Assembly: GCA_021821045.1 (NCBI GenBank)
Contig: JAKACW010000009.1
Coordinates: 1,109-65,108 of the forward strand
DNA: 64,000 nucleotides
Source: Pseudomonadota bacterium
Lineage (GTDB): Bacteria; Pseudomonadota; Gammaproteobacteria; JAADHS01
Direction: 5' to 3'
Shown here: piece after piece, positions 1 through 64,000 of the stretch
Layout: every line of letters begins with the position of its first letter
Position numbering within the stretch: the first letter of the stretch is position 1
Position numbers and translations under genes: made by a program
Notes under the pieces: generated by a model
The model's database searches: none
What the model was told of the DNA's origin: nothing
The model's input: only the letters and a program-made list of their open reading frames with translations

Positions 1-719
1 ACGCTGCTCTCTGATTGTTTGCCGTCGACGTAGAACGCGGCTTTCTGGTGCGGGTTCTCGCCGTAGCGCAGGGACTGCGCGCGATGCAGTTGCAGCGAAA
101 ACGTGCGCGGGAATTGATCCTTCGTGCCATCCCCGCGCAGCGCGCCAAGATAGTTGGCAATCGCGCCATCGTAGTTGGCTGTGTGTTCAAAGGTTTTCAC
201 GGCGAGATCGAAACGAGTTTTCGGCGATACCGCACCGCTGTGCTCGGCCATTTCAGCGAGGACGCGGGCGTAATCCCGCGGATCGACGACCACGGTTACG
301 CTGGCATGGTTTTTCGCCGCAGCGCGCAACATCGTCGGTCCGCCGATATCGATGTTTTCGATGGCACTTTCAAAGCTGCAATCGGGCTTTGCCACGGTTT
401 GCTCGAACGGGTAGAGGTTGACCACGACGAGATCGATTGGGTCGATGCCGTGCTGCGCCATCACCGCATCGTCAACACCCCGTCGGCCCAACAAGCCGCC
501 ATGGATTTTCGGATGCAGAGTCTTGATGCGCCCGTCCATCATTTCCGGGAAGCCGGTGTGCTGGGCGACTTCGGTTACTGCGATATTGTTTTGTTCCAGC
601 AGCTTGGCGGTGCCGCCGGTGGATAGAATCTTAACGCCGCGCTGCTGCAGGGCTTTGGCGAATTCGATGATGCCGGTTTTGTCGGAGACGCTGATCAACG
701 CGCGTTTAATGGGATGCAC
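1..719 (-). CDS. purH: Bifunctional AICAR transformylase/IMP cyclohydrolase PurH. N-terminal portion only; the 3' end runs off the window. Start is GTG at 719.
   Basis: Minus-strand translation from 719 reads [43 protein letters not shown]..., a canonical PurH N-terminus. An in-frame stop lies three codons upstream of the GTG. The + ORF 15..626 is the shadow of this gene. purH-fis-dusB synteny is as in Pseudomonas. Confidence 0.85.
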
Positions 720-734
720 TACAGAACCTCAACT

Positions 735-915
735 TTGAATCGCGAAATGATTCGCTCCCACGGCGGATGGGTCGAGTGTTGTGGGAGCGGTTTCCTACGA
801 CGCACATGGATGTGCTAGTGTCGCGAAAGGCATGGATGCCGAAAGCGACCCGCGATTCTTCGCCTGACTCATCGCGGAATGATCCGCTCCCACATATCAG
901 CAAACGACTCCCACA
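735..915. repeat. REP cluster (3-4 palindromic units, both orientations) between purH and fis
   Basis: AATCGCGAAATGATTCGCTCCCAC (738-761), GTGGGAGCGGTTTCCTACGACGCAC (781-805), ATCGCGGAATGATCCGCTCCCAC (871-893), and a CTCCCAC fragment at ~908. Confidence 0.85.
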
Positions 916-922
916 AATCAAG

Positions 923-1237
923 TTACGTATTGACGTTGTGCTGGCCAAGCTTCTTGCGCAACGTGCTGCGGTTGATGCCGAGCAGTTCGGCGGCCCGCGT
1001 TTGGTTGCCGCGCGTATATTGCATGACAACTTCAAGCAGAGGTTTTTCCACCTCGTTTAACACCATTTGGTAAATGTCAGACGGCGCATGACCGTCGAGA
1101 TCGCGAAAATACAATTCCATTGATGTGCGAATACAAGTGCTCAGCGGCGACTTGCGACGTTCTTTAGTGATCTCGTTCGACATATGACGCGACAAAGATG
1201 TTGCTTCTTGTTCAGTTATGCCTTCCATGTCTTTCAA
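923..1237 (-). CDS. fis: DNA-binding protein Fis
   Basis: A 104-aa protein whose C-terminus (VMQYTRGNQTRAAELLGINRSTLRKKLGQH) is near-identical to the E. coli Fis HTH. It sits immediately downstream of dusB as in the dusB-fis operon. Confidence 0.95.
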   Translation of the reverse strand: MKDMEGITEQEATSLSRHMSNEITKERRKSPLSTCIRTSMELYFRDLDGHAPSDIYQMVLNEVEKPLLEVVMQYTRGNQTRAAELLGINRSTLRKKLGQHNVNT

Positions 1238-1422
1238 TGTCCATCCCTTGAAAATTAATGTTGACTACTAACCCGTACTGCTAAGGCGCGGAACTTCGTC
1301 GTCCCATCGCGCGTTCAGCGAATACAGCGCCTGCGGTGCTATACGCCTACGCCGCACCGACAATAACAAAGCAATTGTTTAGTATCCCCGACTTGCCCAG
1401 CGCCGCTTTTGGCGTTGTTCTC

Positions 1423-2409
1423 TCAAGCAGCGCGATCTAACTCTTCAATCAATCCGTCGAAAAACTGTTTGGTCGCCGCGAGCTGCTGAGAAACCGTTTC
1501 GACCTGGTTGATATGTTGGCGAAATGCTGCTCCGTGCGGCTGCCCCTTGCTGTACCACGAGATATGTTTTCTCGCCACGCGTACACCTGTGAAGTCGCCG
1601 TAGAACGCATACAAGTTTTCCAAATGACCAAGCAGAATATCGCGAATCTCGGCTAACGCAGGTGGGGGCAGATGTTGACCTGTTTTTAAGAAATGGTCAA
1701 CCTCACGAAAAATCCACGGACGCCCCTGCGCTGCGCGGCCAATCATGATCCCATCAACGTTTGTGTAATCCAATACGTACTTTGCCTTCTCCGGCGTTGT
1801 GATATCGCCATTGGCGATGATTGGAATTGAGACAGCGTTTTTTATTTCAGCGATCGTGTCGTATTCCGCATCGCCCAGGTATGCGCAGGCGCGCGTGCGG
1901 CCGTGCACCGCGAGTGCTTGTACGCCCGATTCTTGTGCAATGCGCGCAATGGTGACGCCGTTGCGGTTCGCTTTGTCCCAGCCTGTGCGAATTTTTAGTG
2001 TCACGGGAATGTCGACTGCGTTAACAACCGCTTCCAAAATCCGTGCCACAAGTTGTTCGTGTTTGAGCAACGCCGAGCCCGCCATGACGTTGCAAACTTT
2101 TTTTGCCGGACAGCCCATGTTGATGTCGATGATGTCGGCGCCGCTATCGGCGTTGACGCGCGCCGCTTCGGCCATCATCGCCGGATCGGCGCCCGCGATT
2201 TGCACCGAACGCGGCGTCGTCTCGCCGTCGTGATTGGCCCGACGTTGGGTCTTGGCGCTGCCCCACAACAGTGAATTGGAGGAGACCATCTCCGAGACCG
2301 CCATGCCGGCGCCCAGGTTCTTGCACAGTTGCCGGAACGGCCGATCGGTGACGCCCGCCATCGGCGCGAGAATCAAGGGGTTAGAAAGTTCGTAGGGTCC
2401 GATCTTCAT
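1423..2409 (-). CDS. dusB: tRNA-dihydrouridine synthase B (DusB). Start most likely the internal Met at 2409; the ORF track extends to 2460.
   Basis: MKIGPYELSNPLILAPMAGVTDRPFR matches the DusB N-terminus MRIGQY...APMAGITDRPFR. TIM-barrel FMN motifs are present, and it is co-directional with and immediately upstream of fis. Confidence 0.9.
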   Translation of the reverse strand: MKIGPYELSNPLILAPMAGVTDRPFRQLCKNLGAGMAVSEMVSSNSLLWGSAKTQRRANHDGETTPRSVQIAGADPAMMAEAARVNADSGADIIDINMGCPAKKVCNVMAGSALLKHEQLVARILEAVVNAVDIPVTLKIRTGWDKANRNGVTIARIAQESGVQALAVHGRTRACAYLGDAEYDTIAEIKNAVSIPIIANGDITTPEKAKYVLDYTNVDGIMIGRAAQGRPWIFREVDHFLKTGQHLPPPALAEIRDILLGHLENLYAFYGDFTGVRVARKHISWYSKGQPHGAAFRQHINQVETVSQQLAATKQFFDGLIEELDRAA

Positions 2410-2463
2410 GAGCAAAAACGTGTGTTCGGTGCGCGAAAAAGAGCGCCAATCATACCGCAACCC

Positions 2464-3702
2464 CTAGAGAAACGAAAACTCAAAACCATGGGCCTTCTGT
2501 TCCGCGTCCATGATCTCGAGCTTGACATCCACTTGCTGTTGCGGCGCGATGCCGACGTCCACATCGTCAGGGTTGGTCAAGTATTCGCTGGGTTCGAACT
2601 GGCGCGTCGCGACACGGTTGCCCCCCGCGTCCATCAGGTCGAGTCGCAGCACCGGGTAAGGTTGGCTGAACGGCGCGTCGTTGACGAAGGTTGCGCGCAC
2701 TTCGAGTGCATCGCGAATCTTTGGATGGACGCGAATGTCCCGGCTGACCAGTTTGATCAACGTAACGTTGCGCATGAGGGCGAGTTTGCAGCCGGCGAGT
2801 TCGCACATGCGTTCGAGCCAGGGGCGCAGAGGGGCATGGCGCGCCAGTTCATCGCGGGCGAAGTAGGCGATCTGGAACAAGATCGCGCTCACCAACACCA
2901 GTGTGGCGATGCCCCAGCCTAGCGTGGCCAGTGTATCGCCGCCGTCGTAACCGCCGCGCCGGCGATCGAGTTCGAAACGCGTGACCTGCTGCAGTTCGCG
3001 CCCAGCCAAATCAATGGAATCGAACAGATTGGGCAACTGCCCGCCGGGCTCTTCTTTCGGCATGGCCGGAATGGCATTGTCGAATCGCGGCATTGCCGGA
3101 GCGGCGGATCGAGACACGGGCGGCGGCTGCGGACTTGGCGCCGGTGCAGGGAGCGGGTTCGCCGGTTCAAAAATCGGCGGGCGTCGCGCCGGTTCGGGCG
3201 GCGGTGGAGTCGGTTGCTGCACCGGTCGTGCGCGCGGCTTGGGCGGCGGCGGTTCGTAGGCCGGCGGTGGCGGCGCGGCGGGCGGCGGCGTGCGCAATCC
3301 CGGCGTGTTGACGCGATTGACCGGCGGCAACGGTCGCGGCGGCGGCGGCGGTGTCGCGGTGGGAATGATGATGTGGCGCGCATTTACGCGAACGCCTTCG
3401 GCTGCGTATTCCTGCGCCAAGTCTTGCGGCAGTGACGGCGTGTCGAACGTCTCGGGAACAACCTGCGTTTCTACCGCCGGTTCGACTTCGTCTAGTGCGA
3501 CCGGCTCCCCGTCGACTTCCCACTCTTCGAATTCTTCTTCGTTTTCTTCATCGACCGTTTCGCTCGGCAGATCTTCGTACAACGCTTCGTAGGCATTGAA
3601 GGTGTTGTAGCAAAACCCGCAACGCACCTTGCCACCGACGAGTTCAAGTTGCTCCTCAGTGATGCGAAATAGAGTCTTACAATTACTGCATTGGGTGTAC
3701 AT
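2464..3702 (-). CDS. Zinc-ribbon (MJ0042-type CxxC...CxxC) / DUF3426-family protein with a long Pro-rich low-complexity linker
   Basis: N-terminus MYTQCSNCKTLFRITEEQLELVGGKVRCGFCYNTFNAY is a zinc ribbon. The middle ~110 aa is P/A-rich (TPPPPPRPLPP...PPPEPARRPP). The C-terminus has one TM plus a DUF3426-like domain. It sits between prmA and dusB, as does the equivalent hypothetical gene in Pseudomonas. Confidence 0.7.
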   Translation of the reverse strand: MYTQCSNCKTLFRITEEQLELVGGKVRCGFCYNTFNAYEALYEDLPSETVDEENEEEFEEWEVDGEPVALDEVEPAVETQVVPETFDTPSLPQDLAQEYAAEGVRVNARHIIIPTATPPPPPRPLPPVNRVNTPGLRTPPPAAPPPPAYEPPPPKPRARPVQQPTPPPPEPARRPPIFEPANPLPAPAPSPQPPPVSRSAAPAMPRFDNAIPAMPKEEPGGQLPNLFDSIDLAGRELQQVTRFELDRRRGGYDGGDTLATLGWGIATLVLVSAILFQIAYFARDELARHAPLRPWLERMCELAGCKLALMRNVTLIKLVSRDIRVHPKIRDALEVRATFVNDAPFSQPYPVLRLDLMDAGGNRVATRQFEPSEYLTNPDDVDVGIAPQQQVDVKLEIMDAEQKAHGFEFSFL

Positions 3703-3837
3703 CTAAACAGCCAAATGAATTCCGTCTTGGAATCAATATGTTAACGTCCGCGGGGCAAATTGGGCAGTCAGTGTAGACCTAATCTTAGAAAAAGCTCCAT
3801 CGCGACAGTTCCTATCGCGTATGGGGCGAAGGCGAAT

Positions 3838-4713
3838 CTAATGCGCCTGCACGCAGATCAGATGCCATTCGCCTTCGGTCGCTTCCTCTACCAATTGGGT
3901 CAATGGTTCGTAGGCGCCCAGTACGCGCTGACTTTGACTGGTAAGCAAGCCTGCCAGAACAATTTTCCCCCCCGGCTTCACCAATGTAGCGAACCGAGGT
4001 GCCAATTCAATTAGCGGCTCCGCCAGAATGTTGGCCAATATGAGATCCGCTGTTTTTTCAGGGAGTTGGGTGGGGGCGACGCACTTGATCTGGGCGCCGA
4101 CGCCGTTCTTGTTGGCGTTGTCGGTGGTGGCGAGGATGGCTTGGTGGTCGTGGTCGACAGCGTAGACGATTTTGGCCCCCAGCTTCGCGGCCGCGATGGC
4201 AAGAATCCCGGAACCGCAGCCGTAGTCGATAACTGTTTGATTGGAAAGGTCTTGTGTGGCAAGCCAGCGCAACATCAGCGCCGTTGACGCGTGGGTGCCC
4301 GTGCCGAAAGCCAGGCCCGGGTCGAGCAGGATATTCAAGCCGTTCGGATCGGGCGGAGGCAGCCACGACGGGCAGACCCACAGCCGGCCGCCGAAATGCA
4401 GCGGTTTGAAATCGTCCATCCACTTGCGGACCCAGTCCTGCTCGGGCAATTCCGTGATCTCGTAGCTGAACCCCCCGGGGAAGCTGGCCTGCATTGCGGC
4501 GGTGACCGCGGCGAGATCCACATCGGGTTCGAACAAGCCCACGACGCGGGTATGGGACCACAGCGGCGTGGTGCCGGGGGGAGGCTCGAGAATAGGATTG
4601 TCAGCGGCGTCCTCGAAGGTGACCGACAGCGCGCCGACGCGGGTGAGCGCCTCGGCCAGGGCGTCGGCGTCGGCGCTGGACGCGGAAAGTTTGAGTTGCT
4701 GCCAGTGACTCAC
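3838..4713 (-). CDS. prmA: Ribosomal protein L11 methyltransferase PrmA
   Basis: Full-length alignment to E. coli PrmA in pattern (WxQLKL N-terminus; FxxxRLWVCPSW; LDPGLAFGTGTHASTALMLRWL; IDYGCGSGILAIAAAKLGA). It follows accBC as in enterics and Pseudomonas. Confidence 0.92.
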   Translation of the reverse strand: MSHWQQLKLSASSADADALAEALTRVGALSVTFEDAADNPILEPPPGTTPLWSHTRVVGLFEPDVDLAAVTAAMQASFPGGFSYEITELPEQDWVRKWMDDFKPLHFGGRLWVCPSWLPPPDPNGLNILLDPGLAFGTGTHASTALMLRWLATQDLSNQTVIDYGCGSGILAIAAAKLGAKIVYAVDHDHQAILATTDNANKNGVGAQIKCVAPTQLPEKTADLILANILAEPLIELAPRFATLVKPGGKIVLAGLLTSQSQRVLGAYEPLTQLVEEATEGEWHLICVQAH

Positions 4714-4749
4714 GAAGCAGGCGATGGGAAGCGGCGCTTGAGCGGTGAG

Positions 4750-6096
4750 CTACTTGCGCTTTTTCAGCATCTTCTCCAAGTAGTGAATGTTGGTGCCGCC
4801 GCTTTGAAATCCGCTGTCGCGCAACAAGCGTTGGTGCAGCGGAATGTTGGTTTTGATGCCATCGACGAGCACTTCGTCCAGCGCGGTGCGCATGCGCGCC
4901 ATGGCCACCGCGCGATTTTCGCCGTGGACAATGAGCTTGCCGATCATGGAGTCGTAATTGGGCGGGACCATGTAACCGTCGTACAAGTGAGAATCGACGC
5001 GCACGCCGGGGCCGCCGGGCGGATGGAAGCGGGTTACCCGACCGGGGCAGGGCATGAACGTTTCCGGATCCTCGGCGTTGATACGGCATTCGATGGCGTG
5101 TCCACGCATCACAATGTCCGACTGCTTGTATGAAATCGGCTCGCCCGCCGCGATGAGCAATTGTTGTTTCACCAGATCGACACCGGTGACCATTTCCGTC
5201 ACGGGATGCTCGACTTGGATACGGGTGTTCATCTCGATGAAATAGAACTCGCCGTTTTCATACAGAAATTCGAACGTGCCGGCGCCGCGATAGCCGATCT
5301 CCAGGCATGCGTCGGCGCAAACCTTGCCCATACGCTGACGCACTTCCTCGTCGATGCCGGGCCCTGGCGATTCTTCGATGACCTTCTGGTGCCGCCGCTG
5401 CATGGAACAATCGCGCTCGCCCAGGTGAATGGCGTTGCCCAGATCATCGGCGAGCACCTGAAACTCGATGTGGCGCGGGTTTTCGAGAAACTTTTCCATG
5501 TAGACCGTGCTGTCGCCGAAAGCCGCCAGCGCTTCGGATCGGGTCAGCGAAATGGCATTGGGCAGCGCCGCTTCGCTGTGCACCACGCGCATGCCGCGCC
5601 CGCCGCCGCCACCCGCCGCCTTGATGATGACGGGGTAGCCGATCTGGCGCGCGACCGCGAGGTTGTCGTCTTCGTTCTCCCCCAGCGGGCCGCCGGAACC
5701 GGGCACGCAGGGCACGCCGGCTCGCTTCATCGCGTCGATGGCGGATATCTTGTCGCCCATGAGGCGAATGGTCTCGGGACGCGGCCCAATGAAGACGAAC
5801 CCGCTTTGTTCCACGCGCTCGGCAAAGTCGGCGTTCTCCGACAGAAAGCCGTAACCGGGATGAATCGCCACCGCGTCGGTGACTTCGGCGGCGCTGATAA
5901 TCGCCGGAATATTGAGATAACTTTGGTTCGAGGGCGCGGGGCCGATGCACACCGATTCGTCGGCCAGGCGGACATGTTTCAGGTCGCGATCGACGGTGGA
6001 GTGAACGGCGACGGTGCGAATGCCCATTTCCTTGCAGGCACGCAAGATGCGCAGGGCGATTTCCCCTCGGTTGGCTATGACGACTTTATCCAGCAT
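4750..6096 (-). CDS. accC: Acetyl-CoA carboxylase biotin carboxylase subunit AccC
   Basis: 448 aa. ATP-grasp motifs are present ([26 protein letters not shown]..., [24 protein letters not shown]). Confidence 0.97.
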
Positions 6097-6131
6097 GATT
6101 GTAATTTAAACTTGTGAGTTGTTGCTCGGTT

Positions 6132-6599
6132 CTACTTGATGACGAACAATGGTTGGCCGTATTCGACCGGCTGCCCGTTTTCCGCCAAGATGGCCGCGAT
6201 TGTCCCATCCTTGTCCGATTCGATCTGGTTGAGCATCTTCATGGCTTCGATGATGCACAAGGTGTCGCCTTGGCGCACCGACTGCCCTACCTCGACGAAT
6301 GACTTCGCCCCGGGAGATGGGGCCCGATAGAATGTTCCGACCATCGGTGCGGTGACGTGGTGACCCTTGGGAATCGTGTCCTCCGCCGGGGCGGCCGCGC
6401 CTGCTGCGGTAGCGACGGGCGCCGCGGCCGGCATCGGCGGCGGCATCATGGGCATTGGCATATGGGCGGGGAGGTAGGAGGCGACAGCAGTCTGGCCTCG
6501 GCTGATTCTGACCGACTCCTCGCCTTCACGAATCTCCAGTTCGGAGATGTTTGATTCTTCCAGCAGTTCGATGAGCTTTTTGACTTTGCGTATGTCCAT
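6132..6599 (-). CDS. accB: Biotin carboxyl carrier protein AccB
   Basis: [23 protein letters not shown] at the N-terminus, a Pro/Ala hinge, and a C-terminal biotinyl domain with [12 protein letters not shown] (biotinylated Lys in AMKM). Confidence 0.96.
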
Positions 6600-6656
6600 G
6601 GTGTTTCACGTTCCGTAAGTTTTGCTTTGTTCGATTTGCCGCGTTGCGGTCAAGCC

Positions 6657-7118
6657 TCAAGGTTTGCTTGGCGCTCCCCCTTGTTGCAGGCGATCGACCG
6701 CGGCCAGCAGGGCCAACTCATAGCCTTTGGCGCCAAGTCCCGAAATCTGCCCCTGCGCAATGTCCGCGAAATAGGAGTGGCGGCGAAACGCCTCGCGGCC
6801 GTGCACATTGGAGAGGTGAACCTCGATGAACGGGATGCCAACCGCCAATAGAGCGTCCCGCAGGGCGACCGACGTATGCGTGAAGCCGGCGGGATTGAAG
6901 ATGATGTAGGCTATCTTTTCCGAGCCGGCCTGATGAATTCGGTCGATTAATGCGTGTTCGGCGTTGCTTTGGAACCATGCCAGTTGCATTCCCAGTTGCC
7001 CCGCAACGGCACGCAGCCGCTGCTCGATATCCGCCAGGCGAACGTTGCCGTACACCTGTGGCTCGCGGGTGCCGAGCAGGTTGAGGTTGGGGCCGTTTAG
7101 AACCAGGATGGTCGGCAT
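6657..7118 (-). CDS. aroQ: Type II 3-dehydroquinate dehydratase AroQ
   Basis: [24 protein letters not shown]...[17 protein letters not shown]...[15 protein letters not shown] carries the type II DHQase signature. The aroQ-accB-accC arrangement is conserved. Confidence 0.95.
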
Positions 7119-7351
7119 GGGCTAAATCGCGTCCTTTTTGCTCTCGTTCGCCGCAAGTTGGCCGCCAAATTTTTGATCGGACGGCCCGCGGGATGCCTGT
7201 TCGGCGCTCCTTGTGTGGCGCCGTCCGGTTGGCTGACCGTAACAGCGAAGCTGAGCGGGATTCTAGCCGCGATTTCGCCGAGATCCAAGCGCTTTTCGCG
7301 ACGTTCGCCGCAAAATTTCCTCCGGGCGGGGTTTTGGCGGTGGCGGGCGGT

Positions 7352-7966
7352 TTAGAGCAGTTTTAGCAGGGCATTTTCGGCGACGGTTTCGCTCAAGCCA
7401 CCGGCGGCGATGGAGGCGATTCCCCCATCGCGATTGACGAATACCGTGTACGGCAGCACGCCGTCCACGTTGCCGTATTGCTTGGCCAGCGGAATCCCGT
7501 CGTCATCGCCGATCAGCACCGGATAGTCGATGGGGATAATCTTCATGAAGCGTTCCACGGCTTTGGCATCGTCGAGGGCGATACCGATGAACTGCACGCC
7601 CTGATCGCCATACTTTTTTTGCAGCTCATTGAAGGCCGGAATTTCCTTGCGGCACGGGGCACACCAGGTGGCCCAAAAATTAACGACTACCACCTTGCCG
7701 TCCCATTCGCCCGCGGTGCGGGTGTTGCCTTCCAGGTCCGGCAGGCTGAAGTCGGGGCGCAGTCGTTTGAGGAAGCTACTGCTGCCCGAAGCGGTCGATG
7801 CCACCTTGACTATCCCATTGCCACCGGTTGCGGCCTCGCTTGTTGGGGCATCGGCGAAGATCGGTTCGACTGACGTCGCTTGAAACTGTTTGCTCAACAG
7901 GTTGCCGCCGACCATGCCGACGATGAACAGGATGACAGCGATGATGAGAACCCGTTGTTGCGACAT
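7352..7966 (-). CDS. Membrane-anchored TlpA/ResA-like thiol:disulfide oxidoreductase (thioredoxin fold)
   Basis: An N-terminal TM helix is followed by a thioredoxin domain with FWATWCAPCRKEIP (WCxxC active site). It lies immediately downstream of dsbD. Confidence 0.85.
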   Translation of the reverse strand: MSQQRVLIIAVILFIVGMVGGNLLSKQFQATSVEPIFADAPTSEAATGGNGIVKVASTASGSSSFLKRLRPDFSLPDLEGNTRTAGEWDGKVVVVNFWATWCAPCRKEIPAFNELQKKYGDQGVQFIGIALDDAKAVERFMKIIPIDYPVLIGDDDGIPLAKQYGNVDGVLPYTVFVNRDGGIASIAAGGLSETVAENALLKLL

Positions 7967-7984
7967 ATACCGTCCTTGTACTGG

Positions 7985-10288
7985 CTAGAGTGCGACAGAC
8001 GGGTGCAGCGCGCCGTCGATCACCTGTTTGAACTGCTCCGGTTTCATGAATCCGACCACGCGGTATTCTTTCCTTTCCGCGCCTTGTCCGTCAAAAAATA
8101 GTATGGCCGGCGGACCGAAGATACCGAACTGTTTCAGCAGCGCCTGATCGTCATCGTCGTTGAGCGTGACATCCGCCTGCAATAGGATCGCGTCGCCCAA
8201 TGCCGCCTGCACGGAGGCATCGCTGAAGGTGTATTTTTCCATCTCTTTGCAGGAGACGCACCAATCCGCATAGAAATCCAACATCACAGACCGGTTTTGC
8301 GCCGCCGCCGCCGCGAGTTCGGCTTTGACGCCGGACCAGCCTTTAACCTTGCGGAATTCGAGTTCGTGGGTGGCGCTGACGCCGGTTGGGCCGACACTGG
8401 CGAATACGCCGCGCAACGGTTGCAGCGCGTCCTTGCCGCCGCCGGAGGCGCCGACGATCAACAGCACGCCATACAGGAGCGACACCACGCCCATGCCTTG
8501 CCAAAACTGCCGCCAGCCGGTGGCATCGACATCGAGGCGGCGCAGCGCGCCCAGGTAGACGCCGCTGACGATAGCTAGCACACCCCACAACAGCAGTGTG
8601 ATCGACGCCGGCAGAATCCGCTCCAGCATCCAAATCGCCAACCCGAGCAGCATGACGCCGAACACGGCTTTCACGGTGTTCATCCAGCCGCCAACCCGCG
8701 GCAGCAATTTGCCCGCCGACGTGCCGATCAGCAGCAGCGGGGTGCCCATGCCCAGGCTCAGCGCGAACAGCGCCATGCCGCCGAACACGGCGTCGCCGCT
8801 TTGACTGATGTAAATGAGCGCGCCGGCCAAGGGTGCGGCGACACAGGGGCCGACGATGAGCGCCGATAGCAGACCCATAATGGCGACGCCGATATACGTT
8901 CCGCCTTGCTGTTTGTTGCTGATTTCCGAAAGTTTGCTTTGCAGCGCGGCGGGCAACTGTAAGTTGTAGAAGCCGAACATCGACATGGCCAGGGCGACGA
9001 AAATCGCGGCGAAGCTCGCAACCAGCCACGGCTCCTGAAACAGCGCTTGGAGATTTTGGCCGGTCATCCCCGCGATGACCCCGGCAATGGTGTATGTCAA
9101 CGCCATTGGCAGAACGTAAATGAGCGATAAAGTGAACGCTTTGCGGGTGGACAGCCCCGCGCCCTGGCCGACGATGATGCTGGACAGGATCGGCACCATG
9201 GGGAAGATGCAGGGCGTAAATGCCAAGAGCAGTCCTAGTCCGAAAAATGCCGCCAGCGTGCCAAAGCTCGCGCCGCCGGCCAGCGTGGCGGCGTAGCGGT
9301 CTTGCTCGCTGACGTAGTCGCCCGGAGCTTCCGTCGGCGGTTGTGAGGTCGGCGGCGTGCTTGCCATGGCCAAGCGCAGCGGTACGTCGGTTTTGGTTGG
9401 GGGATAACAGAAACCGGCTTCGGCGCAGCCCTGATAACGGGCTTCGAGAATGATCTCCTGGGCCGCGGTATTGGCGCGCTGCATGGGCAAGCGAATCTCG
9501 ACCCGGTTGTGGTAGACCTCCATGCGCCCAAAGGACTCATCTTCCTTGAATTCGCCGGCCGGGCTCTGGTGCGGCAGCAGCGTGACGCCGTCGCCGCTTT
9601 TCAACGCGAAGCCGAATTTCTCGCGGTAGAGGTAATAGCCATCGGCGATGTCCCAGCGCAGTACGGCGGTGTACGGGTCGACGGCGTCGGCTGATAGAAC
9701 GAACGCGCGCTCGACGGGCAGAAACTCGCCTTGGGTGCCGCCGCCGAACTTATTGCGCAGGCTGCTGCCCAGGCGCGAGAACAAGCCCGGTTCTGCGCTT
9801 GGCGCAGGCTCCGACATGGCGACCGGCAGCGCGACGCTTACGGTTTGTTTGTGCGGCGGATAGCACACGCCCACATCGGCGCAGCCTTGGGATCCGGCGA
9901 TGATCTCGACCTCGTCGGGCAGTGCGCCGGCGACCGATTTGACCGGCACCGTGACGGATACGGCTTGACGATAGGTCTCGACGTCGCCGAAAAACTCGTC
10001 CACCTTGGGTTTGCCGGGCGGGATATCCGCAGTGCCCAGTTCGACGTTGGGCGTGGACGTGGAGAAATTGAAGCGGTGCTTATAGAGAAAATAACCTTCG
10101 GCAACAGTCCACGTGATGCGAATCGCGTCGGGGCCGGCGGCTTCGGCGGAGATCTTGAAGGCGTCGTCGACGCGCAGCAATTCATCTGGATCGACCGCGA
10201 AGGCGCGGGGAATGCCGAGCGTACCCAGCAATGCCAGAGCAAGTGCGATCCGTGCCGTATGATTTTTGACGCGTGGTTTTAAATGCAT
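7985..10288 (-). CDS. dsbD: Thiol:disulfide interchange protein DsbD (DipZ) with a tandemly duplicated N-terminal alpha domain
   Basis: 767 aa. It has a signal peptide, then two copies of the nDsbD catalytic motif (SQGCADVGVCYPPHKQTV and YQGCAEAGFCYPPTKTDVPL). Next is the polytopic beta domain (FTPCIFPMVPIL ... GPCVAAPLAG), then a C-terminal thioredoxin gamma domain (YADWCVSCKEME). A standard DsbD is ~590 aa with one alpha domain. Confidence 0.9.
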   Translation of the reverse strand: MHLKPRVKNHTARIALALALLGTLGIPRAFAVDPDELLRVDDAFKISAEAAGPDAIRITWTVAEGYFLYKHRFNFSTSTPNVELGTADIPPGKPKVDEFFGDVETYRQAVSVTVPVKSVAGALPDEVEIIAGSQGCADVGVCYPPHKQTVSVALPVAMSEPAPSAEPGLFSRLGSSLRNKFGGGTQGEFLPVERAFVLSADAVDPYTAVLRWDIADGYYLYREKFGFALKSGDGVTLLPHQSPAGEFKEDESFGRMEVYHNRVEIRLPMQRANTAAQEIILEARYQGCAEAGFCYPPTKTDVPLRLAMASTPPTSQPPTEAPGDYVSEQDRYAATLAGGASFGTLAAFFGLGLLLAFTPCIFPMVPILSSIIVGQGAGLSTRKAFTLSLIYVLPMALTYTIAGVIAGMTGQNLQALFQEPWLVASFAAIFVALAMSMFGFYNLQLPAALQSKLSEISNKQQGGTYIGVAIMGLLSALIVGPCVAAPLAGALIYISQSGDAVFGGMALFALSLGMGTPLLLIGTSAGKLLPRVGGWMNTVKAVFGVMLLGLAIWMLERILPASITLLLWGVLAIVSGVYLGALRRLDVDATGWRQFWQGMGVVSLLYGVLLIVGASGGGKDALQPLRGVFASVGPTGVSATHELEFRKVKGWSGVKAELAAAAAQNRSVMLDFYADWCVSCKEMEKYTFSDASVQAALGDAILLQADVTLNDDDDQALLKQFGIFGPPAILFFDGQGAERKEYRVVGFMKPEQFKQVIDGALHPSVAL

Positions 10289-10291
10289 GAT

Positions 10292-10624
10292 TTATTCTTT
10301 ATTTTTCAGAGACGTTTGCTCGCTGATCCAACCTAGGTAATCACTTGATCCGGCTTCAATTGGGACCATGATGATTTCCGGTAGTTCATAGGGGTGTAGG
10401 GCGCGAAGCGTGGTCTCCAGCTTGGGATACAGGTCGCGCCGTGTTTTAATGACCAGCAGGATTTCGTCGCTGGTTTCGATATTTCCTTGCCACTCATAGA
10501 CTGAGCGAACGCCGCGCACCTGATTGACACAGGCTGCCAGACGGCTTTCGACCAAGTGCCGGGCAAGCGAATCGGCCGCGCCGGAGTCGGGACAAGTGCA
10601 AAGAACTATTCCGTACGTGCTCAT
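10292..10624 (-). CDS. cutA: Divalent-cation tolerance protein CutA
   Basis: 110 aa, CutA1 fold pattern (YGIVLCTCPD...LAACVNQV...VYEWQGNIETSDEILLVIKT). It is adjacent to dsbD, the classical cutA1-cutA2 arrangement. Confidence 0.9.
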   Translation of the reverse strand: MSTYGIVLCTCPDSGAADSLARHLVESRLAACVNQVRGVRSVYEWQGNIETSDEILLVIKTRRDLYPKLETTLRALHPYELPEIIMVPIEAGSSDYLGWISEQTSLKNKE

Positions 10625-10722
10625 CGTGGGACGTATTCGAACATATAACCGGGTCGGCTGCCCATTGCGGATATCCGTATCGCGCCGGCTGACCAGTATA
10701 ACGGCCGGGGGGAGGAAAGCCT

Positions 10723-11160
10723 GTGTTTCGCGTTGTGGTGTTGTTATTCATTATTGTTCCGCTGGTCGAGCTGTATGTGCTCATCAAGGTCGGCGGTCTG
10801 ATTGGTCCAGCGCTGACGGTCGCGTTGGTCATTCTGACAGCGATCATCGGCACTTTTCTATTGCGTCAGCAAGGTTTTGCTACCCTGCGCCGGGTGCAGG
10901 ACAACCTGGGCCGCGGCGTGTTGCCGGCCGCTGAGCTGGTCGAAGGCCTTATCTTGCTGATTTGCGGGGCGTTTCTTCTCGCGCCGGGGTTCGTTACCGA
11001 CACCTTGGGGTTCATCGGCCTGATTCCGGCGGTGCGTCGCCGGCTCGCCGACCTGATCGTGGGGCAGATGCGCCACGGCTTGGTGTCTGTTTCCGAGGTG
11101 CACGATGCCGAAACACGGAAACATTACACGATCGAGGGCGAATACAGGCGGGATCGTTGA
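10723..11160 (+). CDS. fxsA: FxsA family inner-membrane protein
   Basis: Two N-terminal TM helices, then LLxPGFVTDTLGFIGLIP, which is the FxsA signature (LLLLPGFFTDFLGLLLLLP in E. coli). It lies immediately upstream of groES as in E. coli. Confidence 0.85.
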   Translation: MFRVVVLLFIIVPLVELYVLIKVGGLIGPALTVALVILTAIIGTFLLRQQGFATLRRVQDNLGRGVLPAAELVEGLILLICGAFLLAPGFVTDTLGFIGLIPAVRRRLADLIVGQMRHGLVSVSEVHDAETRKHYTIEGEYRRDR

Positions 11161-11190
11161 GTTTTCCTGCTGGCCTTCCTCCGGTTGGGG

Positions 11191-11218
11191 TTGACTCCAA
11201 GCCGGCCATCGCTATCAT
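11191..11218 (+). promoter_or_regulatory. Candidate groESL promoter (TTGACT-N16-TATCAT), about 85 nt upstream of the groES ATG
   Basis: TTGACT at 11191-11196, a 16-nt spacer, TATCAT at 11213-11218. I could not recognise a clean sigma-32 CTTGAAA/CCCCATnT pair, so this is a sigma-70-type call by eye. Confidence 0.35.
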
Positions 11219-11302
11219 ATCTGGCACTCAAACGGGGAGAGTGCTAAACAGGTACCCCCCCTCTGATTAGGCAACCCTTGCTACAACAAACGGAGTCCAC
11301 AC

Positions 11303-13251
<1,949 letters not shown>

Positions 13252-13285
13252 TTCCCAAACGCTTTCGTCTGCACTAGTAAATTGA

Positions 13286-13312
13286 AGCCCCGCATTCGCG
13301 GGGCTTTTTTTT
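13286..13312 (+). terminator. Rho-independent terminator of groESL
   Basis: GCCCCGC-att-GCGGGGC followed by TTTTTTTT, located 35 nt after the groEL stop. Confidence 0.9.
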
Positions 13313-13464
13313 CGACTTTAGAATCCGCAGTGGCGCGACCTAGTAGCATTGGTCCGCGCCCATCCGTGCTTCATACGTGCTTTCACTAGTTGGCTTGTGT
13401 TGCCTCGAGTGCAACTCTCCCGTGACTTGGATCGGCTACAACACCGCGACTGGGAGGGCACGCA

Positions 13465-14712
13465 ATGGGGCGCAGGATTTTGCCGACGCTGAAAAAAACC
13501 ATTTTTTCGATTCTGACCCTGCTGGCGCTGGCGCTGGCGCTGGCGCTGGCGCTGGCGCTGGCCGCGGCTCAGGCCAATACGGCGCCTGGCGACAGCGAAG
13601 CCCGGCTCAAGGCGCTGTTGGACGGCGCGGCGGATGCAAGAAGCGCGGCGCTGCAGTACAGCGATTTTGTGCGCGCGTTCCGCGCCCGTCACCAGAATAA
13701 CGTCTCCACTTATACGATCTACAATCAGTATCTGGACGCCGTCGGCGTTCGCCGCATCAGCAACTACCTCGAAACCGAGGACGCGGCCTGCCACGGCGTG
13801 GCGCACGGCTTGGGCCGAGCGATCGGCGAACGGGTGCCCGATTTGCGGGAGGCGATGTCCGTCTGTGGCAGTACCTGCACCTACGGTTGTGTCCACGGCG
13901 TGTTCAAGCGCTACTTTGTCGACAAGGCGGCTGACGAGCCGGACCACAGTCATCACCAGCACAACGCCGCAAATGCCGATAAGCCCGACCAATTCGCGTA
14001 TGATCGTTTCGCCGCGGAGGCCCTTGCCGCCTGTCGTGAAGATTCGCGCACGGTGGACGGCTTCTACCGCGGCAATTGCGCTCACGCCGTCGGTCACGCG
14101 TTTGGTTCGCTGGAGGCCGACATCGACAATGCACAGCGCGCCTGCGACATGTTCGACGGCGAGGAAATGCGCTACTACTGCGCGACCGGTGTCTTCATGG
14201 AGCGCGGTGGCGAGATTCGCCGGGGGTTGTTCGACAAGGGCGTGACTCGATCGGACAAACAACGTCTCGCGGTCGAATACTGCGGCCGATTCGAGCAGCA
14301 TGCCGGCGCGTGTTTGCGCTTTGTCGCGCACGCCATCTCGACGCGGGAGGAGGCCGATGGGTTTCGGGCGCTTTGCAGGGATCTCGCAGGCGCCGCTCGC
14401 GGCGGGTGTTTCAACGCTCTTGGCTTTTTGACTCGAACGTTCACGGCTAAAAACCTGGATGTGTTCACACAGGTCTGTTCCGGCGCGACACAGCATGACC
14501 GATCAGCGTGCGTCATTGGACTGTTGTTAACGAAACCTAATCAGCGTCACCGGAAAAGTCTTGAACAGGCGTGTGAAAACGTTGGCGACGAGCCGCTGAC
14601 CTCTCTGTGTAAGGATCAGCTTCAGCGCAATTACTACCAAGTCGGCAATCCCGCCATGCAGCAGTTGCTTCGGGTGGCGCAGGAGGACGACCATGCGCAG
14701 GTCGTCGATTGA
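13465..14712 (+). CDS. Secreted cysteine-rich repeat protein of unknown function. Its signal-peptide h-region is encoded by a (GCTGGC)7 microsatellite.
   Basis: A GGGAGGG Shine-Dalgarno sits 8 nt before the ATG. The N-terminus MGRRILPTLKKTIFSILTLLALALALALALALAAAQA is a Sec signal peptide. The mature part holds about seven ~45-aa repeats, each with two Cys and a C-[HA]-[GA]-V-x-H-[GA] core (CHGVAHGLG, CVHGVF, CAHAVGHAFG, CATGVF, CLRFVAHAI, CFNALGF, CVIGLL). The overlapping minus ORF 13318..14496 translates the microsatellite as RQRQRQ and is a shadow. Confidence 0.7.
   Translation: MGRRILPTLKKTIFSILTLLALALALALALALAAAQANTAPGDSEARLKALLDGAADARSAALQYSDFVRAFRARHQNNVSTYTIYNQYLDAVGVRRISNYLETEDAACHGVAHGLGRAIGERVPDLREAMSVCGSTCTYGCVHGVFKRYFVDKAADEPDHSHHQHNAANADKPDQFAYDRFAAEALAACREDSRTVDGFYRGNCAHAVGHAFGSLEADIDNAQRACDMFDGEEMRYYCATGVFMERGGEIRRGLFDKGVTRSDKQRLAVEYCGRFEQHAGACLRFVAHAISTREEADGFRALCRDLAGAARGGCFNALGFLTRTFTAKNLDVFTQVCSGATQHDRSACVIGLLLTKPNQRHRKSLEQACENVGDEPLTSLCKDQLQRNYYQVGNPAMQQLLRVAQEDDHAQVVD
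13521..13562 (+). repeat. Perfect hexanucleotide microsatellite (GCTGGC)x7 inside the signal peptide of the 13465..14712 CDS
   Basis: Direct read: gctggc repeated seven times, 13521-13562, encoding (LA)n. Confidence 0.95.
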
Positions 14713-14788
14713 TGTGGCCTATGAAATGACAGAACCCGATCCGAACGCGCCGAAGCGGGCTCTGTCGTATCCTGGTCCGAGGGGCCGA

Positions 14789-15550
14789 CTATTGGACGCG
14801 GATGCCAAGTTCCTTTGATTTTGCAGCCCACAACCCATTCAGCGCGGACCCTTCGGCGAGATTGACTGTGCCGGCATTGGAAATGATCTTCTGGCCTTCG
14901 ATGCTTAGCGCGAAGTCGACAAATCGACGCGCCTCACCAGCAGGTGCGTTAATGTCGGTCACGATGTATAGAGGGCGGAACAGACTGTATTGGCCGTTGC
15001 CGATGTTGGCCTTCGATGGTTCGACGCCGTCGAGGGCAAGCAGTTTGACGTTGCGTTTGCGCGCGGCGCTCACGCCATCCACGGCGAGCGCGTTTGGATC
15101 TTGTTCGACGAGTTCCTCAATGGTCTCGGTGCCCTTTTCCTTTTTCGGCTTTCCGTCAAGCGCGGGGAATTCGACGTTGGGGTCCTTGAAGAGTAATACG
15201 CGGAACATGTGTCCCGCCCCGGATTCTTTGCTCTCACGGTCGATTAGGTTGATCGGCGCATCGTGGCCACCCAGCTCCTTCCAGTTCGTGATTTCGCCTA
15301 GGTAGATCTTCTTTAGTTTCTCCGACGAGACATTGCTCACGGCATTGGCTTGGTTGACGATAACGACCAGCGCGTCCCACGCCACTTGAGTTAGTGTTGA
15401 ATTCTCTTCATCTGCACGCACATCCTTGCCGTTCCAAAGCTGGTGGCGACAGGTACCGCCAAGCTGGTTGTCTCCTGCCGAAACGCTGCGTATGCCTTTT
15501 GCGCCGCCGCCCCACGTTGAACGCGAGCGGCGACGGCGATGAGACAACAC
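14789..15550 (-). pseudogene. PstS-like (PBP_like_2) phosphate-type periplasmic binding protein. Appears N-terminally truncated: no signal peptide and no first anion-binding loop.
   Basis: Strong match to the PBP_like_2 C-lobe and part of the N-lobe (GGGAKGIRSVSAGDNQLGG...AWDALVVIVNQANAVSNVSSEKLKKIYLGEITNWKELGG...GVEPSKANIGNGQYSLFRPLYIV). The longest ORF starts at GTG 15550. The same frame hits a stop 28 codons upstream with no ATG, and no other minus-strand frame encodes an ISGSTTVAP-like start. Confidence 0.55.
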
Positions 15551-15619
15551 GAGCCATGCGGAATATTTCTCAGTCGATTGGAAACGGCTATATTTTAGCT
15601 GAAAGGTCCTGTCAGCCAG

Positions 15620-18600
15620 GTGACCCGAGCGTTACAAGTCTGTCATAGTGCACGAACAATGACCCCATCAGAATCGTCCACATTGTCCTCTGCCGCAACG
15701 CTTGAGGCACTGCAACAAAGCGAAGCGCGGCTCAAACTAGCGACCGAGGCTGGCGGGGTCGGACTATGGGATTGGGATTTGCGCGCCAATACAGTCTATT
15801 TCTCACCCGAATACAAGCGCCAACTGGGCTATGCCGACGATGAGCTTCCAAACCGCTTCGAGGAATGGGAGCGGCGATTGCACCCCGATGATCGCTCGCG
15901 CACGTTGACTACGGTCGAGCGGTACATTGCCGAGCCTTGGCCGGATTTTGAATCCGAGTTCCGTCTGCGGCATCGCGACGGCAGCTATCGCTGGATCATG
16001 GCGCGCGCCATGCTGCAATACGACGCCGCTGGCAAAGCCGTGCGCATGCTCGGGTCGCACATCGACATCACCGCGCGCAAGCAGGCGGAGGAGGCACTGC
16101 GTGACAGCGAGGAACGTTTTCGCGCCACCTTCGAGCAGGCGGCGGTCGGCATCGCGCAGGTGGCGCCGGATGGACGATGGCTCCAAGTGAACCGGAAGCT
16201 GTGCGACATCGTCGGCTACAGCCAGGAGGAATTGTCGCAGCGCAGCTTTCAAGACATTACGTACCCCGAAGATCTGGATGCCGATCTTGCGTTTGTCCGG
16301 CGGATGTTGGCGGGAGAGATACAGACCTACGGCATGGAAAAGCGCTATGTCCGCAAGGACCGGTCGCTGGTTTGGATTTACCTCACGGTCGGCCTAGTGC
16401 GGCAACCCACGAGCGAGCCGAAATATTTCATTGCGGTGGTCGAGGATATCAGCGAGCGCAAGCGAGCCGAGGCGGCGCTACAAGAAAGCCAACGGGCCCT
16501 CGCTACCCTGATCCGCAACTTCCCGGGGATGATCTACCGCTGCAGAAACGATAAAGACTGGACGACGGATTTCGTCAGTGATGGTGTTTTTGCGCTGACC
16601 GGGTATTCCCCATCGGATCTTAGAACGGGCGAAGTCCATTTCGGGCAGATCATCCATCCGGATGATCGCGAGCTGGTGTGGAACACCATCCAAACGGCTC
16701 TGAGGGAAAAGCGGCCCTACACACTGACCTACCGGATCCACACTGCCTCCGGGCCGGAAAAATGGGTGTGGGAACAAGGTCAGGGGACTTACTCTCCGTC
16801 GGGCGAACTCGTCTACCTGGAAGGCTTCGTCGCCGACATCACCGATCGAAAACGCGCTGAGATGGCGCTGCAGCAATCCGAGCAACGGTTACGCGACCTG
16901 ATCGACGGACTTGGTCCGAACATGTTCGTTGGACTGACGACACCTGACGGCATCCTGTTGGAGGCGAACCGCCCGGCGTTGGCGGCGGCCGGCCTGAAAC
17001 TGGAAGACGTGCTGGGCAATCCGGTTGAGGAAACGTACTGGGTTAGCTATTCCGAAGAAAGTAAACGGCGGATGCGCGCGGCCATCGAGCGTGCCGCGCG
17101 CGGCGAGCCCTCACGCTACGACGTGGCGATACGCGTCGGTGAAAGCCAGTTTACTGACATTGATTTCTCGATCCATCCTCTGCGGGACCTGGAGGGCAAA
17201 GTTGCTTTTCTTGTCCCGTCCGCGGTTGTCATCACCGAGCGCAAACGGGCCGAAGCCGAGAAGCTCCGTCTTGAGCACCTCTTGATGCAGTCCCAAAAGA
17301 TGGAAGCGATCGGGCAATTGACGGCGGGTATCGCGCATGACTTCAACAACATTCTGGCCAGCGTGCTGGGTTATTCGAGCCTGGCGCTCGAGCAGTACGT
17401 GCCGGACACATCGAGCAAACTGGGTGAGTATCTGCGCGAGGTCCAGACCGCCGGCAATCGCGCGCGTGAGCTGGTCGCGAGTCTGTTGGCATTTTCGCGT
17501 ACAGGTTCCGCGAATCGGCGCCGCGTGTTAGTGGGACCTCTCGTGAAAGAGGTGATGAAGACGCTCGCGGCGGCCATCCGGTCCAGCATCGAGCTCACAA
17601 CCAACATTGAGGCATCTGATGCCCATGTCGTTGCGGACCCGGTGCAGCTCTACCAAGTCATTATGAATTTGGTGATCAATGCGCGCGACGCCTTGGGCGA
17701 GCATGGTCGAATCGCGGTGGGTGTGCGTCGGTCGCATCTCGCCGGCGGGCACTGCGCTGGATGCCATGCCGACCTCGGCGGCGACTTCGTGGAACTCACC
17801 GTGAGCGACACCGGCCGTGGCATTCCTGCCGACGTGCTACCGCATATTTTTGAGCCTTTTTTCACGACCAACGCGACAGGTAAAGGCAGCGGCGTGGGCT
17901 TGTCCGTCGTGCACGGTGTGGTGCACGACTGCGGGGGCCACGTGTTGGTCGAGTCGACCCCCGGCCAAGGGACCATCATGCGGATCGTATTGCCAGAGGC
18001 GGTGGCCGCCGAGGCGACCGCCGCGACGCCGCTCGCAGGCCCCGCTCCTGTGCAGCCTGTCGACGGTCGGCACATACTCGTTGTCGATGATGACGCAGCG
18101 TTGGGTCAGTTGATCGGCGAGACACTGCAAGCGCGCGGCTACCTCGTGACCATCTATACGGACAGCCGCGCGGCTCTCGACCGTTTTGCCGCCGCGCCGG
18201 CGCAGTTCGATGCGCTCATCAGCGACCAGACCATGCCCGGGCTGACGGGCGTCGAACTGGCAAAAGCCGTACGCGCACTGCAGCCCGAGTTGCCGATCAT
18301 CCTATGCACCGGCTATAGCGCAACCCTAGATCCGGAGCTTGCGACCCAACTCGGAGTCCGTTTGTTCTACAAGCCGGCGCCGTTCGAAGGGCTAATCCCC
18401 ATTCTCGCGGAACTCTTCGCCGCACACCCCGGCGCCGGCAAACCCGCACGCATACTCTTGGTCGATGACGACGCATCCGTGCTCATCCTAATGACACGTA
18501 TCCTCGAGCGCCTCAACTACAAAATCAGCGGAGTTTCCGACGCCGAGACCGCACTGGCGACGCTAACCGCGAATCCACGCGAATACGATGTCTTGGTCAC

Positions 18601-18826
18601 CGACATCGGGCTTCCCGGCCGGTCGGGACTCGAGCTGGCACGTGCGGCGCGGCACGTTCGCCCCGATCTGCCCGTCATATTGACGACAGGCGCCTTGCGC
18701 CCGGGCGAGGTCGAAACAGCGCGCGGTTTGGGCATTCAAGACATCGTGCTCAAACCCAATACCGTACGAGAACTCGGAACGACGTTGGATCGTCTCGTCC
18801 GCAAAGCCCGGAGGGCTCGCGACTGA
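15620..18826 (+). CDS. Soluble multi-PAS hybrid sensor histidine kinase (4x PAS/PAC, HisKA, HATPase_c, 2x REC)
   Basis: Four PAS/PAC units are each delimited by ITERKRAE-like linkers (ITARKQAEEAL, ISERKRAEAAL, ITDRKRAEMAL, ITERKRAEAEKL). The phospho-His box is AGIAHDFNNIL. The N/G1/G2 boxes are VINARDALGEHG, DTGRGIP and GSGVGLSVVHG. Two receiver domains follow (HILVVDDD..., RILLVDDD...). There is no TM segment. The true start may be the Met at 15659. Confidence 0.88.
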   Translation: MTRALQVCHSARTMTPSESSTLSSAATLEALQQSEARLKLATEAGGVGLWDWDLRANTVYFSPEYKRQLGYADDELPNRFEEWERRLHPDDRSRTLTTVERYIAEPWPDFESEFRLRHRDGSYRWIMARAMLQYDAAGKAVRMLGSHIDITARKQAEEALRDSEERFRATFEQAAVGIAQVAPDGRWLQVNRKLCDIVGYSQEELSQRSFQDITYPEDLDADLAFVRRMLAGEIQTYGMEKRYVRKDRSLVWIYLTVGLVRQPTSEPKYFIAVVEDISERKRAEAALQESQRALATLIRNFPGMIYRCRNDKDWTTDFVSDGVFALTGYSPSDLRTGEVHFGQIIHPDDRELVWNTIQTALREKRPYTLTYRIHTASGPEKWVWEQGQGTYSPSGELVYLEGFVADITDRKRAEMALQQSEQRLRDLIDGLGPNMFVGLTTPDGILLEANRPALAAAGLKLEDVLGNPVEETYWVSYSEESKRRMRAAIERAARGEPSRYDVAIRVGESQFTDIDFSIHPLRDLEGKVAFLVPSAVVITERKRAEAEKLRLEHLLMQSQKMEAIGQLTAGIAHDFNNILASVLGYSSLALEQYVPDTSSKLGEYLREVQTAGNRARELVASLLAFSRTGSANRRRVLVGPLVKEVMKTLAAAIRSSIELTTNIEASDAHVVADPVQLYQVIMNLVINARDALGEHGRIAVGVRRSHLAGGHCAGCHADLGGDFVELTVSDTGRGIPADVLPHIFEPFFTTNATGKGSGVGLSVVHGVVHDCGGHVLVESTPGQGTIMRIVLPEAVAAEATAATPLAGPAPVQPVDGRHILVVDDDAALGQLIGETLQARGYLVTIYTDSRAALDRFAAAPAQFDALISDQTMPGLTGVELAKAVRALQPELPIILCTGYSATLDPELATQLGVRLFYKPAPFEGLIPILAELFAAHPGAGKPARILLVDDDASVLILMTRILERLNYKISGVSDAETALATLTANPREYDVLVTDIGLPGRSGLELARAARHVRPDLPVILTTGALRPGEVETARGLGIQDIVLKPNTVRELGTTLDRLVRKARRARD

Positions 18827-19556
18827 AACTGCCTCGTGGTTCCCCTGAACTACTGCCCGTGACCCTGTAGGAACCGCCATGCGCCCGCGGAATCTTCAGC
18901 ACTACTGATACCGCCCCTGAGGCTGCTCGGAGCCTGCGGCGACACGACTCCCGACGGGGCCGGCCCGTGCTGCGACGCCGCCCCACCCGGCGGCGCCGTG
19001 GACTAGCGCCGGGCCGTCCATTCCCTGCACAAGCCGAGCAAGCAGACCCCGGCGTACGCACCACCCCTGACCTGGCTGAACAAGAACACTCCGCAAACCC
19101 ACTTCGAGCTGGAGGCTGGCGCAACTACGCCACCTATGAAGTCAAATTCCGCGCCAGGGAATCCGAACTGTTGCTGCCCAATCCTTGGCGGGCTATCCAA
19201 GCCATGAAAGTCGGTTGCGGCGTCATGGCCATGGCCGGCGTCGACCGCCGCGAGATACTCTTCACCCAAGCCCGAGCGCTGTTCTTCATGCCACCCGTGC
19301 GCATCCGAAATATCGGCCTCTGCGGCAGGCCGAACGACGGCTACTTTCACTGTGTTTGATTTCGAATTCTGCCCTGAACTCTTTCACAAGAAGTCCCGAC
19401 TGGTCCAGGGCGTTCCAAGTCGTCAAGATGACGTGCTTGGGCCTGATCCCGACCAAATTCGTAAGATGTTATTGCGAATTGGTTGCCGATTTGGAACATG
19501 CACAAGAAAGGGGCGAAAAACCCCTCTCCGATACTGATTAGATCACTTCAGGAAAA

Positions 19557-19928
19557 TCAGAACCGATTGAACCGGCGGAAGCGGTTGAAGCCGCGGACGA
19601 CAGTTGTCGCATTGCCGTTGTTTACCGCGGTGACCCGGCGGAAATCATCGCCGTCGCCGCTGGAGATGCCCGTTCCCGTGGCGCCGTTGATAACGACGCG
19701 GCGATCATCGGCACCGAAGCGAGTGAAGCGGTCGTCGCCGGAGACAACGATGGCGGTGTTGACCGGAGCGGCTATGGTGGTGAAGCCCGAGCTGAAGCCC
19801 ATTCCGCCCATACCACCCATGCCACCCATTCCCATTCCGCCCATACCACCCATGCCGCCAGCGAAGGCCATGGGCGCTGCTCCGAGTGCGACAGCCAATG
19901 CGCCGATCTTTACGGTTTTGCTCAACAT
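19557..19928 (-). CDS. Small secreted Gly/Met-repeat protein (unknown function)
   Basis: A GGAGGG Shine-Dalgarno sits 7 nt before the ATG at 19928. The signal peptide is MLSKTVKIGALAVALGAAPMAFA|GG. It is followed by GGMGGMGGMGMGGMGGMGGMG, encoded by an imperfect 9-nt DNA repeat at 19799-19862. Then comes a G/D/T/N-rich region, and the protein ends FNRFRRFNRF. It is co-directional with and 106 nt downstream of the methyltransferase gene. Confidence 0.65.
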   Translation of the reverse strand: MLSKTVKIGALAVALGAAPMAFAGGMGGMGGMGMGGMGGMGGMGFSSGFTTIAAPVNTAIVVSGDDRFTRFGADDRRVVINGATGTGISSGDGDDFRRVTAVNNGNATTVVRGFNRFRRFNRF

Positions 19929-20049
19929 AGTCCTGCCCTCCAAGTGTGATGTGCCAGTGTGTGTTTGCTTTGTTGAGGCGCATCTTGGCAGGGCAAGATT
20001 AGGCGAAGCTTAGTGGAGTCTTAGTCTGAGCTTAAGGGTGAGTAATCCG

Positions 20050-21060
20050 CTAGGAAATCCAGCCGTTCGTACGCAGGCCGCGAACGACGTCGTTAACGAG
20101 CTTAGTATCGACCGCGAGTTGTTGCGCCACCTCGCTTAGCAGAAGTTGATGACCGTTCGATCGGGCGATGATGTCGAACAAACGCGGAATCCAAGTCGCG
20201 GCCGGGGAAAATTTCATGGTTCCTCGCACTCGTTCGCCCTGCACGGCCAGGATCGCCTGGGGGCTTGCGGCGTCGCCGCCGAGGGCCAGACAAAAGCTGA
20301 TTCCCGGCACGACGCGAAAGCGCGCGGCAACGCGATCTTCGCCGTCCCAACGGGAAACCATGACATGCACCGGGACGGCCGGGTGTGGCAAACGTTGCGT
20401 CGTTACGTATTCGAGGCCGGCCTGCGCGAGCATCGCAATGAAGTCCTCGATCGGCGGTCGCGTCCGCAGATCAAATGGCTCCGGTCCCCACAGCGGATCT
20501 TCGGCGCCGGGGTTGGGCATGTAGCATTTTGCGGCGTAGGGATCGACCTCTTCGATGCACAGGACGGCATCGCGATTGAGGAACGACGGAATCGTTCGGT
20601 AAAACGCGCGATGGAGTTTCCATTCCGGGTCGTTGGGCCGCAGATCGCCCTTTAGTTGCGCGTAGGCGGGGTGAGCCGGATTGATGCAAAAGAAGTTGGG
20701 CGGATTGCCGACGACCAGATCGAATTTTTCGTTGGGCGGGATGGCGGCCAGGTTGTCACCTTCATAGATCGCTACACGCTCGTCCAACGCATTGTCGTGG
20801 ACCGTATTCTTGGCGGCGGCCACCGCCTGGGGGTTGATGTCGGCCAGCACCAGGCGTTTGCAGATGTTGTGAGCCAGCAGTGCGAAGCCGATGAAGCCTG
20901 GGCCGGCGCACCACTCGAAGGCGCAGTCGAAAGGCAGGCGGTCGGCATAGTTCGCCTTCAAGTAATCGACGAACAACCCCGCCATGGATCGGCCATCGCC
21001 ATCCAATTCCGGCGTGTAGTAGACCTCGATGTCGCCGGTGGTCCATGTCTGGTAGATCAT
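20050..21060 (-). CDS. Class I SAM-dependent methyltransferase (MTS / amino-methylating NPP[FY]-type fold) with a C-terminal winged-helix-like extension
   Basis: Motif I is FEWCAGPGFIGFALL. There is an acidic motif II (LADINP), and motif IV is DLVVGNPPNFF, an NPPN-F variant of the (D/N)PP(Y/F) signature. The last ~60 aa (LLLSEVAQQLAVDTKLVNDVVRGLRTNGWIS) resemble a wHTH. I cannot assign a specific family. Confidence 0.65.
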   Translation of the reverse strand: MIYQTWTTGDIEVYYTPELDGDGRSMAGLFVDYLKANYADRLPFDCAFEWCAGPGFIGFALLAHNICKRLVLADINPQAVAAAKNTVHDNALDERVAIYEGDNLAAIPPNEKFDLVVGNPPNFFCINPAHPAYAQLKGDLRPNDPEWKLHRAFYRTIPSFLNRDAVLCIEEVDPYAAKCYMPNPGAEDPLWGPEPFDLRTRPPIEDFIAMLAQAGLEYVTTQRLPHPAVPVHVMVSRWDGEDRVAARFRVVPGISFCLALGGDAASPQAILAVQGERVRGTMKFSPAATWIPRLFDIIARSNGHQLLLSEVAQQLAVDTKLVNDVVRGLRTNGWIS

Positions 21061-21086
21061 TATCCTGTGGGCCTCTTTGCTTCGCC

Positions 21087-21230
21087 GTGGGAGCCACAGC
21101 CTGGTGGGAGCGGATCATTCCGCGATGGTTTTGGACGGCGACGCGTCCGGCAAGGAATCGCGGAATGATCCGCTCCCACAACAGGGGGGCGATGGTGCCG
21201 TGGGAGCGGTTTCCTACCGCGATTCTTCGC
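21087..21230. repeat. REP cluster (4 units) between the methyltransferase gene and truC
   Basis: GTGGGAGCC..., GTGGGAGCGGATCATTCCGCGAT (21108-21130), ATCGCGGAATGATCCGCTCCCAC (21157-21179), GTGGGAGCGGTTTCCTACCGCGATTCTTCGC (21200-21230). Confidence 0.9.
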
Positions 21231-21251
21231 AATTTCCTAAGTTTAGGCCGC

Positions 21252-21995
21252 TTACCGCGCTTTCTCAATCGAGGACGGGGCCGCGGTCAATCCCAGCTTC
21301 GCGACAACTGCAGCGAACTCGCCGTCCGGCATCGCATCGATACTTAGGGGCTCGTTGGTGCGGGGATGATCGAAGTGCAAGCGGATCGCCGCCAACATTA
21401 AGCGGCGACTGTGACAATACTCCCGCAGCATTGCATTGTGTTTGCCATCGCCGTAGGTGGTATCGCCGATGATCGGGTGAAAGATGTGCTTCATGTGGCG
21501 GCGCAGTTGGTGCTTGCGCCCGGTCAGCGGCTGCAGTTCAACCAGTGAGTAGCGCGCCGTCGAGTAGCGGCCGACGGGGATGGGCAGTTCGACCATAGCG
21601 AGACGGCGATAAAGGGTGATCGCCGTTTGCGGCGCCTTGTCGGGGTCGGCCAGCGCATCCGTGGTCTTGTCGAGGACTTCGGCCAGCGGGTAATCGATGC
21701 GGCCATGTTCGGCGACCAAGCCGCGGACGACGGCGCGGTAGGTTTTGCTCAGTTGGCCGCAAGCGAATTTGCTGGTCATCAGGCGGGCGGTAGCCGCATC
21801 CAGCGCGAACAGCAGCACGCCGGCGACAGGTTTGTCTAGCCGATGTACGGGATAGACCCGTTGGCCGATCTGGTCGCGCAGCATCTGGATGGCGAACTGA
21901 CTTTCCCCTGCTGCGATTTTGCTGCGGTGAACCAGTAGGCCCGCCGGTTTGTGGACGGCGACGAGGGATTCGTCTTGGTAGAGTATTTCCAGCAA
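21252..21995 (-). CDS. truC: tRNA pseudouridine(65) synthase TruC (RluA family). Start probably TTG at 21995; the ORF track extends into a REP element to GTG at 22058.
   Basis: LLEILYQDESLVAVHKPAGLLVHRS parallels E. coli TruC MLEILYQDEWLVAVNKPSGWLVHRS. The catalytic motif is HRLDKPVAGVLLFA. The extra 21 N-terminal codons (VGADHSAILPATRRPDSRVRR) translate a REP unit. Confidence 0.88.
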   Translation of the reverse strand: MLEILYQDESLVAVHKPAGLLVHRSKIAAGESQFAIQMLRDQIGQRVYPVHRLDKPVAGVLLFALDAATARLMTSKFACGQLSKTYRAVVRGLVAEHGRIDYPLAEVLDKTTDALADPDKAPQTAITLYRRLAMVELPIPVGRYSTARYSLVELQPLTGRKHQLRRHMKHIFHPIIGDTTYGDGKHNAMLREYCHSRRLMLAAIRLHFDHPRTNEPLSIDAMPDGEFAAVVAKLGLTAAPSSIEKAR

Positions 21996-22030
21996 TCGGC
22001 GTACTCGACTATCCGGACGGCGAGTCGCGG

Positions 22031-22118
22031 GAAGAATCGCGGAATGATCCGCTCCCACATTGAAAGCCGCTCTCGCAGTGGTAAGTGCTCCGAGGTGGGA
22101 GCGGTTTCCTACCGCGAT
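22031..22118. repeat. REP pair between truC and uup. It overlaps the annotated truC 5' end.
   Basis: GAAGAATCGCGGAATGATCCGCTCCCAC (22031-22058) and GTGGGAGCGGTTTCCTACCGCGAT (22095-22118). Confidence 0.9.
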
Positions 22119-22130
22119 CTGCTTGCGCCA

Positions 22131-24029
<1,899 letters not shown>

Positions 24030-24242
24030 GGATGGGTGCTCAGTCTAATTTCTCGGTTCGAGGAGGGCATATCATAGCCGCGCGGCATCGGTTTGGCACT
24101 CAAAATGTTGTTAAGTTGCATAGGGTTATGGCCTGCGGGTGTTAAGCGTTGGATAAGCCTGCGATAAGGCGCCGCTAATCTTCGCTTGGTGAAATGGCCA
24201 CGTTGAAAGTTGGAGCCAAACCACACCTAAGGAGATCTGGCC

Positions 24243-24491
24243 ATGAAACTTCAGGACACAGTGTTATCGAACATCGACCGAATTTCTCGCGGCGCATTGG
24301 GGTTCGCCTTGATCGCAGTCGCTTACTTCACCAGCGGTTTCTTGGGTTGGTTGGCCGTACTGCCGATTCTTGCCATCGTGCCGCTGATGACCGCCACCCT
24401 GGGAATCTGCCCCGTTGAAGGCGCATTGCGCAACGCATTTCGCCATGAACGCAAGGTTGTTTTTCAGGAGCCCGCCATTAAGCAACGCTGA
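24243..24491 (+). CDS. DUF2892-like small inner-membrane protein (YgaP C-terminal-domain-like)
   Basis: 82 aa, two TM helices, with a conserved LGICP motif in the second helix. Confidence 0.55.
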   Translation: MKLQDTVLSNIDRISRGALGFALIAVAYFTSGFLGWLAVLPILAIVPLMTATLGICPVEGALRNAFRHERKVVFQEPAIKQR

Positions 24492-24523
24492 TCGTTAAAC
24501 GCAAAGTCGCGGTTAGAGAGTGT

Positions 24524-24556
24524 CAAGCGGCGGTTTATCCGCCGCTTGCGTTTTGT
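24524..24556. terminator. Bidirectional hairpin terminator between the DUF2892 gene (+) and the convergent pilU-like gene (-)
   Basis: CAAGCGGCGG-tttat-CCGCCGCTTG followed by cgTTTTgtg. It lies in the 66-nt gap between two convergent stops. Confidence 0.7.
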
Positions 24557-24557
24557 G

Positions 24558-25733
24558 CTATTTATCGAGGGAGGGTTCGATCGAAAGTTCAAGCGCGTCG
24601 CTCATGGTATCGGGCTCGTCGTCTTTTTTGAGGGACAGCTTCGAGGCGCTTTCGGCCAGTTGCGCGGCCGCGTTCTTCTCCGACAAGCTGATGCGCAGGC
24701 GCAAGTTGTTTTGCGAGTCGGCGTTGCGTAGGGCTTCTTCGAGGGTGATCTTGCCTTCCTTGAACAATCTAAACAGCGCGCCGTCGAAGGTTTGCATCCC
24801 GATGTTCTCGGACTTCTCCATGACTTCCTTGATCTTGCCGATCTCGCCTTTGAGGATGAGATCGCACACCAGCGGCGTGCCAAGCAGCACTTCGACCGCG
24901 ACGCAGCGTTTGCCGTCGGTGGTCGGAATGAGTCGCTGGGAAACGAAGCCGCGAATGTTCAGCGACAAGTCCATCAGCAATTGATTACGCCGTTCTTCCG
25001 GGAAAAAGTTGATGATACGGTCCATCGCCTGGTTGGAACTGTTGGCGTGCAAGGTCGAGATGGCCAAGTGTCCCGTTTCAGCGAACGCGATGGCGTGCTC
25101 CATGGTTTCGCGGTCCCGAATCTCGCCGATCAGAATCACGTCCGGCGCTTGGCGCAGGGTGTTTTTTAGCGCGTCCTCGTAGCTGGCGGTGTCCAAGCCC
25201 ACTTCACGCTGATTGACGATACATTTTTTGTGTTGGTGCACGAACTCGATCGGATCTTCGATGGTGATGATGTGGCCGGCGGAATTGCAGTTACGATAGT
25301 CGATCAGCGAGGCCAGAGAGGTGGATTTGCCCGATCCCGTGCCGCCGACGAAAAGGATCAAGCCGCGTTTCTGCATGATCAACTTTTTCAGAATCGGTGG
25401 CAGGCCTAAGCTTTCCGAGCTGGGAATGTCGGTCTTGATGGAACGAATGACCATCCCGACTTGATTGCGCTGCTTGAAGATGTTGACGCGGAAGCGGCCC
25501 AATCCGGCTTCGGAAATCGCCAGGTTCATCTCGGGCCGTTGTTCGAATTCGGCGATTTGTTCCTGGTTCATCACGCGGTAGGCGATTTCCTTGACGCGCC
25601 CCGGCGGCACCGGCGTTTGTTCCAAGGGCATCAGCGCGCCATGGATCTTGGCGCTGACCGGAGCGCCCGTAGAGAAATATAAGTCGGACGCCTCTTTTAT
25701 GGTCATGATCTTGAGGTAGTCTTTAAGCTCCAT
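24558..25733 (-). CDS. pilU: PilT/PilU-family type IV pilus retraction ATPase, PilU-like. Orphan: no pilT or other pil genes in the window.
   Basis: 391 aa. Walker A is GGTGSGKST. The PilT-family boxes are IITIEDPIEF and the Asp box VILIGEIRDRETM. The His box is TGHLAISTLHANS. It has a ~40-aa C-terminal tail typical of PilU rather than PilT. Confidence 0.8.
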   Translation of the reverse strand: MELKDYLKIMTIKEASDLYFSTGAPVSAKIHGALMPLEQTPVPPGRVKEIAYRVMNQEQIAEFEQRPEMNLAISEAGLGRFRVNIFKQRNQVGMVIRSIKTDIPSSESLGLPPILKKLIMQKRGLILFVGGTGSGKSTSLASLIDYRNCNSAGHIITIEDPIEFVHQHKKCIVNQREVGLDTASYEDALKNTLRQAPDVILIGEIRDRETMEHAIAFAETGHLAISTLHANSSNQAMDRIINFFPEERRNQLLMDLSLNIRGFVSQRLIPTTDGKRCVAVEVLLGTPLVCDLILKGEIGKIKEVMEKSENIGMQTFDGALFRLFKEGKITLEEALRNADSQNNLRLRISLSEKNAAAQLAESASKLSLKKDDEPDTMSDALELSIEPSLDK

Positions 25734-25798
25734 GGCGTATTCCCTATTTGATTGCCGTTGCTTTATTCATTAGTTGAACGCGCAAGTTTGCGTGCGCG

Positions 25799-26032
25799 TT
25801 AGGACCTGCTGTCCAAGCCGCGTTCGCGGCAGCGCGGACACACGTGGCGGCCATCTGGGTGCGTTCGCCAACCTGCGTTTTCCGCCTCCACGGTCGTACC
25901 TTCAAACCAAGCCCGCCCGTCGGTGATGCGGCGTCCCGGATTGTCGGACCGCTTGGTGTTGCGGCGTTCCTCGACTACGCGTAATCCTTTGGGATTGCAG
26001 ATATCGCAGAATACGAACGTGCGAATGCTCAT
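25799..26032 (-). CDS. Small zinc-ribbon protein (CxxC ... CxxC), hypothetical
   Basis: 77 aa with CDIC near the N-terminus and CPRC near the C-terminus. It is divergent from glnE. Coding status is not verified beyond ORF length and the Cys pairs. Confidence 0.4.
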   Translation of the reverse strand: MSIRTFVFCDICNPKGLRVVEERRNTKRSDNPGRRITDGRAWFEGTTVEAENAGWRTHPDGRHVCPRCRERGLDSRS

Positions 26033-26195
26033 GGTTCTTTCCTGGTTCGATCCTCGGGAGTTAATCGGCCGTACCTGTGCAGTGTTTTAGCGACCGCCAC
26101 GGCCGCAAGCTCCTGTTTGTGATTTGGGATCGGATTTGCTGATAAACTTACCAACCTTATTGATATTGATATCTATTTTTGGCCATTCTTGAGCT

Positions 26196-29111
26196 ATGGA
26201 AAAGACGCGTTGGCGGGTCAAGGGGTGGAAGCCGTTGCCGGCGGCCATGGAGCAGCGGCTGGACGAGTTATGGGGCGAGTATGAATCGGCCTGCGCAAGT
26301 CACGACGTCGACCCGGTGCGGCACGTCGAATTGCGTCAGACTCTGCGTCGCGCCTGGGCCTATTCCGGCTTCGTCGCTCAGACAACCATTCAGCACCCGG
26401 AACACTTCGCGCAACTGTGCAGCGGCGGCGGTTTGTTCGGTGAAAAGTCTGCCCATCACTACTTTGATGAACTCACGCGTCTTGCAGCTTCGATCAAAGA
26501 TGAGCCGGCGCTGGCGCGGGAGCTGCGTTTGTATCGGCGCCGCGAAATGTTGCGCATCGCCTTTCGCGATCTGTCCGGCTGGGCGGATCTGCGGGAGACC
26601 TTAAACAACCTCACCGCGTTGGCCGACGCCTGCGTGCAAGTGGCGCTGGATAAACTCTACGCGTGGGAGGTGCGGGACAACGGCGTGCCCGCCGGCGCAT
26701 CCGCTAAAGTGCCGGGATTGATTGTCATCGGCATGGGCAAGCTTGGCGCCCACGAACTGAACTTCTCCTCCGACATTGATCTGATCTTTGCTTATGCCGA
26801 GGAAGGCGAAACCCGCGGCGCGCGTCAAATCGACAATGAGACGTTTTATCTACGGTTAGGTCAGCGGCTGATCTCGTTGCTCGATCGCGCGACGGTGGAC
26901 GGGGCGGTGTTTCGAGTCGACATGCGTTTGCGACCCTATGGCGACAGCGGGCCGCTTGCTATGAGTTTCGGCGCCATGGAGCATTATTACCAACTACACG
27001 GACGGGACTGGGAACGCTATGCGTTCGTGAAAGCGCGCGTTATCGCCGGAGACCCGGCGGCCGGCGCGCGATTGATGGCCATGCTCAAGCCGTTTGTGTT
27101 CCGCCGCTATTTGGATTTCGGTGCATTCGAAGCGCTGCGCGACATGAAGGCGATGATCGCCCAGCAAGTCGCGCGCAAGGAGATGGAAAACAACGTCAAG
27201 CTCGGACCGGGCGGCATCCGGGAAGTGGAATTCGTCGGGCAGGTGTTTCAATTGATTCGCGGCGGACGGGAACCGCGATTGCAGCAGCGCGGCATCCTCG
27301 ATGTGTTGGGCAGTCTCGCGGAGTTGGGTTACTTGCCGTCGTTTGCCGCGGAGCAGTTGACGCAGGCCTATGTTTTTCTGCGTCATGTGGAAAATCGCCT
27401 GCAGGCCTTCGCCGATCGTCAAACCCATGAACTGCCCGACGATTCGTCGCAACAGGAGCGTTTGGCGTGGTCCTTGGGGTTCGACGATTGGCCTGCGTTT
27501 CACCGCGCGTTGACCAATCAGATGAAAACCGTGCATCGCCATTTCGAACAGGTTTTTGCCGCGCCGCAAACCGAAGGTGCGCAGCACAGCGGCGACGACA
27601 CGTTGAACGGGATCTGGCGCGGCGCGGCGGACGACGAGACGGCGCGCGCGCACTTAAGTCTGTTGGGTTTCAAGGACGCGCCGGGGGTATTGGAACGGCT
27701 GAACGGTTTGCGCGAAAGTTCGCGTTACCGCAGTTTGTCGGCCAACGGGCGCACCCGCATGGACCGGCTCATGCCGCTGCTCATCGGCGCGGTGGCGGCA
27801 GCCCCCGCGGCGGACGAGACGTTGCAGCGCGTATTGATGATTATCGAGTCCGTCGCCCGCCGCACGGCCTATCTCGCGCTGCTCAACGAGCACCCCATGG
27901 CGCTATCCCAGTTGGTAAAGCTGTGCGCTGCCAGCCCGTGGGTCAGCGAGTTCATGGGGCAGTACCCGTTGTTGTTGGATGAGCTGCTGGATCCCCGCGC
28001 GTTGTATGAGCCACTGGAACGGGCCGCGCTGGAAAAGGAGGCGGCGGAATTGTTGCGTGCCGTGACGCCGGAGGATCTGGAGCAAGAGATGGAGCTTCTG
28101 CGCCAGTTCGCCCATACCAATATCTTTCGCGTCGCGGCCGCCGATGTGGCCAGCGCGCTGCCGTTGATGATCGTGAGCGATCGATTGACGGATATCGCCG
28201 AGGTGGTGTTGCAGCACGTGTTGCAGGCCGCGTGGGCCTATTTGACCCGTCGTCACGGCATTCCGCTGGCGCAGGAAGGCAAGGATTTTCGGGCCGTCGG
28301 TTTCGCCATCGTCGCCTACGGCAAGTTGGGCGGCATCGAACTGGGCTACGGTTCGGATCTGGATCTGGTGTTCCTGCACGACAGCCGCGGCGAGCAGACC
28401 TTCACCGCCGGCCCGGCGAAAATCGACAACCAAGTGTTCTTCGCCCGCCTGGGGCAACGCATCATTCATATGCTCACCGCGTTCACGCCGTCGGGCACGC
28501 TGTACGAAGTGGACACGCGACTGCGTCCCAGCGGCGCCTCGGGATTGTTGGTGACCAGCGTCGACAGTTTCGAAAATTACCAGCGAACGGAAGCCTGGAC
28601 CTGGGAGCACCAAGCGCTGACGCGGGCGCGGATTGTAGCGGGGGACGTGGGCGTGGCGGCGCAGTTCAATCGCATTCGCGATGAAGTGTTGTCGCGGCCG
28701 CGCGATCCCCTGAAGCTGCGCCAGGACGTGCTCGAAATGCGCGAGAAAATGCGCGGCGAGCTGGGTCAGAACGATCCCGCCGTGTTCGACCTCAAGCAAG
28801 ATCGCGGCGGCATAACGGACATCGAATTTTTGGTGCAGTACGGCGTGCTGCGATGGGCGCAACGCTATCCGGAATTGCTGCGCTGGACAGATAACATCCG
28901 CATTCTGGAAACCTTGTCGACGATAGGGGTAATGACGCGCCAGGAAGCCCAGGATTTGCAGGAAGCCTACCGTGTGCTGCGGCGGGAGATTCACCGGCGG
29001 ACGCTACAAAAGCAGCCCGCGCGAGTCGACGGCGGCGCGTTCGGCCAATGGCGCAGTTGCATCGGGGCGCTGTGGGACGCGATTGTCGTGGGCGGGCGCT
29101 GGGATTCCTGA
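26196..29111 (+). CDS. glnE: Bifunctional glutamine synthetase adenylyltransferase / adenylyl-removing enzyme GlnE
   Basis: 971 aa with two nucleotidyltransferase domains (GMGKLGAHELNFSSDIDLIF and YGKLGGIELGYGSDLDLVF). The GlnE-ilvE-waaF order matches Pseudomonas. Confidence 0.95.
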   Translation: MEKTRWRVKGWKPLPAAMEQRLDELWGEYESACASHDVDPVRHVELRQTLRRAWAYSGFVAQTTIQHPEHFAQLCSGGGLFGEKSAHHYFDELTRLAASIKDEPALARELRLYRRREMLRIAFRDLSGWADLRETLNNLTALADACVQVALDKLYAWEVRDNGVPAGASAKVPGLIVIGMGKLGAHELNFSSDIDLIFAYAEEGETRGARQIDNETFYLRLGQRLISLLDRATVDGAVFRVDMRLRPYGDSGPLAMSFGAMEHYYQLHGRDWERYAFVKARVIAGDPAAGARLMAMLKPFVFRRYLDFGAFEALRDMKAMIAQQVARKEMENNVKLGPGGIREVEFVGQVFQLIRGGREPRLQQRGILDVLGSLAELGYLPSFAAEQLTQAYVFLRHVENRLQAFADRQTHELPDDSSQQERLAWSLGFDDWPAFHRALTNQMKTVHRHFEQVFAAPQTEGAQHSGDDTLNGIWRGAADDETARAHLSLLGFKDAPGVLERLNGLRESSRYRSLSANGRTRMDRLMPLLIGAVAAAPAADETLQRVLMIIESVARRTAYLALLNEHPMALSQLVKLCAASPWVSEFMGQYPLLLDELLDPRALYEPLERAALEKEAAELLRAVTPEDLEQEMELLRQFAHTNIFRVAAADVASALPLMIVSDRLTDIAEVVLQHVLQAAWAYLTRRHGIPLAQEGKDFRAVGFAIVAYGKLGGIELGYGSDLDLVFLHDSRGEQTFTAGPAKIDNQVFFARLGQRIIHMLTAFTPSGTLYEVDTRLRPSGASGLLVTSVDSFENYQRTEAWTWEHQALTRARIVAGDVGVAAQFNRIRDEVLSRPRDPLKLRQDVLEMREKMRGELGQNDPAVFDLKQDRGGITDIEFLVQYGVLRWAQRYPELLRWTDNIRILETLSTIGVMTRQEAQDLQEAYRVLRREIHRRTLQKQPARVDGGAFGQWRSCIGALWDAIVVGGRWDS

Positions 29112-29176
29112 TCTCTCCGGTGCTCCGTATAATGTGGCCCAAAACGTCGTGGCCAATTAGAGTTGGGGCGGGCCCC

Positions 29177-29237
29177 GTGGGAGCGGATCATTCCGCGATC
29201 GACTCGGCGAAGAATCGCGGTAGGAAACCGCTCCCAC
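29177..29237. repeat. REP pair between glnE and ilvE
   Basis: GTGGGAGCGGATCATTCCGCGAT then CGAAGAATCGCGGTAGGAAACCGCTCCCAC (inverted type-B unit). Confidence 0.9.
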
Positions 29238-29279
29238 TATGTCAGCCGGCGAACATGATCGTCCGTAAGGAGTTTCAAA

Positions 29280-30200
29280 ATGTCGATGGCAGACCGGGAC
29301 GGCGTCATCTGGGTCGATGGCGAAATGGTTCCCTGGCGCGAGGCCAAAACCCATCTGCTCACCCATACGCTGCACTACGGCATGGGTGCGTTCGAGGGTG
29401 TGCGGGCGTATAAAGCCGAAAAAGGCACGGCGATCTTTCGTCTCAAGGAACACACCGACCGGTTGTTCCGCTCCGCCCACATCCTCGGCATGAAGATGCG
29501 CTTCGACAAGGACACCATCAACGAAGCCACGCGTTCCGTGCTGCGAGAGAACAAATTGGCCTCGGCCTATATTCGTCCCATGTGTTACTACGGTTCGGAA
29601 GGCATGGGATTGCGGGCGGATAATCTGATCTGCCACACCATGATCGCCGCTTGGACCTGGGGCGCGTACATGGGCGAGGAGAACATGACGCGGGGCATCA
29701 AGGTCCGCACCTCGTCCTTCACCCGCCACCACGTCAACATCACCATGTGCAAGGCGAAGGCCAACGGCAACTACATCAATTCGATGCTGGCGCTCAACGA
29801 AGCGCTCGCGGCGGGCTGCGACGAAGCATTGCTGTTGGACGCCGAGGGCTTCGTCGCCGAGGGCAGCGGCGAGAATGTTTTTCTGGTGCGCGACGGCATT
29901 CTCTATACCCCCGAACTGACTTCGGCGCTGGATGGCATTACGCGCAACACAATTATCAAGCTCGCCATCGATTTGGGAATGACCGTCAAGGAGAAGCGCA
30001 TTACCCGCGACGAGGTGTATATCGCGGATGAGGCGTTTTTCACCGGCACGGCGGCGGAAGTGACGCCCATTCGCGAACTCGACGGCCGCGCCATCGGCGA
30101 ATGCGGTCGGGGGCCGGTAACGGAAAAACTGCAAACGCTTTATTTCGACGTGGTCCATGGGCGGCACCATGGTCACCCGGATTGGCTGACCTATATATGA
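29280..30200 (+). CDS. ilvE: Branched-chain amino acid aminotransferase IlvE
   Basis: 306 aa, fold-type IV PLP enzyme, MSMADRDGVIWVDGEMVPWREAKTHLLTHTLHYGMGAFEGVRAY... Confidence 0.95.
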   Translation: MSMADRDGVIWVDGEMVPWREAKTHLLTHTLHYGMGAFEGVRAYKAEKGTAIFRLKEHTDRLFRSAHILGMKMRFDKDTINEATRSVLRENKLASAYIRPMCYYGSEGMGLRADNLICHTMIAAWTWGAYMGEENMTRGIKVRTSSFTRHHVNITMCKAKANGNYINSMLALNEALAAGCDEALLLDAEGFVAEGSGENVFLVRDGILYTPELTSALDGITRNTIIKLAIDLGMTVKEKRITRDEVYIADEAFFTGTAAEVTPIRELDGRAIGECGRGPVTEKLQTLYFDVVHGRHHGHPDWLTYI

Positions 30201-30201
30201 C

Positions 30202-30270
30202 GAATCGCGGTAAGAAACCGCTCCCACAAGGTGGAGTGCAGTCTGTTGTGGGAGCGGATCATTCCGCGAT
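30202..30270. repeat. REP pair immediately after the ilvE stop
   Basis: GAATCGCGGTAAGAAACCGCTCCCAC then GTGGGAGCGGATCATTCCGCGAT. Confidence 0.9.
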
Positions 30271-30320
30271 GAATTCTCTGAATTGAAATTTCATTACACA
30301 GCCCGAGGGGAAGAGAAAAA

Positions 30321-30530
30321 ATGCAACATTCATCATCCGCATCTAACGAGAAGAAAATCATGCCCAACGCGCAAAATCGCTATGAGGTGACTCGTGCCGA
30401 TTTGCCGCTGCACTGTCCCATGGACAGCATGAGTTTGTGGAACTCGCACCCACGCGTTTACCTGCCCATCGAGGACACCGGCAAAGCCAAGTGCCCGTAT
30501 TGCGGCGCGGACTACGTGCTGAAGGACTGA
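30321..30530 (+). CDS. Small zinc-ribbon protein (CP ... CPYCG), hypothetical. It is bracketed by REP clusters.
   Basis: 69 aa ending LPIEDTGKAKCPYCGADYVLKD, with an earlier HCP. It lies between ilvE and waaF, flanked by REP clusters at 30202-30270 and 30554-30760. Confidence 0.45.
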   Translation: MQHSSSASNEKKIMPNAQNRYEVTRADLPLHCPMDSMSLWNSHPRVYLPIEDTGKAKCPYCGADYVLKD

Positions 30531-30553
30531 TCGACATTGACGCCAGCATTGTT

Positions 30554-30760
30554 GTGGGAGCGGATTATTCCGCGATTGAGCCAACGCAGAATCGCGGTAA
30601 GAAACCGCTCCCGCGGCGGACTGCGTTCTATCTCGTGGGAGCGGTTTCCTACCGCGATTCTTCGCCGAGTCGATCGCGGAATGATCCGCTCCCACAGGAT
30701 CCGCTCCCATACGATGGAACGCAGTCCGCTCCCAAAGTATCCGCTCCCACAGCATGATCC
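30554..30760. repeat. Large REP cluster (about 4 full units plus three CCGCTCCCA(C/T/A) stubs) between the small Zn-ribbon gene and waaF
   Basis: GTGGGAGCGGATTATTCCGCGAT, GAATCGCGGTAAGAAACCGCTCCCGC, GTGGGAGCGGTTTCCTACCGCGATTCTTCGCC, ATCGCGGAATGATCCGCTCCCAC. Then GATCCGCTCCCATAC, GTCCGCTCCCAAAG, ATCCGCTCCCACAG. Confidence 0.9.
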
Positions 30761-30775
30761 CAGGACATCGATTCG

Positions 30776-31807
30776 ATGAATGATTCGCCTCACGGGACGC
30801 TCGTGGTCGGGCCATCGTGGGTGGGTGACATGGTACTGGCGCAGAGCTTGTTCATGCAGCTCAAGAAGGACGCGCCTGGTACGCCCATCGATGTGCTGGC
30901 CCCGGCCTGGGCGGCGCCGCTGACCGCGCGCATGCCCGAGGTGTGTAGTGCGATCACCCTTGCGGTGGGCCACGGCGAACTCAAACTCGCGACCCGTTTT
31001 CGATTGGGCCGCCAGTTGCGCGCAAATCAGTACGGTCGCGCGATCGTGTTGCCCAATTCCCTGAAGTCGGCGCTGGTGCCGTTTTGGGCCGACATTCCGC
31101 GTCGCACAGGTTATCGCGGCGAGTGGCGTTACGGTTTGCTCAATGATGTCCGCAGCTTGGACAAAGCGCGTCTGCCAACGACCGTCAGCCGTTTCGTGGC
31201 GCTGGGGTTGGCGCCTGATCAACCTCCGCCCGATCCGTTGCCCACGCCGCGTTTGCGCATCGATGAGACAATGCGCCTGCAGGCGTTGAGCCGCTTGAAT
31301 ATCCCGAAACCGACCAAGCCCATCCTGGTGCTCTGTCCTGGTGCCGAATACGGCCCGGCCAAACGTTGGCCGGCCGACTATTTCGGCGCCGTCGCTCGGC
31401 ATCAATACAACGTCGGCTGGGAGGTGTGGTTGTTCGGGTCCGCCAAAGACGAGGCCATAACCGCGGAGGTGCAGAAGGCGGCCGGCGTGCCTTGCCTCGA
31501 TCTGGCGGGCAAGACCCAACTGGAAGACGCCGTCGATTTGATGTCACTGGCGTCCGCCGTGATCAGCAACGATTCGGGCCTGATGCATATCGCCGCGGCC
31601 TTGGATCGACCGCTGGTGGCGGTGTACGGTTCATCCGATCCGGGCTTCACGCCGCCCATGTCCACGCGCGCCCGCATCGAGCGGCTGGGTTTGTCGTGCA
31701 GTCCATGTTTTAAGCGCGAGTGTCCGTTCGGACACTACAATTGTTTGGTCGAGCTAAGACCCGAGCGAGTCATCGCGGCATTGAATCAGTTGGATATCGC
31801 GGCATGA
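30776..31807 (+). CDS. waaF: ADP-heptose:LPS heptosyltransferase II WaaF (GT9)
   Basis: LVVGPSWVGDMVLAQSLFMQLKK matches the WaaF N-terminus ILVIGPSWVGDMMMSQSLY. GT9 motifs run throughout. Confidence 0.9.
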   Translation: MNDSPHGTLVVGPSWVGDMVLAQSLFMQLKKDAPGTPIDVLAPAWAAPLTARMPEVCSAITLAVGHGELKLATRFRLGRQLRANQYGRAIVLPNSLKSALVPFWADIPRRTGYRGEWRYGLLNDVRSLDKARLPTTVSRFVALGLAPDQPPPDPLPTPRLRIDETMRLQALSRLNIPKPTKPILVLCPGAEYGPAKRWPADYFGAVARHQYNVGWEVWLFGSAKDEAITAEVQKAAGVPCLDLAGKTQLEDAVDLMSLASAVISNDSGLMHIAAALDRPLVAVYGSSDPGFTPPMSTRARIERLGLSCSPCFKRECPFGHYNCLVELRPERVIAALNQLDIAA

Positions 31808-32832
31808 AAGTGTTGCTGGTCAAAATGTCCTCTTTCGGGGATCTGATCCACACCCTGCCGGCGGTGACCGATGCCGTGCGCGCCGTTCCCGGTCTCAAGC
31901 TGCATTGGGTGGTGGAAGAAAATCTGGCGCAGATTCCCACTTGGCACTACGGCGTCGAGAAGATTCATCCGGCGGCGTTTCGACGCTGGAAGAAAACGCC
32001 GCTGCATACCCTGTTCGGCGACGAATGGCGGGCGTTTCGCGAACAGCTTGCCAAGGAAGAATACGACGTCATCGTCGACGCTCAAGGTTTGATGAAAAGC
32101 GCCTGGGTGACGCGCATCGCCCGCGGCAAGACGCGTTGGGGTTTCGACGTGCACACCGCGCGGGAAAAACTCGCCGCCATGGCCTACGATCATACCGTCA
32201 AGGCCGAGTATTACATCATCCCCCGTTTGCGCCGTTTGATGGCCGCGGCGTTGGGTTATCCGCTTGACGAGAAAGGGTGCGACTATGGCATCGCCAATCG
32301 TCATTTCCCCGGCGATGACCGGCCGCGCCAGCCTTATGTGGTATTCGCCCACGGTACGACTTGGCCTAACAAGCTATGGCCATTGCGGCATTGGGTTGAC
32401 TTGGCAAGGCGGGTGAACGAAGGGGGCTACATGGTGTGTCTGCCATGGGGCAACGTCGCCGAACGCGAGCGCGCCAGCCACATCGCCCGAGAATGCGACC
32501 GGGCCGAGGTGTTGCCCGAGATGTCGCTGGACGGTATGGCGGCGGTGATTCAAAGCGCGTACGGTTTGGTCGGCGTGGATACCGGCTTCACCCATTTGGC
32601 CGCCGCACTGGAGGTGCCGTCGGTTGGGGTGTTTGGTCCGACGGTGCCGCCGTTGCCGGGCGAGCGTGATAATAAGCAGCGTTACCTCGTGGCCGACTTT
32701 CAGTGTGCGCCCTGCTTTAAGCGCCAATGCGCTTACGACGGTCCGACGGAAGTGATTCCGGCCTGCTACGGCGCCTTGACGCCGCAGCGCGTGTGGGACG
32801 CTTTGCGGGAGGAACTCGATGCCAATGAGTGA
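31804..32832 (+). CDS. waaC: ADP-heptose:LPS heptosyltransferase I WaaC (GT9). Start at ATG 31804 overlaps the waaF stop (ATGA).
   Basis: MKVLLVKMSSFGDLIHTLPAVTDA is a WaaC-type N-terminus. The track ORF from 31720 adds 28 non-homologous codons. Confidence 0.88.
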   Translation: MKVLLVKMSSFGDLIHTLPAVTDAVRAVPGLKLHWVVEENLAQIPTWHYGVEKIHPAAFRRWKKTPLHTLFGDEWRAFREQLAKEEYDVIVDAQGLMKSAWVTRIARGKTRWGFDVHTAREKLAAMAYDHTVKAEYYIIPRLRRLMAAALGYPLDEKGCDYGIANRHFPGDDRPRQPYVVFAHGTTWPNKLWPLRHWVDLARRVNEGGYMVCLPWGNVAERERASHIARECDRAEVLPEMSLDGMAAVIQSAYGLVGVDTGFTHLAAALEVPSVGVFGPTVPPLPGERDNKQRYLVADFQCAPCFKRQCAYDGPTEVIPACYGALTPQRVWDALREELDANE

Positions 32833-33583
32833 GCGCCAACCCGTGTCTGCCGTGATCATTACGCTCAATGTGGCCAACGTGCTCGAGGCGTGCCTCAAGA
32901 GCGTGGCGTTCGCCGACGAAATCGTCATCGTGGACTGCGGCAGCAATGACGCTACGCTGGATATTGCCAAGACTTACACCGAGCGCATCGTGCATCAACC
33001 GTGGCTGGGCTACGGCTTGCAAAAGCAATTCGCCGTGCGCCGCGCCAAGCATCCCTGGGTATTGTGCGTCGATGCCGACGAGCGGATCAGCGACGCGTTG
33101 CGCGCCAGCATCGAACGGGAACTTGCCGCGCCGAAATTCAACGCCTACGAAATGCCGCGCTGCAACCGCTTCATGGGACGCTGGCTGCGCCATGGCGAAG
33201 GCTATCCAGACTACAACCTGCGCCTGTTCCATAGCAAACACGCACAATGGAGCGACGATGAGATCCACGAGCACGTGGTCGCGCAGGGCGCGGTCGGTCG
33301 CTTGGAGGGCGATTTGCTGCACGAGTCGGAAGAGACTCTGGCCCAGTATCTGGATAAGCAGAATCGGTATACGACACTGCAAGCCAAGAAGCTCGTGGAT
33401 CAGGGCAAAACAGTCACTACTGCTCAATTGCTGTTAAGCCCGCTGGTTCGTTTCGTGAAGTTCTATTTCCTGCGTCGCGGCTTCCTAGACGGCGTGCCGG
33501 GGTTGGTGCACATCGCGATTGGTTGCTTCAATTCTTTTATCAAATACGCCAAGGCAATGGCGTTGACGCGGCGGGCGTCGTGA
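32819..33583 (+). CDS. Family 2 glycosyltransferase, LPS core WaaE/KdtX-like
   Basis: VSAVIITLNVANVLEACLKSV...VIVDCGSNDATLDIAK...VLCVDADE (GT2 DxD). At 254 aa it is the same size as WaaE. Confidence 0.8.
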   Translation: MPMSERQPVSAVIITLNVANVLEACLKSVAFADEIVIVDCGSNDATLDIAKTYTERIVHQPWLGYGLQKQFAVRRAKHPWVLCVDADERISDALRASIERELAAPKFNAYEMPRCNRFMGRWLRHGEGYPDYNLRLFHSKHAQWSDDEIHEHVVAQGAVGRLEGDLLHESEETLAQYLDKQNRYTTLQAKKLVDQGKTVTTAQLLLSPLVRFVKFYFLRRGFLDGVPGLVHIAIGCFNSFIKYAKAMALTRRAS

Positions 33584-34626
33584 CAGGCGCGTCGGCAACA
33601 TTACGCAATGATGCGCGGATATTGGTTATTATCGTCGCGCGCATTGGCGACACCTTGTTGGTTACGCCGGCATTGCGGGCGCTCAAGGCCGCCGCGCCCA
33701 ATGGAAAGCTGACCGTGCTGGCTCATCCTAAACGGGCGGAGGTGCTGCGTAACCTTCCGTTCATCGACCAGCTCGGGGCGATTACCAAGCATCGAGCGCG
33801 GATCATGGGTTGGATCGGGCGCAATCGATACGATCACGCCATTGTTTATGGGAACGACCACGCGTTGCTCGAGTACGCGTTGCGAGTGTCGCGCCATGTT
33901 GTGGCGTTTCGCGGTTCAGCGAAGCGTAGTGCGCGGAAAATCGACTGGCTGGATGAACCGAACGCACCGATGCACGCGGTGGATCATCGCGCTCTGGTGC
34001 TGGGCCCGCTGGGGGTAACGCTAAGCGACAAACGGTTGGCGTATCAAGTCACCTCTGGCGAGGGCGTCGCGGCGAAGGAGTGGCTGCGGAGTCACTTTAA
34101 AGCGCAGCCCCATCCCCTGATTGCGCTGCAACTGGTGAGTTTTCCGACCAAGCAGTACCGAGATTGGGGCGCCGCTAATTTCACCGAACTGATGTCGCGC
34201 ATCCTCGAGCACCACCCAAACGCGGGCTTCCTATTGCTGGGCGGTCCGAGCGATTTGCCGCAGGTCCAACCGGTGGCGCAACAGTTTGGCGAACGTTGCG
34301 CGATCGCAGCGGGCGCGACGACCTTGCGGGAATCGGCGGCACTGATTGCGCACAGCGATTTATATGTTGGCGTCGACACCGGGCCGACCCATCTTGCCGG
34401 AGCCCTGGGCGTGCCCATGGTGGCGCTTTACCACTGTGCCCATCCGGGACGGAACTTGATTCCGCTGCAGAACCCGCGCCTGCGCTACATCGAGCATCCC
34501 TCCACCAATGCGCCCGGTGCGGCGATCGAAAAGACGTCCATGAGCGACATCAGTGTAGAGGAGGTCTGGCAAGCGGTGTCAGAGTTGCTGGCGGGGCCGG
34601 TGAACGTCCGGAAGATTCATGTCTAG
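33580..34626 (+). CDS. GT9-family LPS heptosyltransferase (WaaQ-like). Probable GTG start overlaps the previous stop (GTGA).
   Basis: ILVIIVARIGDTLLVTPALRALKAA is a GT9 N-terminal motif, with the C-terminal GVDTGPTHLAGALGVPMVALY. The track ORF starts at 33523, inside the upstream gene. Confidence 0.75.
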   Translation: MTGASATLRNDARILVIIVARIGDTLLVTPALRALKAAAPNGKLTVLAHPKRAEVLRNLPFIDQLGAITKHRARIMGWIGRNRYDHAIVYGNDHALLEYALRVSRHVVAFRGSAKRSARKIDWLDEPNAPMHAVDHRALVLGPLGVTLSDKRLAYQVTSGEGVAAKEWLRSHFKAQPHPLIALQLVSFPTKQYRDWGAANFTELMSRILEHHPNAGFLLLGGPSDLPQVQPVAQQFGERCAIAAGATTLRESAALIAHSDLYVGVDTGPTHLAGALGVPMVALYHCAHPGRNLIPLQNPRLRYIEHPSTNAPGAAIEKTSMSDISVEEVWQAVSELLAGPVNVRKIHV

Positions 34627-34641
34627 CGCGGGGCGAGCATC

Positions 34642-36534
34642 ATGTGCGGCATTGTCGGCTACGTAGGGCTGGACGCAAATAACTTTGATCTCGACGGTGC
34701 AGTGCGCGGCTTGCATCATCGCGGACCCGATGAGCAGGGACGCTGGATCGCAGACGGTGTCGGTCTGGGCCATACGCGCCTATCCATCATCGATCTATCG
34801 GGCGGTCAGCAACCGATGCGCAGCGACGACGGCCGCTATTGTCTCGTTTACAACGGTGAAGTGTATAACTTCCCCGACCTTCGCAAAGACCTCGAGTCTA
34901 CAGGCGTTGCTTTTCGCAGCCACTGCGATACCGAGGTCATTTTGCGCTTGTTTATCCGTGATGGGTTCGAGCGCTGTCTGAAACGCCTGCGCGGGATGTT
35001 CGCTTTCGCGCTGTGGGACAACGTCGAGAAGACGTTGTTTCTGGCGCGGGATCGGCTGGGCGTGAAGCCGCTGGTTTACAGCGAAAACGAGCGCGGATTC
35101 ATTTTCGGATCGGAGATCGGCGCGCTGTTCGCGTTGGACAAGGCCTTGTCGCGGCAGCCTGACCTGCAGGCTATCGATCATTACATGACGTATCAATACA
35201 TACCCGCGCCGCTGTCCGGCTTCCGCTCTGTGAGAAAGTTGCCGCCCGCTCATGCCATGATCGTCCAGAACGGTCGGGTGGCCAAACTATGGTGCTATTG
35301 GGACGTGAATGCGACCAAGCGGTCGGGCCTGTCGCTCGAGGACGCGCAAGAGGCGTTGCGCGAAAAATTTCTGGAAGCGACGCGGATTCGCCTGGTGAGC
35401 GACGTGCCGCTCGGAGCGTTTCTCTCGGGCGGCATCGATTCAAGCATCACCGTCGCAGCTATGACGCGCTTGATGACGAGCCCGGTTAAGACCTTCGCCG
35501 TAGGTTTCGAGGAGCAGAAGTTCAATGAACTGCCTTACGCCCGCGCGATCGCCAACCACTTGAATACGCAGCACCATGAGTTAGTTGTGAAAGCGGACGC
35601 GTTCGCGGTGCTGCCCACCCTCGTCGAACATCTTGGCGAGCCCATGGCCGACAACTCCGTGATCCCGACCTACTTCGTGGCGAAGGCGGCGCGCCAGCAT
35701 GTGACCGTCGCATTGACCGGAGACGGCGCCGACGAGGCGTTTGGTGGCTATCGGCGTTTCTACGACATGAAGCTGTTGGCGGATTTGAGGCAGCTCGGTT
35801 TGACCGCAGCATGGCGCGCAGGTCGCAAGGTGAGTGTGCGGCTCGAGGGCTTGCTTAACAAGCGGCGATGTCACTTGCGCTTTCCCGCCAATCGCTTCGA
35901 TGAAGCGTTGTCCATGGCGGGCAATAGGCGATACAAACACCTCATGGCGTTTTTCAGCGACGGAGACAAAGCATCGTTGTATCGAACTGAGTTTGGCGAA
36001 CAGATTCACGTCGATGGCAGCGATCGCTATTTCGACGAGAGATGGGCGGAGATCGGTGGTTCAGACCCATTGAACCGGTTCCTTTTGTTCTACCTCAAGA
36101 CGTATCTCCCGGAGGACATATTGGTCAAAGTTGACATAGCCAGTATGTCGACCGCGCTGGAATGCCGGTCGCCGTTTCTTGATCACGAGTTGATCGAGTT
36201 CGCGGCAAGTCTTCCCGGAAATTACAAGGTCGGCCCGCGCGGGCGCTCCAAGTGGATTCTCAAGGAAGCGTTCAAGGACTGGTTGCCGGAAAACTTCATG
36301 AATCGGAAGAAGCAAGGGTTTTCGTCGCCGGTCGGCGACTGGCTGCGCGGCGACTTGGCACCGCTTCTGCAGGAACGATTGATTGCGGAAAAGCGACTGG
36401 CGATTTGGTTCAAGCAAGACAAGATTGAATCGTATGTCGCGGATCATTTGAGTGGAAAGCGAACGGAGAGCCGTAAGCTATGGTCGCTGTTGGTGTTGGC
36501 CGAGTGGCTGGAGCGCTACTCCGTCGCGGCGTAG
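34642..36534 (+). CDS. Asparagine synthetase family glutamine amidotransferase (AsnB-like), embedded in the LPS core cluster
   Basis: MCGIVGYVG has the N-terminal nucleophile Cys2. The PP-loop SGGIDSS is present, and it is 630 aa. Confidence 0.85.
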   Translation: MCGIVGYVGLDANNFDLDGAVRGLHHRGPDEQGRWIADGVGLGHTRLSIIDLSGGQQPMRSDDGRYCLVYNGEVYNFPDLRKDLESTGVAFRSHCDTEVILRLFIRDGFERCLKRLRGMFAFALWDNVEKTLFLARDRLGVKPLVYSENERGFIFGSEIGALFALDKALSRQPDLQAIDHYMTYQYIPAPLSGFRSVRKLPPAHAMIVQNGRVAKLWCYWDVNATKRSGLSLEDAQEALREKFLEATRIRLVSDVPLGAFLSGGIDSSITVAAMTRLMTSPVKTFAVGFEEQKFNELPYARAIANHLNTQHHELVVKADAFAVLPTLVEHLGEPMADNSVIPTYFVAKAARQHVTVALTGDGADEAFGGYRRFYDMKLLADLRQLGLTAAWRAGRKVSVRLEGLLNKRRCHLRFPANRFDEALSMAGNRRYKHLMAFFSDGDKASLYRTEFGEQIHVDGSDRYFDERWAEIGGSDPLNRFLLFYLKTYLPEDILVKVDIASMSTALECRSPFLDHELIEFAASLPGNYKVGPRGRSKWILKEAFKDWLPENFMNRKKQGFSSPVGDWLRGDLAPLLQERLIAEKRLAIWFKQDKIESYVADHLSGKRTESRKLWSLLVLAEWLERYSVAA

Positions 36535-36604
36535 GGTGCACCGACGTCAAGCGGTCGACCGCGCATGTTACAATTCGCGCATATTTTGTACGCCAGGTTT
36601 TTGA

Positions 36605-37813
36605 GTGGCGGAGAGGGCAGCGAAGGTGTCGCGCGGGTTAAGAGTGCTTTATGTTTTTCCGGAGCCATTTCCAAATGACTTCGCGCGCGGCGTGCAAGTG
36701 GCGCACAGCGTGTGTGCGCTGGCTCATCAATGCGTGGCCGTGGACTTTTACCATGTGTCCTGCGGCGATGCGGATCCGTTTGCGCACTACGGATTGAAAA
36801 AGCCTGACAATGTCACTCTCGTCGAGGGTTCGCGGCGTTTGCCTGGGCCGTTAGGTTTGCTGCCGTTCCACTCCAATCGGTTTTTCAGCCGCGGTCTTAT
36901 CGCGTGGTTGAACGCGAAATTGGCCAGCGCGGATAAGCCGGATTTGATCTACTTGCGCCACGTCAAAGTCGCGGCGGCGCTGGTGCGGGCGAATATTCCG
37001 CTGCCGATCATCTATGAAGCCCATGAACTGTTCGCGCAAACGGCCAAGCCCAGTCAACGGCAGCGTATCGAAATGCTCGAGCGCGATGTGATACGGGGCG
37101 CGGCGGCGATTGTTGCCAATTCGTCGGCAACCGCCCAGCGGCTCAATGCCCATTATCAGTTGAATCGCACCATCGATGTGGTGCCCAACGGTGTTGCCGA
37201 CGTAACTATCGCAGCGCGGAAAAACTGGGACGATGCGGCGAGGTCCGTTGTTTATGCAGGCAGTTTTTACCAGTGGAAGGGTGTTGAGGATCTCGTTAGA
37301 GCGGCCAATCGCTTGCCGGGATTTCGATTTACCGTCATCGGCGGCAACGACGAACAGATTGGCGCGATGCGCGCGCTGCTCGCGTCCGGCGGCGCAGAGG
37401 TCAAATTTACCGGCCGCATGCCTCATAAGGATGTCGTGGCGAAACTCGCGGAAAGCTGTATTGCGGTTCTGCCCAACCGGGTCGCGCCGGACAGTGACTA
37501 TACTTGTCCTTTGAAGCTGCTCGAGTACATGATGGCGGGCTGCGCAGTCGTGGCGACCAAAATCCCGTCCGTAATGGATCTGGTGGCTGAGGACGTGGTG
37601 ATGTGGGCCAATCCAAACGATCCGGAGAGTTTGGCGCAGGCGATCAAGTATCTGGCGGACAACCATCTAGCGGCCCGCGAAATGAGTGCCCGGGCTGTGG
37701 AACGTGCTAAAGACTTTACATGGGATGGGCGCGCGAAACGAATTGTGGAGGTAATTCACAGCGTTTTACGGGCCAGACAACCGGCGGCGGCAGGAGGGCG
37801 GTTAACGACATGA
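36605..37813 (+). CDS. GT4 (group 1) glycosyltransferase. The exact start is uncertain.
   Basis: LRVLYVFPEPFPNDFARGVQVAHSVCALA has the GT4 N-terminal pattern. The C-terminal EX7E-type region is VLPNRVAPDSDYTCPLKLLEYMMAGCAVVAT. Confidence 0.75.
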   Translation: MAERAAKVSRGLRVLYVFPEPFPNDFARGVQVAHSVCALAHQCVAVDFYHVSCGDADPFAHYGLKKPDNVTLVEGSRRLPGPLGLLPFHSNRFFSRGLIAWLNAKLASADKPDLIYLRHVKVAAALVRANIPLPIIYEAHELFAQTAKPSQRQRIEMLERDVIRGAAAIVANSSATAQRLNAHYQLNRTIDVVPNGVADVTIAARKNWDDAARSVVYAGSFYQWKGVEDLVRAANRLPGFRFTVIGGNDEQIGAMRALLASGGAEVKFTGRMPHKDVVAKLAESCIAVLPNRVAPDSDYTCPLKLLEYMMAGCAVVATKIPSVMDLVAEDVVMWANPNDPESLAQAIKYLADNHLAAREMSARAVERAKDFTWDGRAKRIVEVIHSVLRARQPAAAGGRLTT

Positions 37814-38892
37814 ATTTGCGGAATCCCCGAAGAATACTCATCATCCGCCGCGACAACATCGGCGATTTGATTTGTACGACGCCGTTGTTCCGCGCGTTGC
37901 GGGAAACGTTTCCGCACGCTTATATCGCCGCCTTGGTCAACAGCTACAACGCGCCCGTGTTGGCGGGCAATGAGGCCGTCGATCGCGTGTTCGTCTACAC
38001 CAAAGCCAAGCACGCGTCCTCGCCCGTCGATGCAGTGAAGGCGCTGGCGGCGCGCTTGGGACTCTATTGGAACATGCGCCGCGAAAAGTTCGACGTGGCC
38101 ATCGCGGCGGGATCATGTGCCGCGCCGCGCGCCGTCAGGTTGGCGCGCTTGGCGGGCGCGAAGACAGTCGTCGGTTATGACGATCCCAACGCGCGCGGCC
38201 CACGACCGGATGCCCTGCTTGCGGCGACGGACGCGCACGGGCGCCATGAAGTGGAAAACGTCTACGCCCTTGCGGCGTCCCTGGGCGTCTCGATGCCCAT
38301 ACCAAAAATGGAAATCTTTCCCGACGAAGACATGCGTCGCCAAATCTGCCACCGATTGGGCGACACCGGCGCGCAATGTCCGTCCGGCCAAATGACCATC
38401 GGCGTGCACATTAGCGCCCGCAAGCCAACTCAGCGCTGGCCGGAGGAGCGTTTCGTGCAGCTCTTGCGCGAGATCACCGCCAGCCCGTATGTGCGCGTCT
38501 TGTTGTTCTGGGCGCCGGGTGACGAATCCAACGCCCAGCATCCGGGCGATAACCAAAAAGCGGAGCGCATACTCAGCGCCATATCAAACGCGGCGGTCCA
38601 TCCTTGTCCGACCAACCGGTTGGAAGAGTTGATCGCCGGCCTATCATTATGCGACTACGTCATCTGCAGCGACGGCGGCGCCATGCACATCGCCGCCGCG
38701 CTGGGCAAACCCATCGTTTGTTTGTTTGGCCAATCCGACGCAACCCGCTGGTATCCCTGGGGCGTGCCGCACACGATCTTGCAGCCGGCGTCGCGAGATG
38801 TGAAAGATGTGACGGTAAATGAAGTGGTTAGCGCGTATCGCCAACTGATCTCGCCGTTGGGCGGGGTGAGCGAAAGCCGATTCGTAAGGTAG
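37810..38892 (+). CDS. GT9-family heptosyltransferase. Start at ATG 37810 overlaps the previous stop (ATGA).
   Basis: MNLRNPRRILIIRRDNIGDLICTTPLFRALRETFP, with the C-terminal SDGGAMHIAAALGKPIVCLFG. Confidence 0.8.
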   Translation: MNLRNPRRILIIRRDNIGDLICTTPLFRALRETFPHAYIAALVNSYNAPVLAGNEAVDRVFVYTKAKHASSPVDAVKALAARLGLYWNMRREKFDVAIAAGSCAAPRAVRLARLAGAKTVVGYDDPNARGPRPDALLAATDAHGRHEVENVYALAASLGVSMPIPKMEIFPDEDMRRQICHRLGDTGAQCPSGQMTIGVHISARKPTQRWPEERFVQLLREITASPYVRVLLFWAPGDESNAQHPGDNQKAERILSAISNAAVHPCPTNRLEELIAGLSLCDYVICSDGGAMHIAAALGKPIVCLFGQSDATRWYPWGVPHTILQPASRDVKDVTVNEVVSAYRQLISPLGGVSESRFVR

Positions 38893-39278
38893 AGGCGCCG
38901 TAATACGAAGCACCTTTCCATCCGGACAGACCCGGTATACAGGCCGCGGCGGACAAACAACTCACTTCCAGTGGACGGGCCACCCGCACAGAATTGCCGA
39001 TCGCCTTGAGTAAATCGAAAATCGGGTCGCACCGCAGTAACACCGCGAAACGATTAAAGAATTAGGCCAGAAACGGCCCGAAAAAGAGGCTTAGAATTGA
39101 TTTTTGAAGGCAAGAAAGCGATTTAGGAAATGAACGGGGTCGGGTCAGAGACATTTCTCCCGGAAGGGGTCAGAGGCGTTTAGCGAAAGACTGACACGCC
39201 GCCGCGTCGCGAGCTGACAGAGCGCCGGTTGAGAGAAGAATAAAGTGAAGACGGAGCGATATTTAAGGAGCCGTCTTC

Positions 39279-39362
39279 ATGGCGAGAAAGCCGAGATGTG
39301 TTGTGCCGGGTTATCCGCAGCATGTGACGCAGCGGGGGAATAACCGTCAGGCGTGGTCGATT
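39279..39362 (+). pseudogene. 5' remnant of a REP-associated tyrosine transposase (RAYT / TnpA_REP, IS200/IS605 Y1 family), truncated by REP units
   Basis: MARKPRCVVPGYPQHVTQRGNNRQA matches the RAYT N-terminus (MSRLPRLNLPGVPQHVIQRGNNRQA in the E. coli RAYT). Homology stops exactly where the first REP unit (GTGGGAGCGAATTCCTTTCGCGAT, 39363) begins. An RBS-sequestering hairpin GAAGACGG...AAGGAG...CCGTCTTC precedes the ATG. Confidence 0.75.
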
Positions 39363-39497
39363 GTGGGAGCGAATTCCTTTCGCGATTTGAATCGGCGCGG
39401 GCGCTGCTTCGGGCGAAGAATCGCGAAAGGATTCGCTCCCACGGAAGAATGGGGTCGGAGATTCCTCGAAGAATCGCGGTTGAAACCGCTCCTACGG
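39363..39497. repeat. REP cluster (3 units, a divergent variant with AATTCCTTTC loop) that truncates the RAYT gene
   Basis: GTGGGAGCGAATTCCTTTCGCGAT, GAAGAATCGCGAAAGGATTCGCTCCCAC, GAAGAATCGCGGTTGAAACCGCTCCTAC. Confidence 0.88.
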
Positions 39498-39508
39498 TTG
39501 AGCCATCT

Positions 39509-41305
39509 TTACATGACGGTCGCGCCCCGTGCATGATGCAACTGATATAACGACGCGTAGGTTCCACCGCGCGCCAGCAACTCCGCGTGGTTGCCGATTT
39601 CAACGATCTTGCCCTTCTCAAGCACCACGATCCGGTCCGCTTTTTCGATGGTCGACAGGCGGTGGGCGATGATGATGGTGGTGCGGCCAGCTTTCAAGGT
39701 GTCGATTGCTTCCTGGACGTAGCGCTCGGATTGGTTGTCCAACGCGGATGTGGCTTCATCAAAGATGAGAATCTGTGCGTTTTTCAATAACGCCCGGGCG
39801 ATGGCTAGGCGCTGGCGTTGACCACCCGATAGCCGCATGCCCCTTTCGCCGATGACGGTCTCAATGCCTTGGGGCAGTTGGCTGACATACTCCGTGGCAT
39901 GGGCTGCGTTGGCGGCGCGCTGTATCGCTTCGGCATCGGCGCCGGCCATTTCGCCATAGGCGATGTTCGCGGCGACGGAATCGTTGAATAGAACTACATC
40001 TTGGCTTACCAGTGCGATGTGTCTGCGCAGATCGGCTAGCCGCACTTCCTGAGTATCGATTCCATCCAGCAGGATACGTCCGCTGGTGGGTTGATAGAAA
40101 CGTGGGATCAGATGGGCCAGCGTGGTCTTGCCGCTGCCGGAGGCGCCGACGAAGGCGACCGTTTCCCCGGGCTGGATCGTCAGATCGAAGTCGTCCACCG
40201 CGTTGTGGTCGGCGCCGGTGTACCGGAAGGAAACATGCTCGAAGCGCAACTCGCCCTTGACCGTCTCCAGTGCTTTCGTACCGCTATCGGGCTCGGCGGG
40301 TTGGTCTAGCAAGGAGAAAATGGTTTCTGCTGCGGCCAAGCCGCGCTGAATTTTCTCGTTGAGGCTGGTTAGGCGCTTGATTGGCGAGAACAACATGGCC
40401 ATAGCACCGAAGAACGAGACGAACTCGCCGACGGTGATTTGATCCTGCGCCGAGGGCGAGGTGGCGAGGTAAATGACGGCGGCGAGCGCCGCGGCGACGA
40501 TGAGTTGCACGATGGGCACATTCGCCGCCGAGGTGGTGATGATCTTCATCTCATAGCGGCGCACCCAGTTCGCCGATTCATGAAAGCGCGCTTTCTCGTA
40601 CTCTTGACCGCCGTAGACCTTGACGACCTTGTTGCCCGTGATGGCTTCCTCGAGGGTGTGGGTGACATCGCCCATGGACGTCTGCAAGCCGTGACTGAGA
40701 AAGCGCAGTCGCTTGCTGATGGCTTTGACCACGATCACGATCAGCGGTCCGACAAGAAACACGAACAGCGCCAGTTTCCAGTTCAGGTAAAACATCCACG
40801 CCAGCAGACCGATGACTGCCAGCGTATCGCGCACCAGCACGATCAACACGCCCGTTGCCGCGGCGGTCACCTGGGTGACGTTGTAGACCACTCGAGAAAT
40901 CAATGTTCCCGTGGCGTTGTTGTCGTAGAATTCGCTGGGGAAACTGATCAAACGCGCAAACATGTGTTCGCGCAGGTCGAGAACGACTTTGTTGGACACC
41001 CAGTTCAGTGCAACCGTGCTGACATAGTTCGCCGCACCGCGCAGCAAGAACAGCCCGATCAAGATCAACGGCATGAGGCGAATCATGTCGGGGTCTTTCT
41101 CCACGAAGCTGCCATCGAGCAGGGGTTTAAGCAGAGCGGGCAGTGCGGGTTCGGTCAGCGCGAATACGATCATGGCGATGATCGAAACCATGAATACGCG
41201 CCAATAGGGCTTCACCCAGGTCAACAGCCGCAGGTACAGATCGCGGCTGGCGGCAAACGAAGTGGCGGGCGCTTTTCCGCGGCTTGGCTTCTTCACGCGA
41301 TTCAT
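39509..41305 (-). CDS. msbA: Lipid A export ATP-binding/permease protein MsbA
   Basis: 598 aa, six TM helices plus an ABC domain (GASGSGKTT, LSGGQRQRLAIARALL). It sits inside the LPS cluster. Confidence 0.9.
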   Translation of the reverse strand: MNRVKKPSRGKAPATSFAASRDLYLRLLTWVKPYWRVFMVSIIAMIVFALTEPALPALLKPLLDGSFVEKDPDMIRLMPLILIGLFLLRGAANYVSTVALNWVSNKVVLDLREHMFARLISFPSEFYDNNATGTLISRVVYNVTQVTAAATGVLIVLVRDTLAVIGLLAWMFYLNWKLALFVFLVGPLIVIVVKAISKRLRFLSHGLQTSMGDVTHTLEEAITGNKVVKVYGGQEYEKARFHESANWVRRYEMKIITTSAANVPIVQLIVAAALAAVIYLATSPSAQDQITVGEFVSFFGAMAMLFSPIKRLTSLNEKIQRGLAAAETIFSLLDQPAEPDSGTKALETVKGELRFEHVSFRYTGADHNAVDDFDLTIQPGETVAFVGASGSGKTTLAHLIPRFYQPTSGRILLDGIDTQEVRLADLRRHIALVSQDVVLFNDSVAANIAYGEMAGADAEAIQRAANAAHATEYVSQLPQGIETVIGERGMRLSGGQRQRLAIARALLKNAQILIFDEATSALDNQSERYVQEAIDTLKAGRTTIIIAHRLSTIEKADRIVVLEKGKIVEIGNHAELLARGGTYASLYQLHHARGATVM

Positions 41306-42474
41306 CCTGCGCGGGCGGACAGCGCCGCGCCGCGGGCTTCGGCGACGGGCAGCAGCCGAGTGTAAAGGGAAAGCATGCGCTGACTCATCTCCTTAGGCGT
41401 AAGCGGCAGCACCGTGGTGCGAGCGGCGTGGCCGACCGCTTCGCGCACGGCGGGATCGACCAGTTCCTGCAAGTCGGCGATTATACCTTGAACGTCCAGC
41501 GCGTCTCGAATGAAGCCGTTTAGCCCGTGTTGGATGATGTCGACGGCGCCGCACTTTAAGCTTGTTACAACGGGCAAGCCGCAGGCCATGGCTTCGAGGA
41601 CGACGTTGGCGAACGGGTCGTAGAGCGACGGCAGCACCAATGCATCGGCGGCGCCGTAAAACGGCGTCACATCGCGTTGTTCGCCGAGAAAATGCACTCT
41701 GCCGTTCAAGCCGTGATTGGACGCTAAGTCTTGGTAGCGCGATTGGGCTTTATCCCGGCCGATCACAATCAGGTGGGTGTTTTGCGGCAGCTTGGCCGCC
41801 GCTGCGATGCACGTGGCCAAGCCTTTGCGCAGAAAGCCCGATCCGACGAACAGCAGCGTGTAATCGGTTTCCGTGATCCCAAGGCGTTGGCGGATGCCGC
41901 CGCGATGCAGCGAGCGCAACCCCGGATGAAAGTGACGATGATCGATCCCGTTATAGATCGTGAAGAGTTTTTCGTCGGGAAGCCCGAAATAGTGTTTGAT
42001 CTCGTCGCGCACCATGTTGGAGTTGCAGATCACTGCCTTTAACCGCGAGCTGCGGTAGAGTTTTTCCTCGCTGCGCAGAATGAAGTGATGAAACGGACTG
42101 AGCGTCGCGCCAATGCTGGAGAGCGCTCCCTCGACTCGAGCGCGCTGTTTCAACCATTCGCGATGCACGCCGTCGCCGGCGCGGTAGATATCGCAGCAAG
42201 GGGTGCGCTCGTGGGACTGGACGATCGCCGTCGGCCACTGAGCGGCGATGCGGCAGGCCGCCCGTCCAAAAGCCCATTGGCGCCAGGCGCGTCCGATGTG
42301 AAACGGGTTGCAGGTGATGATTTCGGCGTTGGCGACGCTGGTCCAGCGTCGAGTGATCAGGGTGAGCCGTAAGTTCTCCTCCCCAAGCGCTTCGAGCGCC
42401 CGTTCGACAAATCGCTCCGAGCCGCCGGCGGCGGTGTATTTCTGCTTGATGATTACGATGTGCGGCGCCTTCAT
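41302..42474 (-). CDS. waaG: LPS core glucosyltransferase WaaG-like (GT4). Start at the Met at 42474 overlaps the upstream stop.
   Basis: MKAPHIVIIKQKYTAAGGSERFVERALEAL parallels the WaaG N-terminus MK-AFCL-KYFPFGGLQRDF. The C-terminal EX7E region is present. The track ORF adds 52 Arg-rich codons upstream. Confidence 0.75.
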   Translation of the reverse strand: MKAPHIVIIKQKYTAAGGSERFVERALEALGEENLRLTLITRRWTSVANAEIITCNPFHIGRAWRQWAFGRAACRIAAQWPTAIVQSHERTPCCDIYRAGDGVHREWLKQRARVEGALSSIGATLSPFHHFILRSEEKLYRSSRLKAVICNSNMVRDEIKHYFGLPDEKLFTIYNGIDHRHFHPGLRSLHRGGIRQRLGITETDYTLLFVGSGFLRKGLATCIAAAAKLPQNTHLIVIGRDKAQSRYQDLASNHGLNGRVHFLGEQRDVTPFYGAADALVLPSLYDPFANVVLEAMACGLPVVTSLKCGAVDIIQHGLNGFIRDALDVQGIIADLQELVDPAVREAVGHAARTTVLPLTPKEMSQRMLSLYTRLLPVAEARGAALSARAG

Positions 42475-43550
42475 CGGGTCAGCATCCGGTTGACGGCGGC
42501 GTGAACTTGCGCGACTTCGATATCCTGCAGACATTCGCTGACTTTGCCGCCGCCGCAGCCGTCCTGGCCGCAGGGTCGGCATGCATGGCCCGTCGTGATC
42601 ACGACGTTTGGCGTCTGCCACGGCCCCCATTCAAGATCACCGCTCGGTCCGAACAAGGCGACGACCGGCGTTTTCATCGCCGCGGCGATGTGCATGGGCG
42701 CGGAGTCTACCCCGACGAAACAGCGCGCCCTTGAGGTGAGTGCGGCGAGTTCCTTCAACGACAGCTTTCCCGCCAGAGAGAACGGCGCCTGCCGTACGTT
42801 CCGCAGGATCTCATCGACAAATGCCATTTCGGTGGAATCCGGCGCGGCCGTCACGACAACGGCGCTTCCGCCGTCATGCAGCGCATCGATCAATTCCGCG
42901 AATTTGCGCGTCTCCCAACACTTGAACAGCCAGCGCGACGTGGGGTGGATGTGGATGAACGGCGTGTTGTCGAGTCCCAGCGCTGCGAGGTGTTTCGCGA
43001 CGGCATGTTCGGCGGTTTGTCCCGGCACTAAAACCAACGCCCGTTCGGACTTGGCAGGCTGCAATCCCATGCGCCGCAAGGCATCCAAGTGGTGCTCAAC
43101 CGTGTGCCGGCGCGGATTGCCCGGCGCTACCAGGTGAGTGTACGATTTTTTCCACAGCTTCTTGAGGGAGCGCCTGTTGGAATAGGCCACGCGGATGCGC
43201 GGCCGCAGTAGCCATGACAGCCACAGGCCTCGGTTGTGTTCGGTAAGGTGTATCAACGCGTCGTAGCGGCGCTCGCGCAGCCGGTTCGCCAATTCCAGTT
43301 CGCCACGCAAATACTCCTGGACGGATTGCTTGCCGCGGCTGCGCGCAACGGTGTGCAGATTGGAGATGGCCGGATGCAGGCTGAGCATGTCCTGGGTGTC
43401 GCGGTAGACGAGTGCGTCCAGCTCCAAGTGCGGGTAATGCGCCTTCAGCACGCTGAAAACAGGCGAGGTCAGTAACACGTCGCCGTGGTGGCGCAGCTTG
43501 ATGACCAGCACGCGGGATAGGGACGTAAAGTCAACGGCGTCGCGCAGCAT
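42471..43550 (-). CDS. GT9-family heptosyltransferase (WaaQ/III-like). Start at ATG 43550.
   Basis: RVLVIKLRHHGDVLLTSPVFSVLKAHYP is a GT9 N-terminal motif, with FVGVDSAPMHIAAAMKTPVVALFGPS at the C-terminus. Confidence 0.75.
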   Translation of the reverse strand: MLRDAVDFTSLSRVLVIKLRHHGDVLLTSPVFSVLKAHYPHLELDALVYRDTQDMLSLHPAISNLHTVARSRGKQSVQEYLRGELELANRLRERRYDALIHLTEHNRGLWLSWLLRPRIRVAYSNRRSLKKLWKKSYTHLVAPGNPRRHTVEHHLDALRRMGLQPAKSERALVLVPGQTAEHAVAKHLAALGLDNTPFIHIHPTSRWLFKCWETRKFAELIDALHDGGSAVVVTAAPDSTEMAFVDEILRNVRQAPFSLAGKLSLKELAALTSRARCFVGVDSAPMHIAAAMKTPVVALFGPSGDLEWGPWQTPNVVITTGHACRPCGQDGCGGGKVSECLQDIEVAQVHAAVNRMLTR

Positions 43551-43551
43551 G

Positions 43552-44505
43552 TCAGCGTTCGCTCCCGTCGTAAAAACTTGGCTCTCCCGGCGGTCGATCC
43601 TTGAAGCGCCGGTGTATCCACAGGTATTGCTCGGGCATTCGTCTGACTTGTTCCTCAATCAGCATATTGATTCGATCCATGTCCTGCTGCGGGTCGTTAG
43701 TCGGGAAATCCTCAAGCGCGGGCAGTATGGTCAAGCGGTAGCGCAGGGGATGATAAGACAGCCTCTCTGACACAAATGGCACCACTCTCGCGCCGCTCAA
43801 TTTCGCCAAGCGCGCGGGCGCGGGGTTGGTCGCGGCAAGCACGCCGAAAAACGGGGAGAACACACTGTGACGCAATCCGAAGTTCTGATCCGATGCAAAC
43901 CATACCGTCCGGCCGTCCTGCAGTGCGCGAACCGTGGCTTTTATATCATCCCGCGGGATGGCGGCGCCAATGCGCGAGCGTCGTTGCTCAGTGGCGATGC
44001 CATCGATGACGGGATGTTCGTGGGGGCGGTACACCGCCGTAATGGGGATCGGGCTGAACAAAGCCATCATCGGACCGCTGATTTCGAGCGTTGTGTAGTG
44101 AGCGCCAAGCAGGATAACGCCGGAGCCATCCCGGGCTGCCGCCTCTAAATGCTCCGTCCCGTGCACGTCGACCAAAACTCGAAGTTTGTCTCTCGGTGCC
44201 CACCATGCGAGGCTGGCTTCGAGGAAACTCATGCCCAGCGACTCGAAGTGCCGGGTGAGGAGCGCCTCTCGTTCCGCCGGGGAAAGCGCCGGAAAACAGA
44301 TTTTGAGATTGATGTCGGCGATGCGCCGCCGCCGCGGCGCGATGTGCTTGAACATCCGCCCCAGCAGCGGCCCGAGTTTCCCCAAGAAGTCTGGCGGCAA
44401 CGAGGCGAGCGCGCGATGTAAAGCCAGGCCCAGGTGCGCGGCCCAGGCCGAAAGTCGACTGTAGGATCGCTGGTAGCGTACGGATTTGACGGGATGGTCG
44501 GTCAC
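43552..44505 (-). CDS. Lipid A biosynthesis late acyltransferase (LpxL/HtrB/LpxM family)
   Basis: 317 aa. LABLAT family: HYTTLEI (the H-x4-E variant of the HX4D box), and C-terminal YLWIHRRFK. Confidence 0.8.
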   Translation of the reverse strand: MTDHPVKSVRYQRSYSRLSAWAAHLGLALHRALASLPPDFLGKLGPLLGRMFKHIAPRRRRIADINLKICFPALSPAEREALLTRHFESLGMSFLEASLAWWAPRDKLRVLVDVHGTEHLEAAARDGSGVILLGAHYTTLEISGPMMALFSPIPITAVYRPHEHPVIDGIATEQRRSRIGAAIPRDDIKATVRALQDGRTVWFASDQNFGLRHSVFSPFFGVLAATNPAPARLAKLSGARVVPFVSERLSYHPLRYRLTILPALEDFPTNDPQQDMDRINMLIEEQVRRMPEQYLWIHRRFKDRPPGEPSFYDGSER

Positions 44506-44657
44506 AACGATGGTGCTGGCACTCAGTAATTCAGTGAGCGGGCGCCCATTGTACCTCAGATTTGCTCGTCCACCGATGGGCGGTGGTCGCCGGTTTAGCC
44601 TGCGGGCTATGGTAAAATCCCGCCTTCAATTTTCGCCACAGCTTGCTAGAGGGGCAC

Positions 44658-46085
44658 ATGAAAGTCGCGATGCCGGAATGGGAAAAGGCGCGGGTGCTGG
44701 TTGTCGGCGATGTCATGCTGGACCGCTACTGGTACGGCGGGACGTCGCGCATCTCGCCCGAGGCGCCGGTACCGGTGGTGCATGTGCGCGACAACGAAGA
44801 GCGCATCGGCGGCGCCGGCAACGTGGCGCTTAACGTGGCGGCGTTGGGGGCGCATGTGGTTGCCGTCGGTCAGATCGGCGAGGATGACGCCGCGCAAGCC
44901 GTGAAGCGTCTGCTCGATCAAGCCGGCGTGGTGAACGCCCTGGCCATCAATCCCGCCTCGCCGACCATCACCAAGCTGCGGGTGGTCAGTCGCCAGCAAC
45001 AGCTTATCCGGCTTGATTTCGAGGATGCGGACATCACTGTTCCCATCGAACCGCTGTTGGCATGTCTAGATCGACATATCGAGAATGTCGATGTCGTTGT
45101 GCTGTCGGACTACGGCAAGGGCGTGCTGCGCAACCCGCGTCCGTTCATCGAGCGGGCGCGCCGGGCCGGCAAACCCGTGCTCATCGACCCCAAGACCAAG
45201 GACTTTGGCCTTTATCGCGGCGCATCCTTGGTGACCCCCAACATGAATGAGTTCGAGGCGGTGGTCGGGCGTTGCGCGGATGAACAGGAGCTGGTGAAGA
45301 AGGCCCTCAAGCTGATCGCGCAGCATGAGATCGAGGCGCTGCTGGTTACCCGCGGCGAACACGGCATGAGCCTGATCCGCCCGAACCAGGAACCTCTTCA
45401 TCTGCCGACTCAGGCCAGAGAGGTATTCGATGTCACCGGCGCGGGCGACACGGTCATCGCCGTTGCGGCGGCGGCGCTGGCGGCGGGTTGCGACTTGGCC
45501 GATGCAGTCTATCTGTCCAATGTCGGCGCCGGAATCGTTGTCGGTAAGCTGGGTACGGCCACTGTTTCCGTGCCCGAGCTGCGGCGCGCCCTGCACGAGC
45601 TGCACGAGTATAAATTCGATATTGTTCCCGAAGACGAGTTGGTCACTCTAGTGGAGGAAGCCAAGGCGCAAGGCGAGACGGTCGTCATGACCAACGGCTG
45701 TTTCGATATTCTCCATGCCGGCCACGTTCAGTACCTGGAAGAAGCGCGCAAACTCGGCGACCGTTTGATCGTCGCCGTGAACGACGATGATTCGGTTCGA
45801 AAACTCAAAGGCGAAGGGCGCCCGATCAATCCGGTCGGCCAGCGCATGGCGGTGCTGGCGGCACTCAAGAGTGTTGATTGGGTAGTGCCCTTTAGCGAGG
45901 ACACCCCCGAGCGACTAATTTGCCGGGTGATCCCCGACATTTTGGTCAAGGGAGGCGACTACCGGCCGGAGCAAATTGCCGGCGGCGAGTGTGTCCAGGC
46001 CAATGGCGGTCAAGTCGTCGTGCTGAGCTTTAAGGACGGGTGTTCGACGTCGAATATCATAAACAAGATTCGAGCAACTGAGTAA
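44658..46085 (+). CDS. hldE: Bifunctional heptose 7-phosphate kinase / heptose 1-phosphate adenylyltransferase HldE (RfaE)
   Basis: [31 protein letters not shown] is the ribokinase-like domain I. The C-terminal cytidylyltransferase-like domain II has [16 protein letters not shown]. Confidence 0.93.
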
Positions 46086-46140
46086 CCGACGGCGTGCCGC
46101 GAGGCTGCGCTCGCCTTGCGCAACATCGCAGAACCGTTGT

Positions 46141-46282
46141 CGGAGCGGATCGTTCCGCGATATGAATCGGCGAAGAATCGCGGTAAGAAACCGCTCCCAC
46201 GATAAGATTGTAGGAGCGGATTTATCCGCGAAACGCGTCGGCGACGAATGGTCGAAGAATCGCGGTAGGAAACCGCTCCCAC
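46141..46282. repeat. REP cluster (4 units) between hldE and hldD
   Basis: GGAGCGGATCGTTCCGCGAT, GAAGAATCGCGGTAAGAAACCGCTCCCAC, GTAGGAGCGGATTTATCCGCGAAAC, GAAGAATCGCGGTAGGAAACCGCTCCCAC. Confidence 0.9.
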
Positions 46283-46319
46283 AGCGACACGGGCATTGAG
46301 AACAAAAAAGAGGTTCCAA

Positions 46320-47264
46320 ATGATTATCGTTACCGGAGGGGCCGGCTTCATCGGCAGCAACATGGTCAAGGCGCTGAATGAGCGGGGTCGGCGCGACATT
46401 CTCGTCGTCGATGATTTGCAGGATGGAACCAAGTTCAAGAACATTGTCGATTGCGACATCTTGGATTACGTCGATAAGGACGATTTCATTTCCCAAGTGA
46501 ACGCCGGCGGTTGGAAGCATCTCCCCGACGTGATTTTTCATAATGGCGCGTGTTCGACCACCACGGAGTGGGACGGCCGCTACATGATGGCTACCAACTA
46601 CGAGTATTCCAAATCCCTGCTGTATTACTGCACCAGCGCCCGCGTGCCCTATATTTACGCCTCGTCTGCGGCGACCTACGGTGCAAGCACGGTATTTCGT
46701 GAGGAACCAGCCTACGAAGCGCCGCTCAATGTGTACGGTTACAGCAAACTGCTGTTCGACAACTACGTGCGCCGCACCATGCAGCGCACGACCAGCCAGG
46801 TCGTTGGTCTGCGGTATTTCAACGTCTATGGCCCGCGCGAGCAGCACAAAGGTTCCATGGCGAGCGTGGCGTTTCATCTCAACAACCAACTTCTCGAAAC
46901 GGGTAAAGTGCGGCTGTTCGAAGGCTGCGACGGGTATGGGGATGGCGAGCAGCGCCGGGATTTCATTTATGTCGGCGACGTGGTGGCGGTAAATCTGTGG
47001 TTGTGGGAACATCCAACCAAAAGCGGTATTTTCAATCTCGGCACCGGACGCAGTCAGCCGTTCAACGATGTCGCCAAGGCGGTTATCGCCCATCACAGGC
47101 GCGGCGAGATCGACTACATTCCCTTCCCCGATCACCTGCGCGGCCGTTACCAAAGTTTCACCGAAGCGGACATGAGCCGCTTGCGCGCGATCGGTTACGA
47201 CGCACCGTTCAAGACCGTCGAAGAGGGTGTGGCCGAATACCTGGCGTGGCTTAACCGGTCGTAA
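46320..47264 (+). CDS. hldD: ADP-L-glycero-D-manno-heptose 6-epimerase HldD (RfaD). Start at the Met at 46320.
   Basis: [23 protein letters not shown]...YGYSKLLFD (an SDR YxxxK). Confidence 0.93.
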
Positions 47265-47281
47265 ACGGGCGCGCCGCACGT

Positions 47282-48559
47282 ATGGTGTTGTCGCGCCGGC
47301 TGTATACTCTCCTGCTGTATGTTCTGACGCCGTTGTTCATTGCGCGGCTCGCCTTGCGCGGCATGAAAGCGCCCGCTTATTTTGGTCATTGGCCCGAGCG
47401 CTTCGGTTTTGGCGGCCGCTTGTCGCGGTCCAAAACAGTGGTTTGGCTGCACGCGGTTTCGGTGGGCGAAGTTCTCGCCGCACGGCCCTTGGTCGAGAGG
47501 CTGCGGACGCGACTACCCCACAATGACTGGCTCATCACCGTTACCACGCCGACGGGCCGCGAGCGCGCGGAGGCCGTATTTGGGGCGTTCGCGACTGTGC
47601 GTTACTTGCCTTATGATCTGCCGGGCGCGGTACGGCGTTTCTTGGATCGCATTGAACCTGCCTTGGCCGTGGTGATGGAAACCGAACTCTGGCCGAATCT
47701 GTTCACTGAGCTTCGCCGTCGCAACGTTCCGTTGGTTCTGGCTAACGTGCGAATGTCGGAAAAATCCGCGACGGGTTACAGGAAGTTCGCTGCTCTGACG
47801 CGCGACATCTTGTCGAATGTGACCTGGGCGGCCGTTCAGACAGAACATGACCGGCGACGAATGGTCGAGCTGGGTTTGAGTGCCGAGAGGATTGCCGTGA
47901 CCGGCAGCGTCAAGCTCGACGCCCAGATTTTTCCCGAGTCCATCACAGCCGGTCGACACTTGCGCGAACTACTTGGCGTGAACAGACCGATCTGGATCGC
48001 GGCCAGCACGCGGCCGCACGAAGAAGCAATCGTGCTCGACGCGCACCGCGACGTTCTGCGGCAACTTCCCGATGCCGGACTGCTACTCGTGCCGCGGCAC
48101 CCTGAGCGCTTCGAAGAGGTGGCGCAACTCATCGCTCAACGTGGGTTTGTGTCGCATCGGCGCAGCAGCGCGTCGGCGCCAAGTCGAGACTGGCAGGTCT
48201 ATCTTGGCGACACCATGGGCGAGCTCACGACGCTTTATGCGGCCAGCGACGTTGCATTCGTCGGCGGCAGCATCGAGCCTTTAGGCGGACAAAACATCCT
48301 TGAGCCCGCCGCGCTTGGACTGCCCGTGTTGAGTGGGCCGCATACGTTCAACTTCGCGCAAGTTGCCGACGAATTGGAGAAAGCCGGGGGCCTGGTGCGA
48401 GTCGCAGACGCGGCAGAACTGGCGGCCAGTGTTGTTCGTTTGCTGCGGTCCGCGCCCGATCGCCACGAGCAGGGTTGCTGCGCCAGAAATTACGTGACCG
48501 CCAACCAGGGGGCAACGGATAGGGTAGTGGAGGGCATCTTGGCGCTAAGCAGCCGCTGA
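47282..48559 (+). CDS. waaA: Kdo transferase WaaA (KdtA)
   Basis: VWLHAVSVGEVLAARPLVERLR and the C-terminal GGSIEPLGGQNILEPAALGLPVLSGPHTFNF are KdtA signatures. Confidence 0.92.
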   Translation: MVLSRRLYTLLLYVLTPLFIARLALRGMKAPAYFGHWPERFGFGGRLSRSKTVVWLHAVSVGEVLAARPLVERLRTRLPHNDWLITVTTPTGRERAEAVFGAFATVRYLPYDLPGAVRRFLDRIEPALAVVMETELWPNLFTELRRRNVPLVLANVRMSEKSATGYRKFAALTRDILSNVTWAAVQTEHDRRRMVELGLSAERIAVTGSVKLDAQIFPESITAGRHLRELLGVNRPIWIAASTRPHEEAIVLDAHRDVLRQLPDAGLLLVPRHPERFEEVAQLIAQRGFVSHRRSSASAPSRDWQVYLGDTMGELTTLYAASDVAFVGGSIEPLGGQNILEPAALGLPVLSGPHTFNFAQVADELEKAGGLVRVADAAELAASVVRLLRSAPDRHEQGCCARNYVTANQGATDRVVEGILALSSR

Positions 48560-48581
48560 TCTATTCGGATTCATGAATTCG

Positions 48582-49952
48582 TCAGTTCAACCACTGAACC
48601 AGCTCTTCAAAATCCGCGATGGCCAGAGTGCCGGCGGCTTCTTTTAAGCGCAGCAGGCTCAGAATGTAGTCATAGCGGGCGCGCGCATGATCTCGCTGGG
48701 CACGGAAGAGCTCTCGGCGGGTCGTGAGGACGTCGACGGTGGTGCGTGTTCCCACCTCCAATCCCGCTTCGGATGCGGTCAGTGCGCTCTGAGTGGAAAC
48801 CAAGGCTTGCTCAAGCGCTTTGACCTGGCTAATGGATGCCAGCACGCTCAAATAGGCATCTTTGACTTGGCGATGAATGTTGCGCGTGGTTTGCTCCAGT
48901 GTTTCAAGCGACTGGTCCAACCTGTAGCGTGCTTCGCCGGCGCGTGCCATGGTTCCGCCGCCCCTTGAGATGGGTACCGATAGTTGCAGCATTACCAAGG
49001 TATTGCTAACACTTAGGTCGTTGTACGTGGGTCCGCCGTCTTCTAAATAATTATACTGGCCGATGAGGTCGAGCGCGGGATAGTGTCCGGCCTGTTGACG
49101 GCGCAGTTCGTCGCGGGCGATTTCGACCTGGGTTCGCGTCGCTTGCAGTGAATAGTTGGTTGACAATGCTGTGTCCACCCACGATTTCACATCAGCGGGC
49201 TCCGGCGGCGTGAGCGGCAAATTCTCCACCAACCGGCTGAGCGAGTCGTGGTATCGGCCGGATAATTCGCGCAGGGCCTCCCTCGCCCCGGAGACCGCAT
49301 TCTCGGCCGCGATCTCGGATGCCACCGTTACGTCGTAGGCCGCCTGGGATTCGTGCACGTCCGTTACGGCGATCAATCCCACTTCGAAGCGTTGTCGCGT
49401 TTGTTCCAACTGGCGGCCGACCGCTTCCTTCTCGGCGCGGACGAAATCCAAGTTGTCTTGGACTGCGAGTGCGGTGAAGTAGCGTTCTGCAACGCGGATC
49501 ATCAAATTGCGTTGGGCGGCCTCGAATTCGGCATCCGATTGCTGAATTCCCGAACGAGTTTGAGCCATGAGCTTGTAGCTGTCATGGTGGTAGATCGGCT
49601 GGGTTAACGAAACGCCATAACCGAGCCCGGTGTCTTCGGTGGAGAAGTCGCCGTACTCGACGCTGCTCGAGCGCGCACTGGCCGTCAAATCAGCTTGCGG
49701 CAGCAAATTGGCGATGCTTTGCTTGTGGCGTTCACGGGCCGCTTGGCGCGCCGCCGCAGCGCTGCGTAAGGTGGGTTCCTGCTGCTCGGCCACGAAGTAG
49801 ACGTCGAGCAAGTTCTCCGCATGGGCTGGGAATACGAGGGAGCACAGTAGTGCGAGCGCTGCAACCCGCGGGGCAGATCCATTCGCCAAATCGAGACTCC
49901 TTTTCGGTTTCGGTTGCCGGGGGGAAAGTATAGCAAAACCTAAAATTGGCAC
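48582..49952 (-). CDS. tolC: TolC-family outer-membrane efflux channel
   Basis: 456 aa. Signal peptide (...LLCSLVFPAHA), then two TolC repeat halves (LLDVYFVAEQQEPTLRSAAAARQAARE...; LSLLRLKEAAGTL at the C-terminus). Confidence 0.88.
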   Translation of the reverse strand: MPILGFAILSPRQPKPKRSLDLANGSAPRVAALALLCSLVFPAHAENLLDVYFVAEQQEPTLRSAAAARQAARERHKQSIANLLPQADLTASARSSSVEYGDFSTEDTGLGYGVSLTQPIYHHDSYKLMAQTRSGIQQSDAEFEAAQRNLMIRVAERYFTALAVQDNLDFVRAEKEAVGRQLEQTRQRFEVGLIAVTDVHESQAAYDVTVASEIAAENAVSGAREALRELSGRYHDSLSRLVENLPLTPPEPADVKSWVDTALSTNYSLQATRTQVEIARDELRRQQAGHYPALDLIGQYNYLEDGGPTYNDLSVSNTLVMLQLSVPISRGGGTMARAGEARYRLDQSLETLEQTTRNIHRQVKDAYLSVLASISQVKALEQALVSTQSALTASEAGLEVGTRTTVDVLTTRRELFRAQRDHARARYDYILSLLRLKEAAGTLAIADFEELVQWLN

Positions 49953-49994
49953 CCGCTACGCCGCGCGACACGCGGCAAGGTGAACTGGGATCCG

Positions 49995-50315
49995 TTAATA
50001 AGTGGGCATCTGGGGATCGACTTCCCGCGCCCAGGCGTCGACGCCGCCGGTCAGGTTGACGACGTTTTTAAACCCGGCTTTTTCCAGAAATTGCGCCACC
50101 TGCTGACTGCGCATCCCATGGTGGCAGACCACAACGATTTGACGGGTCGGATCGAGTTGTTTGTACGTTGTCGGGATCTGCCCCATGGGCATGTGAACCG
50201 CGCCTTCGATGTGGCAGGTTTGGAATTCCCAAGGTTCTCGCACGTCGAGCAGCATGGGAGGGTTTGTTGCGCTCTCCAGGTACTTCTTGAGCTGCTTCGG
50301 CGTTATTTGTTGCAT
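49995..50315 (-). CDS. Single-domain rhodanese (GlpE-like thiosulfate sulfurtransferase)
   Basis: 106 aa, LLDVREPWEF...VVVCHHGMRSQQVAQFL, with the catalytic Cys in CHHGMRS. Confidence 0.85.
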   Translation of the reverse strand: MQQITPKQLKKYLESATNPPMLLDVREPWEFQTCHIEGAVHMPMGQIPTTYKQLDPTRQIVVVCHHGMRSQQVAQFLEKAGFKNVVNLTGGVDAWAREVDPQMPTY

Positions 50316-50334
50316 GAGGTAGATCCTTAACGGC

Positions 50335-51003
50335 TCAAAAAACGAACTTGCTGGGTTCTTGAACGTTGTGCATGCGAGGGAGCGTCGTTTCGAACAAGCT
50401 CTCCCGGCTCCACGCTTGTTCCCCGGTGCGGGTAATTAGCAATGCTTCCATGACGGGTTCGTTGCCGACGACGACAAACAGGCGGCCGCCGATTTTGAGC
50501 TGGTTGAGCAGTTTCTGCGGCAGAGTTGGGTACGAGGCCGTCGCGGCGATGGCGTCATAGGGGCCGTGAGCGGCCCAACCATTCGCACCGTCACCGGTCT
50601 GCAGTGTCACGTTGGTGATGCCCGCCGCGCTGAGCTTGGATCGGGCGTCGCGGATGAAGTCATCGAAAATGTCGATGGAGTACACGTGTTTGGCGAGCCT
50701 TGCCAGCAATGCTGTCAGATAGCCGCTGCCCGTGCCGATTTCAAGCACGCTGTCGGACTCCTTGACGGTCAAGCTCTGTAATAGACGCGCCTCAATCTTG
50801 GGCGCCATCATGCATTGACCATGATTAAGCGGGATCTCAATGTCGGCGTAGGCCAATCGCCGCTCCGTCGCCGGGACGAATTGATCTCGAGGCAACTCAT
50901 TGATTAACCGGAGAACATTGTCGTCGAGGACATCCCACGGTCGAATTTGCTGCTCAACCATATTGAAACGAGCTTGTTCGAAATTCATGTGCGCGCTCAT
51001 CAT
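50335..51003 (-). CDS. pcm: Protein-L-isoaspartate O-methyltransferase family protein (Pcm-like)
   Basis: VLEIGTGSGYLTALLARLA (SAM motif I), with the overall Pcm layout. The start may be the internal Met at 50988. Confidence 0.8.
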   Translation of the reverse strand: MMSAHMNFEQARFNMVEQQIRPWDVLDDNVLRLINELPRDQFVPATERRLAYADIEIPLNHGQCMMAPKIEARLLQSLTVKESDSVLEIGTGSGYLTALLARLAKHVYSIDIFDDFIRDARSKLSAAGITNVTLQTGDGANGWAAHGPYDAIAATASYPTLPQKLLNQLKIGGRLFVVVGNEPVMEALLITRTGEQAWSRESLFETTLPRMHNVQEPSKFVF

Positions 51004-51179
51004 TTTATTGTTGTGTATATATAAAGATAGTGCGGATTAATTCCCGTCAGTAAGGTTAAGCGGTTTGCAGTCGCGGTGCAAGATCTGCTCTGTCTTGGCG
51101 CACGCCCCCGCGGGAGCCCCTATACAATGCATGGATGTCGGGGCACGTTCTTGCTAAGCACTTACGCATGGGCTAAGGT

Positions 51180-51290
51180 GGCGGCTCAGCGGCTGGGGGT
51201 GCTCGGCGGTGTTTTTCCGACCGAGCTGAGATTAAACCCTTTGAACCTGAACCGGTCAGTACCGGCGGAGGAAAGCGGCGCAGTAAACGA
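51180..51290 (+). promoter_or_regulatory. TPP (THI-box) riboswitch in the thiC leader
   Basis: GGGGTGCTCGG ... CCGAGCTGAGATTAAACCCTTTGAACCTGAACCGGTCAGTACCGGCGGAGGAA contains the conserved CUGAGA and ACCCUUUGAACCUGA cores, 110-220 nt upstream of thiC. Confidence 0.85.
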
Positions 51291-51383
51291 TATTCGGTTC
51301 TCTACCTCGTTTGCCCATTCAACGTCTTTCCTCTCGGCGACCGTTTGTGATTTTTTTGGTGCCTACCACACGGGGCGCCGTGA

Positions 51384-53282
<1,899 letters not shown>

Positions 53283-53422
53283 TAAATCCTGCGTCATGGG
53301 CGCGGCTTAATGCCCGGTCGCGCCATTTCCTCATTCTCCGTGCTCGTTATCTCCTAAGCACCCGTTCGGATTCGCCGATACCCATAGCGGTATAACTTGG
53401 GTGTCAGTGTATTGGGGGCAAC

Positions 53423-53803
53423 GTGAGCGAGCGCGCGTATCGAATTATTCAGGGTATTTTTCTTCTGGCCATGCTGTCTCTGGATTTGGACGTCATGGTA
53501 ACCGCATTCATTGTCCTGACACTCTGGGAAGCGCTGACTAATCTGCGCATTCCCGTTCTCGTCACTCGCATGCGATTCGGCACCCAGGGCGTCGAGGCGA
53601 TGAAGCCCGAGCCGAACAAGTTTGCATTCGAAGCCGAACGCTTTCAGCGCATCGTCTTGAGTGTGTTGCTTTTCTTCACCTGGGTCGTTTTTCCCGATGT
53701 TGGATGGTTTTTCCCCTGGTTTGTCGGCGCGATGCTGTTCGCAGCCGGCCTGACCAACATTTGCCCGATGGCGTTGTTGGGACGTTATCTCGGCTTTCGC
53801 TGA
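53423..53803 (+). CDS. Small polytopic membrane protein with a DUF2892-like TNICP motif, hypothetical
   Basis: 126 aa, four predicted TM segments. The last helix carries LTNICPMALLG, resembling the LGICP motif of the 24243..24491 protein. Confidence 0.45.
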   Translation: MSERAYRIIQGIFLLAMLSLDLDVMVTAFIVLTLWEALTNLRIPVLVTRMRFGTQGVEAMKPEPNKFAFEAERFQRIVLSVLLFFTWVVFPDVGWFFPWFVGAMLFAAGLTNICPMALLGRYLGFR

Positions 53804-53827
53804 TTTTCTCACCACTCTTAAGCAGCT

Positions 53828-55273
53828 ATGACGAGCCCACGGCCGACAACATCCGATTGGCGCAACAACTGGCGCGCCAGCATCGCTGTAAAAATTTCGG
53901 GCACCATCATGTGGCTGGTGGTCGCGGTGTTGTTTCTGGTCAACATTGCGGTGCAATGGAACGTCGAGCAAAAAGTTCGCGAGGAACTAGAAAAATCCGC
54001 CGAACACATCATCTTCGAGATCAACGAGATTCTGGAGGTCGCCGAGGGCGACGATGCCATTGCCCGGACCCGCGATGTGCTCCAGCATCTATTGGCGACG
54101 GAGGAATACTCGCGCGTTGAGATATTCGTTGATGAGAGGTTCTGGTTTGGACTTGGATCCGAAGTTGCGAACCAGGACATGCTGTCGCGCTCCATTCGTA
54201 TCATCGACGCCAATGCCGCCACGCATGTTTTGAGGATGGACTTTTATCACCCGCGGGTCGCCGATATCGTCAAGAGCGAACGCAAGTGGCTGTTGTTGGT
54301 GGCGGGATTGCCGATTTTCGTGATGGGTCTGGTGTTGGCGGGATTGGTTCACGTTATTGTTGCACGGCCCATTCAGGAGCTTGTAACGGCGACACGCCGT
54401 GTCTCGGAAGGTGAGCTGGAAATCCGGCTGGCGGAGAACCGGCAGGACGAATTCGGATCGCTGGCGACGTTCTTCAACCAAATGCTATCCCGGCTGCAGC
54501 AAAACCAACGCGACTTGGCCGCGGCCCTCGACCAGGCGGAGACCGCGAATCGCGCCAAGAGCGCATTCTTGGCGAACATGAGCCATGAATTGCGCACGCC
54601 GCTGAACGCCATCATGGGTTACAGCGAGATGGTCGAAGAAGAAGCGCAAGATGCCGGTCACAGCCAATATATCGCGGACCTCAAGCGGATTCGATCGTCG
54701 GGCGCGTATTTGTTGTCTTTGATAAACGATATTCTCGATTTGTCCAAAATCGAGGCCGGTAAGTTTGAACTGTACGCTGAGCGGTTCAAAGTCGCCACGT
54801 TGATGGAAGACGTCATGGTCACCGTCAAGCCGCTCATCGAACGCAACGGCAACACGGGCGAGATGCGCATCGGCCGCGGCGTCGAGATGATCTACACGGA
54901 TATGACTCGCCTGCGGCAGATTCTTTTCAACCTGCTGTCAAACGCAGCGAAATTTACCCACCACGGCAGCATCAAGTTTTACGCTGATCGCGCACTGACG
55001 AGCGGTGGCGAGCCCGCTGTCGAGTTTCACGTCGAAGATACGGGGATTGGCATCGCGCCGGAGAAGCTCGCGCACTTGTTCGAGGATTTTACGCAAGCCG
55101 ATGTGTCGACGACGCGCAAATATGGCGGTACGGGACTGGGTCTTTCCATTAGCCGGCGTTTTGCGCAGCTCATGGGCGGGACGCTCATCGTGGAGAGCGA
55201 ACCCGGCCGCGGCTCGAAGTTCACTTTTGTATTGCCGCTGACGCAGCCCGAGGTCGCCACGCCCATTACTTAA
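53828..55273 (+). CDS. Membrane sensor histidine kinase (TM, periplasmic loop, TM, HAMP, HisKA, HATPase_c)
   Basis: The H box is [20 protein letters not shown]. The N/G boxes are [15 protein letters not shown] and [17 protein letters not shown] segment ([26 protein letters not shown]) follows TM2. Confidence 0.88.
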
Positions 55274-56417
55274 CAACAATGATTTGCTCTTCGCTTGCTT
55301 GGCCGAACTTGCGATTCTCGCGATCCGCCAGGCGCCAGCGGAACGGGTAACGCCCGGCATCGTTGGGCGCCTTGACGTTAAAGCTGAAGACTTTGATCGC
55401 GCCGGGTGCGATCACTTCGCCGGGTTGCAGTTCAACGCGATTGATAAACCACGCAAGATTGTTGTCCGGTTCCTGCGAGATCAGCGCGATATCGCCATGG
55501 CGCCACGGGCTGTCCCCCGTGTTTTTGAACACCAACGCCACTGGATAGTCATCTCCGCCGATCATCGTCTCGGGAACAGTTTGGGACATAAACTCGGCGC
55601 GGAACGTTTCGCTGATGGGCTGCGGTTCGGGCTGTCCGACGCGAATGACCGTCTGCGGCGATGGCTCGCCGAACGCCCGGTTCTTGTCATGACGCAGCTG
55701 CCACTCGAATGGATACTCGCCCGCCTTGCGCGGTGCCGTAGCCTCGAAACTGAACGTCGCCGTTTGGCCCGGAGCGATGAAATCGCGGGCGCCGAGCTTC
55801 ACTTTGCCGATGCCCCAGGTGCTCTGTGCGCCGGATGTCGTCGCACCGAGATAGAAACCGTTTTCGTCGCTCCAGCTCAATTCGCCGGCGTTTTCAAATT
55901 GGATCAAGACTTTGAATTTTTCGCCCGGCGCAAGCCGATCCGGCACCAGCTGGGAGACGAACTTGGCGCGGGTATGCGGGTCGTCGACTCGGATGGTCGA
56001 CACGGGTGAATGAATTCCAGGGATGGGCTTGCCCGCGCGCATGAGCTGCCACGACAGATGGTAGGTGCCGGGCGTAGCGGGCGCGGAAAGCGTGAATTCG
56101 AAAGTCTTGGTTTCACCCGGTCCGACGATTTCGTCGCTGGCGAATTCCACCTTGTCGACGCCCCACGACGTGCCGTTGCCCGCTTCACCGATGGCCAACA
56201 ACACGCCATTGTCCGCTGTCCAGGCTTCCGTGCCGACGTTTTTCAGCACCACTTCCACCGGCTGCTGGGCTTGGGTCACCAGTTGATCTGGAACGGTTTG
56301 GCCGACGAAGTGACCGCCGTAAAACGTCTGGGCGAAAGCAGCGGCGTTATAAAACGCGATGCCGAGGCCAGCCAGCAGGCCAAGAACAGCGAAGCGATTC
56401 GGATTATGGTTTTTCAT
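55266..56417 (-). CDS. Secreted protein made of three tandem ~115-aa Ig-like repeats (NBR1-FW / CARDB-like)
   Basis: Signal peptide MKNHNPNRFAVLGLLAGLGIAFYNAAAFA. Then three repeats share F-x-[GS]-Q-x-VP, NxG, W, PG-x-x-x-F-x-F and G-x-Y-x-x-x-W-x-L-x-x-x-x-x-x-FG. The third is FMSQTVPETM...FKNTGDSPW...GRYPFRWRLAD...KFG. Confidence 0.7.
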   Translation of the reverse strand: MKNHNPNRFAVLGLLAGLGIAFYNAAAFAQTFYGGHFVGQTVPDQLVTQAQQPVEVVLKNVGTEAWTADNGVLLAIGEAGNGTSWGVDKVEFASDEIVGPGETKTFEFTLSAPATPGTYHLSWQLMRAGKPIPGIHSPVSTIRVDDPHTRAKFVSQLVPDRLAPGEKFKVLIQFENAGELSWSDENGFYLGATTSGAQSTWGIGKVKLGARDFIAPGQTATFSFEATAPRKAGEYPFEWQLRHDKNRAFGEPSPQTVIRVGQPEPQPISETFRAEFMSQTVPETMIGGDDYPVALVFKNTGDSPWRHGDIALISQEPDNNLAWFINRVELQPGEVIAPGAIKVFSFNVKAPNDAGRYPFRWRLADRENRKFGQASEEQIIVVK

Positions 56418-56679
56418 GGTGGAATAGACCTGCAAGAAAACGGTTGATTTATTGTAGCAAGGCGTCGACCCGGTTCTGGTCACGGGGCAACTCGGGGAAC
56501 GCCCTGATTCTAACGTTCTTATTTCCGGTCTTGGATAGGGCGGTTGGCCGCCCGACTAGGTAATCGGCCGTAGGCTCGGGTTGCCTGAGGCGGCCTTTGC
56601 TTGAGTCTAAATAGTTGAAATAAAGCTAAAAAAACTGACTTTCCGGACGACAACTCGATTACGCCTCGCCTCGAGGCCA

Positions 56680-58818
56680 TTGGATCGATTGCAGGGATTC
56701 TGGGTGAGTCAACAACTTAAAGCGCTGCTGCTGTGCGTTATGGCAGGTCTCGCCGCGGCATTGGGCGGCCTCGCCGTCGACGGATTCGCCGCACCTGAGC
56801 GTTTTCTTTACGATCAGCGCCAACGCGCCCACCGTGCCGATCTCGTCGCGCCCGATCAGCTGGTCCTGGTGATGATCGACGAACATACGCTTGCTGCATT
56901 GCGGGCGGACTTGGGGCGATTTCCCTGGCCGCGCCATATTTACGCCGACGTTTTGGATTTCATCGCATTGGGCGAGCCCCGCGCCGTGGTGTTCGACATT
57001 CTGTTTAGCGAGCCCGAGGCCGTCGATGGCCAAGGTGCGGTGAACGATCAGCGGTTCGCCGAAGCGAGCAGTGCGTTGCCTGCGGCACATGCCGCCCGCG
57101 TAGCGACTACGGGCGGGGAAGGGAAATCGGAGTTCGACACGTCGGCGTTTGAAATCGGGCGGGCGAACGCGGATCCGGGCGAGTCGGCGCTGCTGGTGCC
57201 GCCGATTGATCCGTTGGCGCGCAGCGCTCGGGCCATAGGGTTCGTCGATCTAACGCCGGATTCCGATGGCGTCGTGCGTCGCACGCCGTTGCATCGGCCG
57301 TTTTCTGGATCGGTTTTGCCGTCGCTCGGAATCGCTGCTCTGCGCGCCGCAGGATGGTCGGACTGGACTGTCCGTCCGGATGGATTGGCAGCCGCGAGCG
57401 GGCTTGTCATTCCCGCGTCAAGTGATGGTTCGTACGACGTTGGGTTCTATGGCCGATTCAATGAATTGTCGTTCTCGGCGCTCGTCGCCGGCGCGAAGAA
57501 AATCCACGAGGGTGACGTCGAAAACCTGTTGGTGCATCCCGACGAGTTTCGCGACAAGATCGTGTTCATCGGTGCCAGCGCGGCGGGTCTCGATGATCTG
57601 AAGGCCAATCCTCTTTCTCCGGCCGCACCCGGCGTGCGGATTCACGCCAGTGTCGCCGGCAATGTTCTTGACAACACTTTCTTGCGCCGTCCAGCCCGCT
57701 GGTGGGTCGGCGTGCATAGCGTGGTGGTCTCGTGTCTGATTGGCGCCGCAACGCTGCTCGGCGCGCGGCTGGTCTGGCAAATCGCGTTGCCGGTGGGCGT
57801 GCTGGCGCTGTTCGTGCTGGCCGGTTTCGAGGTATTCGCCCATGGTTGGATCGTGGAAATGTCCGCGCCGCTCGTTGCCGGGTTAGTGAGTTGGCTGAGT
57901 GGGTTGGGCTACGTGAATGTTGTCCAGGGAAAAGACCGACGCAAAGTGCGGCGATTGCTCGCGCAGTACGTGTCGCCTTCAGTGCTTTCCGCCGTCGTCG
58001 ATAAATATGAGGACGTCATCCGCGCGGAGGTGGGAACGCGGGAAAACGTCACGGTGTTGTTCTCCGACGTGCGGTCGTTCACGTCCATGTCGGAGAACCT
58101 TCAAGCCGAACAAGTCGTCGATTTGCTCAACGTGCACTTTGGCGTGATGACTGAAATCATTTTCCGTTACGACGGCACGTTGGACAAGTTTATCGGCGAC
58201 GCGATCATGGCGTTTTGGGGCGCGCCGCTGCGCATCGACGATCACGCGGAGCGCGCGGTAAGAGCGGCGTTGGACATGGCTCGAGGTATCGAGACCGTTA
58301 ACGCCACGCTCAAGGTCCGCGGTTTGCCGCAGATTCGCATCGGCATCGGCTTGAACAGCGGCGAGGTTGTGCTGGGGAACATTGGTTCGGAGCGCAAGCT
58401 GGATTACACGGTGATCGGCGACAACGTGAATCTGGCTTCGCGCATGGAAGGTTTGACGGGCAAGTACGGCTGCACGGTTCTGTTGTCCGAGGCGACGTAC
58501 TTGGCGGTGGCTGCAAAGGTGCCAAGTGCGCTGATCGATCGAGTGCGGGTCAAAGGCAAGCATCAGCCGATCGGCATTTACGTTCCCCTGGAACTGCTGG
58601 AGGGAACCGTGGATCGCGCTCAATGGGAGCAGGTGAGAGCCAACATGGATGAAGCGTTTCAGCATTACTGCGCGCGGCGCTGGGAAGCGGCGATGACCGC
58701 ATACGGGAAGGTTCCGTTCCCAGGTGTCGCTGAGCTGTTCGTCAAACGCTGCAAGGGGTACATGGACGCGCCGCCGTCTGCCGATTGGAACGGTGTGACC
58801 ACGTTGGACAGCAAGTAG
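56680..58818 (+). CDS. CHASE2-sensor class III adenylate/guanylate cyclase
   Basis: The N-terminal CHASE2 periplasmic domain is flanked by TM helices. The three TM helices at WWVGVHSVVVSCLIGAATLLG... come next. Then a CYCc domain (VTVLFSDVRSFTSMSE...FIGDAIMAFWGAP...GIGLNSGEVVLGNIGS...TVIGDNVNLASRMEG) and a ~80-aa C-terminal extension. Confidence 0.88.
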   Translation: MDRLQGFWVSQQLKALLLCVMAGLAAALGGLAVDGFAAPERFLYDQRQRAHRADLVAPDQLVLVMIDEHTLAALRADLGRFPWPRHIYADVLDFIALGEPRAVVFDILFSEPEAVDGQGAVNDQRFAEASSALPAAHAARVATTGGEGKSEFDTSAFEIGRANADPGESALLVPPIDPLARSARAIGFVDLTPDSDGVVRRTPLHRPFSGSVLPSLGIAALRAAGWSDWTVRPDGLAAASGLVIPASSDGSYDVGFYGRFNELSFSALVAGAKKIHEGDVENLLVHPDEFRDKIVFIGASAAGLDDLKANPLSPAAPGVRIHASVAGNVLDNTFLRRPARWWVGVHSVVVSCLIGAATLLGARLVWQIALPVGVLALFVLAGFEVFAHGWIVEMSAPLVAGLVSWLSGLGYVNVVQGKDRRKVRRLLAQYVSPSVLSAVVDKYEDVIRAEVGTRENVTVLFSDVRSFTSMSENLQAEQVVDLLNVHFGVMTEIIFRYDGTLDKFIGDAIMAFWGAPLRIDDHAERAVRAALDMARGIETVNATLKVRGLPQIRIGIGLNSGEVVLGNIGSERKLDYTVIGDNVNLASRMEGLTGKYGCTVLLSEATYLAVAAKVPSALIDRVRVKGKHQPIGIYVPLELLEGTVDRAQWEQVRANMDEAFQHYCARRWEAAMTAYGKVPFPGVAELFVKRCKGYMDAPPSADWNGVTTLDSK

Positions 58819-58832
58819 TGAGGAGGGAGCGA

Positions 58833-59324
58833 ATGGGAAATTGCACGCGAGTTTGCCTGGCCATAGCCGTGTGGTTGATGGCTGCCGCCGCCGGGGCTGA
58901 AGAGTTCCGCTATGTGGTGAGCAAGAAAGCCGACTTGCTGTTGGAGCCGAAGTTTGGGACTGCGGTGGTCATTACCGTCGCGCAAGGCGAAAAAGTAGCG
59001 ATTCTGGAGCAGCAGGGAAGCTGGTTGCGCGTGCGCCATGCCGATGCTCGCGGCTGGGTTTCGCGGCTATTGGTCGGTCCAAACCCTCCGATGGACAAAG
59101 TCTCCGCCCTCGACAAGATCGACGATGCCGCGACATTGAATGTCCGTCGTCGCGCCTCCGACGTCACCGCCGCCGGGGCGACCCGCGGTTTGACAGCCGA
59201 GGACCGGCGTCGCGCCAGTCAGGAAGACGCGGCCGATTTCGATGCGTTGGCGCGCATGGAGCAATGGCGCGTCGATGACGAGGAAATCGCGGCGTTCTCA
59301 AACCCGATACGGGGGTTGCCATGA
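58833..59324 (+). CDS. Periplasmic SH3b-domain protein (signal peptide, SH3_3, acidic tail)
   Basis: An AGGAGGGA Shine-Dalgarno sits before ATG 58833. Signal peptide MGNCTRVCLAIAVWLMAAAAGA. SH3b core VAQGEKVAILEQQGSWLRVRHADARGWV. It starts 15 nt after the cyclase stop. Confidence 0.75.
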   Translation: MGNCTRVCLAIAVWLMAAAAGAEEFRYVVSKKADLLLEPKFGTAVVITVAQGEKVAILEQQGSWLRVRHADARGWVSRLLVGPNPPMDKVSALDKIDDAATLNVRRRASDVTAAGATRGLTAEDRRRASQEDAADFDALARMEQWRVDDEEIAAFSNPIRGLP

Positions 59325-60151
59325 AAAGACCACTCGTTGTTATTGCGACGGCGGTCGCGCTGTTGGGAAGTGTGATTCATGCCGACGCCGGGCCGTCGTC
59401 CGACAGGACGCGTCTGTCCGATCAAGCGGGCGTATTCGCCGACACGCCTCAGGATGTCGCGGCAGAGATCAATTTCGGTCGCAACGTGGCCGCGCGCATT
59501 CTGGCGCGTTATCCCTTGCACGGCGACGAAGCGCTGAATCATTACATCAATCTGGTTGGCAACACGCTTACCTTATCCAGCGCGCGTCCGGAGTTGACGT
59601 TCCGCTTTGCGGTGCTGGAAACCGATGCGGTCAATGCCTATGCGGCGCCCGGCGGTTATATCTTCGTTACTCGCGGAGCGTTGAACGCCATGAGCGATGA
59701 AGCGGAACTGGCCGCCGTGCTGGCCCATGAGATCGCCCATGTCACCGAAAAACACATCGTCAATGCCATGAACATCAGCGGCGAGAGCGGCGGGACCGGT
59801 ATCGGGTCAATCTTTTCCAGCATCTCGGACCCGCTGCGGGCGGCCTTCACCGTGGCCGTGGACAAAGCCATGAGCATCCTGTTTCAGGAGGGATTGGACC
59901 AGCAAGATGAGTTCGAGGCGGATCGTTACGCGCTCGAGCTGCTGGCTGTGACGGGCTACGACCCGCGCGCCCTGGAACGGTATTTGGAAAAACTCGGATC
60001 CCGTCACGACATGCCGCAGACCATAACCGATACCCATCCGGGTTTCGATACGCGGCTGGCGTCGCTGCGCGCGGCGACGGGGGAAATGGGCTTGGAGAAA
60101 GCGGGTCAAGCGCGATTAACGGAGCGGTTTACATCCTATGTGCACAAATAA
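59321..60151 (+). CDS. M48-family Zn metallopeptidase (HExxH), periplasmic
   Basis: Signal peptide, then HEIAHVTEKH followed by a downstream Glu (EFEADRYALELL). It overlaps the SH3 gene stop by 4 nt. Confidence 0.85.
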   Translation: MKRPLVVIATAVALLGSVIHADAGPSSDRTRLSDQAGVFADTPQDVAAEINFGRNVAARILARYPLHGDEALNHYINLVGNTLTLSSARPELTFRFAVLETDAVNAYAAPGGYIFVTRGALNAMSDEAELAAVLAHEIAHVTEKHIVNAMNISGESGGTGIGSIFSSISDPLRAAFTVAVDKAMSILFQEGLDQQDEFEADRYALELLAVTGYDPRALERYLEKLGSRHDMPQTITDTHPGFDTRLASLRAATGEMGLEKAGQARLTERFTSYVHK

Positions 60152-61379
60152 TGTTCAGCATTTTCGATTCCTTCTTGCAGGGGTGACTGTGGTGGCGGCG
60201 TTGTGGAGCGCGCCCGATGTGCAGGCGGACGAGTATCACTACCGCAACATTTTGGTGGGGGAGCGGGCCAGCGGAATGGGCGGCGCCTACACGGCGGTGT
60301 CCGACAGTCCGGCGGGCCTGTATTACAATCCCGCCGGCGTGGTGTACGCGGCGGGCGGCAGCATTACCGCCAGCGTCAGCACCTATGACTACATCAGCAA
60401 GAGTTACGGTCGGGGTCTGAGCGGATTAAACGATTGGAATCGCCGCTCGACGAACTTTGTGCCGAGTTTCTTCGGCGTCTTGCGCCCAGTCGGCAATGGC
60501 GTCCTGGGCATATCCTATGCGATGCCCGACGCGGTCACCGAGGATCAGGATCTGGAGTTTCAGGATTCGGCGAATAGCATTCGCCGCTATGTCGTCAACT
60601 TCAATAACCAGGACCGCACGTTCCAGATTGGTCCTTCGTATGCGCGACGTCTCAATGACGAGTTGTCGGTGGGCGCATCGGTCTATTTCCACTACCGCGA
60701 GCGTGAGTGGATTTCAAATCAGTTGACCGAATTGACGTCCGGTCTCTACCAGATGAACAACACCTACTTTCAAACCAACGAGTACGGCTATAAGCCCGTG
60801 TTGGGCGTGATGTGGAGTCCGCTGGATAAGTGGTCTTTCGGCGCCTCGGTGAGCAAAGTGACGATCTATGAGGGAAAAGCGGACAGCCAAGTGACGACCC
60901 GCAGCACGGACAACGATCTCACGTTCGTGAAGTCGGCCACCGAGGACAAGCGCAAGCATCCGCTAAACGTGACTTTGGGCGCGGCCTATTTCTATTCACC
61001 CGCGTTCATGATCTCGGCCGACGCGGCCTATTACGAGAAATTCACCGATCCGATTTACGGTGAGCGCGAGTCGGTGGTGAACCTTTCCATCGGTGGCGAG
61101 TACTATCTCAACCCCGCGATCGCGCTGCGCGCCGGGGTCTTTACCGACTATGCCAACACGCCGGACCTCGTCGCGGGACAGTCCAACCAACCTGAGCACG
61201 TGGATTACCTGGGGCTTAGCTTCAGCGTGACCCATTTCACGCGCAACTCTTCCCTATCGCTGGGTTGCGTTTACCGGGACGGCGACGGCAAGGCGCAAAT
61301 CGTCGGCGGCTCGGACGAAATCCAAGACGTCTCCTACACGGGAGCTTCGTTGTTTATAACCTCGGGGTATTCTTACTGA
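60138..61379 (+). CDS. FadL/OmpP1/TodX-family outer-membrane beta-barrel transporter
   Basis: Signal peptide. RASGMGGAYTAVSDSPAGLYYNPAG matches the FadL N-terminal hatch motif. The C-terminal strand ends aromatic (TSGYSY). Confidence 0.75.
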   Translation: MCTNNVQHFRFLLAGVTVVAALWSAPDVQADEYHYRNILVGERASGMGGAYTAVSDSPAGLYYNPAGVVYAAGGSITASVSTYDYISKSYGRGLSGLNDWNRRSTNFVPSFFGVLRPVGNGVLGISYAMPDAVTEDQDLEFQDSANSIRRYVVNFNNQDRTFQIGPSYARRLNDELSVGASVYFHYREREWISNQLTELTSGLYQMNNTYFQTNEYGYKPVLGVMWSPLDKWSFGASVSKVTIYEGKADSQVTTRSTDNDLTFVKSATEDKRKHPLNVTLGAAYFYSPAFMISADAAYYEKFTDPIYGERESVVNLSIGGEYYLNPAIALRAGVFTDYANTPDLVAGQSNQPEHVDYLGLSFSVTHFTRNSSLSLGCVYRDGDGKAQIVGGSDEIQDVSYTGASLFITSGYSY

Positions 61380-61408
61380 CACCGCCATTTCACGAAGCGG
61401 TTCTCGGT

Positions 61409-63793
61409 CTATTTAGAACACACGGCGTGAATCTGGAACATGTCCGTGTGCCCTTGCACGACCTTCTCGACACCGTCCTGACGCAGCGTCCGCATGCCTT
61501 CCTTTAGCGCCGTTTGGGTCATGACCGATACAGTGTCCCGGTCCAGAATGTGGCGCTTGATGCCGTCGCTGCCGATCAGCAGTTCGTGCAAACCGATGCG
61601 GCCGGCATAGCCTTTGCCGTCGCACTTCTCGCAACCGACCTTGCGATATAGGCTGAGGCGCTGCTCGGGACCGCCGTATTTTTTCTTCCATTCATCCATG
61701 GTCTTGCGGTACAGCGCTTCCTTTTCTTCCTCGGATTCGATGTTCTTGGTGAATTCCACGCAGTATTCCCGCGCCAGATCCAAGATTTCGGTGTCGGACG
61801 GAACGTACTTCTCCTTGCAGTCCTTGCACAGCCGTTTGGCCAGACGTTGGGCCAGCACGCCGAGCAGGGCATCGGCGAAGTTGAAAGGGTCCATGCCCAT
61901 GTCCAGCAAGCGCACGATACTTTCCGGCGCGCTGTTGGTGTGCAAGGTGCTAAAGACCAAGTGACCGGTGAGCGAGGCTTCCACGCCGATGTGGACTGTT
62001 TCGTGATCGCGCATTTCGCCGACCATGATCACGTCCGGGTCGGCGCGCAGGAAGGCACGCATAGCGGCGGCGAAATCAAGACCGATCTTGGTATTCATCT
62101 GCACTTGCCGCAGGCCCTGTTGGGTGATTTCCACCGGGTCTTCAGCTGTCCAGATTTTTCGCTCGGGCGTGTTGATATAGCCCAGGATCGAGTGCAAGGT
62201 CGTCGTTTTACCGGAACCAGTCGGACCGCACACCAGGAACAGACCGTAGGGCGTCGAGACGGCTTTTTTCAGCGCATCGATGTTGTGGTCGCTTAAGGCG
62301 AGCTTGTCCAGCGGCAGCGGCTTGCCGCTGGCAAGAATACGCATGACCACGTCTTCCTGGCCGTTGGCTGTCGGGATGATCGCGACGCGCAGCTCCAATT
62401 TGCCGCCGTCGGACCTTTTGAATTCGATCTTGCCGTCCTGCGGTCGGCGCTTTTCCGAGATGTCCAGCTTTGCCAGAATCTTGATGCGGGAGATCAGCGC
62501 GTTTTTGTACTGGGACGGCAGTTCATGGTAATCCATCAAACTGCCGTCTTTGCGGAAGCGGATCTTGACTTTGCCTTTGCCCGGCGAGGGTTCGACGTGA
62601 ATGTCGGATACCCCTTGCCCTTGGGCGTCGACGATGACTTTGTTCAAAAGTTTGACGATGACGTTGTCGGTGATGTCTTTGTCGTCGACATTGTCTTCGT
62701 CTTCATCGTAGGACTGCAGATCCGTGCTGCCATCGGCGATTTCTTCGATGGATTCTTTGGCGATGTCATCGGCGGTATAGTAGTAAAGGATCGCTTTCTT
62801 GATCGATTCCGCGGTCGCCATGACCGGTTCGATGAAGATGTTGGTATGAAACCTCAGGGCGTCCAGGGCATCCCAGTCCATGGGGTTTTCGATGGCCACG
62901 GCGAGTTTTTCGTTGTAGAAATGCACCGGGATGACGGTGTGCTTTTCGGCGATCTCGTGGGGCACGTGCTTGAGCGCGTCGGGCGCGATTTGAAACTTGC
63001 CAAGATCGACGAACGGAATGCCCAATTTCTTGGCCAGGCTTTGCTGAATTTCACCGGTGGTAACGAGGCCCTTTTGGACCAGCAGCTCGCCCAGGGGCGT
63101 GCCCTTCTTGGTCTTCTGTTCCTCCAGCGCTTCATTGAGCTGTTCTTCCGTTACCAGATTCTCGCCGATCAGAATCTCGCCGAGCTTTAAATGGGGCATG
63201 GACTTCTGGCGAATCAACGCCTCGTGCAGGTCCTCGGCGTTGTCTATGGCCTTGGTCGACAAGTAGGCTTGCTTGTCTGCTTGCTCCGGCGGCTCGTTTT
63301 TGGGCGCGGGCGCGGCGGCTTTTCTAACCGGCGCCGCGCTGACAGCGAATTCCAGGCTTTCGCCGTTGACTTCACAACGGGTTAAGGCGCTGAACGGAAT
63401 ATAGGAGTGAACATACTTATTCGCGCCATGTTTCGGGTAGATGTGAACGCCGTGTTTGTCGCGGCAGTAACCAATACATTCGCCGGACAAGTCGCTGCCG
63501 TCATGGAAGAACAGACTGAACGGCATGGCCGGCGGATCCGATTCTTGGGGATTCCAGGGCTTGGGGCTTGTAATGTGCAGCGCCTGCAAACGCGCGAAGG
63601 GAACCTTGACCGGGCGCGGCTTATCCTTGAGGAACACGGCGACGAATGCCTGCTCGACGTTGAACAGGGCAAGCTTGGCCGGCAGGTTTGTGCCGTCCAC
63701 CAGGCCGACCATCACGTTTTCGCCAACCTTGATCGCGTTAGCGGGGTTGGGCTGGCAGCTCGGCGGTGACGGAAGCAGTATCGCGGTGTCCAT
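61409..63793 (-). CDS. GspE/PilB/MshE-family secretion ATPase with a c-di-GMP-binding-type MshEN domain and an extra ~190-aa N-terminal domain. Orphan.
   Basis: Two tandem MshEN-like motifs (LKLGEILIGENLVTEEQLNEALEEQ; PLGELLVQKGLVTTGEIQQSLAKKLGI). The T2SSE N-domain has the EPS-I-like box IVKLLNKVIVDAQ. Walker A is GPTGSGKTT. The Asp/His boxes are IMVGEMRDHET and GHLVFSTLHTN. A tetra-Cys zinc site is CKDC...CEKCDG. Residues 1-190 precede all of this and have no match I recognise. Confidence 0.85.
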   Translation of the reverse strand: MDTAILLPSPPSCQPNPANAIKVGENVMVGLVDGTNLPAKLALFNVEQAFVAVFLKDKPRPVKVPFARLQALHITSPKPWNPQESDPPAMPFSLFFHDGSDLSGECIGYCRDKHGVHIYPKHGANKYVHSYIPFSALTRCEVNGESLEFAVSAAPVRKAAAPAPKNEPPEQADKQAYLSTKAIDNAEDLHEALIRQKSMPHLKLGEILIGENLVTEEQLNEALEEQKTKKGTPLGELLVQKGLVTTGEIQQSLAKKLGIPFVDLGKFQIAPDALKHVPHEIAEKHTVIPVHFYNEKLAVAIENPMDWDALDALRFHTNIFIEPVMATAESIKKAILYYYTADDIAKESIEEIADGSTDLQSYDEDEDNVDDKDITDNVIVKLLNKVIVDAQGQGVSDIHVEPSPGKGKVKIRFRKDGSLMDYHELPSQYKNALISRIKILAKLDISEKRRPQDGKIEFKRSDGGKLELRVAIIPTANGQEDVVMRILASGKPLPLDKLALSDHNIDALKKAVSTPYGLFLVCGPTGSGKTTTLHSILGYINTPERKIWTAEDPVEITQQGLRQVQMNTKIGLDFAAAMRAFLRADPDVIMVGEMRDHETVHIGVEASLTGHLVFSTLHTNSAPESIVRLLDMGMDPFNFADALLGVLAQRLAKRLCKDCKEKYVPSDTEILDLAREYCVEFTKNIESEEEKEALYRKTMDEWKKKYGGPEQRLSLYRKVGCEKCDGKGYAGRIGLHELLIGSDGIKRHILDRDTVSVMTQTALKEGMRTLRQDGVEKVVQGHTDMFQIHAVCSK

Positions 63794-64000
63794 GGTTGTC
63801 CATATCGTTGGCTTGTAAATAAAGTCCTTCGCCGGCCCGCGGGCGAGCGTGTCCCTCCCGGCTGTTATCGACTGGCTTTTTCACGGACTTAAGCGATCGC
63901 GGCCGCTAATTTCGAATTAAAAACCTCCGCTGTAGTCATAGATCCCATATCGGTCATCGCTTTCACCCTACCGACTTACTGTATAATTCGGCCCCCTATG

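Follow-up and report, generated by a model that had tools for sequence, protein, structure and literature searches.

An unlinked PilB/MshE-class ATPase with a predicted c-di-GMP receptor domain and a tethered tandem β-barrel N-terminus

At one end of the window (the whole 64-kb stretch of DNA analysed here) lies a gene for an ATPase of the type IV filament superfamily (Table 1). An identical product has been called on a 98-kb metagenome contig, ENA k141_279037. From N- to C-terminus, the protein consists of a tandem β-barrel, a disordered linker followed by the relic of a module, an MshEN region and an N2D/CTD core. The core matched Pfam T2SSE with 387.9 bits against a cutoff of 24.9, and it contains a Walker A motif (GPTGSGKT, residue 523), an Asp box (EDPVE, residue 551), a Walker B motif (DPDVIMVGEMR, residue 585) and a His box (TGHLVFSTLHTN, residue 609). 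A sequence-only reading of the locus had taken the product for a GspE/MshE-type secretion ATPase with an MshEN motif pair, and the T2SSE match, the NF053729 match described below and the catalytic motifs bear out the motif pair and a place in the GspE/PilB/MshE superfamily. Together, these matches and the intact motifs establish the predicted product as a PilB/MshE-class ATPase of the hexameric-motor type.

Table 1 Features of the ATPase gene, its product and the surrounding window.
Feature	Position	Strand	Remarks
ATPase gene	61409..63793	(-)	794 aa, ATG start (ORF list)
Tandem small β-barrel domain	63350..63793	(-)	residues 1-148, 2 x 5 strands
Pro/Ala-rich linker	63263..63349	(-)	residues 149-177, variable, disordered
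Putative second-motif relic of a lost upstream c-di-GMP module	63188..63262	(-)	residues 178-202, YLSTKAIDNAEDLHEALIRQKSMP, LG dipeptide lost
MshEN_N	63026..63187	(-)	residues 203-256, two 24-residue motifs, NF053729 match
MshEN_C (classical T2SSE_N / N1D α/β subdomain)	62759..63025	(-)	residues 257-345, Pfam PF05157
N2D + CTD ATPase core	61433..62668	(-)	residues 376-787, Pfam T2SSE (PF00437) E 5e-116
Tetracysteine zinc site CKDC-x61-CEKC	61622..61828	(-)	residues 656-724, family-specific ~30-residue insertion
Divergent intergenic region, 204 nt	63794..64000	.	then prfC ATG (+) at 63998-64000
PilT/PilU-family ATPase	24558-25733	(-)	same window

The best NCBIfam match of the protein was TIGR02538 (PilB) with 539.9 bits, under its equivalog cutoff of 675.65; TIGR02533 (GspE) scored 478.8 bits, likewise under its equivalog cutoff (630.25). 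The closest solved structures were M. xanthus PilB (3jc8, 449 bits), Thermus PilF (6f8l, 446) and Geobacter PilB (416), and solved GspE/EpsE fell ~115–130 bits under PilB (GspE 332 vs PilB 449 bits in the PDB). With the MshE-like ATPases encoded in MSHA-like operons it shares 36% identity, and orthologues found in genomes with MSHA-like blocks are 45% identical to the window ATPase. By these comparisons the core is nearer PilB than GspE or MshE. It is no orthologue of the TfpB extension ATPase (NF053534, 416.2 bits, below the equivalog cutoff of 850), and TfpB is not known to have a β-barrel N-domain. In source annotations, family members are called, among other things, "type II secretion system protein E" or "GspE/PulE family protein"; the names that databases give these proteins (GspE, TadA, PilB) are generic. 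Across the family, the CTD has a median identity of 81% and the Walker A motif reads GPTGSGKT in 118 of 133 sequences. The two halves of the zinc site are 53–64 residues apart in 116 of the 120 family members, as against 30 residues in the neighbouring MshE-like ATPases and 27 in one further protein (P0005).

The predicted c-di-GMP receptor lies directly upstream of the core. As defined by Wang et al. 2016, the MshEN motif reads RLGxx(L/V/I)(L/V/I)xxG(L/V/I)(L/V/I)xxxxLxxxLxxQ, and two copies occur in tandem with a short spacer, followed by MshEN_C (PMC5013675). In the window protein, motif 1 spans K203–Q226 and motif 2 spans P233–K256; NF053729 ("c-di-GMP motif, MshE-related") covers residues 203–255 with 72.5 bits (cutoff 38), and PF05157 (MshEN) covers residues 257–341 (E 1e-19, 70.4 bits vs a cutoff of 23.1). 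The residues invariant across the family are L204, G205, L208, L223, Q226, P233, L234, G235, L253 and K256. Lysine replaces arginine at position 1 of motif 1, and motif 2 has proline at position 1 and lysine at position 24, all of which the relaxed motif of PMC5013675 allows. The sole deviation outside it is asparagine at position 10 of motif 1, where the relaxed motif has [GAS] (Gly18 in V. cholerae MshE). Our alignments place an asparagine at the same position in the PilB proteins of M. xanthus and Geobacter, the former reported as a c-di-GMP binder (review PMC11656802). Residues 203–345, with their two motifs, are thus predicted to form one complete c-di-GMP receptor domain.

This layout is not peculiar to the window protein. 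V. cholerae MshE (5HTL) likewise has a 53/54-residue module of tandem 24-aa motifs followed by an α/β MshEN_C, although its published spacer has 5 residues and that of the window protein 6, and the window gene lies outside an msh operon. Position 1 of the PilB model aligns at residue 203, the order of domains from there on is that of M. xanthus and Geobacter PilB, and MshEN_C aligns to the N1D of M. xanthus, Geobacter and Thermus PilB/PilF. The motif pair had been singled out as unusual; it is a normal MshEN_N in its normal place. A caution comes from motif 2, which differs from V. cholerae MshE at Arg38 (Pro) and Gln61 (Lys): in XpsE, which does not bind c-di-GMP, R38G and Q61V are among the eight listed changes (PMC5013675).

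Upstream of the receptor are ~200 extra residues. Codons 1–200 have a GC3 of 0.73–0.86, the same as the remaining gene, their codon-usage likelihood is above 0 in frame 0 only, and a comparison with an 80%-identical orthologue gave a pN of 0.19 against a saturated pS of ~0.8. Judged by these measures, the extension is genuine coding sequence. An alternative start at M199, with the N-terminus an artefact, was rejected on the same grounds: the 198 codons before it resemble the gene in GC3 and show a codon bias specific to the frame, homologues conserve the region, and pN is far below pS.

The extension is not a single 190-residue domain, as had been proposed, but a tandem β-barrel of 148 residues, a disordered linker and the remains of a module; the statement that it matched nothing placed held for the window protein itself. 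Residues 1–148 are predicted with high confidence (pLDDT 94) to fold into two tandem Sm/Tudor-like small β-barrels, each a five-stranded bent barrel as in the Sm/LSm/Hfq fold. Motifs of the domain are an N-terminal LPxPP and, in the second barrel, F.DG..L.G..G....G.H.(F/Y)P. Residues 1–200 alone matched no Pfam or NCBIfam family, and the PF22478 (DUF6982) profile itself did not match the window protein. Its relatives, however, do match: the window N-domain is homologous to their N-domains (phmmer, E down to 2e-18), and among these DUF6982, a profile of 134 positions with a gathering cutoff of 24.5, gave 31.4 bits for one protein (P0019) over positions 3–131, covering the whole tandem-barrel domain. 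Two others scored ~1 bit below the cutoff (P0003, 23.7; P0017, 23.6), 15 of 20 N-domains matched at E<=10, and several family proteins carry a precomputed DUF6982 tag. Residues 1–148 are therefore best described as a probable divergent branch of DUF6982, a Pfam family without an assigned function that is not mentioned in the literature we searched. No accessory domain of known role emerged, DUF6982 being the only match at the level of the family. A PilZ identity was also considered and rejected, as neither the motifs (RxxxR, (D/N)x(S/A)xxG) nor a profile or fold match was found.

The barrels are joined to the rest of the protein by a linker whose sequence and length differ among close relatives (median identity 26%) and in which residues 152–172 have a pLDDT below 50. 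Rigid docking of the N-domain onto MshEN_N is unsupported, with a pTM of 0.54 for residues 1–264 and the linker disordered; the model instead places the N-domain as tethered rather than docked. The domain is real, folded and constrained, and it is also the fastest-evolving folded part of the ATPase. Between the linker and MshEN_N, most relatives have the sequence PLGEYL..KAIV....LE.AL.RQKSMP with another motif before it in the family alignments. Most family members thus contain two tandem MshEN_N modules, and the window protein has half lost one of them. This doubling sets the family apart from MshE and finds a parallel in Thermus thermophilus PilF (6F8L). This PilB homologue has three GSPII/MshEN domains at its N-terminus, and several of its repeats align to the MshEN region of the window ATPase. 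PilF, however, repeats whole MshEN domains and lacks a β-barrel head, whereas the present family duplicates MshEN_N only and places a DUF6982-like domain before it.

A search with the full-length protein returned at least 120 full-length clusters of homologues at 47–80% identity, and a genome scan found the β-barrel, MshEN and ATPase architecture in 139 species genomes, mostly metagenome-assembled genomes of Gammaproteobacteria. What had been read as a singular oddity is a member of a large conserved family. Searching with the N-terminus alone or its profile gave a different impression: a word-indexed search found almost nothing and an exhaustive one 22 representatives, because members collapse into few 50% clusters and the N-domain is too divergent for single-sequence detection. 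The full-length search and the genome scan exclude the idea of an extremely rare domain. The family is vertically inherited in environmental Gammaproteobacteria and distinct from canonical PilB, GspE, TfpB and operon-encoded MshE.

The gene stands alone. It is monocistronic, between a divergent prfC and a convergent FadL/PorV-like gene 29 nt away, the latter arrangement as reported in the sequence-only reading. The intergenic region upstream of it yielded no Rfam match to a riboswitch or other RNA element, and neither end of the gene has a consensus sigma-70 promoter or intrinsic terminator of note. We found no pilin, platform, secretin or prepilin peptidase gene in the window, so the description of the ATPase as locally orphan stood; it had, though, missed the PilT/PilU-family gene, itself unlinked from other pil genes. 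The presence of this retraction ATPase indicates that the organism has a T4aP. The 10 kb past the window edge, where an msh or T2SS operon might have supplied the partners, contain prfC (called divergently at 8216–9796 of locus L001), DUF2914, valS, holC, pepA and lptF, and neither such an operon nor pilC or pilD.

The same holds among the relatives. The divergent pairing with prfC recurs in six further loci (L012, L013, L090, L091, L092 and L093). No pilus component was found in the ten loci of the family with Pfam annotation, only 1 of 93 loci encodes a pilin-type N-terminus, and gsp genes are absent from the vicinity in the window contig and in the relatives' loci. Within the window's clade, no annotated neighbour cluster recurring in at least four loci is a pilus component, platform or peptidase; the annotated recurrent neighbours are prfC, globin, a Fer2-FAD-NAD reductase, a polysaccharide deacetylase and purL. 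The gene is nearly always solo and, in the window's clade, sits among housekeeping genes, divergent from prfC.

Two other clades differ. In the Pseudohongiella/SAR86 clade, the orthologue lies 1–4 genes from an MSHA-like block (an ExeA-type AAA protein, a secretin, a TPR protein and a 571-aa ATPase), a possible sign of a connection with type IV filament machinery. Closed Pseudohongiella MAG chromosomes with a gene of the family include OZ245763.1 and OZ244193.1. The block's own ATPase is only 32% identical to the orthologue, and an origin of the family by recent duplication of the neighbouring MshE was rejected on that ground. In a sister clade, the β-barrel and MshEN are kept but Walker A is degenerate or missing, and the gene directly follows prkA-DUF444(yeaH)-spoVR(ycgB).

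These findings define a lineage: a large, conserved and unstudied group of PilB-class ATPases, encoded apart from pilus machinery in nearly all genomes examined, that carry one or two predicted c-di-GMP receptor modules and start with a confidently predicted DUF6982-like tandem β-barrel. They also supply, for DUF6982, a structure prediction, a fixed setting among other domains and a taxonomic range. The lineage touches on two questions that work on type IV pili itself lists as open: what multiple PilB-type motors are for, and what the highly variable N-terminal region of extension ATPases does (PMC11656802).

What might such a protein do? Our preferred reading, to which we give a probability of about 0.45, is that it may be an accessory extension motor, gated by c-di-GMP, whose pilus machine has its genes at another place in the genome; the tethered β-barrel head would then be a module for docking or regulation. 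As for V. cholerae MshE and M. xanthus PilB, the motor would be licensed by c-di-GMP bound to the four-helix MshEN_N bundle; by analogy with MshE, the ligand would be expected to promote motor function. Once licensed, the motor would engage the platform of this type IV pilus machine and serve as a second extension ATPase under signal control, much like TfpB beside PilB in Acinetobacter baylyi. The flexibly tethered head would most plausibly serve in partner-specific docking or regulation, through a protein or small ligand, and not in catalysis. There is precedent for a single machine served by two extension ATPases, the second one unlinked, TfpB being an additional, phylogenetically distinct one that works with PilB on a single T4aP, and N1D is the most variable, partner-specific region of PilB (PMC11656802). 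Several observations speak against an accessory motor. The genes for extension ATPases usually lie next to those for their platform (as in pilBCD and the msh operon), so that members found solo everywhere are not typical of a dedicated motor; the MSHA-like block close to the Pseudohongiella orthologues comes with an ATPase of its own; and the predicted receptor has proline and lysine at the Arg38 and Gln61 positions of motif 2, both also changed in the non-binding XpsE.

A somewhat unlikely alternative is a c-di-GMP-responsive signalling or scaffold ATPase that powers no filament. The β-barrel and MshEN would be its functional core, ATP turnover only a conformational switch, and the modules would pass on the c-di-GMP level to some partner unrelated to pili, for example in a stress- or translation-linked pathway. 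The solo position among housekeeping genes in nearly all loci fits this, as does the conserved pairing with prfC, although that synteny may reflect vertical inheritance only. So does the sister clade next to the prkA operon, which retains the N-terminal modules with Walker A degenerate or missing and implies that they can function without ATP hydrolysis. Elsewhere, Sm/Hfq/Tudor-like folds are binders of RNA, peptides or small ligands, and M. xanthus PilB is reported to be a signalling protein for EPS production besides its part in pilus assembly (PMC5544727). On the other side, strict conservation extends to the catalytic motifs, to the zinc site and to the N1D/N2D/CTD layout, more than one would expect a simple switch to require. 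Tractable hosts in which to tell a second signal-dependent motor from a non-pilus c-di-GMP effector are a Collimonas isolate, C. rhizosphaerae H4R21 (locus L087), and perhaps Pseudohongiella in culture.

That the protein is instead the lineage's principal, sole T4aP PilB, with an N-terminal decoration and with pilC and pilD relocated elsewhere, is unlikely. PilB provides its best family and structure matches, from residue 203 onwards it is like M. xanthus (3JC8) and Geobacter (5TSG/5TSH) PilB in MshEN_N, N1D, N2D, CTD and the tetracysteine site, and, with PilT/PilU unlinked too, the T4aP genes of this genome are evidently dispersed. Yet the protein scores 540 bits where the PilB equivalog cutoff demands 675.65, neither the window nor 93 loci spanning many families showed a neighbouring pilC or pilD, and canonical PilB has neither the ~200 extra N-terminal residues with their β-barrel head, nor the duplicated MshEN_N of most family members, nor the ~30-aa zinc-site insertion.

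We regard as quite improbable a broader version of the non-pilus idea, in which the family would be a c-di-GMP-gated cytoplasmic AAA+-like machine or scaffold whose Sm/Tudor-like head recruits RNA, a peptide or a PrkA-YeaH-YcgB-like complex. If it were right, the prfC pairing and the dead-ATPase sister clade by the prkA operon would mark a link from c-di-GMP to starvation and translation physiology.

It is very unlikely that the protein is a GspE, the ATPase of a type II secretion system (T2SS) whose other genes lie at a distance: database annotations and the TIGR02533 score of 479 bits point that way, but this score is below both its cutoff and the PilB score, solved GspE/EpsE structures match less well than PilB, no locus has gsp genes nearby, and the T2SS ATPase XpsE has lost c-di-GMP-binding residues (PMC5013675) that are invariant in the window ATPase's family.

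Cross-talk between the ATPase and the adjacent CHASE2-cyclase operon, suggested earlier from adjacency in the window, is not supported and can be set aside as a misleading lead, being very improbable: the two sides are convergent and therefore not co-transcribed, the class III (Guanylate_cyc) cyclase makes cAMP or cGMP whereas MshEN is a c-di-GMP receptor (PMC5013675), and the four-gene operon (cyclase, SH3, M48 and FadL-like) does not recur in at least four clustered loci. At the syntenic slot, it is missing from the genome of a 63%-identical orthologue (L091/L092) and from a Halothiobacillaceae relative (L093), and in three other loci (L010–L012) the next gene after the ATPase gene is the Ig-like one, which in the window is found on the far side of the operon.

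The window encodes a member of a widespread, nearly always solo and unstudied lineage of PilB/MshE-class, c-di-GMP-type ATPases that carry a DUF6982-like tandem β-barrel head. The sequence-only reading had placed the gene exactly, and gene calling on a 98-kb contig from an ENA metagenome yields the same product. The assembly-ATPase core proposed for it was confirmed: Pfam T2SSE matches residues 376–787 (E 5e-116) and MshEN residues 257–341 (E 1e-19), and the motor is intact, with Walker A, Asp box, Walker B, His box and tetracysteine site all present. The core is PilB-class. Among solved structures it scores highest with M. xanthus PilB (449 bits), Thermus PilF (446) and Geobacter PilB (416), against 332 for GspE; among NCBIfam models PilB ranks first (540 bits; GspE 479, TfpB 416), and the protein falls under the equivalog cutoff of all three. 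Beside the head, the family is marked by a ~30-residue insertion in the zinc site, weakly conserved in sequence (median identity 33%), that separates the site's two CxxC pairs. The pairs lie 53–64 residues apart in 116 of 120 members (typically ~60), compared with 27–30 in comparators and 30 in nearby MshE-like ATPases.

Features of the ATPase, its family and their surroundings (positions are those of the window unless a fetched locus, L###, is named)
Feature	Location	Strand	Remark
ATPase ORF	61409–63793	(-)	794 aa, ATG start
24-residue motif 1	K203–Q226	(-)	fits Wang et al. 2016 motif (PMC5013675)
24-residue motif 2	P233–K256	(-)	fits Wang et al. 2016 motif (PMC5013675)
Zinc site CKDC-x61-CEKC	61622–61828, residues 656–724	(-)	tetracysteine motif
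N-domain (head)	residues 1–148		median identity to query 26%
MshEN_N	residues 203–256		median identity to query 59%
N2D			median identity to query 66%
CTD			median identity to query 81%
prfC start codon	63998–64000		divergent from ATPase gene
CHASE2-class III cyclase / SH3_3 / M48 peptidase / FadL-like operon	56680–61379	(+)	
PilT/PilU-family type IVa pilus retraction ATPase	24558–25733	(-)	391 aa; TIGR01420, 434.6 bits vs cutoff 319.1
P0002	L006 10001–12448		sister clade
P0008	L007 10001–12376 and L008 7756–10131		sister clade
MSHA-like block	L048, L050, L067 (about 12.4–20.8 kb); also L032, L042, L044, L066 and others		
224-aa ORF	L070 12295–12969	(+)	type IV pilin-like N-terminus MEKQKGFTLIEIAIV..., directly downstream of family ATPase

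The motif pair ahead of the core is a genuine c-di-GMP-type module, matched at residues 203–255 by the 53-position NCBIfam model 'c-di-GMP motif, MshE-related' (72.5 bits, cutoff 38). The sequence-only reading was right that the pair is present, but had taken it for an unusual addition; the pair is the normal N-terminal half of MshEN in its usual place, with position 1 of the PilB model aligning to residue 203. Relative to the motif of Wang et al. 2016, motif 1 carries R→K and G→N, motif 2 carries R→P and Q→K, and the spacer has 6 residues against 5 in the definition. Every motif deviation except the Asn is permitted by the relaxed search motif of PMC5013675, and that Asn is common to the PilB proteins of M. 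xanthus and Geobacter; c-di-GMP binding has been reported for the former (PMC11656802). The module is conserved, with L204, G205, L208, L223, Q226, P233, L234, G235, L253 and K256 invariant throughout the family alignment.

The N-terminus of about 190 residues had been left unplaced, and residues ~1–200 alone indeed matched no Pfam or NCBIfam family. It is not a single domain, however, since residues 149–202 lie outside the fold. An AlphaFold2 model of residues 1–152 (20-sequence alignment; pLDDT 94.3, pTM 0.89) gave a confident all-β tandem barrel, its ten strands arranged as two units of five. Its top Foldseek match was the 53BP1 tandem Tudor at a TM of just 0.25, and profile searches agreed weakly on EDC3 LSm (PDB, E 0.09) and, in several members, on Pfam LSM and RimP-SH3. 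The only family-level match, in place of an accessory domain with a known role, was PF22478 (DUF6982), which matched 15 of 20 N-domains at E≤10 and whose 134-position profile covers the entire tandem barrel in relatives. One relative, P0019, scored 31.4 bits, over the gathering cutoff of 24.5, and P0003 and P0017 fell ~1 bit short of it. Judged by these matches, the head is probably a divergent branch of DUF6982, a catalogued family of unknown function that the literature searched does not mention. M199, directly ahead of where PilB models start aligning, prompted a check for an annotation artefact, which was ruled out: the extension has the GC3 (0.73–0.86) and frame-specific codon likelihood of the remainder of the gene, and its constraint is visible against an 80%-identical orthologue (pN 0.19; pS saturated, ~0.8).

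In a second model, of residues 1–264, pLDDT fell below 50 for residues 152–172 and overall pTM was 0.54; the head therefore appears, in the models, to be flexibly tethered rather than docked on the c-di-GMP module. In family alignments, most relatives have the 24-residue motif four times, strictly every 30 residues, which makes two complete MshEN_N modules. In the window subclade, a variable Pro/Ala-rich linker takes the place of the first motif and half of the second, leaving YLSTKAIDNAEDLHEALIRQKSMP as a relic.

Queried with residues 1–200, an exhaustive phmmer scan of 1.84 billion representatives gave only 22 relatives (E≤1e-3), of which those of full length (770–833 aa) share the window protein's architecture. 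This seeming rarity is an artefact that clustering and divergence produced: a search with the full-length protein recovered at least 120 distinct clusters at 90% identity (785–863 aa; 47–80% identical to the query, nearly all spanning 97–100% of it). The names given in the sources are generic ('GspE/PulE family', 'PilB', 'TadA', 'T2SS protein E'), and a precomputed DUF6982 tag is attached to some of the proteins. A scan of species-representative genomes placed relatives in 139 species, from which 80 loci were fetched; carriers include Chromatiaceae/Chromatiales, Ca. Tenderia, Acidiferrobacteraceae, Pseudohongiella, SAR86, Glaciecola MAGs and a cultured isolate, Collimonas rhizosphaerae H4R21. 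Conservation declines stepwise from the CTD to the head, which fits a review's description of the N-terminal region as the portion of extension ATPases that is most diverse and partner-specific (PMC11656802).

Past the window edge, where a msh or T2SS operon might have lain, the 98-kb contig continues with divergent prfC, then DUF2914, valS, holC, pepA and lptF, and lacks any msh, pil or gsp operon. Elsewhere in the window are LPS-core glycosyltransferases, glnE, groESL, dsbD, accBC, thiC and similar genes. The window also contains a PilT/PilU-family gene, absent from the sequence-only reading, that adjoins a 77-aa ORF and glnE without linkage to other pil genes; it shows that the organism possesses a type IVa pilus encoded by scattered genes. 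ORFs called in 89 loci clustered into two context classes. In the window clade, the recurrent neighbours are divergent prfC, then a polysaccharide deacetylase and purL, sometimes with an intervening globin and Fer2-FAD-NAD reductase or prkA-yeaH-spoVR operon, and none of these neighbours encodes a pilus component. In the Pseudohongiella/SAR86 clade, the gene comes after a ribosomal/secY/rpoA operon (assigned by the sizes and order of its genes), an aminotransferase and an EamA transporter. An MSHA-like block follows 1–4 genes downstream of it, made up of an ExeA/MshM-type AAA_22 protein, a secretin, a TPR protein, a 571-aa MshE-like ATPase and a further gene clipped by the locus end. This 571-aa ATPase is only 32% identical to the adjacent DUF6982-type ATPase, which itself shares 45% identity with the window protein; the family is therefore an old, distinct paralogue. 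A pilin-type N-terminus occurs nearby in just one of 93 loci (L070), so solo status is a conserved property of the family.

Genes of c-di-GMP turnover were seen near some orthologues: an EAL-domain protein as immediate upstream, opposite-strand neighbour in three loci (L061, L065, L085) and a GGDEF protein ~4 kb away in a Halothiobacillaceae relative (L093 12644–13660). A methyl-accepting chemotaxis-like protein was also met repeatedly in several Chromatiales-type loci.

By analogy with MshE and M. xanthus PilB, c-di-GMP would bind the four-helix bundle and license the motor. The licensed motor would then work as a second extension ATPase, dependent on the signal, for a type IV filament machine with its genes elsewhere, and the head would be a partner-specific docking or regulatory module. 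We infer this joint reading at slightly less than even odds (roughly 0.45). TfpB, which works alongside PilB in A. baylyi, is a precedent for a second extension ATPase (PMC11656802). The lineage bears on why bacteria retain several extension ATPases and on the role of their variable N-termini; none of our findings is at odds with current models.

The main competing explanation, itself unlikely, makes the protein a c-di-GMP signalling component or scaffold rather than a motor. Solo context throughout speaks for it, as does the conserved prfC pairing: the divergent prfC-ATPase pair, with DUF2914 past prfC, is the sole neighbour relationship kept throughout the window subclade (window and L090–L093), at intergenic distances of roughly 90–490 nt. 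The spacer in the window (204 nt; 63794–64000) matched no Rfam family and showed no consensus promoter. A sister clade (P0001, P0002, P0004, P0008, P0010) also favours it, having kept the head and MshEN while its Walker A is degenerate (GPRGQGKS, GTNDSGKS) or absent. For P0002 and P0008, the two members with loci fetched, the gene immediately follows a prkA-DUF444(yeaH)-spoVR(ycgB) operon in the same orientation, with prfC divergent upstream; these proteins may be pseudo-ATPase c-di-GMP receptors linked to the prkA-yeaH-ycgB stress module. That the window ATPase is the sole PilB of its organism is less probable again, and a role as T2SS GspE is very improbable.

The sequence-only reading stood as an observation and in part as an interpretation; the part left unsupported is cross-talk with the adjacent cyclase operon, which we regard as the least credible explanation of all. 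The class III enzyme makes cAMP/cGMP whereas MshEN is a c-di-GMP receptor, the ATPase gene and the operon are convergent, and neither an RNA element nor a consensus promoter or terminator connects them. A 63%-identical orthologue (L091/L092) sits in the window's gene order minus the operon (lptGF / pepA-holC-valS-DUF2914 / prfC ↔ ATPase → Ig-like protein ← thiC), and the Halothiobacillaceae relative likewise lacks it, so the adjacency is a lineage-specific insertion. The last operon gene has a weak PorV/PorQ match (46 bits vs cutoff 90) and a faint Toluene_X match. On the 98-kb contig (L001 3158–7330), valS was called at 1390 aa, compared with 941 aa in syntenic L091; the extra length may reflect a fusion, an extension or an error in gene calling.
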